64,000 bases of DNA from an uncultured Bacilli bacterium. Lineage in GTDB: Bacteria > Bacillota_I > Bacilli_A > RF39 > UBA660. Under the pieces are notes generated by a model. That model searched no databases and was not told the origin of the DNA. It saw nothing but the letters and a program-made list of their open reading frames with translations. This document shows positions 1 through 64,000 of this stretch, one piece after another. The translations under genes were made by a program, and so were the position numbers. The stretch is from positions 54,391 through 118,390 of the forward strand of contig CAKOJQ010000005.1 of NCBI GenBank assembly GCA_934090795.1, given 5' to 3'. Position 1 is the first letter of the stretch. Each line of letters starts with the position of its first letter.

Positions 1-189
1 ATCACTACGCATAGAATTATTGCCAACTAGCAATTTGTCTTCTAAATCAAATACTCCATTAGGACAATGCAAAAATATATATTCAAAATCTTTATATTTA
101 TTATTAACATTTTTAAATTCGCTTAGTAAATCAGTCATTGCTGAAGAACCAGTTCCCATATAACCAGCAGTTATTAAAATCCTTTTCAT
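1..189 (-). CDS. hypothetical protein, first 63 codons only (gene continues past the left edge)
   Basis: Not in the ORF track. A minus-strand ATG at 189, 3 nt after the stop of the GT4 gene, reads MKRILITAGYMGTGSSAMTDLLSEFKNVNNKYKDFEYIFLHCPNGVFDLEDKLLVGNNSMRSD with no stop to position 1. Same operon as the glycosyltransferases. No family recognised. Confidence 0.45.
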   Translation of the reverse strand, partial: MKRILITAGYMGTGSSAMTDLLSEFKNVNNKYKDFEYIFLHCPNGVFDLEDKLLVGNNSMRSD

Positions 190-192
190 ATT

Positions 193-1296
193 CTAATTCC
201 CATCTATCAAACTTTCTATATTTTTTATTTGACTCATTAAAGTGAAATTTTCAGCATGTATTTGTGAATATTTACTCATTTTATCATATAGTTTTTTATC
301 TTCTAATAATTTTAATGCATAATCACATAGCTCATTATTATCATTGCTAATAAATCCACATTTATTATTATTAGACATTTCTTTAGTACCAGCAACATCA
401 GTACTTATAAAAGGTTTACCCAAAATCATTCCTTCCATTAAAACAGTTGGAAAACCTTCTGAATAAGATGTCATACACATAATTTTAGTGCTATTTATTA
501 TTGGATAAGGATTGTTTTTATAACCATATAATATTACATTATCATTAAGCTCATACTTATCAATTATCTTTTTTATATCTTTTTCTAATTTACCAATTCC
601 AAGCATACCAGCTTTAACATCCTTTTTCACTTTTTTTATATTTCTAATTATTTCAATAAATTTACTTGGATTTTTATTTTCATCAAATCTACCACAATAA
701 AGAATATCAATTGGATCAGATTTATAATCATTAATTTGCATTAAAATATTATTTTTATCAAAACCATTATAAATTAGTTTAACTTTATCTTTATATTCTG
801 GATAAACTTCTAAAATAGAATCAAAAGTTTTATTAGAAATAGCAACTATTTTATTTATTTTATCAAAATACTTTTTTTGAAGATTTCTTAATCTATCATT
901 ATCTTTTAAGTCAGTTATTGCTCCATGACACCATCCAATAGTTTTAATATTGTAGTCAAGTAAAAAAGTGGGAATTAAATAATTAAATGCTATTTCAACA
1001 TCATAATTTTTTTTAATATATTTTTTCCTTAATAATTTAGGAAACCTAAAAACAATTTTTTCTTTAACACAATTATTAACCCTATTGACAAAAGATCTAT
1101 CGGTTATATCTATAATTGGATCAAGCAAATTAATATTATCGTTTATTTCTTCTTTTTTTATACCAGCATATAAATATTCTAAAATATCAATTTCATACTT
1201 AGAAGAGTCTAAATTATTAACGATATTTGTAAGTACTCTCTCTGCTCCTCCACCATAAGAATATGACCATATTACAAATAAAACTTTCTTTTTCAT
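193..1296 (-). CDS. glycosyltransferase family 4 (GT-B, group 1)
   Basis: 367-aa ORF. The C-terminal region SYSEGFPTVLMEGMILGKPFISTDVAGTKE is the typical GT4 EX7E-type segment. Start overlaps the next gene. Confidence 0.8.
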   Translation of the reverse strand: MKKKVLFVIWSYSYGGGAERVLTNIVNNLDSSKYEIDILEYLYAGIKKEEINDNINLLDPIIDITDRSFVNRVNNCVKEKIVFRFPKLLRKKYIKKNYDVEIAFNYLIPTFLLDYNIKTIGWCHGAITDLKDNDRLRNLQKKYFDKINKIVAISNKTFDSILEVYPEYKDKVKLIYNGFDKNNILMQINDYKSDPIDILYCGRFDENKNPSKFIEIIRNIKKVKKDVKAGMLGIGKLEKDIKKIIDKYELNDNVILYGYKNNPYPIINSTKIMCMTSYSEGFPTVLMEGMILGKPFISTDVAGTKEMSNNNKCGFISNDNNELCDYALKLLEDKKLYDKMSKYSQIHAENFTLMSQIKNIESLIDGN

Positions 1297-2255
1297 ATTA
1301 TACCTCTAATCAAATTATAAATAGATAATAAGAAATTATATTTCATGATTAAAATATGTAATCTTGTTTTAAATTTCTCATTTTTTAAATAAGTATTTCT
1401 ATACCACTTTGGATAACTTTTATTCAAAAATTTTATGGAATCATTTTGATATCTTAATTTTTGTTTAAATTTAACACAACCAAGAGTATTTACAATAAAA
1501 AATGTATTATATATAAATATTTTTTCTAATTCATTAGTATACAATTTTTTAATATCATTTTTATCATAATAATCTTTTAAATTTTCTAATATGGGATATA
1601 TATTAAATATCTTTTCATTAAAAGTATGCATTATTGAATTTTCTTGTTGACGATAATAATAAATATACTCATCAATAAATTTAATTTTATCTGTTAATAA
1701 ATAAAGTTTTGGAATAGTTCCTAAATCTTCATAAATTAATCCTTCTGGAAAAAAAATATTATTTTTTATAAATAGTTCTCTTCTAATTGCTTTATTCCAC
1801 TGAGCAGGTGCTGATATCATAGCGTTTCTTTTAATATCTTCACAACTAGAACTTATTCCAATTTTCTTGTTTTTATTATCATCATTAAAATATTCATAAA
1901 AACTAAATATTAATATATCAACATCATCATTTACTGCCTCATCTATTTTTGTTAAAAAATCTTCACTTACAAAATCATCACTATCAACTGCAAGTAAGAA
2001 TTCACCCTTAGCATGCTTTATTCCATAGTTTCTAGAACTACTTACTCCCTCATTCTTTTTAGTTATAACTTTAAAATTATCTAATTTATTATTTTTTATA
2101 TAATTATTTAATATATTTAATGTATCATCAGTTGAACCATCATTAATAAATAAAACCTCATAATCTTCAAAATTTTGATTTTTTAAAGATTCAGCACATT
2201 TAATAATAAATTTTTCTGCATTATAAGTTGGTACAATTATTGAATATTTAAGCAT
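1293..2255 (-). CDS. glycosyltransferase family 2 (GT-A)
   Basis: YSIIVPTYNAEKFI..INDGSTDDT..AVDSDD motifs. Paralogous to the ORFs at 6762-7712 and 7714-8664 (shared YEDLGTIPK/YEDLATIPK/YEDLATTPR segment). Confidence 0.85.
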   Translation of the reverse strand: MLKYSIIVPTYNAEKFIIKCAESLKNQNFEDYEVLFINDGSTDDTLNILNNYIKNNKLDNFKVITKKNEGVSSSRNYGIKHAKGEFLLAVDSDDFVSEDFLTKIDEAVNDDVDILIFSFYEYFNDDNKNKKIGISSSCEDIKRNAMISAPAQWNKAIRRELFIKNNIFFPEGLIYEDLGTIPKLYLLTDKIKFIDEYIYYYRQQENSIMHTFNEKIFNIYPILENLKDYYDKNDIKKLYTNELEKIFIYNTFFIVNTLGCVKFKQKLRYQNDSIKFLNKSYPKWYRNTYLKNEKFKTRLHILIMKYNFLLSIYNLIRGII

Positions 2256-3582
2256 TCTTGACTCCTTTTTTATCTACATATTCCATATATCTATGTTTTT
2301 TTAAAATTATTTCTTTTATTACAACCATTCCCATTGCTTGAATTAAATAAGCAAGTAATACGCCACTTAGTCCAAGATTTTGAATAGCAAAGAACAAAAA
2401 TACCAAATATATTGAATTAACTATTATTAGAATCGGAATATTATATTTAACATACCCCAAGGCCATAAATAAATTATGCGTTCCCATAGCAGCATTAGAA
2501 TACGATATAAACGCTAAATATAAGCAAAATGGAATTATATATAAATCTACATCATCTATAAATAAATGAAACCATAATTTATAAGTTAACAAAGTTCCTA
2601 CAAAGCAAACTACAAATATGCCTAACATTAATTTCTTTAATTTTTTAGATAAATCTCTAGCTCCATCATAATCTTTATCTACAATTTTTAAATTCATTTC
2701 TGGATATATTATTTGATTAATAGGATCACCAAGTTTATTAATTACAGTTCCTAATTTTTCAAATACATTATATGCTGAATTAGCGCTAAATCCTAAATAT
2801 TTATTTATAATTAGTTGAGTAACTTGATTAATTGGCAAATCTAAAGTAGATGTTAAATTACTATATATATTAAACATAAAAAATTCTTTCTTATATTTTA
2901 ATTTAACTTTATAAAAATCTAATAATTTATTTTCTCTTAGAACTTTAACAGTATAATAAATAAGCAATATATAATTTACAAAAGTAGCTATAACTTCTGC
3001 TAGAAAAAATGTATCAAAACTACTTTTGCTCAAATAACAATATAAATATAAAGCAAACCTTACTAAATTGGAAATAATTTGTGAAGTTACAACATAGTTA
3101 TATTTTTCATATGATCTTAAAACTCCAATTGTAGTTCCTTGTATATAAAATATTTGTAATGCTAAATAAATCATTAAATACTTAGTAATATTGGTAGGCC
3201 AATTCATCCAACTTATTACAAGATTTTTTAAAACAATTCCAAAGACAAACATTAGTAATAAAGATAACAAATCTAACAAAAAAGACCATTTTATATATAT
3301 TTTAATATTTTCTGTTTCATTTTCTTTTTTTGCTTGTGCTAAATATTTGATTAATGCTTGAAATGTTTTAAAAGAAAAAAAACTGTAAAATAACGTTGAA
3401 TATGTTTGAATAACTATTAATATGCCATGTTGTTCAGATCCTATTGCAGATATAATTATTATCGTAGCAAAAAGTCCAAATACTGACGATATTCCTTGTC
3501 CAGTAAATATCATTAAAAAGTTTTTAAGTAATTTTCTTTCTAATATTTTATTATAAATTTTTTTTATTTTCTCCTTCATCAT
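2248..3582 (-). CDS. polysaccharide flippase, Wzx/MOP superfamily
   Basis: 444 aa, about 12-14 hydrophobic helices. The N-terminus LKNFLMIFTGQGISSVFGLFATIIIISAIG is typical of oligosaccharide flippases. Lies within the glycosyltransferase cluster. Confidence 0.7.
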   Translation of the reverse strand: MMKEKIKKIYNKILERKLLKNFLMIFTGQGISSVFGLFATIIIISAIGSEQHGILIVIQTYSTLFYSFFSFKTFQALIKYLAQAKKENETENIKIYIKWSFLLDLLSLLLMFVFGIVLKNLVISWMNWPTNITKYLMIYLALQIFYIQGTTIGVLRSYEKYNYVVTSQIISNLVRFALYLYCYLSKSSFDTFFLAEVIATFVNYILLIYYTVKVLRENKLLDFYKVKLKYKKEFFMFNIYSNLTSTLDLPINQVTQLIINKYLGFSANSAYNVFEKLGTVINKLGDPINQIIYPEMNLKIVDKDYDGARDLSKKLKKLMLGIFVVCFVGTLLTYKLWFHLFIDDVDLYIIPFCLYLAFISYSNAAMGTHNLFMALGYVKYNIPILIIVNSIYLVFLFFAIQNLGLSGVLLAYLIQAMGMVVIKEIILKKHRYMEYVDKKGVKNA

Positions 3583-5726
3583 TAGTCTCCTACATAATAT
3601 AATCTATACCTATCAGTTTCATATATTAAATCCATATGTTTAAGTAAATCTTTATATATTTTACTGGCTTCTTTATATTCTTCGGTATCTGTATTTTCCC
3701 TATCAAAAATACATACACCGCCTATATCATCAATTACACTTTTATCTAAGCATTTTAAGTCAACCGTAATTAAATTAACTCCTAAATATTTAATTGCATC
3801 ATAAAGTGTATCTCCATCATCTAAATATTTAGTATTAATTATCCCTTGATTTAATCTATAAAGTGTTAATTGATAATAAGCATATTTTGTAAAACTTTTA
3901 TTAGGCTTTAATGAAATAAATCTATCATAACTACTTTTAATAGTGGGATTAAGAATTCTCATATCACTATGATTTGAACCAATTACAGGATCATCAATAT
4001 CATAATTATTTAAATATCTTTCAAGTTTAATATATGCTGCTACATCTCTAGTTCTCATTCTATAAACCTTATCAGATCCACCAGTTTGTCCAACTGAAAA
4101 ACTTAAAGATTTTAATTCAACCATAGAAATACCAACAATAAATATTATCATTAAATAAGCTAAACATTTTTTCCATTTAAAGTTATTAATAATAGGCTTT
4201 AAAATAGTAAACATAACTAATGGATTAAATATTAATGGAAATATTCTTGAAAAGACTTCTGAAGTCATTGCTGTTGATATAAAAGGAATTGCTAAAGGAT
4301 TCAAGAATATTAATCCAATTAAGATAATAAACCAAATAATTTTCTTATCAGCTAATTCATATCTTCTTTTATAAACATTAAACACTAGTAAATAACATAA
4401 TGCAATATAAAAAACAGTTATAGGTAAATATGAATAATGAAACTGATAATTGCCAAATAATGGAAAGAAATCATTAATCAATGTATCTAAATAGTATAAT
4501 GTGTCTATTTTTATAGTTAATTTTAAAATTAACATAATTATTGATAAAAGAACTGGTAAAAAAGATATTACTAACATAATAGTTTTAAATACTTTATTGT
4601 ATTTATTTAAGTCATTTAAATTATATTTTTTAATTATTTTTTTAAAATACAATAAATATAATAATATAACTAAAATAAATGCAATCATTGATACATAATT
4701 ATTGCTAATTAAAAATGCACTTAAATATAACAATACAGGAAAACACAATAAAAAATAATTATTATAATTAATTTCGAAATTATTAATCATTTGTAGTAGT
4801 AACATAACAAAAAGTATAATAATAATATTAAAAAGATTAAAGCTTGCATAACTTAATAATGTAAAAAATAAAATCATAAGTAAATATTTATAGTTTTTAT
4901 GTTTATAATAGTTTAGCACAACATACATAAAAAATGGATATATAACTGTTAAGGAGCTAAACACACCCGAATAACCAGTCATAAATATATTATTATAAAT
5001 ATTAGAATCAATTGGTAAATATATAACATAAAATAAACAACATAATACAAATAATATTTTTTCTAATTTACTTAGTTCTTTTTGTTTGATTAATCCTAAC
5101 ATTGTTAAAACCAATATTGTAAATGTTGGAACAGACATAAAATAAAGAACAACTGAAACATAAGAAAATTTTAAATCAAAAACATTTTTTAATAAGTTAA
5201 ATATACTAATAAAAAAACTACCAATTAAATAATATCCTTGATACATATAATAACTAGTTATTGAATCTACCCCTGTACCTACTCTAGGTTCTATAGAAAA
5301 TAATTTATTCGTGTTCGCATTATGATACATCAAAGGAAAATAAAAACTATCGTCATAATAAAAATATTCTTCCGGAACTGTTCTCATATACAAAAAGAAA
5401 AATATAAAAGCCATAAATAATATACCCCAAATATATTTATCTTTATAAAAGCCCTTAATTTTCTTAAAATATTTAATATCTAACACAAGTAAAGTTAATG
5501 AAATCATAAGTCCAACAATAGTTATATACAAACTAGGTAACTGTAAAATCATTGCTGGATAATAAAGTATTTGAAATACAGCAATTAAAGTAATAAAACC
5601 AATACATACTCTCAAATATTTATTAAATTCTAATTTTATTTTTTCAATAACTAAACTACCAACTAAGTAACACGTAGGTAATAAAATAAATAAAAATGGT
5701 AAAAAAATTAATGTTAACCTTATCAT
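3582..5726 (-). CDS. large polytopic membrane protein with a C-terminal soluble domain (candidate GT-C-type glycosyltransferase or polymerase)
   Basis: 714 aa. Many hydrophobic helices over about 540 aa, then a roughly 170-aa hydrophilic tail. Start overlaps the flippase stop. Sits directly downstream of the GT2 + DUF2304-like pair. Function inferred from context only. Confidence 0.4.
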   Translation of the reverse strand: MIRLTLIFLPFLFILLPTCYLVGSLVIEKIKLEFNKYLRVCIGFITLIAVFQILYYPAMILQLPSLYITIVGLMISLTLLVLDIKYFKKIKGFYKDKYIWGILFMAFIFFFLYMRTVPEEYFYYDDSFYFPLMYHNANTNKLFSIEPRVGTGVDSITSYYMYQGYYLIGSFFISIFNLLKNVFDLKFSYVSVVLYFMSVPTFTILVLTMLGLIKQKELSKLEKILFVLCCLFYVIYLPIDSNIYNNIFMTGYSGVFSSLTVIYPFFMYVVLNYYKHKNYKYLLMILFFTLLSYASFNLFNIIIILFVMLLLQMINNFEINYNNYFLLCFPVLLYLSAFLISNNYVSMIAFILVILLYLLYFKKIIKKYNLNDLNKYNKVFKTIMLVISFLPVLLSIIMLILKLTIKIDTLYYLDTLINDFFPLFGNYQFHYSYLPITVFYIALCYLLVFNVYKRRYELADKKIIWFIILIGLIFLNPLAIPFISTAMTSEVFSRIFPLIFNPLVMFTILKPIINNFKWKKCLAYLMIIFIVGISMVELKSLSFSVGQTGGSDKVYRMRTRDVAAYIKLERYLNNYDIDDPVIGSNHSDMRILNPTIKSSYDRFISLKPNKSFTKYAYYQLTLYRLNQGIINTKYLDDGDTLYDAIKYLGVNLITVDLKCLDKSVIDDIGGVCIFDRENTDTEEYKEASKIYKDLLKHMDLIYETDRYRLYYVGD

Positions 5727-6061
5727 TTCTTATTCTCCTTTTCATTTAAGGCAATAAAATGATTTAGTTTTTTTACATTCTCATTTAATTTTGAATACTT
5801 AGTAACAATTTTTAAATTATAAATACTAAGTACTAAAATAACAAACACTAACACAAAATTTGAAACACTCATAAACCCTAATTTATCTGAAATATAAGCA
5901 ATAAATTTTGTAAATATACTCATAAAAACGCAAAGTAATGAAAAAACTATAGGAAAAATAGCATCTTCAATATTAAGGCTTGCCTTTCTTACTTTAAAAA
6001 TTGTATATCCAAAATACAAAATAGAAAAAAATAATAATAGTATTCTTAATGTAATGTTCAT
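5723..6061 (-). CDS. small membrane protein, DUF2304-like
   Basis: 112 aa, three or four helices plus a charged C-terminal tail. Immediately follows a short soluble GT2, which is the pairing typical of DUF2304. Confidence 0.5.
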   Translation of the reverse strand: MNITLRILLLFFSILYFGYTIFKVRKASLNIEDAIFPIVFSLLCVFMSIFTKFIAYISDKLGFMSVSNFVLVFVILVLSIYNLKIVTKYSKLNENVKKLNHFIALNEKENKK

Positions 6062-6063
6062 CT

Positions 6064-6744
6064 TTACTTCCTCCTAAATAGCTGTATAAATAAAATAGAA
6101 ACACAAATTCTAAGCATATATTCAAAAGATTTAAATGCATTTAAATAACTTGTTCCAAATTCTCTTTCACTCATTTCAACTTGAACTTCTTTAATCCTAA
6201 ATTTTCTTCTTAATAAATAAACTAAGCAATCAGGTTCTGGCGGATAATTAATATAATTAGCAAATTCCGGAATTAATTTTTTTGAATAAATCCTAAAACC
6301 AGACGTTGGATCATTTATTGTTTTACCTGTTGTAATTTTAATCAAAAATGAAATAATACGACTACCTATCATTCTTAATGAAAATGGTTTCTTTTTTGTA
6401 ACATATCTTGAACCTATAACAATATCATTACCTTTTTCTAATTCTTTAACCATTTCATCAATATATTTTGCATGATGTTGTCCATCACCATCAAATTGAA
6501 CAACCGCATCATAATCATACTTAAGTGCATATTTAAATCCTAATTGAACAACACTTGATAATCCATAATTTATTGGCAAAGATAAATAATTAAAATTATT
6601 TTCAATGCATAATTTTTCAGTATTATCAGTAGAACAATCATTGATAATTAAATAATCATAATTACAATTTTTTTTGATATCTTTTACTACTTTTTTTAAA
6701 TTTAATTCTTCATTATATGCTGGAACAATAATTAATACTTTCAC
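6064..6744 (-). CDS. glycosyltransferase family 2, short soluble type (polyprenyl-phosphate sugar synthase-like)
   Basis: 226 aa. VLIIVPAYNEELNL..INDCSTDNT..QFDGDGQH motifs. Confidence 0.75.
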   Translation of the reverse strand: MKVLIIVPAYNEELNLKKVVKDIKKNCNYDYLIINDCSTDNTEKLCIENNFNYLSLPINYGLSSVVQLGFKYALKYDYDAVVQFDGDGQHHAKYIDEMVKELEKGNDIVIGSRYVTKKKPFSLRMIGSRIISFLIKITTGKTINDPTSGFRIYSKKLIPEFANYINYPPEPDCLVYLLRRKFRIKEVQVEMSEREFGTSYLNAFKSFEYMLRICVSILFIQLFRRK

Positions 6745-6761
6745 AATACTTCAACTCATTT

Positions 6762-7712
6762 CTATAAATGCATAAATCTTCCAAATAATTTGAGCACTAA
6801 ATAAACAACAAAATACAATTTTCTTTTTATAAACCATAAATAGGCTCTATAAACAAATGAAAAATCCTTTTTAATCATACAATTATTATACCAATCCGGA
6901 TATTTTTTTTCAACAATAGAAACAATATCCTTAATCATATTAATACTAAAATCACTATGCCCTGACGCTCTAAAAACAGTTCCGACAATAATATGATATA
7001 TATTTGCGAACTCTAAATTTTTTTGATAATCATTATAAATATTATTATCAAAAGCATATTTTTCAATACAATCAATGCTATTATAAATTTGAAAAATGCG
7101 ATTATCAGACGTATGCATAATTGATTTTGGATTTTGAATATAAAAATACAATGATTCATTAACTATAGACACTTTATTATGCTTCATTATATATTTTGGT
7201 ATAGTTGCTAAATCTTCATACCACAAGCCTTCTGGAAAAGATAAATCTTTAAAATAATCACTAATAAACATTTTATTCCATGCAGCAGGAACTATATAAT
7301 TTTCTATATCTTTCATTTTCATTTCTTTATGAGTTATATGTTTTCCATATACTCTATCAAATTCACATACAGCCATTTCTGAATTATTTTTTTCAATAGA
7401 ATTAACCAATTTACTTACATATGTTGAATCAACATAATCATCACTATCAATAAAGCAACAATAATAGCCATCAACATATTTTAATCCATAATTTCTCGCA
7501 CTTGATAATCCACCATTTTCTTTATAAAAATAATGAATTCTTTTATCTTTTTCTAAAAATTTTTCTATAATCTCTTTTGTATTGTCTTTAGAACCATCAT
7601 CAATACATAAAATTTCAATATTTTTATATTCTTGATTAATTAAGGAATTTAAGCATCTTTCTATATATTTTTCAACATTATAACATGGTACAATTATAGA
7701 TACTTTTTTCAT
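6762..7712 (-). CDS. glycosyltransferase family 2
   Basis: VSIIVPCYNVEKYI..IDDGSKDNT..IDSDD motifs. 316 aa. Confidence 0.85.
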   Translation of the reverse strand: MKKVSIIVPCYNVEKYIERCLNSLINQEYKNIEILCIDDGSKDNTKEIIEKFLEKDKRIHYFYKENGGLSSARNYGLKYVDGYYCCFIDSDDYVDSTYVSKLVNSIEKNNSEMAVCEFDRVYGKHITHKEMKMKDIENYIVPAAWNKMFISDYFKDLSFPEGLWYEDLATIPKYIMKHNKVSIVNESLYFYIQNPKSIMHTSDNRIFQIYNSIDCIEKYAFDNNIYNDYQKNLEFANIYHIIVGTVFRASGHSDFSINMIKDIVSIVEKKYPDWYNNCMIKKDFSFVYRAYLWFIKRKLYFVVYLVLKLFGRFMHL

Positions 7713-7713
7713 A

Positions 7714-8664
7714 TTACCACCTTTTTTTAAATCTTATTATGAATCTAGTAAACCTATATAATTTTAATTTTAATAATAGTCTTAAAATCTTTCTACTTGT
7801 ATCCAATCTTTTTATATAAGCATTATTATTTAATAATTTTGGAAATCTTTCCTCACAAATTTTAACAACATTTTTAATATCACTGATTTTTGCTTCATTG
7901 CACATAGATAATCTATAAACTGTATTTAATATTCCATTATATAAATATAGATATTCTAAATATTCATCAACATTTTGAATATTATTTTCTTTTACAAAGT
8001 CATCAACTATTTTTAACGCCTTTAATGAATCCAATACCTTTATACTATATGTATTAGTAATTGATTCAACGTTAAAATAATAATTATATAAGCCTTCATT
8101 TACCCAACTAATTTTATTTGTACTAAATAAAATTCTAGGAGTTGTTGCTAAATCTTCATACCAAATCCCAACTGGAAAAAAAATATTATTTTTCTTAAAA
8201 ATATCAACATTATATAATTTATTGCAAGCTGAAGGCATTTCGAAATCATAAATATTTTTATCATTGATTATAATTTCATCATATTTCCCATCATCATTTA
8301 CTAAAGTAAAATTACACCAGGCTAAATCCGATTTATCTTCTATTATCTTATTATATAATTTTTCTACAAAGGTATTATCAATATAATCATCGCCATCAAT
8401 AAAACAAATATATTTACCAGAAGCAATATTTATGGCATAATTTCTAGTATCAGATAATCCACCATTTTTTTTATAAAAGCATTTTATTCTTTTATCATTT
8501 TCTTTATATTTTTCCATTATTTTTTTTGAATTATCTGGTGATCCATCATTAACAAGTAATATTTCTATATTTTTATATGTTTGATTAATTATACTTTTAA
8601 TACATCGTTCTAAATATTTTTCTACGTTATATATTGGTATTGCAACTGTAATTAAATCTTTCAT
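7714..8664 (-). CDS. glycosyltransferase family 2
   Basis: ITVAIPIYNVEKYL..VNDGSPDNS..IDGDD motifs. 316 aa. Tandem paralogue of the previous gene. Confidence 0.85.
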   Translation of the reverse strand: MKDLITVAIPIYNVEKYLERCIKSIINQTYKNIEILLVNDGSPDNSKKIMEKYKENDKRIKCFYKKNGGLSDTRNYAINIASGKYICFIDGDDYIDNTFVEKLYNKIIEDKSDLAWCNFTLVNDDGKYDEIIINDKNIYDFEMPSACNKLYNVDIFKKNNIFFPVGIWYEDLATTPRILFSTNKISWVNEGLYNYYFNVESITNTYSIKVLDSLKALKIVDDFVKENNIQNVDEYLEYLYLYNGILNTVYRLSMCNEAKISDIKNVVKICEERFPKLLNNNAYIKRLDTSRKILRLLLKLKLYRFTRFIIRFKKRW

Positions 8665-8694
8665 ATTTCACCTATTTTCTTTATAACTAGTTAA

Positions 8695-8703
8695 ATTATA
8701 ACA
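8695..8703 (-). promoter_or_regulatory. putative extended -10 (TGTTATAAT) for the downstream glycosyltransferase operon
   Basis: The minus strand reads TGTTATAAT about 30 nt upstream of the ATG at 8664. A weak 5-bp hairpin AGAGC-AACA-GCTCT (8744-8757) followed by T-rich sequence on the minus strand lies just upstream. No good -35. Confidence 0.3.
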
Positions 8704-8755
8704 TATACGTATGATATTTGTATATTTTTTAATAAAATTAAAAAGAGCAACAGCT

Positions 8756-9913
8756 CTATTCGTCAAAAAAATTATCAATATTTTTATTTTTATAGTTATT
8801 AAGTATATATATCCAAATATTTTTTGCTCTTTCTTTAGAAAATTTATCAAAGTTATGTAATGAATTTTGTTTAAATTCTTCCAACTTTTTATCATCTGAT
8901 AATAAAATAGTCGTTTTATCAATAAAATCTTCATTATTATTTACTATAAATCCATCTATTCCATCATTAATTACTTCATACACGCCATTACCCCAATTAG
9001 TAGAGATTGTTGGAACTCCATTTGATTTTGCTTCTATAATTGTTAAACCAAATCCCTCAAAAGAAGATGTCATCCACATAATTGAGTAATTAGCATATAT
9101 ATTTTTATCTTGAGTAAAACCTTTTAAAAAAACATTTTTTTCTAAGTGATACTTTTTTATTAGTCTACTAATTGTATCTTTTTGACTACCCTCACCATAT
9201 ATATCTAAGATAAAGTTATTATTTATTTGTCTTAATTTACTAGCAATTTCTATCATTCGAGGCAAATCTTTTTGTTTCTCTAGTCTGCCAACAAAACATA
9301 TCTTATTTTTAACAAGTTTTTTATTTGGCTTTATATTTTTATTTTCAAAGAAATTATATACATAACCAACATCTTTAAATCCCGCATCTTTAGCTTCAAT
9401 CATATCACTTTTGGTACGATAAAGTGTTAATTTAGGTTTTTGCATAAATAATGATTGTAATCTGCCTTTTAAATTACTTCCATAGAAATATTTAAAATAT
9501 ATATGAATTTCTAATATGAAATCTATATTTTTAGGCATAAATATAGCAGCAGATGGACAAGAAACTATAACTAAATCATCTTTATTTATTAATTTTGATA
9601 CTTTTCTTCGATTATAAGGAATTGTAACAAAGTATAGAAATAAATTTTTAAGAGCTTTAATTGTTTGTTTAAAGTCAAATTTTTTTATATAACTAATTAT
9701 ATTAATACAATCTGATGATACCATATTTTTATTAATATAAATTACTTCATTTTCTTTAAATAATTCATTTTCTTCATAATTAAAAATACTTAATATTTTT
9801 ATATTATATTCTTCTTTTAATAATTTGGAAATTCTTACATATGTTGTAACTAGTCCTCCTGTTTTTTTTCCAGGTAATTGATCAAACACGATATATAAAT
9901 TCTTTTTCCCCAT
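8756..9913 (-). CDS. glycosyltransferase family 4
   Basis: 385 aa. TSSFEGFGLTIIEAKSNGVPTIST EX7E-type region. Confidence 0.8.
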   Translation of the reverse strand: MGKKNLYIVFDQLPGKKTGGLVTTYVRISKLLKEEYNIKILSIFNYEENELFKENEVIYINKNMVSSDCINIISYIKKFDFKQTIKALKNLFLYFVTIPYNRRKVSKLINKDDLVIVSCPSAAIFMPKNIDFILEIHIYFKYFYGSNLKGRLQSLFMQKPKLTLYRTKSDMIEAKDAGFKDVGYVYNFFENKNIKPNKKLVKNKICFVGRLEKQKDLPRMIEIASKLRQINNNFILDIYGEGSQKDTISRLIKKYHLEKNVFLKGFTQDKNIYANYSIMWMTSSFEGFGLTIIEAKSNGVPTISTNWGNGVYEVINDGIDGFIVNNNEDFIDKTTILLSDDKKLEEFKQNSLHNFDKFSKERAKNIWIYILNNYKNKNIDNFFDE

Positions 9914-9926
9914 ATTTAACTCCCTA

Positions 9927-10370
9927 TTATTTATTTTGGCTATCTATTACAATTGTTATTGGCCCATCGTTATCAATTTTAATTAACATATCAGCACCAA
10001 ATACTCCAGGATAAGTTTTAACACTTTCATTTAATTTACTATTAAATATTTCATATAACTTAATAGCATCTTCACCCTTCATTGCATTAATATAGCTAGG
10101 TCTATTACCATCTTTTGTTATAGCTTGCAAAGTAAACTGACTTATTGACAAAATTTCTCCATTAACATCAATAACACTTTTATTCATAATACCATTTTCA
10201 TCATCAAATATTCTTAAATTAACTATTTTTTTAACAATATAATTAATATCATCAATAGTGTCATTAACATTAAATCCAGCTAAAACTACTAATCCTTTAT
10301 CAATTTTACTTATTATTTTATCATCTACCGTACAAGATCCACTTTTACATCTTTGAATAACTACTTTCAT
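9927..10370 (-). CDS. dtd: D-aminoacyl-tRNA deacylase
   Basis: MKVVIQR.., SQFTL, GNRPSY and NDGPITIVIDS motifs. 147 aa. Directly downstream of relA, as in Bacillus. Confidence 0.9.
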   Translation of the reverse strand: MKVVIQRCKSGSCTVDDKIISKIDKGLVVLAGFNVNDTIDDINYIVKKIVNLRIFDDENGIMNKSVIDVNGEILSISQFTLQAITKDGNRPSYINAMKGEDAIKLYEIFNSKLNESVKTYPGVFGADMLIKIDNDGPITIVIDSQNK

Positions 10371-12460
10371 CTTATAACCTCTTTAACAAATGGTAATATT
10401 CTTAAATCTTCAATAAGTAATGATAAATCTTCCTTATTTTTAACTTTAACACTTATTTCATATGATACAGTATCTTTTTCATTAATTTCATTAATGCTTG
10501 TTATTGTTATTCCTCTTGTACTTGCTTTAGTAACAATATCTAAAATATGATTATTCATTGAATCAGTATTAACTCTTATTCTTGCAATAAATAATTTATC
10601 ACTATTAGTATCGTTCCAAGTAACATCTATTAATCTAGTATCAATATTTTTCATATTCGGACAATTCTTCTTATGAACAATTATTCCCTCACCCTTAGTA
10701 ATATATCCTATTATTTCATCGCCAGGAACAGGATGACAACACTTAGCTACATTTACTTTAATATTATCTACTCCATCAACAATAATATCATTCTTATAGT
10801 TCTCTTTTATCTCTAAATTACTATTAACTCTTTCAAGCATCAAGTCATTCATTGATTGTTTTTCTTCTATAATTAAATTAACAATATAGGTTGGAGTATA
10901 TCTTAAAGCACCTAAACTTAAATACATATCATCCATATTATTAATTTTTAAGTTTTTATAAATCTTATCAATATTTTCTTCTTCATTTAAAGTAGTTAAA
11001 GGTAATTTTCTCTTTCTTAATTCTTTTTCAATTAAAGTTTTACCTTCTTCAATATATCTTTCACGATCTTGTTTGCTAAAATATGCTTTAATTTTATTCT
11101 TAGCTTGACTAGTTTTAACAAATTTTAACCAATCTATATTAGGTTTAGCATTCGCATTTGTATTAACTTTAATTATATCGTTATCATTAAGTTCATAATC
11201 AAGTGGAACAATATTATCATTAACAATTGCACCAACCATATGGTCTCCTATATCTGAGTGAATTCGGTAAGCAAAATCAACTGGCGTAGAACCAAGGGGA
11301 AGTTCCATTACATCACCTTTAGGTGTAAAAACATAAATTTGTTTAGATAAAAGCTCCATTTCCATATTTTGTTCAAATAATTCATTACTAGCATCACTTG
11401 TTGCTAAATCTATGGTATTTCTGAATATTTCTAGCTTTTGTTCCATTAAATTCTTAACTGTTCCATCTGAGTGCTCTTTATATGACCAGTGAGATGCAAT
11501 ACCATGTTCAGCAATTTCATCCATTTCTTTAGTTCTAAGTTGAATTTCAAATATATGACCATCAACACCAAAAACAGATGTATGTAAAGACTGATACATA
11601 TTTTCTTTAGGCATCGCAATATAATCTTTGAATCTCTTAGGAATTGGTCTATATTTAGCATGAATAAGTCCAACAACCAAATAACAATCTTCTGGAGTAT
11701 CTAAAATTATTCTAAGCGCTAAAATATCATAAATATCACTCCACTTTTTACCTGTAGATAATTTATTATAAATACTATAAACACTTTTAACTCTTGATTT
11801 AATATGAAAATTAATACCATGCTCAGTTAAAATCTCAATAAGTTCATTTTGCATATCTTCAAGGCTAACAGAAAGCTCTTTTCTCGTTCCTGATAATTTT
11901 TCAGCTATTTCATCATAAACATCTGGTTTAGTATATCTTAAACATAGATTTTCTAATTTAGATTTAATACTATTAATACCTAATCTATGAGCAATTGGAA
12001 TTAATACATTCATAGTTTCATTAGCAATTTGTTTCTTTTCTTCTTCACTATACTCTTTAGTCTGCATTTCATCTAATCTATCAGCAAGTTTAATAATTAT
12101 AACTCTTACATCATCACTTATTCCAACTAATACTTTTCTTAAATAAACACTTGAAGATTCATTATAATCATTTAATTTAATACTTCTAAGTTTAATTAAA
12201 TTAGCAACTAAATTAGCAATATTACTACCGAATTCTTCATTAATTTCATCATAAGTAATATTTTCTTTTGCATATGCATCATGTAAAAGAGCAGCTATAA
12301 TCATAGTACTATCAGCATTTAATTCAGATACAATCGTAGCAACTCTTAAATAATGATCATCACTTGCAGTTTCTTTAACAATATTATATGCCTTATTTAC
12401 TAAATCAAGTTCACTACTACTAGCACATTCACTAAGTTTATTAATTATATTTTCAAACAT
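10367..12460 (-). CDS. relA: bifunctional (p)ppGpp synthetase/hydrolase, RelA/SpoT homologue
   Basis: N-terminal HD hydrolase region, synthetase core YRPIPKRFKDYIAMPKENMYQSLHTSV, TGS segment VFTPKGDVMELPLGSTPVDFAYRIHSDIG and a C-terminal ACT-like region. The ATG at 12460 is preferred over the track's TTG at 12469. Confidence 0.9.
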   Translation of the reverse strand: MFENIINKLSECASSSELDLVNKAYNIVKETASDDHYLRVATIVSELNADSTMIIAALLHDAYAKENITYDEINEEFGSNIANLVANLIKLRSIKLNDYNESSSVYLRKVLVGISDDVRVIIIKLADRLDEMQTKEYSEEEKKQIANETMNVLIPIAHRLGINSIKSKLENLCLRYTKPDVYDEIAEKLSGTRKELSVSLEDMQNELIEILTEHGINFHIKSRVKSVYSIYNKLSTGKKWSDIYDILALRIILDTPEDCYLVVGLIHAKYRPIPKRFKDYIAMPKENMYQSLHTSVFGVDGHIFEIQLRTKEMDEIAEHGIASHWSYKEHSDGTVKNLMEQKLEIFRNTIDLATSDASNELFEQNMEMELLSKQIYVFTPKGDVMELPLGSTPVDFAYRIHSDIGDHMVGAIVNDNIVPLDYELNDNDIIKVNTNANAKPNIDWLKFVKTSQAKNKIKAYFSKQDRERYIEEGKTLIEKELRKRKLPLTTLNEEENIDKIYKNLKINNMDDMYLSLGALRYTPTYIVNLIIEEKQSMNDLMLERVNSNLEIKENYKNDIIVDGVDNIKVNVAKCCHPVPGDEIIGYITKGEGIIVHKKNCPNMKNIDTRLIDVTWNDTNSDKLFIARIRVNTDSMNNHILDIVTKASTRGITITSINEINEKDTVSYEISVKVKNKEDLSLLIEDLRILPFVKEVIR

Positions 12461-12472
12461 TATTATCAAATC

Positions 12473-12715
12473 CTATCTATTGTTAATTTTATAATCTATT
12501 AATTCCTTATCAGAAACTGTAATAATATCATTAACCATTTCTCCTAAAGTTAAATGTTCTCTTTTCATCCAATACGTACTTTTTAAATAATTCCAAATAT
12601 CTTTTCTATCTATTCCTTTAATATTATTTCTTCTTAAATCATTTATTTTAACATTAAAAGCAGGTATTAATTTTTTATACAATTCTTCTAAAGACTTAAA
12701 TTTAAATTCATCCAT
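12473..12715 (-). CDS. post-transcriptional regulator ComN/YrzD-like small protein
   Basis: IKGIDRKDIWNYLKSTYWMKREHLTLGEMVNDIITV resembles the ComN family. The position between the spoVB-like gene and relA matches Bacillus synteny. Start moved to the ATG at 12715, which is preceded by GAGG. Confidence 0.5.
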   Translation of the reverse strand: MDEFKFKSLEELYKKLIPAFNVKINDLRRNNIKGIDRKDIWNYLKSTYWMKREHLTLGEMVNDIITVSDKELIDYKINNR

Positions 12716-12788
12716 TTTTAACCTCATCTTTATCCACAAACATTATAACAAATTTAATTAAAATAATAAATAAATCATATACTTAAAT

Positions 12789-14069
12789 ATGAAAAATAAA
12801 TTTATAAAAAGTACATTAATATTATTAATAGGTGGAATTATCACTAAATTATTAAGTTTTATTATTAGAATTTACTTTACACGTAATATTGGATCTGGTA
12901 TTGAAATATACTCTCTTGTTATGCCGACTTATAGTTTATTAATAACTATTACCCAACTAGGTTTTCCTCTTGCCATATCATCAATTATAGCTAAAGGTGA
13001 AAAAACAGGTAAGAATATTGCTTCTTCCATCATACCAATTTCTATCATCTTAAATATATTTCTCATTTTAATTGTTGCCTTATCCGCAAGCTTCTTATCA
13101 AATAATTTATTACATAATAAAGAAACATATTATCCCTTACTTGCTTGTTCTCTAGTCTTACCATTTATATCTATTGCCTCAATTATAAGAGGATATTTCT
13201 TTGGTAAACAACAAATGATGCCTCACACTATTTCCAATATAATTGAACAGCTTTTCAAACTATTTATAGTTATAATTGTTCTTCCTAAACTTATTAAACA
13301 TGGAATCATATTTGCTGTAACCGGCTATATTTTAATATCAATAATATCTGAAACAATTTCTATTATTGTGTTCTTATTATATTTACCTAAAGGATTTAGC
13401 ATCAAAAAAGAAGATCTTAAACCTGACATTGGTACAATTAAAGATGTTTTAAAAATAGGTATTCCTTCAGTATCTTCTAGAATAATCGGTAATATTGGTT
13501 ATTTCTTTGAACCAATCATATTAACTAATTTACTTTTATTAAATGGTTTTTCTAATGAATACATTATTAGTAATTATGCTATTTATAATACTTATGTAAT
13601 TGGTTTATTAGTTGTACCTACTTACCTTTTAGGTGCGGTTGCAACCGCTCTTCTTCCTGAACTATCTAAAAACATTAATAATATTAAAAAAGTAAAAAGA
13701 ATATTTTATAAAGTCTTAACATTTTCTCTAATCTTTGGAATTGGTGCTAATATATTTTTATTCTTCTTTTCTGATGAAATATTAAGTATTGTTTTTAATA
13801 CAACTTCTGGTTATACATACATAAAATTTTTATGTCCTTTCTTTATTCTTTATTATTTAGAAGCACCTCTATCAATTGTATTAACCGCCTTTAATAAAAC
13901 TAAAATAGTAATGCGAACAACTACAACAGGAATAATATTTAAACTTATCACTCTATCCATCTTATGCTTCTGTAACATTGGAATATATGCCTTAATTATT
14001 TCGGAAATAGTAGATATCTTAATTGTTGTATTATTAAACTATAAAGAAACTACAAAATTATTAAAGTAA
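12789..14069 (+). CDS. MOP-family polysaccharide/lipid II flippase, SpoVB/MurJ-like
   Basis: 426 aa, about 12 helices. The N-terminus MKNKFIKSTLILLIGGIITKLLSF resembles SpoVB. Divergent from the comN-like gene. Confidence 0.6.
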   Translation: MKNKFIKSTLILLIGGIITKLLSFIIRIYFTRNIGSGIEIYSLVMPTYSLLITITQLGFPLAISSIIAKGEKTGKNIASSIIPISIILNIFLILIVALSASFLSNNLLHNKETYYPLLACSLVLPFISIASIIRGYFFGKQQMMPHTISNIIEQLFKLFIVIIVLPKLIKHGIIFAVTGYILISIISETISIIVFLLYLPKGFSIKKEDLKPDIGTIKDVLKIGIPSVSSRIIGNIGYFFEPIILTNLLLLNGFSNEYIISNYAIYNTYVIGLLVVPTYLLGAVATALLPELSKNINNIKKVKRIFYKVLTFSLIFGIGANIFLFFFSDEILSIVFNTTSGYTYIKFLCPFFILYYLEAPLSIVLTAFNKTKIVMRTTTTGIIFKLITLSILCFCNIGIYALIISEIVDILIVVLLNYKETTKLLK

Positions 14070-14089
14070 AAAAACACCAATTATGGTGT
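14068..14089. terminator. short hairpin between convergent genes
   Basis: ACACCA-ATTA-TGGTGT (14074-14089) is flanked by an A-run on the plus strand, which is a T-run on the minus strand after the 149-aa gene. Confidence 0.4.
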
Positions 14090-14091
14090 CA

Positions 14092-14541
14092 TTATAAATA
14101 TTTTTTAAGCTTAGCAATTGCATTAGTTTGAAAGTCTTTAAAATCCCTAATTAATTTTTTAATATCTCTATCAACATTTTCATCAAAACAAGAAAACATC
14201 TTTGTCATTTCAATTTCACCCATTGTAAGCCCATTAATAAGCATATCTGCAATAGCAGAATCACTATTATCTTTTAAAACTTGCATCTTTATGCCCATAT
14301 CAGCTGACATATTTGTAAAAGGACTAAATCCTTTACCTTTTTCATTCATTGATTTTAGTAAACTTTCCGATTGTTTTAAAAATGAATTATAACTATTTAG
14401 TATATCATTTACAACTTCTGTTATTTTATTATCCTTATTTTCTAAAGATTTTAATAATGTATTAGTACTATCACTACCCATTTTAGCGTTTTTATAAACA
14501 TAATTTAATATTTCATATTCATCTATCATTTGTTTCACCAC
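14092..14541 (-). CDS. hypothetical helical protein
   Basis: 149-aa ORF, hydrophilic and helical composition. No family recognised. Confidence 0.5.
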   Translation of the reverse strand: MVKQMIDEYEILNYVYKNAKMGSDSTNTLLKSLENKDNKITEVVNDILNSYNSFLKQSESLLKSMNEKGKGFSPFTNMSADMGIKMQVLKDNSDSAIADMLINGLTMGEIEMTKMFSCFDENVDRDIKKLIRDFKDFQTNAIAKLKKYL

Positions 14542-14579
14542 TATTATTATGACTAATGTTATGAATTATATACTAGCAA

Positions 14580-14606
14580 AATAAAAAAGTACCATTAACT
14601 GGCACT
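14580..14606 (-). terminator. rho-independent terminator after topA
   Basis: The minus strand reads AGTGCCA-GTTAA-TGGTACT followed by TTTTTTATTTT. Lies immediately after the topA stop. Confidence 0.55.
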
Positions 14607-14611
14607 TAATT

Positions 14612-16633
14612 TTATTTTGTATAATCACAACTACTACATTTTATAGTTCTATCTTTACCTTTAAACACTAATAAGTTTCCACATTCAGGACATTTTTCGC
14701 CGGTTGGTTCATCCCATAAAGCTGTTTTACATTTTGGATAATTATTACATCCATAGAAAACCTTACCTCTTTTAGAACGTTTAACTACTATTTTACCATC
14801 GCAATTTGGACAGTCGCAAACTTCTTCTATTTTTTTCTCTTCTTGTTTAATATACTTACAAGTTGGATAATTAGAACATGCTGTAAACTTACCATATCTA
14901 CTAGTTCTTATAACTAAATCAGATCCACAATTTGGACATTTTTCACCAGTAACTTCCGGAGCTTTTTTCTCCATTTCATCAAATGCTTTTTTAACTAATG
15001 GTTCAAAATCACCATAAAATTCTTTTAACACCTTAATATAATCTTCTTTATTTTCGGCAATTAAATCTAAATCATTTTCCATGTTAGCCGTATAATCTAC
15101 ATTAATTATACTTGAGAAAAATTCTTGCAATTTATCAGTCGTTTCGATTCCAACTTCCGTAGGTACAAACTTTTTATCCTCTAATCTAACATAGGCTCTT
15201 TCTTTAATTACCTCAAGTATTTTAGCGTAGGTAGATGGTCTACCAATACCTAAAGCTTCTAATTCTTTAATTAAAGAACTTTCCGTAAATCTTGCTGGTG
15301 GTTTAGTAAAGTGTTGTTCTTTCTTAACTTCATCCGCATTAAGAATAGTTCCTTCTTGAATATCAGGTAATGCAACATCATCAACATCGACATATTTACG
15401 ATATACTTTTAAATAACCATCAAAACATTCAATTTGTCCAGTTGCTTTAAATTCATAATTGTTATTATCTAATAAAATAGTTGTTGCTAAAACCTTTCCA
15501 TCAGCCATTAAAGAAGCTAAAGCTCTAGCATAAATAATACTATAAACTTTATATTCATCATTTGTTAAATACTCTTTTACAGATTCAGGTGTTCTTTTAA
15601 GTGATGTTGGTCTAATTGCCTCATGGGCATCTTGAACATTGGCTTTTTCTTTAGACTTTTTAACTGCACCAATATATTTTTTACCATAATTTTCTTCAAT
15701 AAATTTATGAGCTTCATCTATAAACATATTAGACAATCTTGTTGAATCAGTTCTCATATAAGTAATTAAACCAACTGATTCTTTGCCTAAATCAACTGAT
15801 TCATAAAGTTTTTGAGCAACACGCATTGTTTTAGAAGCTCCAAAATTAAGTTTATTAGCACACGCTTGTTGTAAAGTACTAGTTGTAAAAGGCATAACAC
15901 CTTTTCTATTTTTTTCTTTTTTAACTACACTAGTAACTTTAAAATCTTTACCTAATGAATTTAAAACCTTATTTGCTTCTTCTTCATTAGATATCTCTAT
16001 TTTTTTATTTTTATATTTATCTAAATCCGCATTAAATCCAGGAAATATAGCACTTATTGTCCAATATTCTTCCGGATTAAATGCATTAATTTCTCTTTCT
16101 CTATCAACAATTAATTTAAGAGCAACTGATTGAACACGTCCAGCTGATTTTCCACCCGTTTTTGATTGCATTAATTTAGATAATCTAAAACCAATAATAC
16201 GATCTAACATTCTTCTAGTTTCTTGAGATTTAACTAAATTTTCATCAATCTTTCTTGGCGTTTTAAAAGCGTTTATAACTGCATCATGTGTAATTTCATT
16301 AAAAACTACTCTTTCATAATCTTTATCATCTATTCCTAAAGCATCTTTTAAATGCCAACTTATTGCCTCTCCTTCACGGTCGGGATCGGTTGCAAGATAG
16401 ACCATATCGCTTTTTTTAGCATCACTTTTAAGTTCTTTTATTACACTAGATTTACCCTTAATTACAGTATAATTTGGCTTAAAATTATTTTCAATATCAA
16501 TTCCTAAACCATATTTACCTGTTGTTGCAAGATCTCTAATATGTCCTTTACTAGAAACTACTTTATAATTACTACCTAAATAATTACCAATTGTTTTAGT
16601 CTTACTTGGAGATTCTACAATAACTAAATTCAT
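14612..16633 (-). CDS. topA: DNA topoisomerase I
   Basis: Toprim N-terminus MNLVIVESPSKTKTI, DPDREGE, active-site region ITYMRTDS and three C-terminal C4 zinc ribbons (CPNCGS..CSNYPTC, CPNCDG..CNNYPKC, CPECGN..CSSC). ATG at 16633 is preceded by GAGGA. Confidence 0.92.
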   Translation of the reverse strand: MNLVIVESPSKTKTIGNYLGSNYKVVSSKGHIRDLATTGKYGLGIDIENNFKPNYTVIKGKSSVIKELKSDAKKSDMVYLATDPDREGEAISWHLKDALGIDDKDYERVVFNEITHDAVINAFKTPRKIDENLVKSQETRRMLDRIIGFRLSKLMQSKTGGKSAGRVQSVALKLIVDREREINAFNPEEYWTISAIFPGFNADLDKYKNKKIEISNEEEANKVLNSLGKDFKVTSVVKKEKNRKGVMPFTTSTLQQACANKLNFGASKTMRVAQKLYESVDLGKESVGLITYMRTDSTRLSNMFIDEAHKFIEENYGKKYIGAVKKSKEKANVQDAHEAIRPTSLKRTPESVKEYLTNDEYKVYSIIYARALASLMADGKVLATTILLDNNNYEFKATGQIECFDGYLKVYRKYVDVDDVALPDIQEGTILNADEVKKEQHFTKPPARFTESSLIKELEALGIGRPSTYAKILEVIKERAYVRLEDKKFVPTEVGIETTDKLQEFFSSIINVDYTANMENDLDLIAENKEDYIKVLKEFYGDFEPLVKKAFDEMEKKAPEVTGEKCPNCGSDLVIRTSRYGKFTACSNYPTCKYIKQEEKKIEEVCDCPNCDGKIVVKRSKRGKVFYGCNNYPKCKTALWDEPTGEKCPECGNLLVFKGKDRTIKCSSCDYTK

Positions 16634-16634
16634 T

Positions 16635-18716
16635 TTATTCCTCATTTCTATTACTACTATTTGCTATATATGAAATATTACTATATTCTTCTATTTTTTT
16701 AAATAGATAATTAAAATAATCATTTTTAATTGCAAGCGCACTCATCTGTTGTTTTAAACTTATTTGTTTATTAATATCAATTATTTCTTGATTAGTATAA
16801 GTATTACTTTCATCCTTAGGTGTAAACACTCCTTTAGACGCATTATAATAGCCTATTTCATCTTGCCAAGAGCCATCTGCAAAATAAGCTCTATGATCAT
16901 AATCGGAAAATATATCGTTACCCAAATATAATCTTGGATCATAATTAATTCCAAACATATTTAATAAAGTTGGTAATAAATCAACTAATGAAGTATAATC
17001 TTCAACTATTTCTGGCTCTTGTCCATAATTATATATAATCATTGGAGTTCTATCCATCTCATTATTAACACTAGCATCATAACCTACTACTTCTGATATA
17101 GAACTTGTACTAAGTCCATAAGGATAATGATCACCAAATAATGCGATTACAGTATCATCTAATTTTCCAGCCTTCTCTAATTCATCTAATAACAATTCTA
17201 ATGCTTTATCAAGTTCATACATCTTAGACATATATCTTTTAACAGTCATTGGATAATTTGTATTATTTAATTTATCTAAATTCTTATTACCATATTCACT
17301 ATCAACACCATAAGGTTGATGTGTAGTAACTGATGTTAAAAATACCATAAATTTATCTTCATTTATAAAATGAGGAACACTTGTTTTAATTAAATCAGTA
17401 TCGCTAGGCCATTCTTCATATAAACTACTCCACTTAATATTTAAATCAGATGCATTATAATATTGTCCACTTCCCATATTTTTATGAATAGTTTTTCTAG
17501 AATAATAATGATCAGCATAATCATGATAACTTGTCGTAACATAATTTAAATTCTTAAACATATTAAATATTGATTCAGAATAAACATTGTTTTTATATCT
17601 ATTAGCAGTACATGTTTGATTAATAGTATACAAACTAGTCATAACTGTCATTTCATTATTACCAGTAGAGCAACTATTTCTAGGACTATAATTATTTCTA
17701 AAAGATGTTCCTTCACTCCATAACTTATAAATTGTTGGATATCTATCTTTATCAATTGCAATATAATTTACTGATTCCATTAATATTACTATTAAATTTT
17801 TTCCTTCATAAATACCTGTTTTATCATTTTTAGGAGTAATCTCTCTACTAATAAAATAATTATTTAATTTATTATAAGTTGAATTCTTTTCATTATTTAT
17901 TAATTCTTTCCAAGCACTATCATCAATATTTCTAGCATACTCTCCACTTGCTACAACACTACTTTGATTATTATTAAAAACATCGTCTTCACTAATATCA
18001 ACATTAATATCAAAAGTATTAATCATCATATCACTAAAACCAAAAGCATATACTCCAAACTGACTTACATTTAAATTTGGATTATCATTTGTAAGAATTA
18101 AATTTTTATTACTTATAGTTTGTAAATCATTTTGCATAAATTTAACTGTAAGTGTTCCATAATACATTATACACATAAATACAACTACAATAGCATATGC
18201 AGCAACTGTTAATAATTTATTTCTATTACTTTCAATTTTAAATTCAAAATAAGTAGTCTTATTTAATTTATATTCTTTTATCTTTTTATCTAAAAACCAA
18301 ATATATAATAAATATAAAGTTACAGGAATTAATAATAAATAACTTTTCCAGTTGGCAGCCTCAATATATTCTTTAATATAATCTACAACCTTTGTTCCTT
18401 GCTCTGCATTACCAGTTCCCATGAAAAATCCTAAATAGTTATATAAATTAACTTCTATCCATGCATATAAAGTAAGTGCTACACTTATAATTGTTTTAAA
18501 TATCTTACTTCCTGTCTTTTTAAATAAAGAACTTATTAAACCTAATGCTATACCAAAACCACAAGAAGATATGAATATTCTAAAAATATCCCAATCTAAT
18601 ATTTTATATGAAAGGTTTATTCTTAAAATAATTTCAATAAAAAAAATCAAAGATAAGAAACCCACACTATTTTTAAAAATTTGTTTTCCTAATTTTTCTT
18701 TCACTTTTCTCACCAT
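16635..18716 (-). CDS. LTA synthase family protein (sulfatase-domain, LtaS-like)
   Basis: N-terminal multi-helix membrane domain followed by an extracellular sulfatase-type domain (NLIVILMESV.., FGDHYPYG). The start overlaps the rnhB 3' end by 44 nt, so the true start may be the GTG at 18704. Confidence 0.78.
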   Translation of the reverse strand: MVRKVKEKLGKQIFKNSVGFLSLIFFIEIILRINLSYKILDWDIFRIFISSCGFGIALGLISSLFKKTGSKIFKTIISVALTLYAWIEVNLYNYLGFFMGTGNAEQGTKVVDYIKEYIEAANWKSYLLLIPVTLYLLYIWFLDKKIKEYKLNKTTYFEFKIESNRNKLLTVAAYAIVVVFMCIMYYGTLTVKFMQNDLQTISNKNLILTNDNPNLNVSQFGVYAFGFSDMMINTFDINVDISEDDVFNNNQSSVVASGEYARNIDDSAWKELINNEKNSTYNKLNNYFISREITPKNDKTGIYEGKNLIVILMESVNYIAIDKDRYPTIYKLWSEGTSFRNNYSPRNSCSTGNNEMTVMTSLYTINQTCTANRYKNNVYSESIFNMFKNLNYVTTSYHDYADHYYSRKTIHKNMGSGQYYNASDLNIKWSSLYEEWPSDTDLIKTSVPHFINEDKFMVFLTSVTTHQPYGVDSEYGNKNLDKLNNTNYPMTVKRYMSKMYELDKALELLLDELEKAGKLDDTVIALFGDHYPYGLSTSSISEVVGYDASVNNEMDRTPMIIYNYGQEPEIVEDYTSLVDLLPTLLNMFGINYDPRLYLGNDIFSDYDHRAYFADGSWQDEIGYYNASKGVFTPKDESNTYTNQEIIDINKQISLKQQMSALAIKNDYFNYLFKKIEEYSNISYIANSSNRNEE

Positions 18717-19332
18717 TTAATATTAAATCACGGACTGGCCCAAATGTAAACCTATAATTATCAAGTAATCCATATTTTTTTATTGCTTCTAAGTGAGCTT
18801 TAGTTGGGTAACCTTTATGATTTTTAAATCCATATTCTGGAAATTTTTCATCTAATTCATACATCATTCTATCTCTAGTAACCTTAGCAATAATTGATGC
18901 TGCTGCTATTGATTCTGACTTACTATCACCTTTAATAATACTTTCGCTTGGCATTTCTAAATCACTTAATTTCATTGCATCAATAAGAACATATTCCGGC
19001 TTAATTTCTAAATTATTTATAGCTTGATACATCGCAAGTTTTGTTGCTTCATAAATGTTTACATCATCTATTACTTTATTATCCATCATACCAATTGAAA
19101 CACTTAATGCATCTTTCATTATAATTTCATATAATTCATTTCTTCTTTTTTCCGATAGCTTTTTAGAATCATTAATTAATCCATTAAAATATCCCACTGG
19201 TAAAATAACTGCAGCTGTAACAACCGGTCCAACTAAAGGTCCACGTCCAACTTCATCAACACCAGCAATATATTTTATTCCTTTATTATATAATTCTTGT
19301 TCATAACTTAACATATTATTTTTCATAATCAA
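18673..19332 (-). CDS. rnhB: ribonuclease HII
   Basis: IAGVDEVGRGPLVGPVV, DSKKLS and ASIIAKVTRD motifs. An alternative start at ATG 19314 lies 1 nt after the rbgA stop. Confidence 0.9.
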   Translation of the reverse strand: MIMKNNMLSYEQELYNKGIKYIAGVDEVGRGPLVGPVVTAAVILPVGYFNGLINDSKKLSEKRRNELYEIIMKDALSVSIGMMDNKVIDDVNIYEATKLAMYQAINNLEIKPEYVLIDAMKLSDLEMPSESIIKGDSKSESIAAASIIAKVTRDRMMYELDEKFPEYGFKNHKGYPTKAHLEAIKKYGLLDNYRFTFGPVRDLILNGEKSERKIRKTNF

Positions 19333-20200
19333 ATGTAATTCCTTTTATATGTTCTAACTTTATTTCATTAATTATATATTTGGCTGTACGATTATAATCT
19401 GCTTCTCCATTTTTAATAGCTCCAATATTTTTAGCAATTAAATCAAAAGCTTCATCATTAAATTCATTAATTTTAAATCTCTCACTTAATATATTAGGAT
19501 ATCTTTCACTTAATACTTTTAATATATAACTAGCAACATCATATAATGGGATAACATCTTCTTTAATTGCACTAAAAACACATAAATTAAGCGCTACTTT
19601 TTCATCATCAAATTTAGGCCATAATATTCCCGGTGTATCAAGTACTAATACTTTATATTTAGTTTTTAACCACACATTATTTCTTGTAACACCCGGCATA
19701 TTACCAGTTTTAGCAACCTTTTTACCAGCTAAATTATTAATTAAAGTACTCTTACCAACATTAGGTATTCCAATAACTAATGCTTTTAATTCTTTTTCTT
19801 TTAAACCTTTTTCTTTTCTCTTTAAATTAATATTTTTAGCTACTTTATTTATTAAATCAATAACTTTCTTATAATCATTATTATCACTTAAATTAACTAA
19901 TACTACATTATAACCTTTATTTTCATAATATTTAACCCATTTATTAGTTTCATTTATATCACATAAATCAGCTTTAGACATTATAAGTATTTTATCTTTA
20001 TTTCTAGTAATATCAACTATATCTTTAATTTTAGAAGATAGTGGTATTCTAGCATCAATTATTTCCAATACGATATCTATAACTGGCATTATTTTTTTAA
20101 TTTCATCCTTGGCTTTCTTCATATGACCAGGGTACCAATTTATATTTGTTTTTTGGAAACTTTTTTCTTCATTTGACATTTCAATCACTACTTCTTTCAT
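19316..20200 (-). CDS. rbgA: ribosome biogenesis GTPase A (YlqF/RbgA)
   Basis: INWYPGHMKKA, circularly permuted GTPase motifs SKADL ... GIPNVGKST ... DTPGILWP. The rbgA-rnhB pairing is conserved. An alternative start at ATG 20179 lies just after the KilA-N stop. Confidence 0.88.
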   Translation of the reverse strand: MKEVVIEMSNEEKSFQKTNINWYPGHMKKAKDEIKKIMPVIDIVLEIIDARIPLSSKIKDIVDITRNKDKILIMSKADLCDINETNKWVKYYENKGYNVVLVNLSDNNDYKKVIDLINKVAKNINLKRKEKGLKEKELKALVIGIPNVGKSTLINNLAGKKVAKTGNMPGVTRNNVWLKTKYKVLVLDTPGILWPKFDDEKVALNLCVFSAIKEDVIPLYDVASYILKVLSERYPNILSERFKINEFNDEAFDLIAKNIGAIKNGEADYNRTAKYIINEIKLEHIKGITFDYEK

Positions 20201-21023
20201 TTAATAACTTAATTCTTTCTGCATTATTAAGTATATCTAATTGATATTTACATATATTACTTAATATTTCAAATCTTTCTTCTTTTGTTTTACCTTCTTT
20301 GATTAATTCCGCATTATGAGATTCTAAATTAGATAAAACTGTTAATTCATTTATTGTTGCATAATCTCTTACATTTGAGTTCTTAGCTAACTCTGGATTT
20401 AATTCTCTCCATTTTTTAGCAGTAGTATTAAACAATACTACATTAAGAATATCAGCTTCTTCGGCATATTTTAACCATTCTTTATTTCTGAAAAAATCAT
20501 TATCTGGTAAGATATAATTCTTAATGGCATCTGTATGAATTAAATAATTATTTTTAGTTAGTATTCTTTTTACATCCCATTCTCTATTTTGATTTTCTAA
20601 TTCTTTTAATCTCTCAAATTCTTTAATTAAATACAATTTAAATACTGGACTTATTGCTGATGCAAATTCAAATGCAATATCTTTATGTGCATATGTTCCA
20701 CCATATTTGCCTCGTTTTGAATATATGCCAATAGCATTTGTTTTTTCACACCATTCAGTAACACTTAATGTAAATGTATGAAGTCCTGCACTTTTTCTAA
20801 ACCCGTCGAATTCGACGGAATTAAAATTTGGATTATAAATAGACTCCCATGTTCCTAAAAATTCCAAAGTAATTCTATTTCTTAACCAGTTTCTTATAAT
20901 GTCATCAGCTTTCGATTTTCCCTCTTTGTATTTACCAAAATCAGAAATACAAATATAATCATTATCATCTATGTTTGTAATATTTACTTTAATATTTTGA
21001 ACTTCTATTATTTTATTTGACAT
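20181..21023 (-). CDS. KilA-N domain-containing protein
   Basis: 280 aa. The N-terminal region YICISDFGKY..IRNWLRNRITLEFLGTWE..GGTYAHKDIAFEFASAISPVFKLYLIKEFERLK is typical of KilA-N proteins. Strong RBS GGAGGTGA. Confidence 0.7.
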   Translation of the reverse strand: MSNKIIEVQNIKVNITNIDDNDYICISDFGKYKEGKSKADDIIRNWLRNRITLEFLGTWESIYNPNFNSVEFDGFRKSAGLHTFTLSVTEWCEKTNAIGIYSKRGKYGGTYAHKDIAFEFASAISPVFKLYLIKEFERLKELENQNREWDVKRILTKNNYLIHTDAIKNYILPDNDFFRNKEWLKYAEEADILNVVLFNTTAKKWRELNPELAKNSNVRDYATINELTVLSNLESHNAELIKEGKTKEERFEILSNICKYQLDILNNAERIKLLNERSSD

Positions 21024-21202
21024 ATATTCACCTCCAATTTATCAAATTACGAAAGATAAAATTTTGAAAAAATGTTAATTTTTCAATAGTTTAGGCTAGT
21101 GTTTAGATAATTCGTACTATACCAGTTAATATTTACTTTGTTTTCGTTATTCATTATCTTCACTTTCTTTCTAAAATTTTTCTTTTACTTAGCGGTAATA
21201 TT

Positions 21203-21736
21203 TCAGTGTATTTTTCTAATCTTACTGTAATATTTATTTATTCGATAATTTAATTCTGCAGATGTTTCACTTCTATCATAATTAGGAGGATAAAACCCTA
21301 GATTTCCATTTAATATATTTAAAGATGGAATAATATGTTCTTCTTGTAGCCCACGATATAAATCTAGAAACACTTGATGATGTTGTAATTCTTTACCAAC
21401 TAATTCATCATCTAGAATAACATATTCTTCTACTTCATGATCTTCAATATACTTTTTTATTTCTAAAGTTCTATTTGCATCAACATATGGAGTTATATCA
21501 TATATTTGTATACCTAATTCATTTAAAAATTTCACATATTTATTATAAAAATTTGATTTATAATAAGCTACTTTATCAGGACATTGTAAACTATATTTAT
21601 TACTTGTAGTAGCGATAATTTTTGCATCAGAAATATCAACTATCTTTTTCAATATCATTGCATTTTCGGTAGATACTCCATCAAATTGATACCAGTTGTT
21701 AATTACACCATCAAAATCTAGAAATATGCATTTCAT
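21203..21736 (-). CDS. HAD-like hydrolase-fold protein
   Basis: The N-terminal MKCIFLDFDGVIN is a DxDG motif. 177 aa. RBS AGAGGTGA. Confidence 0.5.
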   Translation of the reverse strand: MKCIFLDFDGVINNWYQFDGVSTENAMILKKIVDISDAKIIATTSNKYSLQCPDKVAYYKSNFYNKYVKFLNELGIQIYDITPYVDANRTLEIKKYIEDHEVEEYVILDDELVGKELQHHQVFLDLYRGLQEEHIIPSLNILNGNLGFYPPNYDRSETSAELNYRINKYYSKIRKIH

Positions 21737-21804
21737 AAAAAGTCACCTCTTAATTTATTATATCACTTTTTATATATTCTTGTAATTTCTTGTTACTTTT
21801 GATC

Positions 21805-22086
21805 TTATATCAACCATTTTGTGGTACAGTGCAAAATGGTCATCAATATCATATTATACTTTTTTCCATCATCAGTAGTTAACGTGCATTTCTCGGTAAC
21901 TAAATTTTTATCTAATTCATTGTCTTCAAATATATGTTTTAAGTGTAGACTTATATTATACGTAGAACATTCAAAAACTTTTGACATTCCCTTTTGTGAT
22001 AACCATAAAGTTTCATCTTTATAAATAGCATCTACTATAATATTGCCTTCATTATTTTTATATATAATTAATTTATTGTCTTCCAT
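21805..22086 (-). pseudogene. truncated RhuM-family (virulence-associated, Fic/DOC-neighbourhood) gene fragment
   Basis: MEDNKLIIYKNNEGNIIVDAIYKDETLWLSQKGMSKVFECSTYNISLHLKHIFEDNELDKNLV..TTDDGKKYNM matches the N-terminal roughly 90 aa of RhuM-type proteins, which I recall as considerably longer (about 300 aa). The frame breaks where the conserved YNLD..GYRV segment should follow. The rest of the gene is absent. Confidence 0.5.
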
Positions 22087-22377
22087 TAGTGTTCTCCCTT
22101 CCATTAATTTTTCACAGCACAAATTTATATTTGACTTGATTTTATTATAAAATATATTTTTTACATATTCCCAACATAATTTTTCAATTTGGAATTCATA
22201 CAAACTAATTATATCATCATTTCATTTTTCAATAAATGATTAAACTCAATAATTATTTAAATGCTACACTAAAAATTCTATATTTCCAGATTTTGGGTTG
22301 TTAATGTTAACCCCCATAATTTACTTATCTATCTATAAAACAAAACTAAAATTATAATATAAATTTAATAGTAATTT

Positions 22378-22386
22378 TGCTATAAT
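22378..22386 (+). promoter_or_regulatory. extended -10 (TGCTATAAT) for the M16 peptidase pair
   Basis: TGCTATAAT lies 20 nt upstream of the RBS GAGGTGA and the TTG start at 22406. Confidence 0.4.
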
Positions 22387-22405
22387 CAATTTGAGGTGAA
22401 GAAAA

Positions 22406-23656
22406 TTGAAAATTAATATACAAAAAAAGCCATATATATTAAATAATAAAGACTTTAGAACAATCCAAATTCATGTAATGTTTCCCATAAAAATCAAAAA
22501 AGAAACCTTAGCATATATTAATATTCTTCCTAACATGCTACAATTTATGAATAATAAATATCCTTCCGAAGATAAATTCTTACTTGCTAATAAAAAATTA
22601 TATATTTTAAATAGTCATTGTGGATACTCTAGAATTGGATTAAATGGATTCTTTACATTTGATATGATTATACCAGATACTAATTCACTTAAAGAAAATT
22701 TATTAGAAAAACAATTTAGCTTATTTAGTGAAATGATTTATAATCCTTTAATAGAAAATAATTGTTTTACTTCATTTGAACTAGAAAAAGAAAAGAAAAA
22801 TATCCTTTTCGATATTGATAATTCATTAAAAAATATTGGAACATATCAAAATTTAAGACTTAAAGAAATCATTGATGAAGATAATATATTATCATTAAAT
22901 CTTACTAGAAATACTGATTTAATTGAAAAAGTAACACCTAGTAATTTATATAAATATTATAAAAAGATTATTATTGATAATTCCCCTATCATATTTGTAA
23001 TGGGTAATGTTGATGAAAATAAAATAAATAAATTATGTAATAAATATTTATATAAGAATTTTAAAAATAAAGAAATTAACATTAAACTTGATTATTTTAT
23101 GAATACAAGAGATAAAATTTTAGAAGTCACAGAAAATAGTTCTTTTAATAATTCATGTTTATCAATTGTATATAAAGTAAAGGATGCAAATGAATTTGAC
23201 TATATTTATTTAAATTATGTAAGAGATATATTAACATCTATTTCTTTAGGATTACTTAGTAAAACCTTAAGAGAAGATTTAGAAATTGTTTATTCAGTAA
23301 AAGTAAAACCATATTCTCGTTATGGATTATTAGAAATTAAAGCATTTATTAATAAAAATAATATGGAACTTGCCAAAAATAAAATTATAGAAATAGTTGA
23401 TAGTTTAAAAAATCCTGAAGTATTTAAAGATGAATTAAATAATTTAATTGAAAGGCAAAGATTAGATGTTATTGAAAAGAAAGATAATAAATTTATTATT
23501 TTTGATGATTTTATTTCTAGCACTTTAAATTTAGATGACACTCTTGAAGAATACTATGAAAAATATAAAAATATTAGTTCTGAAGATATAAGCAATTTTG
23601 TAAATAGATTAGTATTAGATACAATATATTTTTTGAAGGAGAAAGATCATGAATAA
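22406..23656 (+). CDS. M16 (pitrilysin) family protein, non-catalytic subunit-like
   Basis: 416 aa with overall M16 architecture but no HxxEH motif. Translationally overlapped with the catalytic paralogue downstream. Confidence 0.65.
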   Translation: MKINIQKKPYILNNKDFRTIQIHVMFPIKIKKETLAYINILPNMLQFMNNKYPSEDKFLLANKKLYILNSHCGYSRIGLNGFFTFDMIIPDTNSLKENLLEKQFSLFSEMIYNPLIENNCFTSFELEKEKKNILFDIDNSLKNIGTYQNLRLKEIIDEDNILSLNLTRNTDLIEKVTPSNLYKYYKKIIIDNSPIIFVMGNVDENKINKLCNKYLYKNFKNKEINIKLDYFMNTRDKILEVTENSSFNNSCLSIVYKVKDANEFDYIYLNYVRDILTSISLGLLSKTLREDLEIVYSVKVKPYSRYGLLEIKAFINKNNMELAKNKIIEIVDSLKNPEVFKDELNNLIERQRLDVIEKKDNKFIIFDDFISSTLNLDDTLEEYYEKYKNISSEDISNFVNRLVLDTIYFLKEKDHE

Positions 23657-24887
23657 TATAGAAACAGTTACTTTAGATAATGGTTTAAGAATATTTTTAT
23701 ATAAAGATGAAAGAAGACATAAGACATTTTTTACTTATATAACTTTAGGTGGAGGCCAAAGAAAAAACTTTATTCTTGATGGAACTAAATATCATTTAAA
23801 TGATGGTCTTGCACACATATTAGAACATTATATAGTTGAATGTAATAATAATGGGAATTTTATAAAAAAATTAGGTAAAATGCAGATGGATACGAATGCA
23901 GAAACTAGTGACTTATATACTGAATATTACTTTCAAGCAGTCGAAAATATTGATATTGGAATCAAAACAATCCTTGATGCTGTTAATAATGTTAAGTTTA
24001 ATGAAGAAAACCTTAATAAATTAAAAAAACCTATTATTCAAGAAATAAGAAATAGAATGGATAATAAATTTTATCATTTAAATAAAATGGTTATGAATGA
24101 TGTATTTGGTGAAGAAAATTATATTGATGTTGGTGGAGATATTAAAGATATAGAAAATGCTACTATAGATGAAGTTGAGGCTCTTTACAATGCTTGTTAT
24201 AAACCAGATAATCAAATTATAGTAATTGCTGGTAATTTTAATAAAGAAAATGTTATTAATATCATAAAAGACTATTTTATGAATCTAAAAAGGGAAAAAC
24301 ATCATGTTGAAATAATTAAAAACAATTATGTAGATTCTGTATTAAAGAAAAAAGATATATTAAATTTCCCTACTCCTAAAGAATATAGGGAAATTGCTTT
24401 TAAAATTAATTGTAGTAAATTTACAAATAAAGAAATATTAGATCTTGAATCATATACATTATGTTTTTTTAGTACATTTTTTGGAGTAACTTCAACGCTC
24501 TATAAAGAATTAATTAAGAAAAAAATCATCACTGATATAATGAATTGTGATATGAGAAAAGTAGATAATTACTTTCTTATAACTATTGGTAACTACACAA
24601 CAAATGGAGATATTTTATCTAAAAAAATTATTAACACTATTAAATCTATGAATAAATTTAATACTACAATATTTAATTTAAAAAAGAAAGAATTTATATT
24701 AAAACTAATATTAAGAGATGAAAATATATTTAAAATGATTAATCCATTTATTACTAATGTAATTATTTATGATTATCCATATATTGATACAGTAGAAGAT
24801 ATTTACAATTTAACATATGAGAAATATGTTGATACAATTAAAAGTCTTGATTTTAGTAATTATACTGATATAAGTATCATAAATTAA
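23649..24887 (+). CDS. M16 family zinc peptidase
   Basis: LAHILEHYIVE carries the inverted zincin HxxEH motif. 412 aa. Confidence 0.75.
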   Translation: MNNIETVTLDNGLRIFLYKDERRHKTFFTYITLGGGQRKNFILDGTKYHLNDGLAHILEHYIVECNNNGNFIKKLGKMQMDTNAETSDLYTEYYFQAVENIDIGIKTILDAVNNVKFNEENLNKLKKPIIQEIRNRMDNKFYHLNKMVMNDVFGEENYIDVGGDIKDIENATIDEVEALYNACYKPDNQIIVIAGNFNKENVINIIKDYFMNLKREKHHVEIIKNNYVDSVLKKKDILNFPTPKEYREIAFKINCSKFTNKEILDLESYTLCFFSTFFGVTSTLYKELIKKKIITDIMNCDMRKVDNYFLITIGNYTTNGDILSKKIINTIKSMNKFNTTIFNLKKKEFILKLILRDENIFKMINPFITNVIIYDYPYIDTVEDIYNLTYEKYVDTIKSLDFSNYTDISIIN

Positions 24888-24889
24888 TA

Positions 24890-24918
24890 AAGAAGATCCA
24901 AAAAGTTCTTCTTTTAAT
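24890..24918 (+). terminator. terminator after the M16 pair
   Basis: AAGAAGA-tccaaaaagt-TCTTCTT followed by TTAAT. Begins 3 nt after the stop. Confidence 0.45.
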
Positions 24919-24944
24919 ATGCATTTTCCTTGTTGTTTTAACTA

Positions 24945-25343
24945 TTATAAACACTTATTTAATTCTTTTTCTAATTTAAGTAATAATTTTTTATCTTTAT
25001 CTCTATTTAAAAGTTTTTTAACATTGTAGCAATCTCTTAAAGAAGCAACTTTATAACCATTTATATATACATAATTTTTTGGACAAAAATCAAAGCTAAA
25101 ATTTATTACATCATCTATCATAAAAGCCTTATTTCCAAATTCATTTATTCTATCAAATTCACAATTAAAATTACTTAATAGATATAATAGATATTCGTAA
25201 TAATCTTTTGAAACCCAAATATCAATATCACGAGTTTGATTACTAAAATTTTGTAAAACTAAAGCAGCTCCAGTTATAATAATAAATTTATCTTTATCTA
25301 AATTATAATTATTTAATGTTTCAATAATATCATTTTTTATCAT
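24945..25343 (-). CDS. hypothetical, possible nucleotidyltransferase-fold protein
   Basis: 132 aa. ITGAALVLQNFSNQTRDIDIWV resembles the G-x-A ... DxD segment of small NTases. Weak assignment. Confidence 0.3.
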   Translation of the reverse strand: MIKNDIIETLNNYNLDKDKFIIITGAALVLQNFSNQTRDIDIWVSKDYYEYLLYLLSNFNCEFDRINEFGNKAFMIDDVINFSFDFCPKNYVYINGYKVASLRDCYNVKKLLNRDKDKKLLLKLEKELNKCL

Positions 25344-25517
25344 GTTTTACCTCTATTCTTATATATAAATAAAATTAATCAGTTCAAAATAAATTCTATC
25401 AAATCTAGATTGAAAACTCAAATATACAATTATCGTCTTTCTAATATTTCCAATAAAACAAAAAGACTTTATGGATAAAATATGGTACAATTTTTTTGGT
25501 GATAATATGAATTATGA

Positions 25518-25784
25518 TACTATAAAATCTACTCTAATAGATTTATTAATTTATATAATTTACAAATTAATGCCTTTAAGAAAAAATTATATAATTGTAA
25601 CAATAAAGATTTAAATATATTTATGATTGCTGGAGAAAACAATCCTGTTATTGGTAATATTAATCTTTTTAATGATTTAAAAAAGTTATTATTAAATATA
25701 GGCTATAAAAATATCGAAAGCAAATTGTATAAAGATTTAAGACATGAAATTCTTAATGAAGAAAATAATATAATAATTTGTTAA
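25518..25784 (+). pseudogene. C-terminal remnant of an alpha/beta hydrolase (lysophospholipase-like)
   Basis: Not in the ORF track. The open frame after the TGA at 25515 reads ..NIFMIAGENNPVIGNINLFNDLKKLLLNIGYKNIESKLYKDLRHEILNEENNIIIC*. This matches the usual C-terminal strand, His loop and tail (HEILNE) of such hydrolases. The N-terminal two thirds are missing. Confidence 0.4.
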
Positions 25785-25899
25785 AATATATTGAATTTCA
25801 TTCAAAAATAAAAGAATAGTATTAAAATAGTTTTTCTTTTAAAATATAAATTAAATCAACTATATTCATATTTTATTTTTATTAAATAATCTTATATTT

Positions 25900-25933
25900 A
25901 ACAACTTGTTGGGTGCTAACAAGTTGTTTTTGT
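25900..25933 (+). terminator. strong rho-independent terminator (now orphaned)
   Basis: Perfect 11-bp stem AACAACTTGTT-gggtgct-AACAAGTTGTT followed by TTTGT. Confidence 0.6.
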
Positions 25934-25957
25934 ATAGTAAACAAACAGTTTTTTCTC

Positions 25958-26227
25958 CTATTTCGTATTACTTTTTCTATAATAAATTGTTAACACTAAA
26001 ATAAGTACACAAAATGAAAATTCTAGCGTAGTTTCAAATCTTAACATAAATTCTTTTGAGCATAAAAAGGCATAAAGTAAATACGAAAAACTGCTTACTA
26101 CCCACACCACCCATGAAACAATACTTAAATCTTCTGATTTTTTGGTTTTTAATAGTTTCATTATTTGTGGTAAATAAGATATAAATGTACAAAATGATAC
26201 TATACCTAATAAAATATCTCCACCCAT
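25958..26227 (-). CDS. SemiSWEET / PQ-loop small sugar transporter
   Basis: 89 aa, three helices, PQ motif ISYLPQIMKLLKTKKSEDLS. Confidence 0.65.
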   Translation of the reverse strand: MGGDILLGIVSFCTFISYLPQIMKLLKTKKSEDLSIVSWVVWVVSSFSYLLYAFLCSKEFMLRFETTLEFSFCVLILVLTIYYRKSNTK

Positions 26228-26297
26228 TGTTATACCTCTTTTCTTAATTTATTTCTAATTTTTATTTCAATTTAAGTAATAGTTCTATGTTTTATTT

Positions 26298-26804
26298 TCA
26301 TATAAAGTTTATTACATCGGCCGATACTATTGCTTTAATTCCGGCATTATTTAACATATCTACGTTTTCTACTAGATCATCAACAAATAATATTTCATCT
26401 AAACCACATTTATTAATTTTACTAATTATTTTAGTTGCACTTAACTTAAATTGTTGATTTCCAACTGCAAAAATTTCGATGTCATTACCATATTTTTTAT
26501 GAACAAAATTTTCTTTTGCTTTTATATGAAAAGAAAATTTTGTACCTGTTAAGCAATAAAGTTTTACCCTATTCTTTCTTAAAATATTAATAAGAGTTAA
26601 AATATCATTTGATATATTACATTCTTCAATAGACTCATAAAATGAATTTTGATTAAGATAAGCATTTAAATAATAATCTAAAAATTTATCTTCACTACTT
26701 CTACGTTTTTTTAAATAATTTTGATCTTTATGAATTGCAAGTGTATTATCAAAATCAAAAATTGCAACTTTGATTTTACTTAAATTTAATTTACTTATTT
26801 CCAT
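26298..26804 (-). CDS. HAD-superfamily hydrolase
   Basis: VAIFDFDNTLA (DxDxT) and FVDDLVEN motifs. 168 aa. Confidence 0.6.
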   Translation of the reverse strand: MEISKLNLSKIKVAIFDFDNTLAIHKDQNYLKKRRSSEDKFLDYYLNAYLNQNSFYESIEECNISNDILTLINILRKNRVKLYCLTGTKFSFHIKAKENFVHKKYGNDIEIFAVGNQQFKLSATKIISKINKCGLDEILFVDDLVENVDMLNNAGIKAIVSADVINFI

Positions 26805-26837
26805 TTATGCCTCATTTCATTATTAATTAATATGACT

Positions 26838-27461
26838 TTAAAATTTAGTTTCAACATAATACCAATTATTTTCTATTTCTTTAAGATAGACAATATCATA
26901 AAAATAATTATCATCTGCTATCGTTTTAATTCCATCAGATGAATACACTAACATACTTGATCCGTCGCCAATCATTAAACCCTTATAGAACCAAAAACAC
27001 ACAGTAAATTCATCATTAATTTTATTAACTTTTATATTTTTAGTTATTGATAATTTTTTATATTTTTCATCTAATTCTACATAACCATCAGTATTTATAT
27101 TTTCTAATTGGCCCGATTCAATTTTATTAATTACCTCAGTATATTTATTATAATTGTTTTTAAAATCAAATTTTGCTTTTTCTTCATCAAAAGGAAAGAA
27201 AACATATAAGATTGAAAAAAATAACAATAATACAAAAGTCATAACATATACATTATTTCTAGTTTTAATAAATTCATTTAAACTATTTACTAATAAAAAT
27301 AAAGTACCTAAATAAGAAAATATAATTATTACACAAAATATGAGTGGGCCTAAGACAAAACTCAAAGAAAAATAGTTAGAATACCATCTACAAAGAAATA
27401 ATATTAATATAAGAAATATTCCAATAATTAATGGTTTATATTTGATAAATAATTTATTCAT
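26838..27461 (-). CDS. hypothetical membrane protein
   Basis: 207 aa. Three N-terminal hydrophobic helices followed by a soluble domain. No family recognised. Confidence 0.5.
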   Translation of the reverse strand: MNKLFIKYKPLIIGIFLILILFLCRWYSNYFSLSFVLGPLIFCVIIIFSYLGTLFLLVNSLNEFIKTRNNVYVMTFVLLLFFSILYVFFPFDEEKAKFDFKNNYNKYTEVINKIESGQLENINTDGYVELDEKYKKLSITKNIKVNKINDEFTVCFWFYKGLMIGDGSSMLVYSSDGIKTIADDNYFYDIVYLKEIENNWYYVETKF

Positions 27462-27852
27462 TAGTTTTGCGTCTCCTTATAGCCTTTATATGCATTCTAT
27501 CACAATAATTTTTATAATACACGGGTAACTCAATTTCCAATATATTCATTAAATTATTATAAAGTTTATTATACAATTTACCATTTGATAAATTCCATAC
27601 AGTGCCAAGTTTAAGATTACCTTCTAAATTATATTTATCTTTTATAATATCCCAATATATATCAGAATATTTATTTTTAATATTATCACTAATTCTATTT
27701 AGTTTATTTTCTACATCGTTAACCAAATCACATAAAATGTTCATTTCGTAACCATTATAGAAATAAGAATCATCTCTACCATTTGTCATAATTTTAAGTT
27801 CATTTAAATCAGATATTATTTTTTCAATATTAATTATATCGCTTTTTTTCAT
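27454..27852 (-). CDS. hypothetical protein
   Basis: Start moved to the ATG at 27852 (MKKSDIIN..), which is preceded by AAGGAG. The longer track ORF would run deep into the ATPase gene. Confidence 0.45.
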   Translation of the reverse strand: MKKSDIINIEKIISDLNELKIMTNGRDDSYFYNGYEMNILCDLVNDVENKLNRISDNIKNKYSDIYWDIIKDKYNLEGNLKLGTVWNLSNGKLYNKLYNNLMNILEIELPVYYKNYCDRMHIKAIRRRKTNE

Positions 27853-30160
27853 AAAATAACTCCTTAACATTATTAAACAATAATAAAGTTTCTCTTGCAA
27901 CAAAAACTTCAAGTAGAGCAAATACAATAACTAAAATGGCAGCTTTTAAAGATATTAATTTAATACTAAAAAATTCTGGTATCATATTTATAGTAATAAT
28001 CATTCCTAATATGCATCCAATAAAGACTATCGTTCTATACTTATTTAGTGGTTTAGCACATTTATATAAAATTATAAATCCACCAGTAAAAAATAAGTAA
28101 CTACACGCCGTTGTTAAATCATTAGAATTAATATCAAATATAACTGAACATTTAACCATACAAACAATTGCTAAAAAAGAAATAATTGCGGATGGTAAAG
28201 ATTTTAAAAATATGTTTTTCCAAAATTCATCATTTTGTTGTTTCTTTTGATTTTCTTCAAAGGTTAAGAAAAATGCTGGTATTCCAATAGTAAATGCACT
28301 TCCAAGTGATACTTGATTAGGTTCTAAAGGGTAAGCGATTGTAAAAATTATTGCATAAATTGAAAGTAATAACGAAAATATATTTTTATAAGTAAATAGT
28401 GATGCTGATCTAGTTATATTATTTATATTTTTTCTTCCCTCATAAACAATATTTCTCATATTTCCAAAATCGGAATCTAAAAGAACAACTTGAGCTGCTT
28501 CCCTTGCTGCATCAGATCCATTTCCCATAGCTATAGAACAATTAGCCTCTTTCATAGCTAATATATCATTTACTCCATCCCCAGTCATGGCAACTTTTAA
28601 TCCATTTTCTTTTATTAATTTAATTATTTCTCTTTTTTGCTCAGGACTTACTCTACCAAATATTTTATATTTATCAACTGCATTTTTTAGTTCATCTCTA
28701 GTTTTTAATAAACTACAATCAACAAACAAATCATAATTCTTAATTCCAACTTCTTTAGCAATAGAAGAAACTGTTACAGGATTATCTCCTGAAATAACTC
28801 TTATTTCAACTTCTCTATCATTAAAGAATTTAATAATTTCTTTAGCGTTCTTTCTAATCTCATTTTTTAAACTTATAAATAATATTGGTGTGCACTCATT
28901 ATTTTCTTCTTTTACAAATACTATAATTCTCTCACCATTAATTGTTCTTTTATTAATTAAATGATTGTATTCTTTATTAAGAAGAACATCAGGTGCACCT
29001 AACTTATAGGTAATATTTTCACTAGTTTTAATATATGAATATTTGTTTTTTGAATTAAAATTTTCATATTTAAGCATATTCAATTTTTTAGATTTAATAT
29101 TTTTTAAACATTCTCTTAAAGCATTTATGGTTGCATTATTATCATTTATTGAATTAACGTAATTAGCAAGTTCCAATAGTTTTTTATCTTTTTCCTTATC
29201 TAAATAACTTATTTCATTATCATCAAAAATATCCATGACATCCATCTCATTAGTTGTAATTGTACCAGTTTTATCAATACACAAAACATCGGTTCTAGCT
29301 AAACTTTCAATACTTTTCATATCATGAAGTAAGACTTTTTTCTTAGCAAGTCTCATAGCACTAAGTGCTAGTGCAACAGTTGTTAATAAATATAGTCCTT
29401 CAGGAATCATACCTATTAATGCTGACACCATTCTAATTACACTTTCACTATAACTAAATTTATTAATAAAATATGATTGTCCAAATAAAAGTAAACCAAT
29501 TGGAAAAATAACAATTCCAGCAACTAAAACAATTCTATCAATAGCTTTAATCATTTCCGTTTTATTTTCTTTAATCTTTTTAGATTCTTTCATTATTTTC
29601 GAAGAATATGACTCATCACCAACATTTGTTAATTTAACTATAGCGCTACCAGATACAACAAAACTACCAGATAATAAGTTTGAATTAACTATTTTTTCTC
29701 TTTCATCTTGTTCGCCAGTTAATAAAGATTCATTAACAAAAAGTTTACCATCGACAAGTACTCCATCTGCTGGAACTTGGTTTCCACTAGATAAATTTAC
29801 ATAGTCTCCTTCAACCAATTCATCAGAATAAACCACTACTTCTTTATTATCTCTAATAACACTATACTTACATTTATCTAAAAGAGATAATTCATCTAAT
29901 ACTTTCTTAGATCTAATTTGCTGAAAAATACCTATTAATACATTTATTGTTACTACAATTAAAAAGGTTAAATTTCGGTATGCTCCAGCAAAAACTACTA
30001 AAATAGCAAGTATCATAAAAATTACATTAAAATAAGTAAAAATATTCTTCTTAATAATAGTCGATATACTTTCACTTGTCTTAAAATTTATCTTGTTAAC
30101 TTTACCAAGTACAATTTTTTCTTCAACTTCTCTATTTGTTAATCCACTTACTTTTTTCAT
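27830..30160 (-). CDS. cation-transporting P-type ATPase
   Basis: CIDKTGTITTN phosphorylation site, MIPEGLYLL and MTGDGVNDILAMKEANCSIAMG hinge. 776 aa with N- and C-terminal helices. Confidence 0.88.
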   Translation of the reverse strand: MKKVSGLTNREVEEKIVLGKVNKINFKTSESISTIIKKNIFTYFNVIFMILAILVVFAGAYRNLTFLIVVTINVLIGIFQQIRSKKVLDELSLLDKCKYSVIRDNKEVVVYSDELVEGDYVNLSSGNQVPADGVLVDGKLFVNESLLTGEQDEREKIVNSNLLSGSFVVSGSAIVKLTNVGDESYSSKIMKESKKIKENKTEMIKAIDRIVLVAGIVIFPIGLLLFGQSYFINKFSYSESVIRMVSALIGMIPEGLYLLTTVALALSAMRLAKKKVLLHDMKSIESLARTDVLCIDKTGTITTNEMDVMDIFDDNEISYLDKEKDKKLLELANYVNSINDNNATINALRECLKNIKSKKLNMLKYENFNSKNKYSYIKTSENITYKLGAPDVLLNKEYNHLINKRTINGERIIVFVKEENNECTPILFISLKNEIRKNAKEIIKFFNDREVEIRVISGDNPVTVSSIAKEVGIKNYDLFVDCSLLKTRDELKNAVDKYKIFGRVSPEQKREIIKLIKENGLKVAMTGDGVNDILAMKEANCSIAMGNGSDAAREAAQVVLLDSDFGNMRNIVYEGRKNINNITRSASLFTYKNIFSLLLSIYAIIFTIAYPLEPNQVSLGSAFTIGIPAFFLTFEENQKKQQNDEFWKNIFLKSLPSAIISFLAIVCMVKCSVIFDINSNDLTTACSYLFFTGGFIILYKCAKPLNKYRTIVFIGCILGMIITINMIPEFFSIKLISLKAAILVIVFALLEVFVARETLLLFNNVKELFYEKKRYN

Positions 30161-30194
30161 ATATTAAACAACTCTCTTTACAATTATCAATATA

Positions 30195-30233
30195 ATTGTA
30201 TCAAATTTTCATCAAAAAGTATTTATATTAATC
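30195..30233. repeat. 39-nt conserved upstream element, copy A
   Basis: ATTGTATCAAATTTTCATCAAAAAGTATTTATATTAATC matches 31900-31938 at 37/39 positions. It begins exactly 35 nt upstream of the ATPase ATG. Confidence 0.75.
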
Positions 30234-30368
30234 CTGAATTTTTATTTTAAAACAAATATATTCTTACTTTTCATTTTTGCATTTCTTTAACTTTAGAGCC
30301 TAAATTCATACATAAATTTTTATTGTCAACAATAATCAAATCTTCAATATTTAGATCAAAAAATTTAA

Positions 30369-30959
30369 TCATTTTACTAATTTTTCAACAGAAACATTTC
30401 CAAGTCTCTTTAATTGAAACATGTTTATAAGGTTGTCATAGTAAGGAACAACAGATTCCTTAGAACTATTTATAGACACAGTCTTCATTAATTCTTTTAA
30501 CTCATCTAACTTTTTTATTTTTTCATCAATATTTTGTTCTTTAATTGACTTTAATTCTAGAATACATGCATCAACTTCAGCTTGAAGAATATTATCATTA
30601 ATGCCTCGTTTTAAGTATACATCAACTATTTTTGAATAATCATCTTTAAGCAAAGAATTAATAATATGCACCAAATATGGTGGGTCAGCACGATTATATG
30701 AATATAAATGTTCATAGCCAAAATTGCCAGGATACTCACCAGCTATATAGTCACCTGTAAGAACAGATATTACATCTCTTATTTCCCAACTCTTATCTAG
30801 ATATTCTGGCAAATGTGTCCCAACAAATTCTTCAGGTCGAAATATACTACAAGCACATTGCACTTTTAACTTTAATTTTTTTAATTCTTCCTCATCAAAT
30901 CTGCATTCATATTTAATTATTTCTTCGTCATTTTTTAAATACCAATTAAACTTTTTCAT
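30369..30959 (-). CDS. hypothetical protein
   Basis: 196-aa ORF with RBS AAGGAGA. No family recognised. Confidence 0.5.
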   Translation of the reverse strand: MKKFNWYLKNDEEIIKYECRFDEEELKKLKLKVQCACSIFRPEEFVGTHLPEYLDKSWEIRDVISVLTGDYIAGEYPGNFGYEHLYSYNRADPPYLVHIINSLLKDDYSKIVDVYLKRGINDNILQAEVDACILELKSIKEQNIDEKIKKLDELKELMKTVSINSSKESVVPYYDNLINMFQLKRLGNVSVEKLVK

Positions 30960-31163
30960 ATTTATTATCTCCTTAAGTTTAATATTATCATAATTACTAA
31001 AGACTTATACTCTATTTTTTGTAGAGTAACAAAATTTGTAAAAGAAAAATCAAAAGTACAATTTTTTATTTTACTTTTATGTTAATTTTACTATATATTT
31101 ATTTTTGATTATTTTTATATTTTTTATTATTTTAACATTTTGCTTAATTAATAATATTTATTA

Positions 31164-31865
31164 CTATAATTTATTTGCAAATTTAACATATTTTAACAAA
31201 AAAGGACACTTTTCATTTAAATCCATTTTGGAATTCTTAACCAAATACATTATAATCTTTTTTGCACTATAAGAATTGTTTATAGAAACTATTTCCAGCT
31301 TCTCCTTTTCAATTATTTTATCAACTATAGTGTGCATATTCCACAATTCCATTGTTATATCATTTGAATCATTGCCATAAGAATAAATATAATTAAGCTG
31401 TTTTCTTGAAAATGGTTGCTTTTTAACTTCATCTATATCATTATAATTAAAATCAATTTTTTCTATTAAATTAAGTTTTAAAAAAACGCTATTTTCAAGT
31501 ATTTCATCAAGTTTTTTACAAGCATAATTAATTTTACTATTATTTTCTATTGAATTTTTAAATATTAAATCAACTACAAATCTCGGAAATATTTTATTAG
31601 TCATATATATATAACCACATTTATAAATAAAGTCACTTTTAGGTCTTAATACCAACCATTTAATCCATGAATCCATTAAAATTAATGTATTGTCAAATCC
31701 TTTAGTAAAAAATATTTTTTTATTAAGTTCAATATTTTTAGAATTATTACCTATTGTTGGAATTAATCCATCTTTAAAAATACTATCTAAATTATTTTTA
31801 TTCGTATAATGTAAAAACACTTCATTATAATCAAGCAAGGTAATATCTATTGATTTATAATTCAT
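31164..31865 (-). CDS. hypothetical protein
   Basis: 233-aa ORF. N-terminal FLHYTNKNNLDSIFKDGLIP ... IFFTKG. See findings. Confidence 0.5.
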   Translation of the reverse strand: MNYKSIDITLLDYNEVFLHYTNKNNLDSIFKDGLIPTIGNNSKNIELNKKIFFTKGFDNTLILMDSWIKWLVLRPKSDFIYKCGYIYMTNKIFPRFVVDLIFKNSIENNSKINYACKKLDEILENSVFLKLNLIEKIDFNYNDIDEVKKQPFSRKQLNYIYSYGNDSNDITMELWNMHTIVDKIIEKEKLEIVSINNSYSAKKIIMYLVKNSKMDLNEKCPFLLKYVKFANKL

Positions 31866-31899
31866 AAAACACTTCCTATATATTTAAATTTATAAAATT

Positions 31900-31938
31900 A
31901 TTGTATCAAATTTTTATCAAAAAGTATTTATATAAATC
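31900..31938. repeat. 39-nt conserved upstream element, copy B
   Basis: ATTGTATCAAATTTTTATCAAAAAGTATTTATATAAATC. It begins exactly 35 nt upstream of the ATG of the 233-aa gene. Confidence 0.75.
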
Positions 31939-32029
31939 TTTAATTATATTTTTTATCGTTTTCATATATACTGCTAATTTCTTTTAATTCAAGCAAATTT
32001 ATTGTACAATAGTGTTAACGGAGAATTTT

Positions 32030-32422
32030 ATGATTATAGTTGCAAACAAAATTAAAATTATTAAAAATAAAGATAGTAAATCATTATCGTCATATTATAT
32101 AGATATGATAAATAAAGAAACTAATTATTGGTTCAATGTATCAATTATTAAAAATTTAAGTGATTTAAACAACTTAGAAGTAAATAAAAAAATTGATTCA
32201 ATATCATTTTTTGACTGCTATGACATTTCATTTGGAGATGATAAAACATTTTCAGTCATAATGAACCAAAATAATGTAAATATCTATATTACAAAAATTA
32301 AGGATTCAATATTTGATATAGAATTTATAATAAATAATTTTAATGATACTATTGGAGATGCTCCAAAAGAATTAGAAGGGCTAATTTTCCGAGGAAGATT
32401 AGATTTTAATTTAGCAATTTAA
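32030..32422 (+). CDS. hypothetical protein
   Basis: ATG at 32030 (MIIVANKIK..) is preceded by ACGGAGAA. No family recognised. Confidence 0.45.
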   Translation: MIIVANKIKIIKNKDSKSLSSYYIDMINKETNYWFNVSIIKNLSDLNNLEVNKKIDSISFFDCYDISFGDDKTFSVIMNQNNVNIYITKIKDSIFDIEFIINNFNDTIGDAPKELEGLIFRGRLDFNLAI

Positions 32423-32490
32423 TTTAAAATATGCAATTTAGCATATTTTTTTAATAATTAATTAAAATAAAAACCACCTAAAAGTGATTT

Positions 32491-34689
32491 CTATTTTAAT
32501 TTTTCATTAATTAATTCATTTAATCTTTGATTACCTTTTTCAGTTAAATGAATACCATCTGCCATTAAATAATCCTTATGTTTTTGAATTTCCTGATAAA
32601 AATTAATTACATAAACATTTTTACTATTTAAACTATTTAAAGGCTTAACGGTTGAAATAATATATATTTCCCTTTCTTTACACAAATCAATTAAGTCTTG
32701 ATATTCTTTAGCACTTATAATTGTTGAATTATCAAATCCAAAAACTATTTTGTTAGACAATGTTTTCTCATCAATCGTCTTTTCTATATCTTCTTTTAAA
32801 TCTTTATAACTATAATTTAATTTAACTGTAAATCTTGCATCAGAATAATTATTTTGTAATTCATTAAAATCATAGAATAATAAATCATTTCCATAAAAAG
32901 ATATTTTATTTCTTAATTCTTCTTGATGTTCTAGAATTAATGCTTGTTTCTTTTCCTTAAACTTATCTTTATAAACATCAAATATCGCATTATATATTAT
33001 ATTGGTATATTCTTTTCTACCAGTTGGAGGCAAATGAATTCCATCATAATAGAACCAATCATCATGTCCAAGTGATAAATCATGCCAATTAATAATATGT
33101 AAATTATTATATTTAGTAGCAAGTTCATTTAAACTATTATTTACCTTTTCATTATTTGTTGTGTTAAGCCAAAATACTATTTTATCACTTAAAATATTCA
33201 TAATATTTTCTTTACAATTGTTTCCACAATCTCCATTAGTTCCCAAATGAAGTACTACTACTTCCCCTAATTTATTACTATTTTTTAAATTTGATAATAT
33301 TGAAACCCCAGTTGTTAATGCACGAGATTCTTTAGCATCAAAATAACTATTAGGAAACATTTTAGTTATATTACTCATTGCACCAAGCATAACTGAATCA
33401 CCTACAAATGTGATTGGTAACTCTTTAACAAGTGCTTCATAATTATCCGGATTTTCTAGCTTTTCTAATTCTTTATTCCAATCATTTTCTTCTTGTTGCT
33501 GTTTTAATTCATAATCTTTCTGTTTTTCCTGCATTTCTTTTTCATTTTCCGCAAGTTGTGTTCTTAATTCTTCCATTTCTTTTTCATATGATTTAGCACT
33601 AATATATCTAATTGCACCATATAATGATCCAGCAATAAATAAAATTAATAACAATTCTTTTATATTTTTATGTTTCTTTTTACTACTTAACGCAAAATGA
33701 AGTAAAAATGAAAGTAATAAAACAATTACTATAATAATAGGAATTTTAATTACATGATTTATATTTAAATATTGAAAAGCATAAATAACAGGATATTGTA
33801 CCAAATAAATTTCATATGTCATATTAGCAACACCTCTAATCAAATGATCAAACTTACTTTCATTGTTATATGAAACAGAATAATCTATACACCTACAACT
33901 AACTATATTTATTAATACCATACTAATACTAAAATAAATAGAAGTAGCAGGCACAAATTTAAACATAATTATAATTACTATTAAATATAAACTATAAATA
34001 ATATTTTTTAGCTTTATATTTGTAACATCTAAAGTGAATAAGTTACCATATTCATTATGTATATATCCGAGCATCATACCTATAAATAATGAAAACACCC
34101 TTGTAAACGTATTATAATAAGCATTCATTAAATTAGTTTTACTCATATTATAAAATATAATAGCTCCAATTACACTTCCAACAAATGTAATAACAATTGG
34201 TATGTTTTTATTGAACTTTTCCCTTAATTTATTTAAAATCATAAATATAAACGGAAATACTAAATCAAATTGGATAAGAATTGCTATATACCAAAAATGC
34301 ATAAAAGGTGAATCAATATGTCTCGCAAAATAATCTAAATTCGCATTTATTTGCCAAAAATTATTATATCCAAGTAATACAGATGTAGTTTCATTTTTTA
34401 TATTTAACCAGTACGTATTAGGAATATTTGAAACAACTGCAATAGATATAAAAGTAACAATTAACAAAGGAATATAAATCTTTTTTATTTTTTTTAAATA
34501 ATATTCTTTCAAAGAAAAATTATCTTTATTTAAATTTGTTATAACTCCTAAATAACCACTTAAAACAAAGAAAGTACATACTGCTAGATATCCTCCACTC
34601 ATATATCCTAAATGATAAAAAAGTATAGCAATTGCACAAACTATTCTTAAAATATCTAATTTTCTATAATAATTGGGTTTATTATTCAT
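32491..34689 (-). CDS. acyltransferase-3 / SGNH fusion protein, OatA-like O-acetyltransferase
   Basis: N-terminal 10-helix acyltransferase_3 domain (YRKLDILRIVCAIAILFYHLG), a charged coiled linker, then SGNH-type segments (FVGDSVMLGA ... YDGIHL and ... ADGIHLT). Confidence 0.72.
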   Translation of the reverse strand: MNNKPNYYRKLDILRIVCAIAILFYHLGYMSGGYLAVCTFFVLSGYLGVITNLNKDNFSLKEYYLKKIKKIYIPLLIVTFISIAVVSNIPNTYWLNIKNETTSVLLGYNNFWQINANLDYFARHIDSPFMHFWYIAILIQFDLVFPFIFMILNKLREKFNKNIPIVITFVGSVIGAIIFYNMSKTNLMNAYYNTFTRVFSLFIGMMLGYIHNEYGNLFTLDVTNIKLKNIIYSLYLIVIIIMFKFVPATSIYFSISMVLINIVSCRCIDYSVSYNNESKFDHLIRGVANMTYEIYLVQYPVIYAFQYLNINHVIKIPIIIVIVLLLSFLLHFALSSKKKHKNIKELLLILFIAGSLYGAIRYISAKSYEKEMEELRTQLAENEKEMQEKQKDYELKQQQEENDWNKELEKLENPDNYEALVKELPITFVGDSVMLGAMSNITKMFPNSYFDAKESRALTTGVSILSNLKNSNKLGEVVVLHLGTNGDCGNNCKENIMNILSDKIVFWLNTTNNEKVNNSLNELATKYNNLHIINWHDLSLGHDDWFYYDGIHLPPTGRKEYTNIIYNAIFDVYKDKFKEKKQALILEHQEELRNKISFYGNDLLFYDFNELQNNYSDARFTVKLNYSYKDLKEDIEKTIDEKTLSNKIVFGFDNSTIISAKEYQDLIDLCKEREIYIISTVKPLNSLNSKNVYVINFYQEIQKHKDYLMADGIHLTEKGNQRLNELINEKLK

Positions 34690-34799
34690 TTAACTTCATC
34701 CTCATATCTATATCTATAACTATTTATATTATACCTTATTTTTATTCTTTTTATCAAAAATACTAGCATAAATTTACAATTTAAAAATAAATGTTGTAA

Positions 34800-34842
34800 A
34801 CATATAAAATATGGAATAAATATCTCTTAATCTATTCCATAT
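34800..34842 (-). terminator. terminator after asnB
   Basis: Perfect 10-bp stem ATATGGAATA / TATTCCATAT (34809-34818 and 34833-34842) with a 14-nt loop, followed on the minus strand by TTTATATG. Confidence 0.5.
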
Positions 34843-34849
34843 CAAATTA

Positions 34850-36685
34850 TTATTTTTCCGTAATAAAGAATCTTTCATACCATATTAAAAATGTATATAT
34901 TGTATAAATTTTCTTCCCATTTCTTTCAATATTATTATAATGATTATCAAGCATTTCATTTATTTTATCTTTATCAAAAAATTCACTTACAAAATCTTTA
35001 TTAAACATTTCTTTTACTTTTTTATAATATTTTTCTTCTTGAATCCAATTACCAAAAGGAACAGGAAACCCTAATTTTCTTCTCTTAGCCCATTCTTCAG
35101 GAATAACTTTTTCCGCAACTTTTCTAAAAATATATTTAGTCTGTCCATCATGAACCATATACTTTGTTGGCAATTTTTTAGAAATATTCCAAACTTCTTT
35201 ATCTAAAAATGGTACTCTAAGTTCAACACTATTAGCCATTGACATCTTATCTGCTTTTAATAATATATCATTAGGAAGCCAAAAATTTAAATCAATATAC
35301 ATCTTTCTTAAAATATCATTTTCTCCTTTAGTTTCATCATGAAATGGTTTACATAAATCATATGGACTAACATCTGAAATATATTTTTTGTTTAATATTT
35401 CTGGTATTTCTTCTGGTAAAAACATCTCTGTTTTATTATAATATCTCTTACTTATATCTTTACCATATTTTATTAATGTATGTTTTCCTTTAAAATAAGG
35501 TAATGGTTTAATTACTTTAGCAATACCACTTCTAATAAATAATGGTAAACTTAAATATAATTTTTCCATTTTAGAATCATTATACTCATTATATCCACCA
35601 AACATTTCATCAGCGCCTTCTCCTGATAAAACTACCTTAACTTGACTTCTTGCTAGTTTACTTAAGAAATATAAAGGAACAGTACTTACATTAGCGCTTG
35701 GCTCATCACAGTGATATTGAATAGTTGGTAATATATCAAAAAATTCATCACCAGTTATAACCTTACTATAATGTTTTACATGAAAATGATCTGATAGACT
35801 CTTAGCATATTCTATTTCACTAAACCCTTTTCCATCAAAACCGACTGTAAATGTTTTATTTGGTTTAGCAAGGCTTACAACATATGAAGAATCTACTCCT
35901 CCACTTAAATAAGATCCTACTTCTACATCACTTATTTGATGATATTTAATTGAACTTTCTAAAGTTTCTTTTACTAATTTTTCATAATATTCATAACTAT
36001 TATTTTCTTTTTCATAACTAAGTTTAAAATAACTTTTAACATCTATCTTACCATTTTTATAAATAAAGTAATGACCTGGTTTTAATTTATTAGTATATTT
36101 AAAAAATGTTTCCTCTAAATGATTAGTTCCATATGATAAATATAATCCTAAAACTTTATTATTTAATTCTTTTTTAAAATCAGGATGTGACAAAAATGAT
36201 TTAATTTCACTACCAACCATAAATAATCCATTATAATTATAATAATAAACAGGTTTAATCCCAAAATAATCTCTAGCTCCAACTAAAGTCTTATTCTTTT
36301 TATCATAAATAATTATTCCAAACATACCTCTTAATTTATTGAAAACATTAGTTCCGTATTCTTCATATCCATGAATAATTACTTCGGTGTCACTATTTGT
36401 TGCAAATTTATGGTTATGTTTTTCCAATTCTTCCCTTAATTCCTTAAAATTATATATTTCTCCATTAAACATAACAACTATATTTTTGTTTTCATTATAT
36501 AATGGTTGATTGCCACCTTTTAAGTCAATAATTGATAATCTTCTAAAGCCCATAGCAATATTTTCATCAACATAATAACCATCACTATCTGGACCTCTAT
36601 GTTTAATTCTATCGGCCATATCTTTAATTATTTTCTTTTTATTATTTATTTTTGTTTTATCATAAAATGCACAAAAACCACACAT
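34850..36685 (-). CDS. asnB: asparagine synthase (glutamine-hydrolysing)
   Basis: N-terminal MCGF (Cys2 nucleophile) and PP-loop YLSGGVDSSYV. 611 aa. Confidence 0.9.
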   Translation of the reverse strand: MCGFCAFYDKTKINNKKKIIKDMADRIKHRGPDSDGYYVDENIAMGFRRLSIIDLKGGNQPLYNENKNIVVMFNGEIYNFKELREELEKHNHKFATNSDTEVIIHGYEEYGTNVFNKLRGMFGIIIYDKKNKTLVGARDYFGIKPVYYYNYNGLFMVGSEIKSFLSHPDFKKELNNKVLGLYLSYGTNHLEETFFKYTNKLKPGHYFIYKNGKIDVKSYFKLSYEKENNSYEYYEKLVKETLESSIKYHQISDVEVGSYLSGGVDSSYVVSLAKPNKTFTVGFDGKGFSEIEYAKSLSDHFHVKHYSKVITGDEFFDILPTIQYHCDEPSANVSTVPLYFLSKLARSQVKVVLSGEGADEMFGGYNEYNDSKMEKLYLSLPLFIRSGIAKVIKPLPYFKGKHTLIKYGKDISKRYYNKTEMFLPEEIPEILNKKYISDVSPYDLCKPFHDETKGENDILRKMYIDLNFWLPNDILLKADKMSMANSVELRVPFLDKEVWNISKKLPTKYMVHDGQTKYIFRKVAEKVIPEEWAKRRKLGFPVPFGNWIQEEKYYKKVKEMFNKDFVSEFFDKDKINEMLDNHYNNIERNGKKIYTIYTFLIWYERFFITEK

Positions 36686-36739
36686 TTAAATCAACTCTTT
36701 CTTTAAAAATTATACAAAATTATTAATTCTTTAATCAAG

Positions 36740-37227
36740 TTAAATCTTAGTTAAATGAACTTCATTACCATTATTTTTTATAACACTAACCAAATCATTT
36801 ACATTTAACCAAACAGTTGCTGAATTATCATTAGGATGAACTCCAATAATAAATGGATCTTTAAAAAAATTTTCATCTATATAAAATTTTACAACTTTGT
36901 ATTTATCATTTAATAATCCTAAAGTGTAACCGCCCCAGGAATTAATTTTAAATAATTGTATAGTTCTCCATCACTTGCAAAGCTAAGATGTCTCAACCCA
37001 TTTTCTATTCTAAATTTTTTCAAATCAATTTTCTTATTTCCTAAAACCGTTACTAAATAATAATTTTCTTTTTTATCATCTCTCAAAAATATATTTTTTC
37101 CATCGCAATTTGGATATTTTAGTGAAACTCTTTTTAAATCATTCATATTAAATACCGGAATATGTTCATCTAATTCAAATTTAATATTATTTTTCTTTAA
37201 AAAGTCATATACCTCTTCCTTATTCAT
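36740..37227 (-). pseudogene. YbaK/ProX-type aminoacyl-tRNA editing domain gene with a single-base frameshift
   Basis: The track ORF (102 aa) ends ..LIPGAVTL*. The next frame continues LGLLNDKYKVVKFYIDENFFKDPFIIGVHPNDNSATVWLNVNDLVSVIKNNGNEVHLTKI*. Restoring one C at about 36922 gives PGAVTPLGLLND, the family consensus, and a 162-aa product. Confidence 0.6.
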
Positions 37228-38165
37228 TTTTCAAGTTCCTTTTTCTTAATTGAATCAGAATACACATAATTTTCCATATCATAATTAAAATTATTAGCTA
37301 TATTATTTCTTGCATTTTCACTTAAACTTGAAATTCTGCTATCATTAACTAATGGATCAATATATTTTATTTTAATTCTAGATCTCACCGAGTAATAATC
37401 ACCAGGCATATTTTTAGAAACTTTAACATCTTTCATATTTGCCCATTTGCCAAAGACATCTTTTAAACTAGATTTATTAATTATTTCAACAACTTCATCA
37501 TCACTTAATTCATATAAATCATCAATAGTTATTAATCTATTTTTAACTAACCATTTCAAAATATCACTTAATAATCCCATTGAAAATCTTGTTTTATCAT
37601 CACGATACAATATTGATAACCTACTAGTTAACTCCACAAATTTATCTGCAATATCTTCATCATCAAAACATAATTCTAATTTTTTATCTTCATTAACTCC
37701 CACATAAATATTTTCATAAAATCTTTTTATTTCTTCTATATTACATAATTCATTTACAAACAAAGCATTTGAAAGTGAATATTCTAATCTATCAGCTGAT
37801 AATCTAGGCGTATTATTATCAGCAATTGGATATATATGATAGTCATTAATCTCTTCTAATTTGATACCATCTCTTTCAAGTAATGTCATAATATCCTCCG
37901 AATTTTTAATAATATCTGAGGTCTTTTCTTCTGCTGATTCTTGTTTATCAGCATCTCCATTAAATATATCAACAGTATGTTTAAAAACAGGAGAAGCGAT
38001 ATCATGAAATAATCCTGCCAAAGTTTGTTTCTTATCAGCCGTAAAATTCCAAACAATTAAAGCAACACCAACACTATGATCTAAACTTGTATAAGGATAA
38101 CCATATTTAAACATTTTTGAATATATTTTACCACATGTTACACTTATTTCCTTTTGATGTTGCAT
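37224..38165 (-). CDS. HD-domain phosphohydrolase
   Basis: HSVGVALIVW ... LFHDIASPVFKH motifs. 313 aa. Stop overlaps the next start (ATGA). Confidence 0.65.
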   Translation of the reverse strand: MQHQKEISVTCGKIYSKMFKYGYPYTSLDHSVGVALIVWNFTADKKQTLAGLFHDIASPVFKHTVDIFNGDADKQESAEEKTSDIIKNSEDIMTLLERDGIKLEEINDYHIYPIADNNTPRLSADRLEYSLSNALFVNELCNIEEIKRFYENIYVGVNEDKKLELCFDDEDIADKFVELTSRLSILYRDDKTRFSMGLLSDILKWLVKNRLITIDDLYELSDDEVVEIINKSSLKDVFGKWANMKDVKVSKNMPGDYYSVRSRIKIKYIDPLVNDSRISSLSENARNNIANNFNYDMENYVYSDSIKKKELEK

Positions 38166-38273
38166 TTCTTTAGTAAAAATATAATCATTTAAAAAAAAGA
38201 GGAAAATCCCATGACAATATTCTATAATACTCTTTTAACTTATTATCTATTGTATCCAAATAATTCAATTTTA

Positions 38274-38579
38274 TCATTTCTCTCTTTTTTTAGTTTTTTC
38301 CAAATAATATTTTTTATCAAAACCACCATTTTTCATCTTTTTCATCATAGCAACATTGTCAACTTCTTGCATATTAACATTTATAGACTTAGCTAAATAA
38401 TTTATAACTTCTAGAACATCTGCTAGTTCCATAACCATATCCGCGCTTGTCCCATTATTAAAAGCATCAACAACCTCATTGCATTCTTCTTTTAGTTTAT
38501 TTAAAAGTTCTTTTTTATATTCAATATCATCAAGCACTCTATATAAAGCAAATTCATCATTACCCGGATATCTTGTCAA
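38274..38579 (-). CDS. MazG-like nucleotide pyrophosphohydrolase
   Basis: 101 aa. KLKEECNEVVDA ... MELADVLEVINYL is an EExxE/ExxD helical pair. Confidence 0.5.
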   Translation of the reverse strand: MTRYPGNDEFALYRVLDDIEYKKELLNKLKEECNEVVDAFNNGTSADMVMELADVLEVINYLAKSINVNMQEVDNVAMMKKMKNGGFDKKYYLEKTKKREK

Positions 38580-38621
38580 TTATATTATCTCTTACTAACT
38601 TATTATATATTATTTTTTCCA

Positions 38622-39398
38622 TTAATTTTCCTTATTAATTTCTTTTTTAAAATTTAAACTAACTCCACCTATAGTAGAATTAATATTAATATTTTTTTCA
38701 CCACTTCCAAGTGAAACATCTTTAGAATAATTTATTCCATTAACTAAAATGCTACCTATTTTCTTAGTCACATTAGACTTATAATTATCTATACTATCAT
38801 TTATCATTAATGTTATATCTCCTATACTTGAAATAATATTTAATTCTTCGTTTATATTTGCATCAACATCTATATTACCAACTGAATTATTAATTAAAAC
38901 AGTATTAAATTTAGACTTATTAACATCGATATCCCCAACATTATTATTTATGCTTACTTCATTTAGTATTAATCCTTTTATTTTAATATCTCCATATTTA
39001 TTTTTTATATTTAATGTATTAATAATCTCTTCAGGAATAACTATATCTAAATTACACTTGTTTTTATTAAATATATTCTTATTATCACTTTCAATATTTA
39101 AAACAGTATTATCTAAATTAGTAACTAATTTTTCATCATTAGTTTTAAGTTTAAACTCTTCACCTGCATCAATGCTTATATTACATGTATTAATATCAAT
39201 ATTTATTTTAGAAAATTCTAAATCATTTATTTCTTTTTTTACTGGAGCTGTTAACAAGTTATCTTCTTTTTTAATTTCATCCGTTATAGATTTATAAATT
39301 TCAGTTCCTACTAAAATTGGAATATAAAAAATAAAACCAATTAAAATAAACGCAAATAAAGTTGCCAAATATTTAATTATTTTTTGAACATCATTCAT
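38622..39398 (-). CDS. membrane-anchored beta-repeat protein, DUF4097-like
   Basis: N-terminal helix, then repeated GDIKI/VGDIDV/VGNIDV/IGDITL/IGGVSL strands. Confidence 0.45.
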   Translation of the reverse strand: MNDVQKIIKYLATLFAFILIGFIFYIPILVGTEIYKSITDEIKKEDNLLTAPVKKEINDLEFSKINIDINTCNISIDAGEEFKLKTNDEKLVTNLDNTVLNIESDNKNIFNKNKCNLDIVIPEEIINTLNIKNKYGDIKIKGLILNEVSINNNVGDIDVNKSKFNTVLINNSVGNIDVDANINEELNIISSIGDITLMINDSIDNYKSNVTKKIGSILVNGINYSKDVSLGSGEKNININSTIGGVSLNFKKEINKEN

Positions 39399-40084
39399 TT
39401 AATATCAATTCCTCCAAACAAAATAGTTCCTTTAATATAAATTGTTTTAACATTTTCCTTAGTTTTATTTCTACTAGTTTTATTATCAACTCCACCAAAA
39501 ATACTCGTAGTTTTAACTACTATATTCACATCTTTAGGAACTTTAATAGTAACCCCACCAAATACAACATAATTATTAATTACAACATCTTCATCAATAA
39601 CCACGTTTCTTAAATCTAAACTCACACTACCAAATATTGAATTAATTGCACAACTTTCTAATTTCTCATTATCTAAATTAATTTTTTCTTCTGAAAAAGT
39701 AGATGTATAAGTATGCTCCATGTCTATTTCTTTAGCATTTATTTTTCCCATCTTTTTAGCCACAACATCTTTAACTTTATCTTTAAAAAATATAGATAAA
39801 CCAATTATAATTAAAATAGCAGGAATAAATAATTTAACAAACAATTTAAAATCAAGAACATCTTGACATGATAATAGTAAAAATACTCCTATTATTAATC
39901 CTATCAAAGCACCAGTTCTATCTTCTCCCTTAATTAATCCATTTAAAGATGGAGCAATAATAAACACCGTCCACCAGCCATCAAAAAACAAATTAATATT
40001 CGTTACTCCAAAAGAATTTAATCCTAAAATTATTCCAACTAAAATCAAGAATAATCCCCAAATATAATTACTAACCATTTTCAT
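39395..40084 (-). CDS. LiaF-like (cell-wall-active antibiotic response) membrane protein
   Basis: N-terminal four-helix domain and a C-terminal SIFGSVSLDL..VVFGGVTIKVP..SIFGGVD..ILFGGIDIK repeat region. Confidence 0.45.
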   Translation of the reverse strand: MKMVSNYIWGLFLILVGIILGLNSFGVTNINLFFDGWWTVFIIAPSLNGLIKGEDRTGALIGLIIGVFLLLSCQDVLDFKLFVKLFIPAILIIIGLSIFFKDKVKDVVAKKMGKINAKEIDMEHTYTSTFSEEKINLDNEKLESCAINSIFGSVSLDLRNVVIDEDVVINNYVVFGGVTIKVPKDVNIVVKTTSIFGGVDNKTSRNKTKENVKTIYIKGTILFGGIDIK

Positions 40085-40217
40085 AAAACCACAATCCTCT
40101 CTCTAAAAATATTTTAACATGAATAACCGTAAATGAGTATATTATTTAGCATTTTAATCAAATTATTTAAATTATTATACGTTTGTACGTATAGTGGAAT
40201 ATATAAAAAGATCTATT

Positions 40218-40607
40218 TTATCTCATAACATAAGATTTATAAATAGGTCTATCCATTTCTTTTGCTTTATTTCTAACCTCATTTATAATTGAGATTACCT
40301 CTAAATAATTATCTACTTCCTTCTCCGTTGCAAGACATATTGGAGCAATTCTACTTGAAGTTAAAACTTCATCGTCAAAATCAATAACTTTAAATAAAGT
40401 TTCAACATAAAAACATTCATTGATATTCGTAACATTATAATCACAACCATTTACATACTTTAAAGGATAACAATAATTATTACCTATTTCTCTAGCAACA
40501 ATCATCCCATTTTCTTTAACAATCGTAAAATATATTATCTCATTCACACTTTCATCTTGACATGATTTTAATTTTCCTTTAAATATTTTACCTTCTACAT
40601 TAAACAT
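40218..40607 (-). CDS. hypothetical protein, tandem paralogue 2
   Basis: 129 aa. Shares F-x-[VL]-[ED]-G-[KR]-x-F and IY..IV...G.V.A.I.G.N segments with the 40636-41025 ORF. Confidence 0.5.
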   Translation of the reverse strand: MFNVEGKIFKGKLKSCQDESVNEIIYFTIVKENGMIVAREIGNNYCYPLKYVNGCDYNVTNINECFYVETLFKVIDFDDEVLTSSRIAPICLATEKEVDNYLEVISIINEVRNKAKEMDRPIYKSYVMR

Positions 40608-40635
40608 ATTTTTCTCCTAACTAAAAAAGAAAATC

Positions 40636-41025
40636 CTATCTTAAACCATAAGTTTTCTTTTTACTTTGACTTGATTTTCTATAACTTAACTCAATAAAAT
40701 CTATAACATCACGATTTGCTTGATAATATGGAGCAAAATGATTATTAGTAAATAATCCATTATCTCTTACAATAATTTCAAAAGGTGAATCAACATAATT
40801 TCTTGAATATTCTTCATGCATTAAATACCCTTTTAAAATACCATCATTATCTCTATAATATATCGGCATTAATTCATTACTACCAACAATTTTAGCATAA
40901 ACACTGCCATCTTCCGTTCTAACAATTTGATAATAAATTCTTGAAATAGCAAGTGGATTATCAAAATTTTTCATATTTGCTCTAAAATATCTTCCATCTA
41001 AATCAAAATAATTTGAATTTTTCAT
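40636..41025 (-). CDS. hypothetical protein, tandem paralogue 1
   Basis: 129 aa. See the previous feature. Confidence 0.5.
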   Translation of the reverse strand: MKNSNYFDLDGRYFRANMKNFDNPLAISRIYYQIVRTEDGSVYAKIVGSNELMPIYYRDNDGILKGYLMHEEYSRNYVDSPFEIIVRDNGLFTNNHFAPYYQANRDVIDFIELSYRKSSQSKKKTYGLR

Positions 41026-41121
41026 ATTTTCCCTCTTCTAAACATATGCTACCATATATTATATTTATTTGCAAATAGAATTTTTACATCAATTAAGTAT
41101 TCACATACTCATATTTATACT

Positions 41122-41769
41122 TTACCACTTTATTTCTTCTAGTCCTTTACTTTTTAAATAATTATTACACTTTGAAAATGGTTTAGAGCCAAAAAAACCA
41201 TTATATGCACTAAAAGGAGATGGATGTGCACTCTCAATAATATAATTATTTTTAATTAAAGTTTTCTTACTTCTAGCATAATTACCCCAAAGTATAAAAA
41301 CTACATCTCTTTTATTATTATCAATTAATCTAATAACATCATCTGTAAATTGTTGCCAACCTATATTGCTATGACTATTCGCATTATCTTTTTCAACTGT
41401 TAAAGTTGAGTTAAGCATTAAAACTCCTTGTTTAGCCCACGAGCTTAAATCACCACTAGTTCTTATTGGAACTCCTAAATCATCATATAGTTCTTTATAA
41501 ATATTTTTTAAACTTGGAGGTAATTTTACACCTTCTCTAACTGAAAATGATAATCCATGTGCTTCACCTACTCCATGATATGGATCTTGTCCTACAATTA
41601 CAACTTTAATATTAGCAAAAGGAGTTAATCTAAATGCATTAAAGACTTCATGCTTAGGCGGAAATATTACTTTATTTTTATATTCATTTTGCACTTTTAA
41701 AAGAAGTGGTCTAAAATATTCACCATCATATATATTTTTTAAAACTTTATCCCAATCATTACCAATCAT
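41122..41769 (-). CDS. ung: uracil-DNA glycosylase
   Basis: VVIVGQDPYHG, HGLSFSV and ESAHPSPFSA motifs. Confidence 0.92.
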   Translation of the reverse strand: MIGNDWDKVLKNIYDGEYFRPLLLKVQNEYKNKVIFPPKHEVFNAFRLTPFANIKVVIVGQDPYHGVGEAHGLSFSVREGVKLPPSLKNIYKELYDDLGVPIRTSGDLSSWAKQGVLMLNSTLTVEKDNANSHSNIGWQQFTDDVIRLIDNNKRDVVFILWGNYARSKKTLIKNNYIIESAHPSPFSAYNGFFGSKPFSKCNNYLKSKGLEEIKW

Positions 41770-41771
41770 AA

Positions 41772-42587
41772 TTAATCCTTCTTATATCTAAATAATCTAG
41801 ATGGCCTATGTCCTTCACCAGTTTTATAATCATCCGTTGCTTCAACCTTATTAGCAATAATTCTTCTAAAAGCAGGATCTAGTAATTTCTTATTAAGAAT
41901 AACCTCATAAACTTGTTGTAACTCTCCCAATGTAAACTCCTTAGGCATCATATTAAACACAATATCTGTATACATTATCTTATTCTTTAATCTTTCAATT
42001 CCAGATAAAATAACTAACGCATGATCAAACGCTAAATCATTATTTTCAACTATTTCAAACTTATATCTATCAGTTGTTTTATCTTTTAATATCTTCTTAA
42101 TTCTGGTTTTTAATATATCTTTACCATTATCAAGAATAATTGTAACAATTCCATTTTCTTCTTTAACACTAACATTAAACCAAGAAGCATTTTCCATTAG
42201 TTTAGTATTTAATCTATTTTTATCAATTAATGCCATATAAGCTGTTGAAACAATACGCATTCTAGGATCTCTATGAACATCACCAAATGTATATAATTGT
42301 TCTAAATAAATATTATCTAAATTAGTTTCTCTTTTTAATATCCTATTGGGAGCATCTTCTAAGTCTTCATGTACATCTAAAAAACCTCCTGGTAAACACC
42401 ATTTATCCTTAAATGGATAATCATCTCTTTTAACTAATAATATACTCATATTTTTTTTTGAAGTTTTACGATAATTATCAACCTTTTCATTTGCAATTGA
42501 AATAATTAATATATCAGTTGTTAATGATAACTTTTCAAATTTACTTGAATCATAATGTTTTAAAAATTCTTCTTCACTTTTATACAT
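41772..42587 (-). CDS. nrtR: Nudix-related transcriptional regulator, NrtR-like
   Basis: Nudix fold (PGGFLDVHEDLEDAPNRILKRETNL) fused to a C-terminal winged-helix-like region (FTLGELQQVYEVILNKKLLDPAFRRII). 271 aa, which fits my recollection of NrtR size. Confidence 0.6.
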   Translation of the reverse strand: MYKSEEEFLKHYDSSKFEKLSLTTDILIISIANEKVDNYRKTSKKNMSILLVKRDDYPFKDKWCLPGGFLDVHEDLEDAPNRILKRETNLDNIYLEQLYTFGDVHRDPRMRIVSTAYMALIDKNRLNTKLMENASWFNVSVKEENGIVTIILDNGKDILKTRIKKILKDKTTDRYKFEIVENNDLAFDHALVILSGIERLKNKIMYTDIVFNMMPKEFTLGELQQVYEVILNKKLLDPAFRRIIANKVEATDDYKTGEGHRPSRLFRYKKD

Positions 42588-42675
42588 AATTAGTATCTCC
42601 TCTTATTAACATTTTAATTATATCATAATAATTATTAAAACACGATAATTAAATAGAATATCTCTTAAATTTTTA

Positions 42676-42710
42676 TAAATAAAAATCACCAAACTCAAAA
42701 CTTTTGGTGA
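42676..42710 (-). terminator. rho-independent terminator after the Panacea-domain gene
   Basis: The minus strand reads TCACCAAA-agttttgag-TTTGGTGA followed by TTTTTATTTAT. Confidence 0.6.
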
Positions 42711-42716
42711 ATATAT

Positions 42717-43268
42717 CTATTTTAAAAATTTTGATTTTTCATGACAAGAATTTTCTTTTTTTAGAAATTCTATTAAATCTCTTAAATTATTTTCATTTCG
42801 AATATATTGTTTCATTTCATCTTTAGATATAACTTTATCTTCTTGATGATAAGCATAATACCATAATCCAGATGAATCACATATATAATTTTTTAATTTC
42901 CAAGTAGGAATATCTATAGTATTATCAACCATAATATTTATTAATAATTTTTCTTCTTCATTTAATTCATATTTAGCATTTCGACATGGACACATATCAC
43001 CATCTTGATAAACAAACCAATTATCATAAATTTGTGGGATAACTGGTCCGTGAGGCCATGCTACGAAATCTTCTAGTATCATCTTACATTCATCGTGATT
43101 AACTAGCCAAAATAATTTACACAAATAAATAATTTTTTGAACTTTACTACTTGTAAGCATTACTCTAGTTTTTCCTAATTCATTTCTCCAAATATTTTGA
43201 GCATTCGTTCTTTTAATAATTTTATTAACAACACTATAACAATTTGGAATATTTTCAAATGTTTCCAT
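42717..43268 (-). CDS. Panacea (DUF4065, SocA/GepA-like) domain protein
   Basis: LTSSKVQKIIYLCKLFWLVNHDECKMILEDFVAWPHGPVIPQIYDNW matches the KLQKLLYY..L....plf.e.feAW.hGPV...iY core of the family. RBS TAGGAGGA. Confidence 0.6.
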   Translation of the reverse strand: METFENIPNCYSVVNKIIKRTNAQNIWRNELGKTRVMLTSSKVQKIIYLCKLFWLVNHDECKMILEDFVAWPHGPVIPQIYDNWFVYQDGDMCPCRNAKYELNEEEKLLINIMVDNTIDIPTWKLKNYICDSSGLWYYAYHQEDKVISKDEMKQYIRNENNLRDLIEFLKKENSCHEKSKFLK

Positions 43269-43432
43269 AAAATCCTCCTAATCAAATATTAAATCATTAT
43301 GGATTACTACAAGCACAAATATATTTAACTACTTCTGCTGATGTAACTACCCATTATCATATCATATATTTATAGTAAAAAAACATATTATTATTTTATA
43401 TTTTTTAATTATGAAATATCGTGCATTTTTTC

Positions 43433-43462
43433 TTGACCTAACATCTAATAATTTGATATTCT
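43433..43462 (+). promoter_or_regulatory. promoter of small-peptide module 1
   Basis: TTGACC, then 18 nt, then TATTCT with TG one base upstream of the -10. Identical in module 2. Confidence 0.55.
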
Positions 43463-43530
43463 ATTACCTAAGGAACATTTAATTGTTTAGGTGATTACTT
43501 CTATTCTTTTTATAGAAAGAGGTGATAGTT

Positions 43531-43626
43531 GTGAATAAGAAATTATTATATTTTATTTTAATTAATTTATTTATAATTATTTTTATTTTATTCTATATTA
43601 TTATTAAAATGATTGTGTTAAAATAA
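43531..43626 (+). CDS. 31-aa hydrophobic peptide (type I toxin-like), module 1
   Basis: Not in the ORF track. RBS AAGAGGTGA, 5 nt, then GTG. Reads (M)NKKLLYFILINLFIIIFILFYIIIKMIVLK*. Confidence 0.5.
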   Translation: MNKKLLYFILINLFIIIFILFYIIIKMIVLK

Positions 43627-43727
43627 AAACCACCATAAACAGGGGGTTTTGTGAAAACTACAAAAAGGTAATCACTTAACATCCAAAATTAGGTGTTCCT
43701 TTTTTATTTTATGTAAGTCTTCCTTAC
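43618..43727 (-). ncRNA. predicted antisense RNA, module 1
   Basis: Minus-strand promoter TTGAAG (43762-43757), 17 nt, then TAGTAT (43739-43734) with a TGA extension. 5' hairpin GTAAG-GAAGA-CTTAC. Ends at hairpin AAAACCCCC-TGTTTAT-GGTGGTTTT followed by TATTTT, overlapping the peptide stop codon. Boundaries are predicted only. Confidence 0.35.
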
Positions 43728-43804
43728 ATATTCATACTATCATATATTTAAATTATCTTCAAGATATTAATTAGTTCAAATATGAAATATTGTGTATCTT
43801 TTCC

Positions 43805-43834
43805 TTGACCTAACATCTAATAATTTGATATTCT
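43805..43834 (+). promoter_or_regulatory. promoter of small-peptide module 2
   Basis: TTGACC, then 18 nt, then TATTCT. Same sequence as module 1. Confidence 0.55.
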
Positions 43835-43904
43835 ATTCCTTAAGGAACATTTAATTGTTAGTGTGATTACCTTTTTTCAAACATTATTGAAAGAAGGTAA
43901 TGTT

Positions 43905-43982
43905 ATGAGCAAGAAAGATTGTTTAATTTTTATCTTACTTATAATTATCATATTATTAATAGTAGTTATCTTGTCTAAATAA
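43905..43982 (+). CDS. 25-aa hydrophobic peptide (type I toxin-like), module 2
   Basis: Not in the ORF track. ATG preceded by GAAGGTAA, which is buried in a 14-bp stem (43867-43880 with 43887-43900). Reads MSKKDCLIFILLIIIILLIVVILSK*. Confidence 0.5.
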   Translation: MSKKDCLIFILLIIIILLIVVILSK

Positions 43983-43994
43983 CTACTATTAATA

Positions 43995-44104
43995 CAAAAA
44001 TTTCACCTAACACAGGGGTGTTTTGGTGTTTTTCCTATAAAGGCAATCACTTAACATTCTCCAAATTAGGTGTTCCTTTTTTATTTTATGTAAGTCTTCC
44101 TTAC
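43995..44104 (-). ncRNA. predicted antisense RNA, module 2
   Basis: Minus-strand promoter TTGTAC (44139-44134), 17 nt, then TATTAT (44116-44111) with a TGA extension. Same 5' hairpin GTAAGGAAGACTTAC. An imperfect bidirectional hairpin lies at 44004-44028. Boundaries are predicted only. Confidence 0.35.
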
Positions 44105-44162
44105 ACATTCATAATATCAAATTTTAATAATTTGTACAAGTATTACTAACGTAATTTCACAG

Positions 44163-44248
44163 ACAAACAAAATGAGTTCATAAATACCTTTGCTTTATAG
44201 ATTTCATTACTTGTAAGTTTTGCCCAAGCAAAGTTCACCTTTGTTTGT
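44163..44248. repeat. nested inverted repeat (possible structured RNA or recombination scar)
   Basis: The outer arms are ACAAACAAA (44163-44171) and TTTGTTTGT (44240-44248). The inner arms are CTTTGCTT (44188-44195) and AAGCAAAG (44226-44233). Confidence 0.4.
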
Positions 44249-44292
44249 TATCTATAATTATAAATTGCTATCATTTAAACTAAAGTTTAACA

Positions 44293-44662
44293 TATATTTG
44301 TAATTTAAAATATTATTTATTTCTTTAAATCTATGAGTATAATAAATTAGCTTTTTACTATCTATTATAGTACCAACTATATCGCCAAAATGATCTTTTA
44401 ACATAATATCAAATGCCAAATCCGGATATATTTCTACCTCATTAAATAATTCTTTATCTAAGTTAATATAATTAATATCTATTATATAAAAAATTATATA
44501 TTCTTCTTTTAAGTTATTAACATATTCTTGTTCTTCAGTAGTTAATTATTCATATACATGCATATTAACATAAAAATTATTTGATATTTTTGTATTAACT
44601 TCTTTATATTTAAAAGAATTACTTCAAAACATATTAATTTTCCAGGAAGATATACTCTATCA
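44293..44662 (-). pseudogene. decayed duplicate of the 5' end (about 125 codons plus promoter) of the large orphan gene
   Basis: Clear nucleotide similarity to 46722-47115, including the upstream TGTGATAGAGTATA box. Two in-frame stops lie near the 5' end. The open part reads ..TTEEQEYVNNLKEEY..NLDKELFNEVEIY..MLKDHFGDI..DSKKLIYYTHRFKEINNIL.., against ..TIEEQEFINNLKKEY..NLDKELFNEVEMY..MLKDNFGDI..DSKKLIYFAHRFKEINNIL.. in the intact gene. Confidence 0.65.
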
Positions 44663-44710
44663 CAAGTAAATAAAAAACGCAAAATTATTTATTAAATTAA
44701 ATTACGTGTT

Positions 44711-44854
44711 TTGTATTAACTTTACGATTGATATTCTAGTATAATACTGCCTAATAAATATTTAGCTGCTATCGTAATTACCTTTTTTCAAACATTAACG
44801 AAAAAAGGTGATTCTATGAGCAGGAAAGGTTGTTTAATTCTATCTTACTTATAA
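44711..44854 (+). pseudogene. decayed third small-peptide module
   Basis: Promoter remnant TTGTAT, 15 nt, then TATTCT. A 10-bp SD-burying stem is retained (44780-44789 with 44800-44809). ATG 44816 reads MSRKGCLILSYL*, which is module 2 (MSKKDCLIFILL..) with a 1-nt deletion. The 3' half of the module is replaced by the end of the large gene. Confidence 0.45.
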
Positions 44855-44862
44855 ACATCTAA

Positions 44863-47085
44863 TTAGCTTTTGCTTTTAACTAATTTATCAATTTCTTTTC
44901 CGACTGAACTAAATTGTAATTTTAAATCTTTTTTACATTTATTTAAATTTATAATATAATCATTAAGAGCAGTTTCATATGATTTTAAAATATCTTTTTT
45001 ATTTTCGCATTGTAAACTATCTTTTCTTGCTAACCATAAATAATCATTAACATTATATAAAACATTATTTTTTTCTAGTATTATCAATCTGTTAAACATA
45101 TTAGTAAAAACGAAATAATAATCTACTAGTTTTATTTGGTTCAAAGATTGAAAAATATCATAAAATAAATTATATATATAATCAAAAATTATCATGTTAT
45201 TTTCATTATTATCATCCATATCAAATATTTGTTTAGGCAAAACTATAGCAGAACAAATACGTTGCAAAATCACATCATATATTTGTGTTAAAAATTGCAA
45301 ATTATCTGATACACATGAAAGAATAATATCAAAATTAATATTTAACATATTATTTGTTTCTGGCAATATAAGCAATGTATTCTCTTTGTAGCTAAAATTC
45401 AAAATATCTATTATTATTAACATTTTTTCTAAATCATTATTTAAATATATTTTATTTAAATACGTATTTTCCGAATATGTATTTTCCCTTTCTTCACAAA
45501 TATTTATAGAAAGAAATTTTGTTTTACTAGGCACATATGTATCCATAATATTATGTATCGTATATGTTTTTGATTTACAACATTTATTACGATAGTAAAT
45601 AAATTTGCTTAAATTACAATTATCTGATAAAAATGGTAGAATATTAAAATTTATTTTATTTTTATATAATAAATAAAATAGTTTTTGGTCATTTAAAATT
45701 TTTGCCGTCGGTTTTGCTTTAAATGGCGAATATTCTTTTAGTTCGTTAGTAACTAATCCCGTAATATATTTATAAAATTCAATTTTTGTTGTTTGTTCAC
45801 TAATAGCAATATCTAAAACATTCCAGCCATATTTAAGTTGTTCATTAAAATATAAATCAAACCCATTTGAATAATCTAATGCTAAAAGAAAATCCAAATC
45901 TTCAAATTTTTTAATATCAAAAGAATCACTTATTAGTTTGTTTTTTGGTAAATCTTTTCTTTGACAAAATTCTACTTGACTTGAATTAAAAATATCCAAA
46001 AGAAAATTATATACTTTATCGTTTATAATACTTGTTCTAAAAATTTTGGATTTCTTTAATAAAAACATTTCTAACTTTTTTTGCAAATTTTTATTATATA
46101 TTTTTAATTCTTCATCACTTGCTTTATTTTGACAATATTTAATAAAACCATTATTAAAAGGCATACATGTATAAACATTAAATATTATTTGATATAATTC
46201 TTCAAAATCTTCTTTAGTTAATGTATTTCTACCATATTTATTAAAGATATTATAATACATTTTGATTATCATTAAATTATTTATCATTTCTTGATGACAA
46301 TTTTTATTTTGAATTTCACTATGTGCGATTATTTCTAGCTGTTCTTTTAGTCTATTTAACATATCTTTATTATCATATATGAATTTGTCTATATGTATTT
46401 CCATATATGTTATTTTATCAACTATTTCTAAATTATTATTAAAATCAAGTGATGAATTGAATAAATCATTATAATCTTTTTCTACTTCATTATACCTTTT
46501 TTCTAATTCATTTTTAATATTTTCACTTATATTTTTAGGGTAATTAGCAATTGCTTTGGCACTATATTCATATATTTTTTGATTAGTTATTAAACATGAT
46601 CTATTTATAATATCAATTTGATAATCAAGAGCTTTAAATATATTTATTTTTCTTTTACCTAATACATATAATCCCGTATATTTAGTTAGATATTTTTTAT
46701 CTTTTATTATTTCATTTAAAGCAATATATTTATATTTTAAAATATTATTTATTTCTTTAAATCTATGAGCAAAATATATTAGTTTTTTACTATCTATCAT
46801 AGAACTTAGTATATCGCCAAAATTATCTTTAAGCATAATATCCAAAACTAGGTCTAGATACATTTCCACTTCATTAAATAGTTCTTTATCCAAGTTAATA
46901 TAATCATCACAAGTTTCAAAAAGGCTTAGATATTCTTTTTTTAAATTATTAATAAATTCTTGTTCTTCGATTGTTAATTCTTCAAATGAAGGCATTATAG
47001 TATAAGAATTATTTGCTATACTCGCATTAAAATTATTACCTTTTTCACTTTTCTTTTTAAATAAATTGTTCCAAAACACATACAT
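44863..47085 (-). CDS. large orphan protein (about 740 aa), function unknown
   Basis: Long uninterrupted ORF. The track starts it at TTG 47115, but that codon lies inside the predicted extended -10 (TGATAGAGT). ATG 47085 or GTG 47079 downstream of a G7 tract is more plausible. No transmembrane segment, Walker A or other catalytic motif recognised by eye. Confidence 0.6.
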   Translation of the reverse strand: MYVFWNNLFKKKSEKGNNFNASIANNSYTIMPSFEELTIEEQEFINNLKKEYLSLFETCDDYINLDKELFNEVEMYLDLVLDIMLKDNFGDILSSMIDSKKLIYFAHRFKEINNILKYKYIALNEIIKDKKYLTKYTGLYVLGKRKINIFKALDYQIDIINRSCLITNQKIYEYSAKAIANYPKNISENIKNELEKRYNEVEKDYNDLFNSSLDFNNNLEIVDKITYMEIHIDKFIYDNKDMLNRLKEQLEIIAHSEIQNKNCHQEMINNLMIIKMYYNIFNKYGRNTLTKEDFEELYQIIFNVYTCMPFNNGFIKYCQNKASDEELKIYNKNLQKKLEMFLLKKSKIFRTSIINDKVYNFLLDIFNSSQVEFCQRKDLPKNKLISDSFDIKKFEDLDFLLALDYSNGFDLYFNEQLKYGWNVLDIAISEQTTKIEFYKYITGLVTNELKEYSPFKAKPTAKILNDQKLFYLLYKNKINFNILPFLSDNCNLSKFIYYRNKCCKSKTYTIHNIMDTYVPSKTKFLSINICEERENTYSENTYLNKIYLNNDLEKMLIIIDILNFSYKENTLLILPETNNMLNINFDIILSCVSDNLQFLTQIYDVILQRICSAIVLPKQIFDMDDNNENNMIIFDYIYNLFYDIFQSLNQIKLVDYYFVFTNMFNRLIILEKNNVLYNVNDYLWLARKDSLQCENKKDILKSYETALNDYIINLNKCKKDLKLQFSSVGKEIDKLVKSKS

Positions 47086-47135
47086 CACCCCCCCAGGCAA
47101 GGTATACTCTATCAAATACTAAAAATCACTAAATA

Positions 47136-47744
47136 TTAATTTTTACCTGACTTTTTTATATATTTTTTTATTTTTTTACAATCAAAACAATCACTTATAT
47201 AATCACTTAACAAATCGTATTTTTCAAGATTGCAAATTGTAAGAGGCAATAATTTTCTTTCATAATCTGATAATGATTGCAAGTAAAAAATAATTTTTTC
47301 TCGAATAATTGAAATTTCATCATCAGTAGAATCCATATTATAGCTTTCATCACAAATTGACGCCAAATAGGCAAATAAATGAATATCCCTCAAACTTTCA
47401 TATTCTTTATTACTATAAATTCTTAAATAATAATCTACAATTTCATTTAACTTATTTTTTGCTTCACCGCAACAAGAATCTTCAACGCTTTCAATTATAA
47501 TATTTAAATAAAAAACAAAACATGGATCATTAAGTAAGTCAGCATATTGTTTATATTTTTCAATATTTTTCAAGTCATAAGACTTAATAGCACTCTTTAT
47601 TTTTTCTTCATATCTATTATCACTAGAATAAATTGTTTCTAAACCTATTCATAAGCAACACTGATATCCAGCATTAATTATAGTTCTAAATTTATTTTAT
47701 ATTTCTTCAAAAGTCATTCCTTCAACATAATCTAAATAATACAT
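47136..47744 (-). pseudogene. paralogue of the 47797-48399 gene carrying two in-frame stops
   Basis: One frame runs from ATG 47744 (RBS GGAG, 9 nt upstream) and reads MYYLDYVEGMTFEEI*NKFRTIINAGYQCCL*IGLETIYSSDNRYEEKIKSAIKSYDLKNIEKYKQYADLLNDPCF... It aligns along its length with the 200-aa paralogue (..IEDIVAEFKKIIESHGKCYIKIGSFTITSDDKDYEEFIRNAILVYKNEAYKKYEELLKDPLF..). The track's 145-aa ORF (TTG 47573) is the part after the second stop. Confidence 0.55.
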
Positions 47745-47796
47745 AATAAACATCTCCTATCACAATTTGTATCAATTTTTTTACAAGTATATCATT

Positions 47797-48399
47797 TTAT
47801 ATTCTTTTTAATAATTCTTTAATTTCTCTATCTTCAAAATAATTATTATATATAAATTTAGCATAATCACCATATATGCTATATTTTATTATATTTTTTA
47901 AAGTATATAACATAATTTTTTTGTTATAAGCTGACAAATTTAACAAATAATTTATTTTTTCTAATATAATATAATGTTTATTTTGAGGTAAAATATCTTG
48001 TTTTGAGTGAACTAACTTAAATGCTACTAGTAATTCCGAAAACAATTCTATATCTTTTAATGTCTTGCTATAATCAACCTCAGCATATGTTCTTAAGTAA
48101 TGTAATAAAATTTCATCTCTATATTCATAACGAACATTTTCATTAATAACGCTCAAATGACATACAAAAAGAGGATCTTTTAAAAGTTCTTCATATTTTT
48201 TATATGCTTCATTTTTATAAACTAAAATTGCATTTCTAATAAATTCTTCATAATCTTTATCATCTGATGTAATAGTAAAACTTCCAATTTTAATGTAACA
48301 TTTTCCATGTGATTCAATTATCTTTTTAAATTCAGCAACAATATCTTCAATATTTTTTTCTATATCATATATTATTTCTGTTTCATTAGTTGTTAACAT
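47797..48399 (-). CDS. orphan protein (about 200 aa), function unknown
   Basis: Start moved to ATG 48399 (MLTTNETEII..), preceded by AAGGAGGAAAGTT. Upstream box TGTGGTAGAGTA. Helical composition, no family recognised. Confidence 0.6.
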   Translation of the reverse strand: MLTTNETEIIYDIEKNIEDIVAEFKKIIESHGKCYIKIGSFTITSDDKDYEEFIRNAILVYKNEAYKKYEELLKDPLFVCHLSVINENVRYEYRDEILLHYLRTYAEVDYSKTLKDIELFSELLVAFKLVHSKQDILPQNKHYIILEKINYLLNLSAYNKKIMLYTLKNIIKYSIYGDYAKFIYNNYFEDREIKELLKRI

Positions 48400-48652
48400 A
48401 ACTTTCCTCCTTAACATTTACGTGTACTCTACCACAATTAAAATAAAATTACAATATTATTTAATTGTCTTGTTAAATTTTTTTAATGATACTTAACTAT
48501 TATATAATGTACGTATTGATAAAATGTGTTTTATATTAAAAAGGTTTACAAAACCAAAAAGAACTTGAAAAAATATTTAGAGAAAAAGAGGAAAAATTAA
48601 AATCAAGAGCGAAACGTAGTTAAACTCATTTTGTTTCATACATTAATAAATA

Positions 48653-50143
48653 TTAAACAAGCTCCTTTAATGCCTTTTTAAGTTTATCTAACATCTCAAC
48701 AATCTCTTCTTCACTTTTAGCAAAAGTAAATCTTCCGACCAATTCATTCTCATTCGGCCAAGCAATACTTTTTCCAATTAAATATCTTAAATTAATTTTT
48801 TTATATAAATAAATCAATAAATCTTCATCAGAATTTATTATTCCATCTTTATAACGTTTGCCCTTTAATGCAGTAAAATCAAGTAAAATAAAGAATCCCG
48901 CCTTAACATCACATTTAATTTTAACGCCATCTATCCCCCTATTTACATCATAATTAGAAGCATATCTTTTAATAGATTCAACCACCCTATTACGATATTT
49001 TTTATCACAACAATCAATTCCCATAATCATAGTCTTAAATAAATTATAACGATACTTATATTCTTCTCTTAACTTACTAAAATATTTATCATATTCCATC
49101 TCACTACTACCAAACGCCCCAGCAAGTGCCTCACCAATAATTGCTGGAACTGCATCTATTTCTCTAAATATTTTATTAACAATCTCTCTAATAATTATTT
49201 CATCTGCAACAACAAATCCAGCTCTTAAACTAGCCATCCCATAAGATTTAGAAAGACCAAATAAAGATATCGTATTTTTAAATATTCCATCTAGGCTTGC
49301 AATAGGTTTAGCAATATCATTATCAAAACATATATCACGATAAATTAAATCATCAATAATAAACATATTATTATCTTTAATAACCTTGCCAAGTTCTTCT
49401 AATCTATCTTTATCTGATTCACCCATATAATTACCTAAAGGATTATTCGGATTACTATTTAAATAAGCAACAACCCTAGGAACATAATTTAAATCTTTAT
49501 ATTTAACCCTAAGTTCATCATTAATCTCTTTAATTTTTCGTTCTAACATCTTTGGATTAATCAAATAATTATCCTCTTCTAATAAAGGAATAGCCTCAAT
49601 ATTAACATTTAATCTTTCCGGTTTAAAAGTAAATAATCCGTAATTAGGAGCAGTAGTTAAAATAACATCATAAGGTCTTGCTATTATATCAATAACATAA
49701 TTAAAAGCCTGACTAGTAGAAACGCACATCGTTAAATTATTTACCGATAAGCCCTTATTATCAATATCTTCATAATTATATGCATCATCATTCCTAATTC
49801 CTATTTTTTCTACATAATCAAGAAGAACTTTCCTAACCCTATCATCACCCTCAGAATAAGGATATTTATATAACTCATTACCATGAATATACCTATCTAG
49901 TCTTTTAATAACATCTGGATAAGCATCATAACATAATGGATTACCACTAGTAAAATTTAAATCTTTTTTACTATCATATAAATTATTTAAAATATAATCA
50001 TAAATATTAAACCCATCTTTAACTCCTTTAACATATTTAGAAAAAGGTTTATTATCTAATCTCTTACCAACATGAGGAAATCCAAACTTTCTTTCCTTCA
50101 AATAAGGATATCTTTTTAAAATATCGCCAAATAACTTATCCAT
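48653..50143 (-). CDS. PLP-dependent aminotransferase, class I/II
   Basis: NSNPNNPLGN and SLFGLSKSYGMASLRAGF (PLP lysine) motifs. 496 aa. Last gene of the NAD operon. Confidence 0.72.
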   Translation of the reverse strand: MDKLFGDILKRYPYLKERKFGFPHVGKRLDNKPFSKYVKGVKDGFNIYDYILNNLYDSKKDLNFTSGNPLCYDAYPDVIKRLDRYIHGNELYKYPYSEGDDRVRKVLLDYVEKIGIRNDDAYNYEDIDNKGLSVNNLTMCVSTSQAFNYVIDIIARPYDVILTTAPNYGLFTFKPERLNVNIEAIPLLEEDNYLINPKMLERKIKEINDELRVKYKDLNYVPRVVAYLNSNPNNPLGNYMGESDKDRLEELGKVIKDNNMFIIDDLIYRDICFDNDIAKPIASLDGIFKNTISLFGLSKSYGMASLRAGFVVADEIIIREIVNKIFREIDAVPAIIGEALAGAFGSSEMEYDKYFSKLREEYKYRYNLFKTMIMGIDCCDKKYRNRVVESIKRYASNYDVNRGIDGVKIKCDVKAGFFILLDFTALKGKRYKDGIINSDEDLLIYLYKKINLRYLIGKSIAWPNENELVGRFTFAKSEEEIVEMLDKLKKALKELV

Positions 50144-50155
50144 AATTATTATCTC

Positions 50156-50941
50156 CTAGCTTAAAAACTTATCATTTATTTTCTTAATAAAATTATATCC
50201 ATTCTTTCTAAAACACTTTATCGTCTTATTTTCCATCAAAACTTCAACCTTACTTATATTATTAAACACTTTATTTTCTCCATCAAACGTAATTAATAAA
50301 TCATTCGTATCATTTAGAATCAAAGTTATTAATTTATTATCAGGAAGAACTAAAGGGCCTAACAAATTACGATAAGTTTTACTATTTAAAGGTGCAATAG
50401 GTGTTATTTGTAAACTATGAAATGTATTATAAACAATAGCGCCACCTAAACTTAAATTATAAGCTGTCGAACCAAAACTAGTCGATATAACAACTCCATC
50501 TCCTACAAAATTTTCTAATTTCTCATTATCAATTTCAATATTTAATTTTAAAGTTTTAAAATCACTAGATCTAAACACAAATTCATTTAAAGCATTTAAT
50601 TCATATATTTTATCTTTAACATATATTTTTGCTTTAACAACTTTAATTTCTTCTTTAAAATAATTATTATTTTTTAAATCATCAACCAGTTCATCTATAT
50701 TTTCAACACTTATATCTTGAGCAAACCCAAGTGTTCCCGTATTAACTCCTAAAAATAAAGTATCACTATTAAAATTAGTTTCTCTAACCATTCTAAGAAA
50801 AGCCCCATCACCACCTATAGCAATAGCATAATCATAATTATCATTATCCAAAATAAATCCATTGTTTTCTAATTTCTTAGCTAACTTCTCATAAACCTCA
50901 ATAGACTTTTCATTATTATTATAAAATATTTTAACTTTCAT
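50156..50941 (-). CDS. nadK: NAD kinase
   Basis: AIGGDGAFLR and STAYNLSLGG motifs. 261 aa. Confidence 0.88.
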   Translation of the reverse strand: MKVKIFYNNNEKSIEVYEKLAKKLENNGFILDNDNYDYAIAIGGDGAFLRMVRETNFNSDTLFLGVNTGTLGFAQDISVENIDELVDDLKNNNYFKEEIKVVKAKIYVKDKIYELNALNEFVFRSSDFKTLKLNIEIDNEKLENFVGDGVVISTSFGSTAYNLSLGGAIVYNTFHSLQITPIAPLNSKTYRNLLGPLVLPDNKLITLILNDTNDLLITFDGENKVFNNISKVEVLMENKTIKCFRKNGYNFIKKINDKFLS

Positions 50942-50942
50942 T

Positions 50943-51410
50943 TTACTTATAAATCTCTAATAAGCTTTTACTTATATTCTCCATAATATATTTTTTATTG
51001 TTTAATCTAGTATCATTTATCGCAATTAATTCATATTCATAATATTTATCACTATTCTTATCATAAATAGCATAATAAATTTTATTATCATCACCAAATA
51101 AATTATTTTCATCAACTCTATTAATTTTACCAGTAATTCCTACACCAATATCACTACTTGCAAAATCACTAATTTTTTTAGCCATTTCTCTAGCTACATT
51201 CATACTATAAACTGAATATTTATCAATTACTTTCTTACTAACTCCCATTTTAATCTTATACTCATTTGAATAAGTAACTGCACTAAACTTTAAAACACTA
51301 CTTGATCCATCAATATCTGTTATTGAACTTGCTACAAAACCTCCAGTACATGACTCCATAGTTGCAATTGTCATTTTCTTTTCTATTAATAAATTAACTA
51401 CATCCCTCAT
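50943..51410 (-). CDS. pncC: CinA C-terminal domain / nicotinamide-nucleotide amidohydrolase
   Basis: KKMTIATMESCTGG motif. 155 aa. NAD operon context. Confidence 0.72.
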   Translation of the reverse strand: MRDVVNLLIEKKMTIATMESCTGGFVASSITDIDGSSSVLKFSAVTYSNEYKIKMGVSKKVIDKYSVYSMNVAREMAKKISDFASSDIGVGITGKINRVDENNLFGDDNKIYYAIYDKNSDKYYEYELIAINDTRLNNKKYIMENISKSLLEIYK

Positions 51411-51957
51411 AAAGTTTTTCCTTTCTTATATACTCTAAAACATTTTTATCAAGATACTTTTTTATTATATCATCATTATCAATATTATTCCTAATAAAAG
51501 TAGAACTTATATCATTATTTAATATATCCGTAACAACAACATTATCTTTTACTTCTATCTTATCATTGCCCCTATTAATAACTAATAACTTATAATTACT
51601 TAAAATATATTCACTATTTTTCCAATTACTAATTTGCTTTAAATTATCAGCTCCTAATATAAAATAAATCTCACTACCTAAATACTTCTTCTTAAAATAA
51701 TCTAAAGTTTCATAAGTATAAACAACTCTATCTTGATTTTCATAATCACTTACAATCATATCATCATAACTAATAGTCATTATTTTAAGCATCTCTATTC
51801 TATATTTTATATCAATAAGATCATCTTTACTATATTTATTACCAGTAGGAACAAATATTACTTTATCTAAATACTTAAGTCTTAATAAATCTTTAGCAAT
51901 ATTTAAATGCATTAAGTGAGGAGGATTAAATGATCCTCCAAAAACTCCTATTTTCAT
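51394..51957 (-). CDS. nadD: nicotinate-nucleotide adenylyltransferase
   Basis: IGVFGGSFNPPHLMH and ISSTFIR motifs. Confidence 0.88.
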   Translation of the reverse strand: MKIGVFGGSFNPPHLMHLNIAKDLLRLKYLDKVIFVPTGNKYSKDDLIDIKYRIEMLKIMTISYDDMIVSDYENQDRVVYTYETLDYFKKKYLGSEIYFILGADNLKQISNWKNSEYILSNYKLLVINRGNDKIEVKDNVVVTDILNNDISSTFIRNNIDNDDIIKKYLDKNVLEYIRKEKLYEGCS

Positions 51958-51959
51958 AA

Positions 51960-52709
51960 CTATCTTTTTAAATAAGGAACATTATATTTATGTAACGAAT
52001 TATTATGTAATTTTTCTATTTTACTTTTAATAATATCATCATCTAGCATACCACTTAAATACTTTTCTATATCACTATATTTAACACCCAACTTATCTTC
52101 ATCACTTAATCCAGATAATCCATCACTTGGCTCTTTATATAAAACCTTATCAGGCACTTTTAGATACTCACCAATTGCAATAACCTCACTAACTGTATAA
52201 TCTGTTAAGACTCCAATATCATGAACTGAATCTCCTCCTTTAGTAAAATATCCAACATAACATTCACATTTATTGCTTGTACCAGCAACTATATAAGTTT
52301 TACCTTTAATAGCCGAATATAACGCTGCTAAATAATAACAACTTGCCATTCTAAGTCTTGGTTTTAAATTAATTTCACTATTTTTTAAATCTTCACCAGT
52401 AAAATTACCTAACTTCTTAATTTCCTTAGTAAATACATCATAAGTATCAGTTAAATCTAAATTAATTAATTCAAAACCAAATGTATCAGCAACTAATTTA
52501 GCATCATTTTTATCTTCCTCATTAGAGTGACATGGTAAAGTAACACCTAATACATTTTCTCTTCCAATAGCATCACACATAATAGCTGCTACAACTGCTG
52601 AATCTTTACCACCACTTATACCTAAAACACAGCCTCCTAAATTATTCTTTTTATAATATTCTCTAATAAAATTAATTAACTTTTTAGTTTCTACTTCTTT
52701 ATTAAACAT
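51960..52709 (-). CDS. nadE: NH3-dependent NAD+ synthetase
   Basis: VLGISGGKDSAV PP-loop. 249 aa. Confidence 0.88.
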   Translation of the reverse strand: MFNKEVETKKLINFIREYYKKNNLGGCVLGISGGKDSAVVAAIMCDAIGRENVLGVTLPCHSNEEDKNDAKLVADTFGFELINLDLTDTYDVFTKEIKKLGNFTGEDLKNSEINLKPRLRMASCYYLAALYSAIKGKTYIVAGTSNKCECYVGYFTKGGDSVHDIGVLTDYTVSEVIAIGEYLKVPDKVLYKEPSDGLSGLSDEDKLGVKYSDIEKYLSGMLDDDIIKSKIEKLHNNSLHKYNVPYLKR

Positions 52710-53293
52710 AACCCATTCCTTCTTTCCTTTTCTAAACTAATTGCTAAAAGTGAATTAGCATCTTTTATATAATTTAAATCTATTAATTTATCCAAATCTT
52801 CAAAACTACACTTAATAACCTTAACGAATTCACCATCATCTAAACTTTGATTACTAACTAATTTACAACCTTTAAAAACAAATATATGATTTAAAGCACC
52901 ACTTATTCCTTGATCTTGATAAAAAGCTTTAATATAATGAGTTTCCCCAGGAACATAACCAGTTTCTTCTAAAAACTCCCTTTTAGCAGCATCTAATATT
53001 GATTCATTATCGTTAACATATCCAGCAGGTAAATTAGCAAGAACGCCTTCCTTAGTAAACACTCTAGGTTCTAAGGATAAAAGCACATCCCCAAACTCAG
53101 TATAGCCTAAAATTATAACAGCATCCCTTCTTTTACCTAATTTAAGTAATTCTTCTCTAATAATTTGTTCTCCGTTATTTAAAGTAACCAAATAACTAAT
53201 AGAACTTAAAAATTTCTTATCACTATTTATTATTTCCATCTTTAAAGTTTTTAACTCTTCAATTTGTTTATCTATTAATTCTAAATTAATCAT
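52691..53293 (-). CDS. Nudix hydrolase, ADP-ribose pyrophosphatase-like
   Basis: Nudix box ..AAKREFLEETGY... 200 aa. Embedded in the NAD operon. Confidence 0.62.
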   Translation of the reverse strand: MINLELIDKQIEELKTLKMEIINSDKKFLSSISYLVTLNNGEQIIREELLKLGKRRDAVIILGYTEFGDVLLSLEPRVFTKEGVLANLPAGYVNDNESILDAAKREFLEETGYVPGETHYIKAFYQDQGISGALNHIFVFKGCKLVSNQSLDDGEFVKVIKCSFEDLDKLIDLNYIKDANSLLAISLEKERRNGLCLIKK

Positions 53294-54747
53294 AATCTCT
53301 TAACCTTACTAATCATTTCTTTTTTAAACTCAGCATAATGATTTGTTCCCGATACATTATAAACATGAGGATTAACTTCTCTTTTAACTTCCGGATAAAT
53401 AGTACTCATTTGCATATCAACATACTCTTTTAATTCATTAATACTTAAATCTTCAAACACTTGCTTACCATTAACAAATATTTCTTTTTGTAAACGCTCA
53501 GTTCTGAAATTATTTAAAACCCTTTGATTAATAAATCCTTTTAAATCAATAATTAATAGATTATCCATAGAAAGTTTTTCTCCTCTTCTAACCATTACAT
53601 CAGCTAAGGCATAACCAGTCTCATTATCATATAATCTATATAAATCTTTAAAATCAGGATTAATAGTTTTAATAGGATCCTCACTAACTTTAATTTTAGG
53701 TATTCTCTTATCACCATCTAAAATAGCAACTTCTTTGTATACACAGCCCATTCTTCCTTCTGGTTTAGAAATATTATCTCCAACTCCTAAAGAATCAAAC
53801 TTAGCGCCTTGTTCAGTTAAAGATCTAATCGTATTTGCATTAAGTCCATTGCTTAAACAAATTGTTGCATCATAAAGCCCTGCATCATCTAACATTTTTC
53901 TAGCCATTTTAGATAAATAAGCTAAATCTCCTGAATCAATTCTAATTCCTTTTAAACGATATCCATTAGGAATTAAATATTCTTTAGCAACTCTTATCGC
54001 ATTAGGAATACCGCTTCTTAAAGTATCATAAGTATCAACAAGCAATAATGTTTCATTTGGATAACTCTTAGCATATGCTAAAAATGCTTCATATTCACTA
54101 TCAAAAGATTCAATATAACTATGTGCTTGAGTACCAAGTGCTTTTTGTCCGATCATATTTGCTGCAATAACATTACTTGTTCCCGAACAACCAGCCATAA
54201 CACCATACAAAGAAGCATCAATTGCAGCATCTAGTCCATCTGCTCTTCTAGCGCCAAACTCCATAACCTTAACATTTTTAGGAGTTGCTTCAATAATTCT
54301 TCTAGCCCCAGTTGCATGCTCCATTGCTCCATTAAGAAGTGATAACACAGCAGTTTCAATAATTTGTGCTTCAATTAAAGGAGCCTCAACTGTTAAAATA
54401 GGTTCATTTGGAAACACTGGAGTTCCATCAGGTATCGCATAAATATTTCCCGTAAACTTAAAATCTTTTAAATAATTAATAAATTCTTCACCATAACCTA
54501 AACTTTTAAAATAAGCTAAATCATTATCACTAAACTTTAAATTATTAATATATTCAATAACTTTATCAACACCAGCCATTAAAGCATAACCACCATTACT
54601 TGGTACTTTTCTAAAAAAAACATCAAAAACCCCAACAGTATCTTTCATACCACTTTCAAAATATGAATTAGCCATATTAAGTTCATATTGATCGGTTAAC
54701 ATACTATAATTTTTATTTAGTCTTACATATCCATCTTCTAATTTCAT
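53290..54747 (-). CDS. pncB: nicotinate phosphoribosyltransferase
   Basis: 485 aa. LGTQAHSYIESF and GIRIDSGDLAYLS motifs. Confidence 0.9.
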   Translation of the reverse strand: MKLEDGYVRLNKNYSMLTDQYELNMANSYFESGMKDTVGVFDVFFRKVPSNGGYALMAGVDKVIEYINNLKFSDNDLAYFKSLGYGEEFINYLKDFKFTGNIYAIPDGTPVFPNEPILTVEAPLIEAQIIETAVLSLLNGAMEHATGARRIIEATPKNVKVMEFGARRADGLDAAIDASLYGVMAGCSGTSNVIAANMIGQKALGTQAHSYIESFDSEYEAFLAYAKSYPNETLLLVDTYDTLRSGIPNAIRVAKEYLIPNGYRLKGIRIDSGDLAYLSKMARKMLDDAGLYDATICLSNGLNANTIRSLTEQGAKFDSLGVGDNISKPEGRMGCVYKEVAILDGDKRIPKIKVSEDPIKTINPDFKDLYRLYDNETGYALADVMVRRGEKLSMDNLLIIDLKGFINQRVLNNFRTERLQKEIFVNGKQVFEDLSINELKEYVDMQMSTIYPEVKREVNPHVYNVSGTNHYAEFKKEMISKVKRL

Positions 54748-54749
54748 AA

Positions 54750-55379
54750 TTATCTCATTCCTTTTCTTAATTCTTTTATTTTTAAATCTTCATAATTATT
54801 AACATAAATTGCACCTGCTTGTTCCATAACTTTTCTAGCTATATCTTTCCACATTTGTCTATTATGATATGGACTATCAAAAGTATCTACACAACTACCA
54901 ACAACATATATATCTACATCTTTATTAATTTCATCCATAAATCTAGCATAAGTTCTAACAAAATCCATAACACATAAATCTTCACAAACTCCCATAATAA
55001 CAGTTTCTTTTAAATTCTTCATATTTTTAATATCTTGTCTTAACTTATCATTAAGCATCCCATTTATTGAATTCTTATGGTAAACTCTTGTATTAACATA
55101 ATTCATATACTTTAAAAATTCAGGTATAAAATTAGTTTCTAAAGTATCCTTAATACAATGAGGAGGATAACTCATAAACTCCGTACAATCTTTATCATGC
55201 CATTCTCCGATTAAATTAATACTTTCCCCACTTTTAACAAAATCATCAATTACTCTTACTTGTTCAGGTACTAATTCATTATATGAAGGATTAGCCATCG
55301 CACCTGTATTAACAAACCCTTCTACCATATCAATAAGATACACACTTTTTTCAAATTCATTTAATTCTTTTTCTTTCAT
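54750..55379 (-). CDS. pncA: nicotinamidase (isochorismatase-fold cysteine hydrolase)
   Basis: VIMGVCEDLCVMDF catalytic Cys segment. ATG 55379 (AAGGA, 8 nt upstream) is preferred over 55388. Confidence 0.78.
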   Translation of the reverse strand: MKEKELNEFEKSVYLIDMVEGFVNTGAMANPSYNELVPEQVRVIDDFVKSGESINLIGEWHDKDCTEFMSYPPHCIKDTLETNFIPEFLKYMNYVNTRVYHKNSINGMLNDKLRQDIKNMKNLKETVIMGVCEDLCVMDFVRTYARFMDEINKDVDIYVVGSCVDTFDSPYHNRQMWKDIARKVMEQAGAIYVNNYEDLKIKELRKGMR

Positions 55380-55399
55380 ATTTACCATCCTTTCTTTTT

Positions 55400-55424
55400 T
55401 GTTATTAATACTTTATTAATAACA
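55400..55424. promoter_or_regulatory. 25-bp palindromic operator, site 1 (candidate NrtR box)
   Basis: TGTTATTAA-TACTTTA-TTAATAACA. Perfect: the arms are 11 bp if the spacer is read as 3 nt. Lies in the predicted 5' UTR of pncA. Confidence 0.55.
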
Positions 55425-55457
55425 AACTTTAAAATTTATCAAGAGTATTCTTCCTCT

Positions 55458-55482
55458 TGTTATTAACATTATATTAATAACG
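55458..55482. promoter_or_regulatory. 25-bp palindromic operator, site 2 (candidate NrtR box)
   Basis: TGTTATTAA-CATTATA-TTAATAACG, 8 of 9 arm positions symmetric. The spacer contains the -10 hexamer. Confidence 0.55.
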
Positions 55483-55496
55483 TCAGCAAAAGTCAA
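55468..55496 (-). promoter_or_regulatory. promoter of the NAD salvage operon
   Basis: The minus strand reads TTGACT (55496-55491), 17 nt, then TATAAT (55473-55468). Confidence 0.65.
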
Positions 55497-55568
55497 CACT
55501 CTTTTTACCATTTTAATAAAAACAAATAAAAAAAGCTAACACTCGTTAACTTTAATTTTAATTATATT

Positions 55569-57029
55569 TTACATAATCCTAAACGCTGGAGCAACTCCTG
55601 TTGCACCATTTGCAGTATGATTATCCCACTTACCAGTATTCGCTACAATAATAAAATTCATATTAACCGAAGCAGTTGGAGTACGTAGCCACCATCCAGT
55701 ATTTGTTCCTTTTCTTTGTTTAATTATACTTGAATAATTAGTTGTTGACACTCCAAGATTTGCATAATAATCTAATTGTCTTGTCTGGTTATACGCAGTA
55801 TCATATTTTTCGGGATCACTATACACTTCATGTCCACCTAGCAAAAATAACTTATCAGTAGAAGTAAAATTAGCTTTATCACTTGAGCCATGACCTGATA
55901 TAACTTTAGTATCAGCAATAACTCCTTGTAAATCACTTGGAAGTTTAGCAAAAAAATCACCATTAATATATGTTCTTAAAGGTGCAGCAGGCCATCCACC
56001 AACATTTGTTTTCCCACCATTAATTACCCTACTATCAACTATATCAACAAATTCAACCACAAATCCACATGCTGTATCCGAAAAATCCTCGCCACCACAT
56101 TCAGCTGGTGTTGTATTATTGGCAACTCTTACAGTATAATTTGTTCCACCTATTTCTACTTCTTTTTCAGCACCAACAGGATAAGCATCTAAATTGCCAT
56201 CTTGAATAATTCCTTGAATATTTTCCCATGAATCTTGTGCAAAAGTTGTATAAGTCGTATATTTATGTGTAAAATCAAGTTTTATCTTTTCAGCAAAACC
56301 AGTAAATAAAGTTGTCCATTTTTTAGTTACCCTGTCACATGAAAGAGACAAATTATCTAAAGTAACCTCTTGATTATCTATATAAGCCTTAGCAATTACA
56401 GAATAATTACATGTAGTTGGAAAAGCATTTGTTTCAACACCATCAATATATGCAACTATTTGAGTATCTAGACTATATGTCATTAAATCAATCTGATTAG
56501 CAAGATCTAAATCATTCCAACTATACCCAGCGTTTAAATTAAGTTTTACATAAACATCACTAGTACCATTATTAACAGTTAATAAACTTATTTTTTTACT
56601 TTCATTATTTTTCTCAATTGTACCATTTATTCCATCTGAACCGCTTTCAACATATTGAACCTTTATATTATTTGGAATCGCACTTAACGTACTTGTACAA
56701 TTAGGATCACTACATACATCATAAATAAGTTCATATTTAACACTTACTTTATTTAAATTAGTTAATACAACATTAAATACTTCAGTTTTGCCTGCTTTTA
56801 AATGTAGTATTCTATCATTTGTAGTACCACCATTAGTTGTCATATTAAAAGATAAATCATTTATTTTAATATTTGCTAAACTAGCTATTTTAACACTACT
56901 AAAAATAGACAATGAATATCCTAAAGTAAATATAAATAACATAAGTATTCCAATAATTAAAAGAGCTCTAGTTTGTTTATTCTTTTTTACAGTACTTATA
57001 AATCCATTTATTTTACGTTTCATAATCAC
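55569..57029 (-). CDS. membrane-anchored surface protein with a C-terminal DUF6273-like domain
   Basis: N-terminal anchor ALLIIGILMLFIFTLGYSL. The C-terminus carries WPAAPLRTYINGDFF, DKLFLLGGHEV, GWWLRTP and GVAPAFRI, the hallmark segments of that family. Confidence 0.5.
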   Translation of the reverse strand: MIMKRKINGFISTVKKNKQTRALLIIGILMLFIFTLGYSLSIFSSVKIASLANIKINDLSFNMTTNGGTTNDRILHLKAGKTEVFNVVLTNLNKVSVKYELIYDVCSDPNCTSTLSAIPNNIKVQYVESGSDGINGTIEKNNESKKISLLTVNNGTSDVYVKLNLNAGYSWNDLDLANQIDLMTYSLDTQIVAYIDGVETNAFPTTCNYSVIAKAYIDNQEVTLDNLSLSCDRVTKKWTTLFTGFAEKIKLDFTHKYTTYTTFAQDSWENIQGIIQDGNLDAYPVGAEKEVEIGGTNYTVRVANNTTPAECGGEDFSDTACGFVVEFVDIVDSRVINGGKTNVGGWPAAPLRTYINGDFFAKLPSDLQGVIADTKVISGHGSSDKANFTSTDKLFLLGGHEVYSDPEKYDTAYNQTRQLDYYANLGVSTTNYSSIIKQRKGTNTGWWLRTPTASVNMNFIIVANTGKWDNHTANGATGVAPAFRIM

Positions 57030-57099
57030 ATAGACTCCTATCTTAATAAATTATACCTCAAATCTATTTATCACGTCAATTTACATTTACTTTGCACTG

Positions 57100-58092
57100 T
57101 TAAAAATCAATATCCATATATTCTTTATATTTAGGTATTAAACCAATATGTTCCTTAGATAAACTTGGTTTAGGTTGAAATACCCCAGGAAAAGAATTTC
57201 CTTCAATTATAACTGGCCCATCATTACTAATTGCAACATCCCATCCAATATATCTTATACTAGGAACCAATTTAGCTGCTTCTATAACCATATCACAAGC
57301 ATCCTTATATAATGGCACTTTAAATCCAATAATCTTCTTATATGTAATTGGATGTTCTTCATAAATATTATCAGCTTGATCAATAGCTGGAACAATTACA
57401 ATTCCTCTTTCATTTACAAAAGTATACATAGATCCACTCGAAAAATTATCAGTGCATCCTCCATTACCTATTTTAAAAACACTATTTAAAACATAAGCAT
57501 CATTTCCATCATAAAAAGTAAATAATCTTAAAGTATTAACAGATCCATCATATAATTTATTTATTTCATCATGTTGCTTAATTACTTCTTCAACTAAATT
57601 TTGTTTTAATCCCATAATAGCTTTATATAATTCTTCTAAATTATTATCTACTTCGTATTTCATAACTCCTTTACCACCTTCGCCATCAATTGGTTTAGCA
57701 ATAAATTCTTTATGTTTATTAGTGAACTCTTTAAAATCATCAAAATTATCAACTTTTAAATAATCTCTTTTAATATAATCTTTAAATTTTTCATTAAATA
57801 ATACCTTATCATCTAACAAATAAAAATCATCTTTATTATTATATTTTCTAATAATCATATTATTTTTAGTTCTAGTTAAGTAAGTTTTTCTTTCATTTTT
57901 ATTAAGCAAATAAAATTCAAACTCTTGATAATCATAATAACCAGCACCATATTTAAAACCACAATAAATCATATCTATTAATATAAATAAAGCTAATTTA
58001 TGTTCTTTCTTAGCTATTTTCTTTGCTATTTTAATCATATTCTTATAATCCAAAGTTCTAATACATTTAAGTATATATTTTAATTTATTCAT
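57100..58092 (-). CDS. ATP-grasp domain protein (sugar-transfer-associated type)
   Basis: 330 aa. FIAKPIDGEGGKGV and ..IIEGNSFPG.. segments. Assignment from memory of the family. Confidence 0.42.
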   Translation of the reverse strand: MNKLKYILKCIRTLDYKNMIKIAKKIAKKEHKLALFILIDMIYCGFKYGAGYYDYQEFEFYLLNKNERKTYLTRTKNNMIIRKYNNKDDFYLLDDKVLFNEKFKDYIKRDYLKVDNFDDFKEFTNKHKEFIAKPIDGEGGKGVMKYEVDNNLEELYKAIMGLKQNLVEEVIKQHDEINKLYDGSVNTLRLFTFYDGNDAYVLNSVFKIGNGGCTDNFSSGSMYTFVNERGIVIVPAIDQADNIYEEHPITYKKIIGFKVPLYKDACDMVIEAAKLVPSIRYIGWDVAISNDGPVIIEGNSFPGVFQPKPSLSKEHIGLIPKYKEYMDIDF

Positions 58093-58125
58093 CTATTCAT
58101 CACTACTTAATCTTACCATATAACC

Positions 58126-58464
58126 TTAACTAAATAAAGTTTTAATTATTTTAAGAAAGAAATCAATACTTTTATTAACTCCTTTATCAATCGCATTAGA
58201 TATACCAAGTCCTAAAGAAGAATATTTATTATTATATTCTTTAACACTTGTATCAATATAATTATTTATATCAACCTCTTTTCCCTCAGCAACATCTCTT
58301 TCAAATCTTTCAATTGCTTCTTTAGTTAAATTAGTTTTACTTTGCATTCTTGATTCATAATAACCAGTTTGATTAGCAAAATACAATGTTATAAATAATA
58401 TAACTAACAAATAAAATATTCTTTTAGCGTTCTTATTAATCTTACTCTTAGGTTTATCTTCCAT
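58126..58464 (-). CDS. hypothetical membrane-anchored protein
   Basis: 112 aa. N-terminal helix IFYLLVILFITLYF. Directly follows the spoIIP-like gene. Confidence 0.45.
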   Translation of the reverse strand: MEDKPKSKINKNAKRIFYLLVILFITLYFANQTGYYESRMQSKTNLTKEAIERFERDVAEGKEVDINNYIDTSVKEYNNKYSSLGLGISNAIDKGVNKSIDFFLKIIKTLFS

Positions 58465-59328
58465 TTAATTTTCACTTCCTATCACATTGCCAATAATCTC
58501 CGCTAAAGCAAGTACTGAATTATAAACTTCATTAAAATTATTATTATTTCCTCCAACTTCTATTAAAAAGACATTACCACTAAAATCTTGATTAAAAGTA
58601 TTTTTTTTAGCATAAAGTATATCTCTTGATAATCCCGGATATTTTTCTTTAGTATATTCATTTAATTTAACCATTAATGCCTCATTATTTTCATATCCAT
58701 CATAATTCATACCTAACACATACATAATTCTTGCATACTGCTTATTATTAATGTTTGCAGTTAAAGAAACACTATCCCTATGTAAATCAAGATAATATTT
58801 AATACTAGGATATTTTTCTTTAGCTTTCTCAAGCCACAACCTACTAGCACTATAAGAATCTTTATAACTCCATCCATGTTCATTTAAAACTGTTTTTATA
58901 TTTTCATCTTCAACAACTGAATATATATTATATTTTTCAAGTTCTTGCTTTAATATGTTTCCTGCCATGTATACAGTTGGAGTTATATTATAATTTGCTA
59001 AACTATTACTTACATATTCTTCTGTTTGATGCGTATTATAAATATAAAGAATAGGCTCTTTCTTAATATCATTTACTTTATCATTATTTTCTTTATTATC
59101 TCCATTATCACTATAAACCTTTTTAATATCTTCAGCCATCTCTATACCTGAAAATGAACTTTTTAAAATAGTCTCTGGCCCCGATAAATTAAAATTAATT
59201 ATATCTAAAAAAGATAAATCATTACTATAATTTAAAGAATCACTTATCAAATTATTAGCAATATCAATATTAGGACTACCTTTAAATATTTTTATCGATA
59301 ATATTGTAGATAACAAAATTATTATCAA
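58465..59328 (-). CDS. spoIIP: stage II sporulation protein P-like amidase
   Basis: ILYIYNTHQTEEY, YLDLHRDS and VFLIEVGGNNN motifs. The true start is probably 60 nt further upstream (see finding). Confidence 0.62.
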   Translation of the reverse strand: MIIILLSTILSIKIFKGSPNIDIANNLISDSLNYSNDLSFLDIINFNLSGPETILKSSFSGIEMAEDIKKVYSDNGDNKENNDKVNDIKKEPILYIYNTHQTEEYVSNSLANYNITPTVYMAGNILKQELEKYNIYSVVEDENIKTVLNEHGWSYKDSYSASRLWLEKAKEKYPSIKYYLDLHRDSVSLTANINNKQYARIMYVLGMNYDGYENNEALMVKLNEYTKEKYPGLSRDILYAKKNTFNQDFSGNVFLIEVGGNNNNFNEVYNSVLALAEIIGNVIGSEN

Positions 59329-59493
59329 TAAAATTACTACTTTTAATACATTATAATTAACTTTCTTTCTAGCAACAAATCTTTTTATCTAAATCACCTC
59401 AAGTCTAATATATAATATTAAAATCAAAATAAATGTAGAATAAAAGAAAAAAGACAAGAATTTTCTTATCTTAATTTGCAAATTACAGTTAAA

Positions 59494-59823
59494 CTATTCT
59501 TCAACTAAATCTAAATTTATAACTAAATTATTATCAGAAATACAAGTCCCACCTTTACTTATAAATATATTATTTATAATATTTTCTAACTCTTCTTCAC
59601 TAGATTTTTGTATTTCTATTAAAAGACTATTATTAGGTTTTATTTTATATAAATTATTATCAATATCATAAATAATTTCATAAGTATATATTTTATTATT
59701 TAAATTACAATTAAGTGTAACTATTACATTATCATTAATATAACTATTATTATTCCTATATCCAATTATTAATATCATAAATATTAAAGGTAAACTAACA
59801 ATAAATATTTTTACTTTTTTCAT
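59494..59823 (-). CDS. hypothetical membrane-anchored protein
   Basis: ATG 59823 (MKKVKIFIVSLPLIFMILIIGY..) is preceded by GGTGA plus 5 nt. Confidence 0.45.
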   Translation of the reverse strand: MKKVKIFIVSLPLIFMILIIGYRNNNSYINDNVIVTLNCNLNNKIYTYEIIYDIDNNLYKIKPNNSLLIEIQKSSEEELENIINNIFISKGGTCISDNNLVINLDLVEE

Positions 59824-59872
59824 ATACATCACCAATTTGTAAAATCTACTATATCATATTATTCTTTATTAT

Positions 59873-59900
59873 CAAGAAAAAATAGAGATTTCTCTCTATT
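59873..59900 (-). terminator. terminator of the surface-protein operon
   Basis: AATAGAGA-gaaa-TCTCTATT on the minus strand followed by TTTTCTT. The stem includes the stop codon of the 135-aa gene. Confidence 0.5.
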
Positions 59901-60303
59901 TTAACTTAATTTCTAATACAGCATCTACCTTATTTACGACATCAACTGATGTTGTATCAGCAAATATTGTAAAATTCTCAGTTTTTGTTGTAACTTTAAC
60001 ACTTACCTTAGGTGGTGCTTCATATATATCATAAAATTTTATATTATATGTTTTATTTATATTTACTGTTTCTGAAAATCTTCTTGTAAAGTCTTCAACA
60101 AATTTTTCCTTAACGATTCTCATTTCTCCATATTTTCGAAAGTGAGACCAATCAATTGCATCTGCCATAGCAGCTTCTGTTACTTCTCTAATAAGTATTG
60201 CATCTTGTTCATTAGTGGTTGTGTAATTATTAAATAACATCATAATGGTTATAACAAATAATCCTAAAATTATAAGCCAATAACCCCATAAACTTTCTTT
60301 CAT
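59896..60303 (-). CDS. hypothetical membrane-anchored protein
   Basis: 135 aa. N-terminal helix WGYWLIILGLFVITIMMLF, then a soluble domain. Co-operonic with the 1095-aa gene. Confidence 0.5.
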   Translation of the reverse strand: MKESLWGYWLIILGLFVITIMMLFNNYTTTNEQDAILIREVTEAAMADAIDWSHFRKYGEMRIVKEKFVEDFTRRFSETVNINKTYNIKFYDIYEAPPKVSVKVTTKTENFTIFADTTSVDVVNKVDAVLEIKLK

Positions 60304-60314
60304 TTAGTTACCTC

Positions 60315-63300
60315 CTATGGCCAGTTTTTATATCTTTCTAAGAATTGTTTAGGAAACAATGGATCAGGATATTTTCCATCTTCGACATAATCTAATCCTT
60401 TTATACATGAACTTATCGTTCCTGTGCAGTATCTTCCATCTACATAATATTTCCACTTATTTCTTCCACTTGTATCACTAAAATAAGTACTAACAAATGA
60501 GCTTTCACACTCTTTCATATCATTATTACATTTAAAGCAATACTGAGAATCTATATCCTTACTATTAGGAACTATGCCAGCACACATATTCATTTCTGAA
60601 TATTTGAAATATGATTTTGCAGAATTTTTCTTAATTAATTGTAAATCTTTAGTTGTTAATGTAACTTCATATTCCAAATAATCTCTTGAAATATCATCAT
60701 AAATATCATGTTTACCAGTACCTGAGCTATCTGCTAAATAAGTGGCTGGTTCATTACCACTATTTTTGGCATTTACTTTTGATGTGTTTAAAGCAATATA
60801 ATTATTTGTTTCACTACTATCAAGTGAAGCATAACCACTGCCCTGTTCTATTAAAGCTTTAGCCGCATTTCCTTTGGCATCTGACCAATTGGTTTCTCCA
60901 TCTTTTCTCTCATTAGGAGTAACATCAGCAAGCGATATGCTTCGGTAATAGAATTGTGGTAAATATTCAGAACTATCTCCATCACCACCATCATCCTCAC
61001 AAGACTCACAAATGCGATTAAATGCCATTTCCATATTACAATAATTACATGTACTTTCAAATGAAGTAATATTATTATTTCTAATATAAGTATCTATTAA
61101 TTCTTGAACTTTTCTCCTTCCATTAGAATAACTAGCACCTACATTGTTCATCTTAAAACTTGTAGTATACTCTCCAGCATAAGAAGTAAGTTCGATATTA
61201 TAAACATAACCAATTTCTAAACCATTAATATCTGTAACTGCTGAATTAGATGTATAATTTAAGGTTTTATATTCTCCAGAATTCATTAAAGAAAATGAAT
61301 TATTTGGTGGTCTATAATAATATATTTTACTTATCTTTTCTTCACCTTCAACTATTATATTAGTATCAGATGTACTATAAGGAATAGTTCCATCAGTAGC
61401 AAGTTGCATTGAATTAAATGATAAATTATCAAATGAATATCCCATACATGGTTTCTCATTTGGATTAGTCCAATAGCAATTATCATGAGTTCCATCAGGC
61501 CAAGCATAATGTTCTGTGTTTCCTTGTTCATCAATTAATACAACACCATTTAAACCTCTTGTTGCTGCATCAGAACCCGATTTAGGAGCAATCGCAGCCA
61601 AACTATTACTCAAAGCACTTGTATTTTTACCACTAGAATTTAACCCAGTATAATTAAGTCCCAAATAGCTTGAACTACTTGTTCCAGTTGTTGTATTAGG
61701 CCAATATTTTACAGCCTCAGTATTATTAACCATATTAATGGTATATTCTTTATTTCCTTCTGTTTTAGAATTTTGTTTATAGGTAAAATCCACTTGTGGA
61801 ACACCTGTTAAACTTACATTACTTCCCGAATAATCTTTTAATGCAGTCATACATTTTTCACGGGCAGTTTCTAAACTAAGACGTGCAGCAATGGCTGCTT
61901 TATATGCCTGTTGTTTTTGAGGCTCTACTTTTTGATATGAGTCTTCATATGTTTGTTTTGCAGCATCTCTTACAGCCTTAGCATTTCGTTCATTTGCCTT
62001 ACAAGTAACCTCATCATACACAGTTGTATATACATTTTTCTTTGTCGTTGGGTTCCATGTTGTAACAACTTTTTTACAAGTTTGATTTATAACTGCCTCT
62101 GATGCAGCACCATATGCTCTATCAGCATCTAAATATGCTTGATATTTTACTTTAACGTCTTTAACAGCCTTTTGCCAATTATCATATGCACCAATTTCAA
62201 CCCAAGCAGCAGCTTTATAATCACTAAGCCATTGTTTATAATGAAAGAAGAACGTTGATTTAACTCTTTCCACAATAAGTGGTTGTCTAAAATACCCATT
62301 AACATTATCATAATTATTACTTATATAACTATCAAACACAAAGAATTGTCCAGATACAGAAGCAGCAGTTGCTGGCGTATACATATCAACAGTTTCAGTA
62401 GTAAACGTTCCACAGTAATTATTAATAGTTGAATCTAAATAATCAGAATACTTACTATCATTACCAATAAAACTTCCACTAGAATTTGTCCCCTCATTAT
62501 CTAAATCTTGCATTAAATATTTCATATTACGCATTCTAACATAAGAATGATTAAATGCCTTATAAGAACTTTCGCCATCACATGAACTCTTTCCACAACT
62601 TTGTTCTAAATGAACAATAGGTCCACATTTCTTAATATAATCATCTTCTTCTTTAGAACCCTCAACAATATTACTAGTATCTATATTAGCACATGTATTA
62701 GGAACATCTATATAAATAGAAGCACTACTACTTTGATTATAATCATTACTAACTAATTTTATAAATCTTTGAAAAGGTCCATTAAAATAATTAGAACAAC
62801 TTCCTTGACTTTCATCACAAGTATATATTTTAACTTCATTAATTAAACCAGTTCCAGTATTACCTTCAATATTTATATCTACTTTAATTGAATTCTTACT
62901 AGCAATATTACCTGTAACCGTTATTTTATAATTGTTAGTACCACTGCTATCTTTAGAAATATTACAACTTAATCCACTTGATGAACAACTACTAACAATT
63001 ACATTTCCACCATCACTTTGATTAACAATGGAAACAATCGCTGTAGCAACCCCATTTGTGCCATCATAAGTATTACTTATCTTAGTTACTTTAAAACTTC
63101 CAATCGTTCCTGTACTTGATGGTAAATATTTACTTTCTTCATCTTTACAAGTTCCTTCATTAACACAAACTCCAATTTTAACCATTTTTCCAATTGCATC
63201 ATCAGCATCATAATTAAGCATATTATTTATGATATTATCATTTAAAGAGCCTTTAAGTGAAGCACCCTTACGTTTCTTTTTTAATGTATAAATACGAAAC

Positions 63301-63602
63301 GCATGTGCTTGTGATGTAGTATCAACATTATTAGTTTTAGCATAATTTGCCATTGCAATTAATCCTTTAGCAAAAGCACCACTTTTAACATTTAAAGTTT
63401 CCACACTATTTACATGAGACGGATTATGCAAATTAGCATCAATACACGTAGCAAGTTCTCCTCCAATTCGGTACTCAAACCCAAGATGAGTTGGATCACT
63501 ATAGGATCCCAATCCATTCATCGTAAATGATTCATTCGTACTATCAGCTTTAACACCAAAAGGAATAAACATTAAACTTAATAATAAAAATATTTTTTTC
63601 AT
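60315..63602 (-). CDS. large secreted Cys-rich protein, function unknown
   Basis: 1095 aa. Signal peptide MKKIFLLLSLMFIPFGVKA. More than 30 cysteines, often in close pairs (CVNEGTC, SCSSSGLSC, CNYCN..CESC, CFKCNNDMKEC). No LPXTG motif and no C-terminal anchor. Confidence 0.55.
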   Translation of the reverse strand: MKKIFLLLSLMFIPFGVKADSTNESFTMNGLGSYSDPTHLGFEYRIGGELATCIDANLHNPSHVNSVETLNVKSGAFAKGLIAMANYAKTNNVDTTSQAHAFRIYTLKKKRKGASLKGSLNDNIINNMLNYDADDAIGKMVKIGVCVNEGTCKDEESKYLPSSTGTIGSFKVTKISNTYDGTNGVATAIVSIVNQSDGGNVIVSSCSSSGLSCNISKDSSGTNNYKITVTGNIASKNSIKVDINIEGNTGTGLINEVKIYTCDESQGSCSNYFNGPFQRFIKLVSNDYNQSSSASIYIDVPNTCANIDTSNIVEGSKEEDDYIKKCGPIVHLEQSCGKSSCDGESSYKAFNHSYVRMRNMKYLMQDLDNEGTNSSGSFIGNDSKYSDYLDSTINNYCGTFTTETVDMYTPATAASVSGQFFVFDSYISNNYDNVNGYFRQPLIVERVKSTFFFHYKQWLSDYKAAAWVEIGAYDNWQKAVKDVKVKYQAYLDADRAYGAASEAVINQTCKKVVTTWNPTTKKNVYTTVYDEVTCKANERNAKAVRDAAKQTYEDSYQKVEPQKQQAYKAAIAARLSLETAREKCMTALKDYSGSNVSLTGVPQVDFTYKQNSKTEGNKEYTINMVNNTEAVKYWPNTTTGTSSSSYLGLNYTGLNSSGKNTSALSNSLAAIAPKSGSDAATRGLNGVVLIDEQGNTEHYAWPDGTHDNCYWTNPNEKPCMGYSFDNLSFNSMQLATDGTIPYSTSDTNIIVEGEEKISKIYYYRPPNNSFSLMNSGEYKTLNYTSNSAVTDINGLEIGYVYNIELTSYAGEYTTSFKMNNVGASYSNGRRKVQELIDTYIRNNNITSFESTCNYCNMEMAFNRICESCEDDGGDGDSSEYLPQFYYRSISLADVTPNERKDGETNWSDAKGNAAKALIEQGSGYASLDSSETNNYIALNTSKVNAKNSGNEPATYLADSSGTGKHDIYDDISRDYLEYEVTLTTKDLQLIKKNSAKSYFKYSEMNMCAGIVPNSKDIDSQYCFKCNNDMKECESSFVSTYFSDTSGRNKWKYYVDGRYCTGTISSCIKGLDYVEDGKYPDPLFPKQFLERYKNWP

Positions 63603-64000
63603 TAAATTTCACTCCTTTTTTTATTAATATAAATCCAAGTCCCAACATCTGCAATAACTAAAACGCATCCACCAGCTATAATATAAATATAATATTTTTG
63701 CCAAAAATTCTTCTTAATTTCATTACCATTATCATCTACATTAGAACTATTTCCTTTGCTTTCCTTGACAGCTTCATCTAAACCAATTCCCATATTATAT
63801 ATTAATTTAGAATTAGTTATAAATTTCTTACATATGTTAACCCCCGGATTTTCTTCACATACTTGATAATAATAATTCGGATTTAACATCGGTTTAGTAT
63901 AATTAATAGTCTTAACCAAATACATATCACAATCATTATTATTATAAACCTCAATTTTATACTTAATAATTCTATTATAATTATAATCTTTAAAAGTATA
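63602..64000 (-). CDS. C-terminal part of a tail-anchored protein (gene enters from beyond the right edge)
   Basis: The frame of the track's 107-aa ORF stays open upstream to position 64000 (YTFKDYNYNRIIKYKIEVYNNNDCD-MYLVK..). The gene is therefore probably longer than the track suggests. It ends with the helix YIYIIAGGCVLVIADVGTWIYI followed by NKKRSEI. Its stop overlaps the start of the 1095-aa gene. Confidence 0.5.
   Translation of the reverse strand, partial: YTFKDYNYNRIIKYKIEVYNNNDCDMYLVKTINYTKPMLNPNYYYQVCEENPGVNICKKFITNSKLIYNMGIGLDEAVKESKGNSSNVDDNGNEIKKNFWQKYYIYIIAGGCVLVIADVGTWIYINKKRSEI

Follow-up and report, generated by a model that had tools for sequence, protein, structure and literature searches.

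Tandem type I toxin-antitoxin-like modules in an uncultured gut Bacilli lineage: a candidate family with a 5'-3' closed mRNA and a convergent antisense gene

The window, a stretch of 64,000 nucleotides, contains two head-to-tail modules (43433-43762 and 43805-44139) whose mutual resemblance is far beyond chance. They probably represent a new type I toxin-antitoxin-like family, in which a 3' overlap of convergent RNAs in the style of TxpA/BsrG is combined with a 5'-3' mRNA closure in the style of hok/AapA1. The module family is previously undescribed, with no match in Rfam, Pfam, NCBIfam, phage and plasmid collections or 1.8 billion protein representatives. An earlier note on this DNA had proposed the type I reading, and the sequence-level predictions that could be checked in silico held across about 125 modules. 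Conservation of the module, selection on its coding sequence, covariation of its helices and conservation of its promoters and terminator were established in silico; the label "type I toxin-antitoxin" is strongly supported by these sequence features rather than demonstrated.

The tandem repeat had been described with a period of about 371 nt, and alignment bore this out, with blocks of 80 nt and 78 nt that are 87-89% identical between the modules and spaced 372-377 nt apart (Table 1). A blastn comparison of the modules with the window, run without filtering, yielded AT-rich noise only. Both copies reported previously were confirmed, and a further decayed copy at 44704-44862, which had been missed, was recovered by nhmmer. 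This third module still has the TATTCT -10 element and the Shine-Dalgarno (SD) hairpin (44774-44813), its H1 leader is gone, its type-B ORF is frameshifted (44816-54, MSRKGCLILSYL and then a stop), and it is without its 3' half, the remnant abutting the stop of a 750-aa ORF. Related modules number about 125 in about nine gut MAGs and 47 metagenome contigs (72 nhmmer matches across the window and 52 genome loci, and a further 54 across 47 metagenome loci), and counts across them are not phylogenetically independent. MAGs carry 6-15 modules each, single or in tandem arrays of two or three. In profile coordinates the homology is bounded by two outward-facing -35 boxes, the ends of the unit being its two promoters. 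The host lineage is uncultured and very low in GC, and the labelled MAGs include ones from Hadza human gut and water-deer gut. Several contigs (L002-L004) break at a module, and short-read assemblies of these genomes are fragmented by these repeats.

Table 1. Features of the modules in the window (positions of the window; strand relative to the letters as read)
Feature	Coordinates	Strand	Details
Sense promoter, module 1	43433-43462	+	-35 TTGACC 43433-38; 18-nt spacer ending in TGA; -10 TATTCT 43457-62
Predicted toxin mRNA 1	43470-43710	+	about 241 nt, first base of H1 to U-tract; fold z = -6.2
Leader, module 1	43470-43499	+	H1 5' strand 43470-84; H2 5' strand 43487-99
Anti-SD/SD hairpin, module 1	43494-43526	+	43494-43507 pairs with 43514-43526; SD AGAGGTGAT at 43518-26 (MFE)
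Small ORF 1	43531-43626	+	GTG start; (M)NKKLLYFILINLFIIIFILFYIIIKMIVLK; 31 aa; type A
3' segment, module 1	43667-43710	+	H2 3' strand 43667-79; unpaired internal loop 43680-86; H1 3' strand 43687-43701; U-tract T6AT4 43700-10
Antisense promoter 1	43734-43762	-	-35 TTGAAG (43762-57); 17-nt spacer; TGA; -10 TAGTAT (43739-34)
Predicted antisense RNA 1	43617-43729	-	about 110 nt; 5' stem-loop 43711-29, middle hairpin, terminator
Antisense RNA 1 terminator	43617-43650	-	hairpin 43626-50 and U-run overlapping ORF stop codon
Sense promoter, module 2	43805-43834	+	33-mer identical to module 1
Predicted toxin mRNA 2	43842-44087	+	about 246 nt; fold z = -9.2
Leader, module 2	within 43842-44087	+	H1 5' strand 43842-56; H2 5' strand 43859-71
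SD stem, module 2	43867-80 with 43887-900	+	14 bp, one G.U
Small ORF 2	43905-43982	+	ATG start; MSKKDCLIFILLIIIILLIVVILSK; 25 aa; type B
3' segment, module 2	within 43842-44087	+	H2 3' strand 44042-54; H1 3' strand 44064-78; U-tract 44077-87
Antisense promoter 2	44111-44139	-	-35 TTGTAC; 17-nt spacer; TGA; -10 TATTAT
Predicted antisense RNA 2	43990-44106	-	about 115 nt; 5' stem-loop 44088-44106; terminator-like hairpin 44004-20; z = -3.4
Decayed third module	44704-44862	+	nhmmer E = 2.9e-8

The 33-nt sense promoter block occurs exactly twice in the window (43433 and 43805; 0 expected by chance), in agreement with the claim of an identical TTGACC-18-TATTCT promoter with TG one base 5' of the -10. 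In module 1 the -10 element is placed 7 nt upstream of where helix H1 begins, and the promoter consensus is conserved in the family. The ends of predicted toxin mRNA 1 were placed from the promoter at the 5' side and from H1 together with the U-tract; all transcript ends rest on consensus motifs. When folded, both predicted mRNAs close their 5' part on their 3' part, with z = -6.2 and -9.2 relative to shuffled sequences. At the 3' end, a small hairpin followed by T6AT4 had been claimed, and the order is in fact reversed: the T6AT4 tract precedes the hairpin, which is no terminator on the + strand and instead forms the stem-loop at the 5' end of the predicted antisense RNA. The U-tract is invariant in the family alignment and directly abuts the H1 3' strand, and for this reason the closing helix probably doubles as the terminator stem. 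A helix of about 28 bp that encloses the whole mRNA is unusual in that role, which counts against the reading preferred here. There is also a terminator-like site on the + strand at 44004-44020, where a weak hairpin just 3' of the ORF is followed by UUUUG(G)UG, and part of the sense transcripts could end earlier at this point.

The first ~30 nt of the predicted mRNA pair with the last ~35 nt before the U-tract, forming helices H1 and H2 of about 28 bp together (about -32 kcal/mol), so the complementarity claimed between the 3' segments (43667-43701 and 44042-44078) and the leaders (43470-43498 and 43842-43871, coordinates that proved correct) is real. Over 60 sequences the H1 and H2 columns were 96% paired, versus 37-51% when the partner columns were slid. 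Cognate duplexes of leader and 3' segment averaged -32.3 kcal/mol, compared with -9.5 for shuffled leaders and -28.6 across types, and the type F duplex gave -39.7 when cognate and -16 to -29 when non-cognate. Covariation in homologous loci, which the earlier note had named as a check on this pairing, was found as compensatory changes in H1/H2 pairs (UA/CG/UG and AU/GC/GU), and in types D, E and F both strands of H2 carry a new sequence. Several mismatches between leader and 3' segment had been said to be compatible with U.G or G.U pairing; 156 G.U cells were counted versus 13 A.C cells, and the excess is specific to the sense strand. The pairing result held in an independently ascertained metagenome set (-33.1 versus -9.8 kcal/mol; 64 G.U and 3 A.C cells). 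The pairing probability of H1 was 0.89 and exceeded 0.5 in 59/60 modules. That of H2 averaged only 0.28, which counts against the preferred reading and is attributed to competition between H2 and the extended SD stem. From the alignment of whole modules, RNAalifold retrieved H2 alone; the ORF region aligns poorly between types, to which this shortfall is ascribed, and explicit helices and tests of cognate and non-cognate duplexes were therefore used.

The pairing data bear on the explanation that the module is a selfish DNA repeat of MITE or REP type, in which the inverted repeats act at the DNA level and the ORF and promoter motifs are incidental. Such an element would be multicopy, tandem and dispersed, would contain an inverted repeat and would break assemblies, as is seen here. 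However, the mismatches are G.U-biased on one strand only and the compensatory changes preserve RNA pairing, so that repeats existing merely as DNA, the outcome which the earlier note had said would speak against its proposal, are not what the family shows. A MITE or REP element would have terminal inverted repeats and no selected coding content; here the inverted repeat lies inside the unit, homology ends at the outward -35 boxes, and the ORF is under purifying selection (below). Modules also occupy orthologous positions beside housekeeping genes in several MAGs. The two modules of the window had no blastn match ("distant" mode) in phage or plasmid collections, and one pattern scan of IMG/VR viral contigs for the family leader motif gave 0 matches and hence no sign of phage carriage. 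We regard a selfish repeat as a highly improbable account of the family.

Between the leader and the ORF, an anti-SD segment pairs with the SD. The stem described for copy 2, of 14 bp with one G.U, is exactly as had been reported, and that of copy 1, given as about 6-7 bp, was underestimated, the MFE structure having 13 bp and one bulge. The module 1 hairpin has positions 43494-99 in common with H2. The SD pairing probability was 0.82 in module 1, with a family mean of 0.88, and it was 0.95 in nascent RNA, 0.87 in full-length RNA and 0.93 when the 3' UTR was blocked. Covariation of the SD stem had likewise been put forward as a check, and SD and anti-SD co-vary between types, the cognate duplex being better than cross-type pairings in 58/61. 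Cis elements that bury the SD of the toxin mRNA, as generally expected of type I systems, are thus present (probability paired 0.87-0.95). A strong effect of antisense binding on SD accessibility appears unlikely, the pairing probability rising from 0.87 to 0.93; the SD is predicted to be buried in every state modelled, with no state that would switch translation on, a point that counts against the preferred reading.

The tiny ORFs of 25-31 aa at 43531-43626 and 43905-43982 are as the earlier note stated, and GTG start codons are frequent among modules. Six peptide types were distinguished, and the architecture of the module is the same throughout. The peptides have a K-rich N-terminus followed by about 20 hydrophobic residues that form a single predicted transmembrane helix. 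They end in only one or two K/N residues. Many type I toxins of Gram-positive bacteria have a long charged tail at the C-terminus that is missing here, a point against the preferred reading. Variants in type A are concentrated at the third codon position (14/5/22 by position), and 17 synonymous changes were observed against 10.3 expected (P = 0.007). In type C, 9/11 changes were synonymous, a proportion reached in none of 5000 simulations, and type D also has a synonymous excess (P = 0.04). Replacements are conservative (I/V/L/F/M and K/R). The small ORF is under purifying selection, and with this coding signature it has what type I systems generally possess, a hydrophobic peptide ORF of fewer than 60 aa. 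It has never been called by any gene caller, and look-ups by exact sequence placed none of the 31-, 34- and 39-aa ORFs on any record. When four peptide types were scanned against Pfam and NCBIfam (E <= 10), only meaningless matches came back, the sole one to Hok or AapA being to HokA (E = 0.49), and phmmer with the 31-aa peptide returned 0 matches among 1.8e9 representative proteins; the statement that the peptides lie outside any named family is borne out by these searches.

A peptide with a single transmembrane helix need not be toxic. The ORF could instead encode a non-toxic small membrane protein, a regulator or subunit-like micro-protein, whose structured mRNA is under cis-antisense control. 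Coding selection, the mRNA structure and the antisense gene would fit this equally well, and the peptides match no toxin family. Against it stand the 6-15 paralogues per small genome, in tandem arrays, and the frequency of ORF decay and truncation: the family includes decayed ORFs and one truncated copy, as would be expected of toxin genes. Translation is repressed at three levels: the promoter is weak, GTG is a frequent start codon and the SD is buried constitutively. Of the two promoters, the antisense one comes nearer to consensus. The toxin strand also faces against its neighbours, the nearest large ORF being on the opposite strand in 69/83, so that read-through from neighbouring genes would yield antitoxin-sense RNA. 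Copy number, decay, repression and orientation are hallmarks of type I toxins, whereas housekeeping micro-proteins are usually single-copy, and we therefore consider the micro-protein explanation unlikely.

The opposite-strand promoters claimed earlier, TTGAAG-17-TAGTAT and TTGTAC-17-TATTAT with a TGA extension, are both present. Their -35 element, fixed 17-nt spacer, TG and -10 are kept in at least 47/61 modules as the sequence of the spacer drifts. The predicted antisense RNA folds into a 5' hairpin plus a terminator, and the convergent promoter, 5' hairpin and terminator together define a candidate antisense RNA of ~110 nt predicted to cover the 3' UTR. The ends of antisense RNA 1 were deduced from promoter and terminator, and the overlaps of sense and antisense RNAs that follow from such predicted ends are 43617-43710 and 43990-44087. 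A terminator overlapping the stop codon had been claimed for both copies; this stands for copy 1, and in copy 2 the terminator lies about 10-40 nt downstream. In the alignment, types A and D both keep the terminator hairpin, each with its own 3' arm. The middle hairpin of predicted antisense RNA 1 has a UUUGGAU loop that complements the AUCCAAA internal loop of the mRNA.

A different arrangement, like that of par/Fst, would have the sense mRNA stop at a bidirectional-terminator hairpin after the ORF, leave the 3' segment to the antisense gene alone, and let the antisense RNA mimic the leader and act in trans on the initiation region. The + strand hairpin and UUUUG(G)UG right after the stop codon (flagged at 44004-44020) would suit this arrangement, as would the leader-like sequence of the antisense RNA, which includes an AUUACC anti-SD-like motif. 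Action in trans on the SD, as by SprA1as and RNA II, was nevertheless rejected: pairing of the antisense RNA with the initiation region was at chance (-10.9 kcal/mol versus -9.4 for shuffles, z = -0.7). The repeats of the modules are inverted and those of par direct, an arrangement that leaves the antisense RNA without complementarity to the leader, and the similarity also takes in H1, for which the initiation region offers no partner. The G.U excess (156 versus 13; 64 versus 3) requires leader and 3' segment to be on one + strand RNA, the invariant U-tract abuts the H1 3' strand, and neither a Pfam match to Fst_toxin nor an Rfam match was obtained. A par/Fst-like arrangement thus appears very unlikely.

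Returning to the type I reading with a closed mRNA, we infer that both strands are transcribed, that the peptide is toxic and what antisense binding leads to, and propose the following course of events. A weak extended -10 promoter (18-nt spacer, TATTCT), whose weakness may be deliberate, would produce an mRNA of ~240 nt starting exactly at the first base of the long-range helix. The anti-SD lies just upstream of the SD, and the local hairpin would form once both were transcribed, burying the SD and, in full-length RNA, the start codon, and so blocking co-transcriptional translation of the 25-31-aa peptide. Once polymerase had reached the 3' UTR, the first ~30 nt would pair with it, H1 and H2 (~28 bp) forming around a 6-8-nt internal loop and hiding the 5' end of the mRNA. 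The better convergent promoter (17-nt spacer, TGn, TAnnAT) would give an antitoxin RNA of ~110 nt, protected at its 5' end by a stem-loop and ended by a terminator of its own at the stop codon of the toxin. This RNA would be a perfect complement of the entire 3' UTR, in which the H1 and H2 3' strands lie, and its hairpin loop, matching the sole unpaired stretch of the closing helix, would be the likely first contact point. By analogy with TxpA/RatA and BsrG/SR4, the duplex would be expected to undergo RNase III-type decay.

More tentatively, and with considerable doubt on our part, the module might operate as a three-way strand-exchange switch, in which the closing helix is the intrinsic terminator stem and the antitoxin is a "leader mimic" that competes for the 3' strand after kissing entry at the internal loop. 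Since H2 and the extended SD stem cannot coexist, the anti-SD hairpin would lengthen when the leader was displaced, and a single binding of the antitoxin would thus expose the mRNA to nucleases and at the same time strengthen the block on translation. The 3' segment hardly varies among the 6-15 copies of a genome, so that any one antitoxin could police all toxin paralogues.

Type I systems are hard to find because both the tiny ORF and the antisense RNA go unannotated, and reports of known families are confined to Proteobacteria, Firmicutes and Tenericutes, with Cyanobacteria as a recent addition (PMC12390103). The modules would add a well-delimited family from an uncultured gut lineage of very low GC; the family has six peptide types and about 125 examples. 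Its mRNA architecture has unusually clean support from covariation, and the alignment and search patterns are ready for a covariance model. High copy number per MAG, tandem arrays and decayed copies make the family a useful case for the expansion and death of modules.

All 4227 Rfam families, a search that the earlier note had suggested, gave noise only (mir-471, a snoRNA, algC) over 42500-45000 at E <= 10, and PADLOC on neighbouring ORFs gave nothing meaningful. The type I systems of Clostridioides difficile (CD2517.1/RCd8 and others) resemble the modules, as predicted here, in being convergent, overlapping and multicopy in a low-GC Firmicute, with toxins that are likewise unannotated and without homology to other families (PMC6563280). 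No sequence similarity to them was detected; the C. difficile toxins, unlike the module peptides, are 34-59 aa long with lysine-rich C-termini and lie beside CRISPR arrays or in prophages. Fst/RNA II (par of pAD1) and SprA1/SprA1as also share a hydrophobic peptide of ~30 aa, convergent RNAs (predicted for the modules), an SD in a stem-loop, a sequestered 5' end and multicopy occurrence in Firmicutes. Their mechanism depends on complementarity beyond the overlap, provided by direct repeats DRa/DRb or by the 5' domain of SprA1as, whereas the modules have inverted repeats and chance-level pairing there, with neither an Fst_toxin match nor direct repeats that would make the 5' ends complementary.

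In architecture the candidate antisense gene is like those of TxpA/RatA and BsrG/SR4, which act via 3' duplexes and RNase III (PMC8167048), and also of BsrE/SR5 and YonT/SR6, all of Bacillus subtilis. Like the predicted RNAs of the modules, the RNAs of this group are convergent with a 3' overlap of about 100 nt, and on predicted ends the modules fall within the 3'-3' overlap of roughly 75-120 nt that marks the group. The group likewise has a small hydrophobic peptide with one transmembrane helix, a partly buried SD and an antitoxin promoter stronger than that of the toxin, in the modules as judged from sequence. RNase III-dependent decay of the 3' duplex (PMC8167048, PMC8594479) would be expected for the modules too. 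The likeness is one of architecture only, with no similarity or homology at the peptide or RNA level, for toxin or antitoxin. TxpA has 59 aa (PMC8167048) compared with 25-31 aa, and the antisense RNA of the group covers part of the ORF, whereas that predicted for the modules ends at or just after the stop codon. Members of the group reside in prophages; the modules are chromosomal, multicopy and beside housekeeping genes. Unlike those of the group, the module mRNA is closed by the ~28-bp 5'-3' helix, and the 3' strand of this helix is the antisense target.

Such closure is instead the property of hok/Sok (Escherichia coli plasmid R1) and AapA1/IsoA1 (Helicobacter pylori), in which long-distance contact between its 5' and 3' ends locks the toxin mRNA in its full-length form (PMC8167048, PMC8594479), and the modules share it in an H1+H2 helix of about 28 bp that is 96% paired. 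The AapA1 toxin, at about 30 aa, is similar in size to the module peptides. There is no homology between the modules and Hok or AapA, and the host of the modules is of a Gram-positive-type low-GC lineage. In hok and AapA1 the SD is sequestered by the long-distance interaction and the pairing partner of the antisense RNA is the 5' region or ORF of a 3'-processed mRNA, whereas in the modules the SD is held by a local hairpin and the antisense gene lies at the 3' end, its predicted RNA pairing with the 3' strand of the closing helix. The family would thus unite two designs so far found in separate groups, the 5'-3' closure of hok and AapA1 and the 3'-overlapping antisense RNA of TxpA and BsrG.

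The modules, each comprising a sense promoter, leader, Shine-Dalgarno (SD) hairpin, small ORF, 3' segment with U-tract and convergent antisense promoter, lie on the plus strand of the window within a 1.6-kb gap between large ORFs. The window itself has a G+C content of ∼22% and carries nearly all of its large ORFs on the minus strand. The two head-to-tail copies described in an earlier note were recovered as 80-nt and 78-nt blocks with 87-89% identity at a spacing of 372-377 nt. Their shared promoter is also borne out: a 33-nt block containing it occurs exactly twice in the window versus zero expected. Both predicted sense RNAs were folded and compared with shuffles, and in both folds the 5' end is paired with the 3' end.

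Features of the module array and its surroundings (window coordinates)
Feature	Coordinates	Strand	Remarks
Region of distinct GC skew	22001-26000		G+C down to 19-21%
SocA/Panacea-domain gene	42717-43268	-	Bounds the gap and adjoins the array; Pfam E = 2.8e-8
Module 1	43433-43762	+	
Predicted sense RNA 1	43469-43705	+	MFE -60.9 kcal/mol, z = -6.2 versus shuffles
ORF 1	43531-43626	+	
Module 2	43805-44139	+	
Predicted sense RNA 2	43841-44082	+	MFE -75.0 kcal/mol, z = -9.2 versus shuffles
ORF 2	43905-43982	+	
16-nt inverted repeat	43954-43994	+	Flanks ORF 2 stop codon
53-aa ORF	44258-44419	-	
Decayed module 3	44704-44862	+	TATTCT -10 retained
SD-sequestering hairpin of module 3	44774-44813	+	Retained
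750-aa ORF	44863-47115	-	Bounds the gap on the other side

A third, decayed module has lost the AAGGAACA leader and the 3' half, and its type-B ORF is frameshifted and truncated by a 1-nt deletion (MSRKGCLILSYL followed by a stop); what remains of it extends to the stop codon of the 750-aa ORF, which has no Pfam or PADLOC match. The 53-aa ORF between modules 2 and 3 is 72% identical to residues 89-131 of the 750-aa ORF (BLASTP E = 4e-20). It is a pseudogene remnant, and suggests that a unit of large ORF plus module was duplicated and then decayed. The perfect inverted repeat at the end of ORF 2 (TATTAATAGTAGTTAT / ATAACTACTATTAATA) forms a strong hairpin in the minimum free energy structure of mRNA 2 and has no equivalent in module 1.

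One genome per GTDB species was searched with a degenerate pattern shared by the leader and the reverse-complemented 3' segment, which gave 52 loci. Nine MAGs contribute 51 of these (five Hadza gut 'uncultured Bacilli', 'Tenericutes' UMGS1661, 'Bacillales' UBA6331 and two from water-deer gut); the remaining one, in Limosilactobacillus, is a chance match. Profile searching of these loci and the window gave 72 modules, arranged as 38 singletons, 11 pairs and 4 triplets, with 6-15 modules in each well-sampled MAG. A second, independent pattern (H1 end, U-tract and hairpin start) scanned against metagenome contigs yielded a further 47 loci with 54 modules. The two window modules had no match in phage or plasmid collections, nor did the leader pattern in viral contigs. 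Three short ENA/Logan contigs carrying the Panacea gene all break within module 1, in its repeated promoter and leader, at 194-260 nt upstream of that gene; assemblies of this lineage are therefore fragmented by the multicopy modules.

An SD-preceded ORF occupies the same position in ∼60 of the 72 first-round modules, and six peptide types were distinguished among the first-round and metagenome modules.

Peptide types of the small ORF
Type	Length	Sequence
A	31 aa	MNKKLLYFI(L/I)(I/F)NLFIIIFIL..IIIKM.V.K
B	25 aa	MSKKDCLIFILLIIIILLIVVILSK
C	26 aa	MRKIDYLILFLIVIIFILLFIIIKLI
D	29 aa	MSKKMLYFIIINLFIIIILLI.LLFKV.N
E	27 aa	MNKRDILIFFLLIFILLLIILLYIVLI
F	30 aa	MSKRKFIIKFLRYICFIILCISILVYIVKK

Codon position 3 takes most of the variants within types (14/5/22 for positions 1, 2 and 3 in type A), and amino acid replacements are conservative. 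Synonymous changes number 17 in type A versus 10.3 expected under random placement (P = 0.007), 12 versus 7.8 in type D (P = 0.04), and 9 of 11 in type C, a value reached in none of 5000 simulations. Several module copies contain truncated or frameshifted ORFs. Exact-sequence look-ups of the 31-, 34- and 39-aa ORFs found none recorded as a called gene, the 31-aa peptide had no match among 1.8 billion representative proteins, and Pfam and NCBIfam scans of four peptide types gave nothing meaningful. SD pairing probability is 0.95 in the nascent RNA, 0.87 in the full-length RNA, where the start codon reaches 0.95, and 0.93 when the 3' UTR is blocked. The SD-burying stem reported in the earlier note covaries between types (CCUCU/AGAGG, CUCC/GGAG, CCAC/GUGG and others), cognate anti-SD/SD combinations pairing better in 58 of 61 cases. 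These in silico data show a predicted peptide gene under selection with a local SD trap; it is almost certain that the small-protein gene is real and its mRNA structured.

Sixty predicted sense transcripts were aligned (alignment A3) to evaluate closure of the sense mRNA. Helix H1 joins leader nt 1-15 to the 15 nt abutting the U-tract, and helix H2 joins leader nt 18-30 to GGUAAUCACUUAA. In agreement with the RNA-level pairing postulated earlier, pairing is seen in 96% of cells for both H1 and H2; the overall figure is 92% versus 37-51% after sliding partner columns, and compensatory change is present at some pairs (UA 37 / CG 13 / UG 10; AU 51 / GC 6 / GU 3). Non-Watson-Crick cells comprise 156 G·U versus 13 A·C, an excess expected only if both arms pair in plus-strand RNA. 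A MITE-like repeat is excluded by this strand-specific bias together with the coding selection. In divergent types H2 is rewritten on both strands (GGUGAUUAC / GUAAUCAC, GGUGGUUACC / GGUAACCAUC, GGUGGUGCC / GGUACCACU and GGGUGUCUAUCC / GGAUAGGCAUUC), and the layout is the same in all types: two helices and, on the 3' strand, an internal loop of 6-8 nt. Cognate leader/3' segment duplexes average -32.3 kcal/mol versus -9.5 for shuffled leaders and -28.6 across types (type F, -39.7 versus -16 to -29). Because selection by the first search pattern may have raised complementarity artificially, the duplex test was repeated on the metagenome set, whose pattern fixes only 6 nt of one arm, giving -33.1 versus -9.8 kcal/mol, ∼28 bp, and 64 G·U versus 3 A·C. 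In partition-function folds H1 has a mean probability of 0.89, with values above 0.5 in 59 of 60 modules; H2 averages only 0.28, since its upper half competes with the extended anti-SD/SD stem. In types A, B and F the -10 box precedes the first H1 base by 7 nt, even though the -10 (TATAAT) and spacer differ in type F, so the 5' end of the transcript should fall inside the helix. The predicted 5'-3' closure is thus, in silico, conserved, co-varying and abutting the U-tract.

The U-tract is followed by a hairpin almost invariant in sequence, behind which the plus strand has no U-run. The opposite-strand promoter proposed in the earlier note was found in the family: -35 TTGnAn, a 17-nt spacer, TGn and -10 TAnnAT are kept in at least 47 of 61 modules, with the spacer drifting in sequence and constant in length. 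The predicted antisense RNA begins at this hairpin and crosses the complement of the 3' segment as far as a terminator, a hairpin plus U-run, which in type A overlaps the stop codon of the toxin ORF; types A and D differ in the 3' arm of the terminator and retain its pairing (alignment A3). In module 1 the loop of its middle hairpin presents UUUGGAU, the complement of AUCCAAA, which is the sole unpaired stretch of the mRNA closing helix. On paper the sense promoter (18-nt spacer, TATTCT) is weaker than the antisense promoter (17-nt spacer, -10 TATAAT/TATTAT/TAATAT/TAGTAT). A conserved convergent transcription unit over the 3' UTR is thus predicted in silico, and the antisense gene is very likely real.

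Neighbouring genes are diverse, resembling by sequence (no library scan) MurB, a sigma factor, ribosomal protein S12, LspA and RluD, and recur at orthologous positions across MAGs. Across the window and L005-L056 (loci with related sequence outside it), the most recurrent neighbour of the modules is the 750-aa ORF, with 11 homologues at nine loci. Orientation in these loci and the window is strongly biased: of the 83 nearest ORFs with 150 aa or more, 69 are opposite to the toxin-ORF strand, counts that are not phylogenetically independent; read-through from neighbours would therefore yield antitoxin-sense RNA, not toxin mRNA. The SocA/Panacea domain is typical of type II antitoxins; the gene here has no obvious partner toxin gene adjacent, the next gene being an NrtR-like Nudix regulator. 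Elsewhere, one 4-kb region is the only part of the window with GC skew near zero or positive, the remainder being uniformly negative; plus-strand genes or an insertion could account for it.

We propose that the SD trap would block co-transcriptional translation and that 5'-3' closure would then hide the 5' end while supplying the terminator stem. Excess antisense RNA would contact the internal loop and invade the 3' strand to form a ∼90-nt duplex, which an RNase III-type activity may degrade by analogy with TxpA/RatA and BsrG/SR4, where such activity degrades the duplex (PMC8167048). Action of the antisense RNA in trans on the SD was rejected because their pairing is at chance level. The tandem modules of the earlier note are thus confirmed, and its type I toxin-antitoxin-like interpretation gains in silico support. 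We regard a genuine toxin-antitoxin function, judged from sequence, as likely, and the explanation taken together as quite likely.

An Rfam search over 42500-45000 found no homology to any antitoxin family, and Pfam and NCBIfam none to any toxin family. The orientation of the repeats rules out a par/Fst layout. The 5'-3' closure matches that of hok and AapA1 (PMC8167048, PMC8594479), whose antisense RNAs, however, act at the 5' side of a processed mRNA. On the basis of these comparisons and the exclusion of a MITE-like repeat, we file the modules within a known kind: the in silico evidence supports a new family of type I toxin-antitoxin system with 3'-overlapping antisense RNA and an unusual combination of features. 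It introduces no new principle, and its interest, moderate to high for specialists, is that of a clean, large and previously invisible family from an uncultured gut lineage that joins a predicted 3'-overlapping antisense RNA to hok- and AapA1-like closure.

Follow-up and report, generated by a model that had tools for sequence, protein, structure and literature searches.

The window analysed here, by which we mean the whole stretch of 64,000 nucleotides, holds on its minus strand a large gene (44863-47085) encoding a protein of 740 amino acids (aa) from an ATG at 47085, the open frame extending to a TTG at 47115, together with two genes for proteins of about 200 aa. Small gene 1 (47797-48399, minus strand) is intact in this strain and encodes 200 aa, as do its near-identical homologues P0121 and P0122, and small gene 2 (47136-47753, minus strand, ATG at 47744) is a pseudogene and a paralogue of gene 1 (35% amino acid identity, E = 1e-13), with an in-frame TAA at 47697-47699 and a TGA at 47649-47651; its orthologue in another strain, P0125, is intact and has 205 aa. 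The decayed 5' fragment of a second gene of the same family as the large gene (hereafter the large family) lies at 44291-44664 on the minus strand, forms repeat family D1 and has its own promoter box, TGTGATAGAGTATA. Within it, positions 44292-44591 are 79% identical in DNA to 46724-47023, and the fragment is 61% identical in amino acids to residues 7-121 of the large protein (tblastn). The large gene, the paralogy of the small genes, the inactivated copy and the decayed duplicate were all found where an earlier sequence-only reading of this DNA had placed them. On the 3' side of the large gene there are non-coding repeats and then the stump.

The G+C content is 19-20% across the large gene and 24-27% in its flanks, and the block is kept in all four sampled strains of the source species (4/4) at about 98% DNA identity. 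The claim that the block holds no recognisable family was borne out, with no match for the three products in Pfam, NCBIfam, PADLOC or PHROGs, nor in searches of the PDB by sequence or by Foldseek. PADLOC, which that reading had proposed to run on the region, found no defence system, and the best scores against PADLOC-DB 2.0 (E = 0.017 for CARF8, and E = 0.0011 with 15.9 bits for JetA, in the tail of the pseudogene) are neither of them credible.

Toxin-like peptide modules and a Panacea gene had also been claimed near the block, and both are present. Copy 1 of the module (43769-44175) has a peptide ORF, MSKKDCLIFILLIIIILLIVVILSK, on the plus strand at 43905-43982 and a convergent sRNA-like unit on the minus strand, with z-scores of -4.35 for the hairpin over the ribosome-binding site and -3.6 for the sRNA-like unit. 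Copy 2 (43355-43800) has the peptide (MIV)VNKKLLYFILINLFIIIFILFYIIIKMIVLK on the plus strand at 43522-43626, a promoter TTGACC-18-TATTCT with TG at 43433-43462, and again a convergent sRNA-like unit on the minus strand; its hairpin has z = -2.95, and its sRNA-like unit, at z = -1.3, is no different from shuffles. A truncated third copy (44757-44865, plus strand; repeat family D2, inverted repeat I2) consists of the hairpin over the ribosome-binding site and a shortened peptide ORF. The module, of about 400 nt, matched no Rfam family. Copy 1 shares 73-84% identity with the sequence immediately upstream of large-family arrays in other species, and between species the module preceding the arrays is 77-84% identical. 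In silico, the flanking modules have the architecture of a type I toxin-antitoxin system, that is, a small hydrophobic peptide ORF, a putatively sequestered ribosome-binding site and a predicted convergent small RNA. The edge of the block is marked by a SocA/Panacea (PanA) antitoxin-type gene (42717-43268, minus strand) that matches Pfam PF13274 (E = 2.8e-8; 35.1 bits against a cut-off of 25.7), with an NCBIfam SocA match below cut-off and no co-directional partner ORF on either side. The window locus is a large-family array in decay, comprising an intact gene, a 5' stump, a truncated module and two complete ones.

Promoter boxes and the two small genes

The sequence-only reading gave each gene its own extended -10-like box, which was confirmed for small gene 1, the large gene and the decayed duplicate but not for small gene 2. 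The motif TGRTAGAGTA occurs five times in the window against an expectation of 0.29 (none of 100 shuffles reaches five), and its three intergenic copies all lie inside the block and in gene orientation. The promoter-like site of small gene 1 (48426-48454, minus strand) is composed of TTGTAA, a 17-nt spacer and the extended -10 TGG-TAGAGT, and contains TGGTAGAGT at 48426-48434. The family-specific promoter of the large gene (47106-47134, minus strand) has the extended -10 TGA-TAGAGT and, in this copy, a poorly spaced -35-like element; about 25 paralogues from other species share this upstream region, its consensus being TTGTGT-17-TGATAGAGT and the ATG lying about 25 nt downstream. The supposed degenerate box of small gene 2, TGTGATAGGAGA (47753-47764), overlaps the sequence AGGAG, placed 9 nt ahead of that gene's ATG, and is more likely this ribosome-binding site than a -10 element. 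In more distant small-family members the promoter is instead an ordinary TATAAT one. The box found at both small gene 1 and the large gene is a promoter element duplicated together with the gene family, and it provides no independent link between the three genes.

These results bear on the view that the large protein and the two proteins of about 200 aa form one three-gene defence or toxin-immunity operon in an accessory gap. The genes are indeed adjacent on the same strand, separated by 40-50 nt without a predicted terminator, the unusual TGnTAGAGT -10 occurs at both small gene 1 and the large gene, the Panacea-domain gene and the toxin-like peptide modules are nearby, and in one metagenome-assembled genome (MAG; L006) a small-family gene is located 2.8 kb upstream of a large-family array. 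However, the window locus and that MAG are the only places where the two families occur together: the small family is absent from 20 of the 21 related loci holding the large family, and its more distant members have other neighbourhoods with no large-family gene nearby. Comparison of profiles finds the two families unrelated (hhalign probability 0.2%), and PADLOC gave no match. In strains L026-L028, moreover, both small genes are broken, small gene 1 by a nonsense codon at R100, while the large gene is intact, and one small gene is broken in the window as well. The three-gene cluster hence fails as a single system, and the operon view, already weakened, must be considered very improbable. The small family is rare (14 homologues among 5.8 billion clusters), and the AF2 model of small protein 1 (pLDDT 83), with an N-terminal beta-alpha-beta-beta unit followed by eight helices, found no Foldseek match in the PDB or BFVD. 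The two small genes are a separate rare family that is being lost in the source species, neighbours of the large gene and not its partners. For annotation, the lesson is that three adjacent unknown genes with a common promoter-like box need not be one system.

A large family with a conserved and a variable half

The description of the 740-aa protein as an orphan is refuted by its more than 458 homologues, all of about 735 aa and unnamed. At E <= 0.001 they amount to only 46 clusters (50% identity) among 1.84 billion representatives. They come exclusively from gut MAGs that bear the label uncultured Bacilli or Tenericutes and hold several copies each, and no relatives were found in IMG/VR. The family is confined to a single lineage of uncultured, low-GC Bacilli of the gut that used to be binned as Tenericutes. 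All members carry a nearly invariant M-F-W-x-x-L-F-K-K-K at the N-terminus, and the N-terminal 350-450 aa are conserved (every pair at least 53% identical, with many residues invariant across paralogues and species), whereas the C-terminal half is hypervariable and mosaic, with at least three mutually unalignable classes. No known relatives of the conserved helical domain of about 400 aa were found.

In the large protein itself the FWxxLFKKK motif is followed by the conserved helical domain (residues ~39-475), a variable beta-rich region (~489-690) and a C-terminal helix. The protein had been described as helix-rich, which is true of residues ~39-475 but not of residues 489-588, beta-rich in the AF2 model. 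This model is of moderate confidence (pLDDT 67, pTM 0.45), places six short strands at 513-588, where 10-residue block means range between 47 and 83 (across 511-590), and retrieved nothing from the PDB with Foldseek, LRR proteins included. The absence of a Walker A motif, claimed by eye, stands, with no NTPase family in Pfam or NCBIfam.

The variable C-terminal region appears to be derived from BspA-type leucine-rich repeats (LRR), as judged from profile comparisons with remote relatives. Six of the ten distant relatives scanned contain LRR_5 (PF13306), two of them above the curated cut-off of 27.7 bits (P0175 with 35.5 bits and P0171 with 31.1 bits) and four below it, and in these relatives the repeats sit in the half that corresponds to the variable one. 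Alignment of the family with its LRR_5-bearing relatives gave an hhalign probability of 99.5% (E = 1e-22), the alignment stopping after the first LRR units, and C-terminal slices alone gave E = 1.7e-4 and a probability of 49%. The assignment is transitive, and partial for the variable region, because neither the window protein nor any of 33 other members matches LRR_5 even at E <= 1; ten further paralogues likewise gave no match at E <= 0.1.

The usual site of this lineage-wide family is next to rpoB. In a related species one to three copies lie directly upstream of rpoB, and both their number and their C-terminal sequence differ between strains. Tandem copies are separated by about 50-160 nt in which no gene is called. 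Among the strain loci compared, rpoBC DNA is 98.0-98.7% identical, and the rpoB-proximal copies are 62-98% identical in their N half and 35-84% in their C half. The similarities of the two halves are discordant, with 72% in N and 78% in C for L001 and L012, and 96% in N and 67% in C for L010 and L012.

The location raises the question of whether the family is a conserved structural or scaffold protein, acting for instance in the envelope or division or close to transcription, whose C-terminal variability would reflect relaxed constraint. A member is found in the MTS-methyltransferase/rpoB neighbourhood not just in close relatives but also in the very distant L036, another distant member (in L033) is directly upstream of sepF-divIVA-ileS, and conservation is strong in the long, helical N-terminal domain; we also take the N-terminal hydrophobic-basic motif to resemble the membrane-targeting helices of division proteins. 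Such a role is difficult to reconcile with the one to three copies found between strains of one species, non-orthologous copies occupying the locus, with the frequent stumps and decay, with the other contexts, which are varied and unrelated, and with a very narrow taxonomic range, and we regard it as distinctly improbable.

Stumps and fragments of large-family genes are frequent, the toxin-antitoxin-like module sits immediately upstream of the arrays, and dN/dS within the species is fairly high (0.59, from just 23 substitutions), all of which would fit a selfish or decaying repeat family without cellular function that spreads by duplication with its addictive module. Nevertheless, hundreds of ORFs of about 735 codons are intact in genomes whose low G+C (22-28%) lets stop codons arise often by chance, the N-terminal domain keeps its many invariant residues, and promoters and ribosome-binding sites are maintained; we regard a family devoid of function as very improbable. 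The large gene is intact in three other strains (L026-L028), with 97.8% amino acid identity.

Strain-level hypervariability and mosaicism would equally be expected of variable surface or secreted proteins, leaving the cell by an unrecognised export route and serving adhesion or antigen variation in the gut, comparable to the BspA-like LRR families expanded in Candidatus Mycoplasma girerdii or Trichomonas. The BspA-type LRR_5 of the remote relatives agrees with this, as does the existence of expanded variable BspA-like families in host-associated genome-reduced Mollicutes (PMC4206474), and the N-terminal motif, which is strictly conserved, could direct export. The large protein, however, has no signal peptide, lipobox or wall or C-terminal anchor, and no transmembrane segment, as had been claimed (maximum Kyte-Doolittle score of 1.43 in a 19-residue window). 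Its cysteine content, 1.9% against medians of 1.0% in the family and 1.1% in the window, is not reduced, and no secretion-system genes were seen beside the arrays examined. We therefore consider export to the surface unlikely.

A possible role in conflict

We propose that the 740-aa gene, one copy of a strain-variable, lineage-restricted family, encodes a binding protein of the cytoplasm whose recognition domain varies under conflict-type selection, and to this proposal we give an even chance of being right. The large protein would stay in the cytoplasm, its LRR-derived variable C-terminal region acting as a recognition surface, and the conserved N-terminal part would supply an output or an anchor common to all members, which the hydrophobic-basic N-terminus might attach to the membrane. 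Attachment to the membrane is proposed only tentatively, since over 12 residues this motif has no unusual hydrophobic moment. N- and C-terminal modules would be reshuffled by recombination between paralogues, selection would act as it does in conflict with phages, mobile elements or competitors, and the toxin-antitoxin-like modules may guard the arrays against deletion. The block had been interpreted in the sequence-only reading as a conflict island, and of this the duplication and decay, the toxin-like peptides, the Panacea gene and, in addition, the strain hypervariability of the large family remain, while the three-gene system does not.

A bolder form of the proposal, which we consider quite unlikely as a whole, is that the large family represents a new kind of innate-immunity repertoire. 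Its members would be NTPase-less cytoplasmic, possibly membrane-associated, receptors whose LRR-derived C-termini are recombined among tandem paralogues into strain-specific anti-phage or anti-mobile-element specificities, with the helical domain of about 400 aa as a new effector or signalling module and the arrays held by a new type I toxin-antitoxin family. If the main proposal is right, prevalent uncultured human-gut Bacilli would keep a strain-specific recognition repertoire at a fixed site beside rpoB, built on a domain without known relatives that would be a candidate new recognition or defence module; the repertoire would provide a strain-typing marker for these Bacilli, and a new type I toxin-antitoxin-like element would lie directly upstream of the arrays.

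Comparison with known systems

Polymorphic toxins (LXG/T7SS, Rhs, CDI) resemble the large family in combining a conserved N-terminal with a variable C-terminal part and recombination between the two, in the helical nature of the conserved part, and in tandem copies, stumps and differences between strains. Unlike them, the family has no LXG or trafficking domain, none of its C-terminal classes contains a toxin domain (Pfam), no immunity-sized ORF lies between tandem copies, and the stumps are N-terminal fragments and not orphan C-terminal cassettes. With the Avs STAND/NLR-like sensors and the lactococcal Abi proteins the family has in common a putative cytoplasmic location, a conserved part as proposed "output" and a variable, putatively repeat-type "sensor" part, gene content that differs between strains at a fixed hot spot of the chromosome, low G+C, restriction to a lineage and a promoter for each gene, but it lacks an NTPase, nuclease or other effector domain and any PADLOC match.

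BspA-like families (TpLRR; Pfam LRR_5) number 26 genes in Candidatus Mycoplasma girerdii and about 900 in Trichomonas vaginalis (PMC4206474, PMC2843621), and of the 26 proteins in M. girerdii, 23 carry a transmembrane domain at the C-terminus (PMC4206474). The large family is similarly multi-copy and strain-variable in a host-associated low-GC organism, possibly with a small genome, its repeated genes likewise break short-read assemblies, and LRR_5 occurs in the distant relatives' counterpart of its variable region. It differs from these families in its big, conserved and family-specific helical N-terminal domain, and from most M. girerdii members in having neither a signal peptide nor a C-terminal transmembrane anchor.

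Many PanT toxins are small membrane peptides (PMC8832971). The gene at 42717-43268 resembles the PanA/PanT pairs in its Panacea domain and in the small membrane-type peptide ORF that adjoins it. In contrast to those pairs, the peptide ORF is divergent and has an RNA-type partner of its own, and there is no two-gene operon. Type I toxin-antitoxin systems of Firmicutes include those with 3'-overlapping RNAs, of the txpA/RatA and bsrG/SR4 type. The modules are similar to these in their peptides of 25-34 aa, hydrophobic, basic at the N-terminus and with lysine in the C-terminal end, and in the predicted 5' hairpin over the ribosome-binding site, convergent small RNA and own promoter and terminator; they differ from them in being fixed beside one gene family across species.

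The large gene and its family

The largest of the three adjacent genes (44863-47085, minus strand; 740 aa counted from the ATG at 47085) had been taken for an orphan on the sequence alone, which it is not: a search of 5.8 billion protein clusters yielded at least 458 homologues, and among the 120 listed nearly all were full length (about 700-800 aa), while not one had a functional name or showed a Pfam domain. When 1.84 billion representatives were searched exhaustively with a profile, only 46 clusters came back at E <= 0.001, for which reason we regard the family as narrow, and among species-representative genomes its occurrence is confined to gut MAGs that bear the labels uncultured Bacilli, uncultured Tenericutes or Bacillales bacterium UBA6331, with several copies in each such MAG. 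Alignment of these proteins revealed a nearly invariant N-terminus (MFW-S/N-N/K-LFKKK) and high conservation over the first ~350 residues, followed by a very variable remainder; pairwise N-terminal identity was at least 53% in all pairs, and the C-terminal halves formed three or more classes between which no alignment is possible. Apparently truncated tblastn matches in MAGs were considered as pseudogenes and rejected as such, most being ORFs of full length in which the C-terminal half has diverged beyond alignment. Pfam identified no domain in 10 paralogues with other C-terminal classes.

In a related gut species one to three tandem copies stand between a small methyltransferase/HAD pair and rpoB-rpoC, and further copies are found a few kilobases off in the same chromosomal neighbourhood. 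Loci with 98.0-98.7% identical rpoBC DNA belong to one species, and yet their copy number differs. Identity among the rpoB-proximal copies was only 62-98% for the N half and 35-84% for the C half, with loci L001 and L012 at 72% (N) and 78% (C), and L010 and L012 at 96% (N) and 67% (C), a discordance that indicates recombination between paralogues. Lineage-restricted, multi-copy, strain-variable and recombining, with a conserved N-terminal and a variable C-terminal part, this is a variable repeat-protein multigene family with a novel N-terminal domain. Within the species, dN/dS was 0.59 for the large gene (17 non-synonymous and 6 synonymous changes, counts too small for much weight), against 0.04 for nadK and 0.37 for the aminotransferase gene (also small counts). 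Conflict-type selection may diversify the family. One of the two main rival explanations, a conserved cellular scaffold, would suit the conservation of the N-terminal part; the differences in copy number within one species fit it less well.

Large-family genes with the second C-terminal class and the TTGCAT-17-TGCTAAAAT promoter are followed by a conserved gene of ~145-166 aa (loci L008 14705-15190, L014 3324-3824 and L020 12368-12856) and preceded by a divergent 118-aa membrane protein.

Promoters, repeat modules and arrays

The extended -10-like box TGRTAGAGTA, which the sequence-only reading had assigned to each gene of the cluster, occurs five times in the window against 0.29 expected, and all three intergenic copies are within the block; the looser TGnTAGAGT is likewise found five times, against 1.7 expected, a count reached in 4 of 100 shuffles. 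The third, 'degenerate' copy did not stand: because it overlaps the AGGAG of small gene 2, it would be better read as the ribosome-binding site of that gene. The DNA upstream of about 35 paralogues, drawn from many loci, fell into two conserved classes, TTGTGT-17-TGATAGAGT and TTGCAT-17-TGCTAAAAT, both with a strong ribosome-binding site and the ATG about 25 nt downstream. Because these regions are conserved across paralogues, the boxes at the window's large gene and at its stump were inherited with the gene, and the box is, as judged from the upstream regions, the large family's own promoter. Small gene 1 has a similar promoter-like site (TTGTAA-17-TGGTAGAGT), in place of which its distant relatives in the small family show an ordinary TATAAT promoter. 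A generic sigma-70 promoter scan yielded 80 sites against 69 expected in AT-rich DNA.

After the large gene follows a repeat region of ~1.6 kb that includes the stump of a second large gene (44291-44635, minus strand); the decayed duplicate suspected earlier is real, with 44292-44591 and 46724-47023 sharing 79% DNA identity. The repeats resemble type I toxin-antitoxin modules: two copies of ~380 nt are whole (43355-43800 and 43769-44175) and a third is truncated (44757-44865). Each has on its plus strand a promoter-like site and a hydrophobic peptide ORF of 25-34 aa whose ribosome-binding site is paired in a hairpin (z -2.95 and -4.35), and on its minus strand a convergent sRNA-like unit of ~110 nt, which has an extended -10 promoter of its own, a hairpin at the 5' end and an end that resembles a terminator. 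Rfam did not match the module. In other species the module immediately precedes the first large-family gene, at 77-84% DNA identity (copies at L001 4897-5331, L004 9588-9968, L015 9585-9953 and 19594-20028, and L019 9176-9952), which makes it better conserved than the large-family genes are in their N-terminal coding DNA (about 70-75% identical) and means that module and array stand side by side in many species. With a single intact gene, a stump and modules that have no gene beside them, the window's locus reads as a decayed array.

The small genes and their surroundings

The window has about 22% G+C and nearly every gene on the minus strand, and G+C is 19-20% across the large gene whereas it is 24-27% in the flanks. 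Along the minus strand, the aminotransferase gene (48653-50143) is followed first by the 200-aa small gene 1 (47797-48399), then by small gene 2 with its two in-frame stops (47136-47753) and by the large gene; beyond these come the repeat region, the gene with a Panacea domain (42717-43268), the NrtR-like gene and ung. A scan of metagenome contigs with the flanking aminotransferase, aimed at the presence of the block between nrtR and the NAD genes in other species, gave only two contigs, both ending within 300 nt of the gene.

The two small proteins are indeed paralogous to each other (35% identity, E 1e-13). As first described, one of their genes, small gene 2, is inactivated, with a TAA at 47697-47699 and a TGA at 47649-47651; an intact orthologue of 205 aa (P0125) is present in another strain. 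None of the three products had a match in Pfam, PADLOC, NCBIfam or PHROGs, in agreement with the description of them as lacking a recognisable family. Three other strains of the species have the whole block at ~98% DNA identity, and in them the large gene is intact (97.8% amino acid identity) whereas both small genes are disrupted, small gene 1 by a nonsense codon at R100. The small family, which has conserved Y-x3-Y...R-D-I-H and E-K residues, comprises only 14 members in a large protein collection, was found at only one of 21 related loci (L006, 2.8 kb upstream of the array), and its more distant members occur in other neighbourhoods where large-family genes are absent. A relationship between the two families was considered and rejected (hhalign probability 0.2%). 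On these comparisons the small genes are passengers, unrelated to the large gene and decaying.

These results bear on the proposal of a three-gene defence operon, the least supported of the explanations. The setting of the block looks conflict-like, as had been argued; the three genes do not form one system, their families being unrelated and the small genes broken where the large one is intact, and PADLOC gave no defence match. What was seen in the DNA was therefore largely correct and its interpretation partly supported: three adjacent unknown genes are not one system here, and the large gene belongs to a family.

Distant small-family genes (L022 4169-5665 and L024 1244-3646) lie in variable neighbourhoods with SLFN_AlbA_2 with HATPase_c_4, NERD and KAP NTPase genes (defence-like), beside a conserved VWA/protein-kinase pair. 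The related species has, immediately after rpmF, a second family of ~215-223 aa with no known domain (L001 1759-3103, L004 6448-7779, L006 7-1700), in one to three tandem copies plus fragments, the copy number being strain-dependent; its ~215-221-aa tandem genes were considered as the window's small family and rejected as a separate one. The Panacea/SocA-domain protein has 3.8% cysteine, and its gene lacks a co-directional toxin partner and is divergent from one small hydrophobic peptide ORF. Since small membrane peptides are common among PanT toxins (PMC8832971), cross-talk between the Panacea-domain gene and this ORF is conceivable. Between ung and a LiaF-like gene are tandem paralogous 129-aa ORFs of no known family (40218-40607 and 40636-41025, minus strand; 25% identity, E 1e-9), a pair missing at that site from strain L027 of the same species, where the LiaF-like region is only 67% identical. 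A 1095-aa ORF (60315-63602, minus strand) has 2.5% cysteine and no Pfam match at E <= 1e-5.

Structure, location and possible role of the large protein

The AF2 model of the large protein (pLDDT 67, pTM 0.45) is helical from 39 to 475, shows six short strands within 513-588 and closes with a long helix, and that of the small protein is confident (pLDDT 83). Foldseek, a check suggested with the sequence-only reading, matched neither model to the PDB at E <= 0.001, nor the small-protein model to BFVD at the same threshold. Against PDB sequence profiles the large family gave nothing and the small family only a chance-level E of 0.027; Pfam on all small-family members and IMG/VR scans with both families also found nothing.

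The most distant relatives from the exhaustive search are of similar size (about 660-725 aa). BspA-type LRR_5 repeats occur in the C-terminal part of six of the 10 scanned, two above the curated cut-off, and profile-profile comparison aligned the large family with them at a probability of 99.5% (E 1e-22), the alignment reaching the first repeat units; C-terminal slices alone gave E 1.7e-4. LRR_5 itself was not matched by the window protein or its close relatives, and for this reason we infer that the variable region is LRR-derived, and probably a recognition domain, rather than a demonstrated LRR_5 member. Of the very distant LRR_5-bearing relatives, one immediately precedes the small methyltransferase and rpoB (L036 2938-6588) and another immediately precedes sepF-divIVA-ileS (L033 433-3463); the remaining contexts are unrelated.

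The LRR_5 repeats of the distant relatives would also favour the other main rival, an exported variable surface protein of the kind that Candidatus Mycoplasma girerdii has in its BspA-like families (PMC4206474). The large protein has no transmembrane segment and an ordinary cysteine content, and these properties indicate a probably cytoplasmic protein. Its hydrophobic-basic N-terminal motif is retained in distant relatives (for example, IWHKLFKKKNK); the motif was considered as a clearly exceptional amphipathic helix and rejected, its 12-residue hydrophobic moment being ordinary.

In a cytoplasmic, variable family of this kind the N-terminal part would supply a common output or anchoring role. 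The modules, for their part, may stabilise the arrays beside which they stand, in the way that toxin-antitoxin cassettes do in integron arrays.
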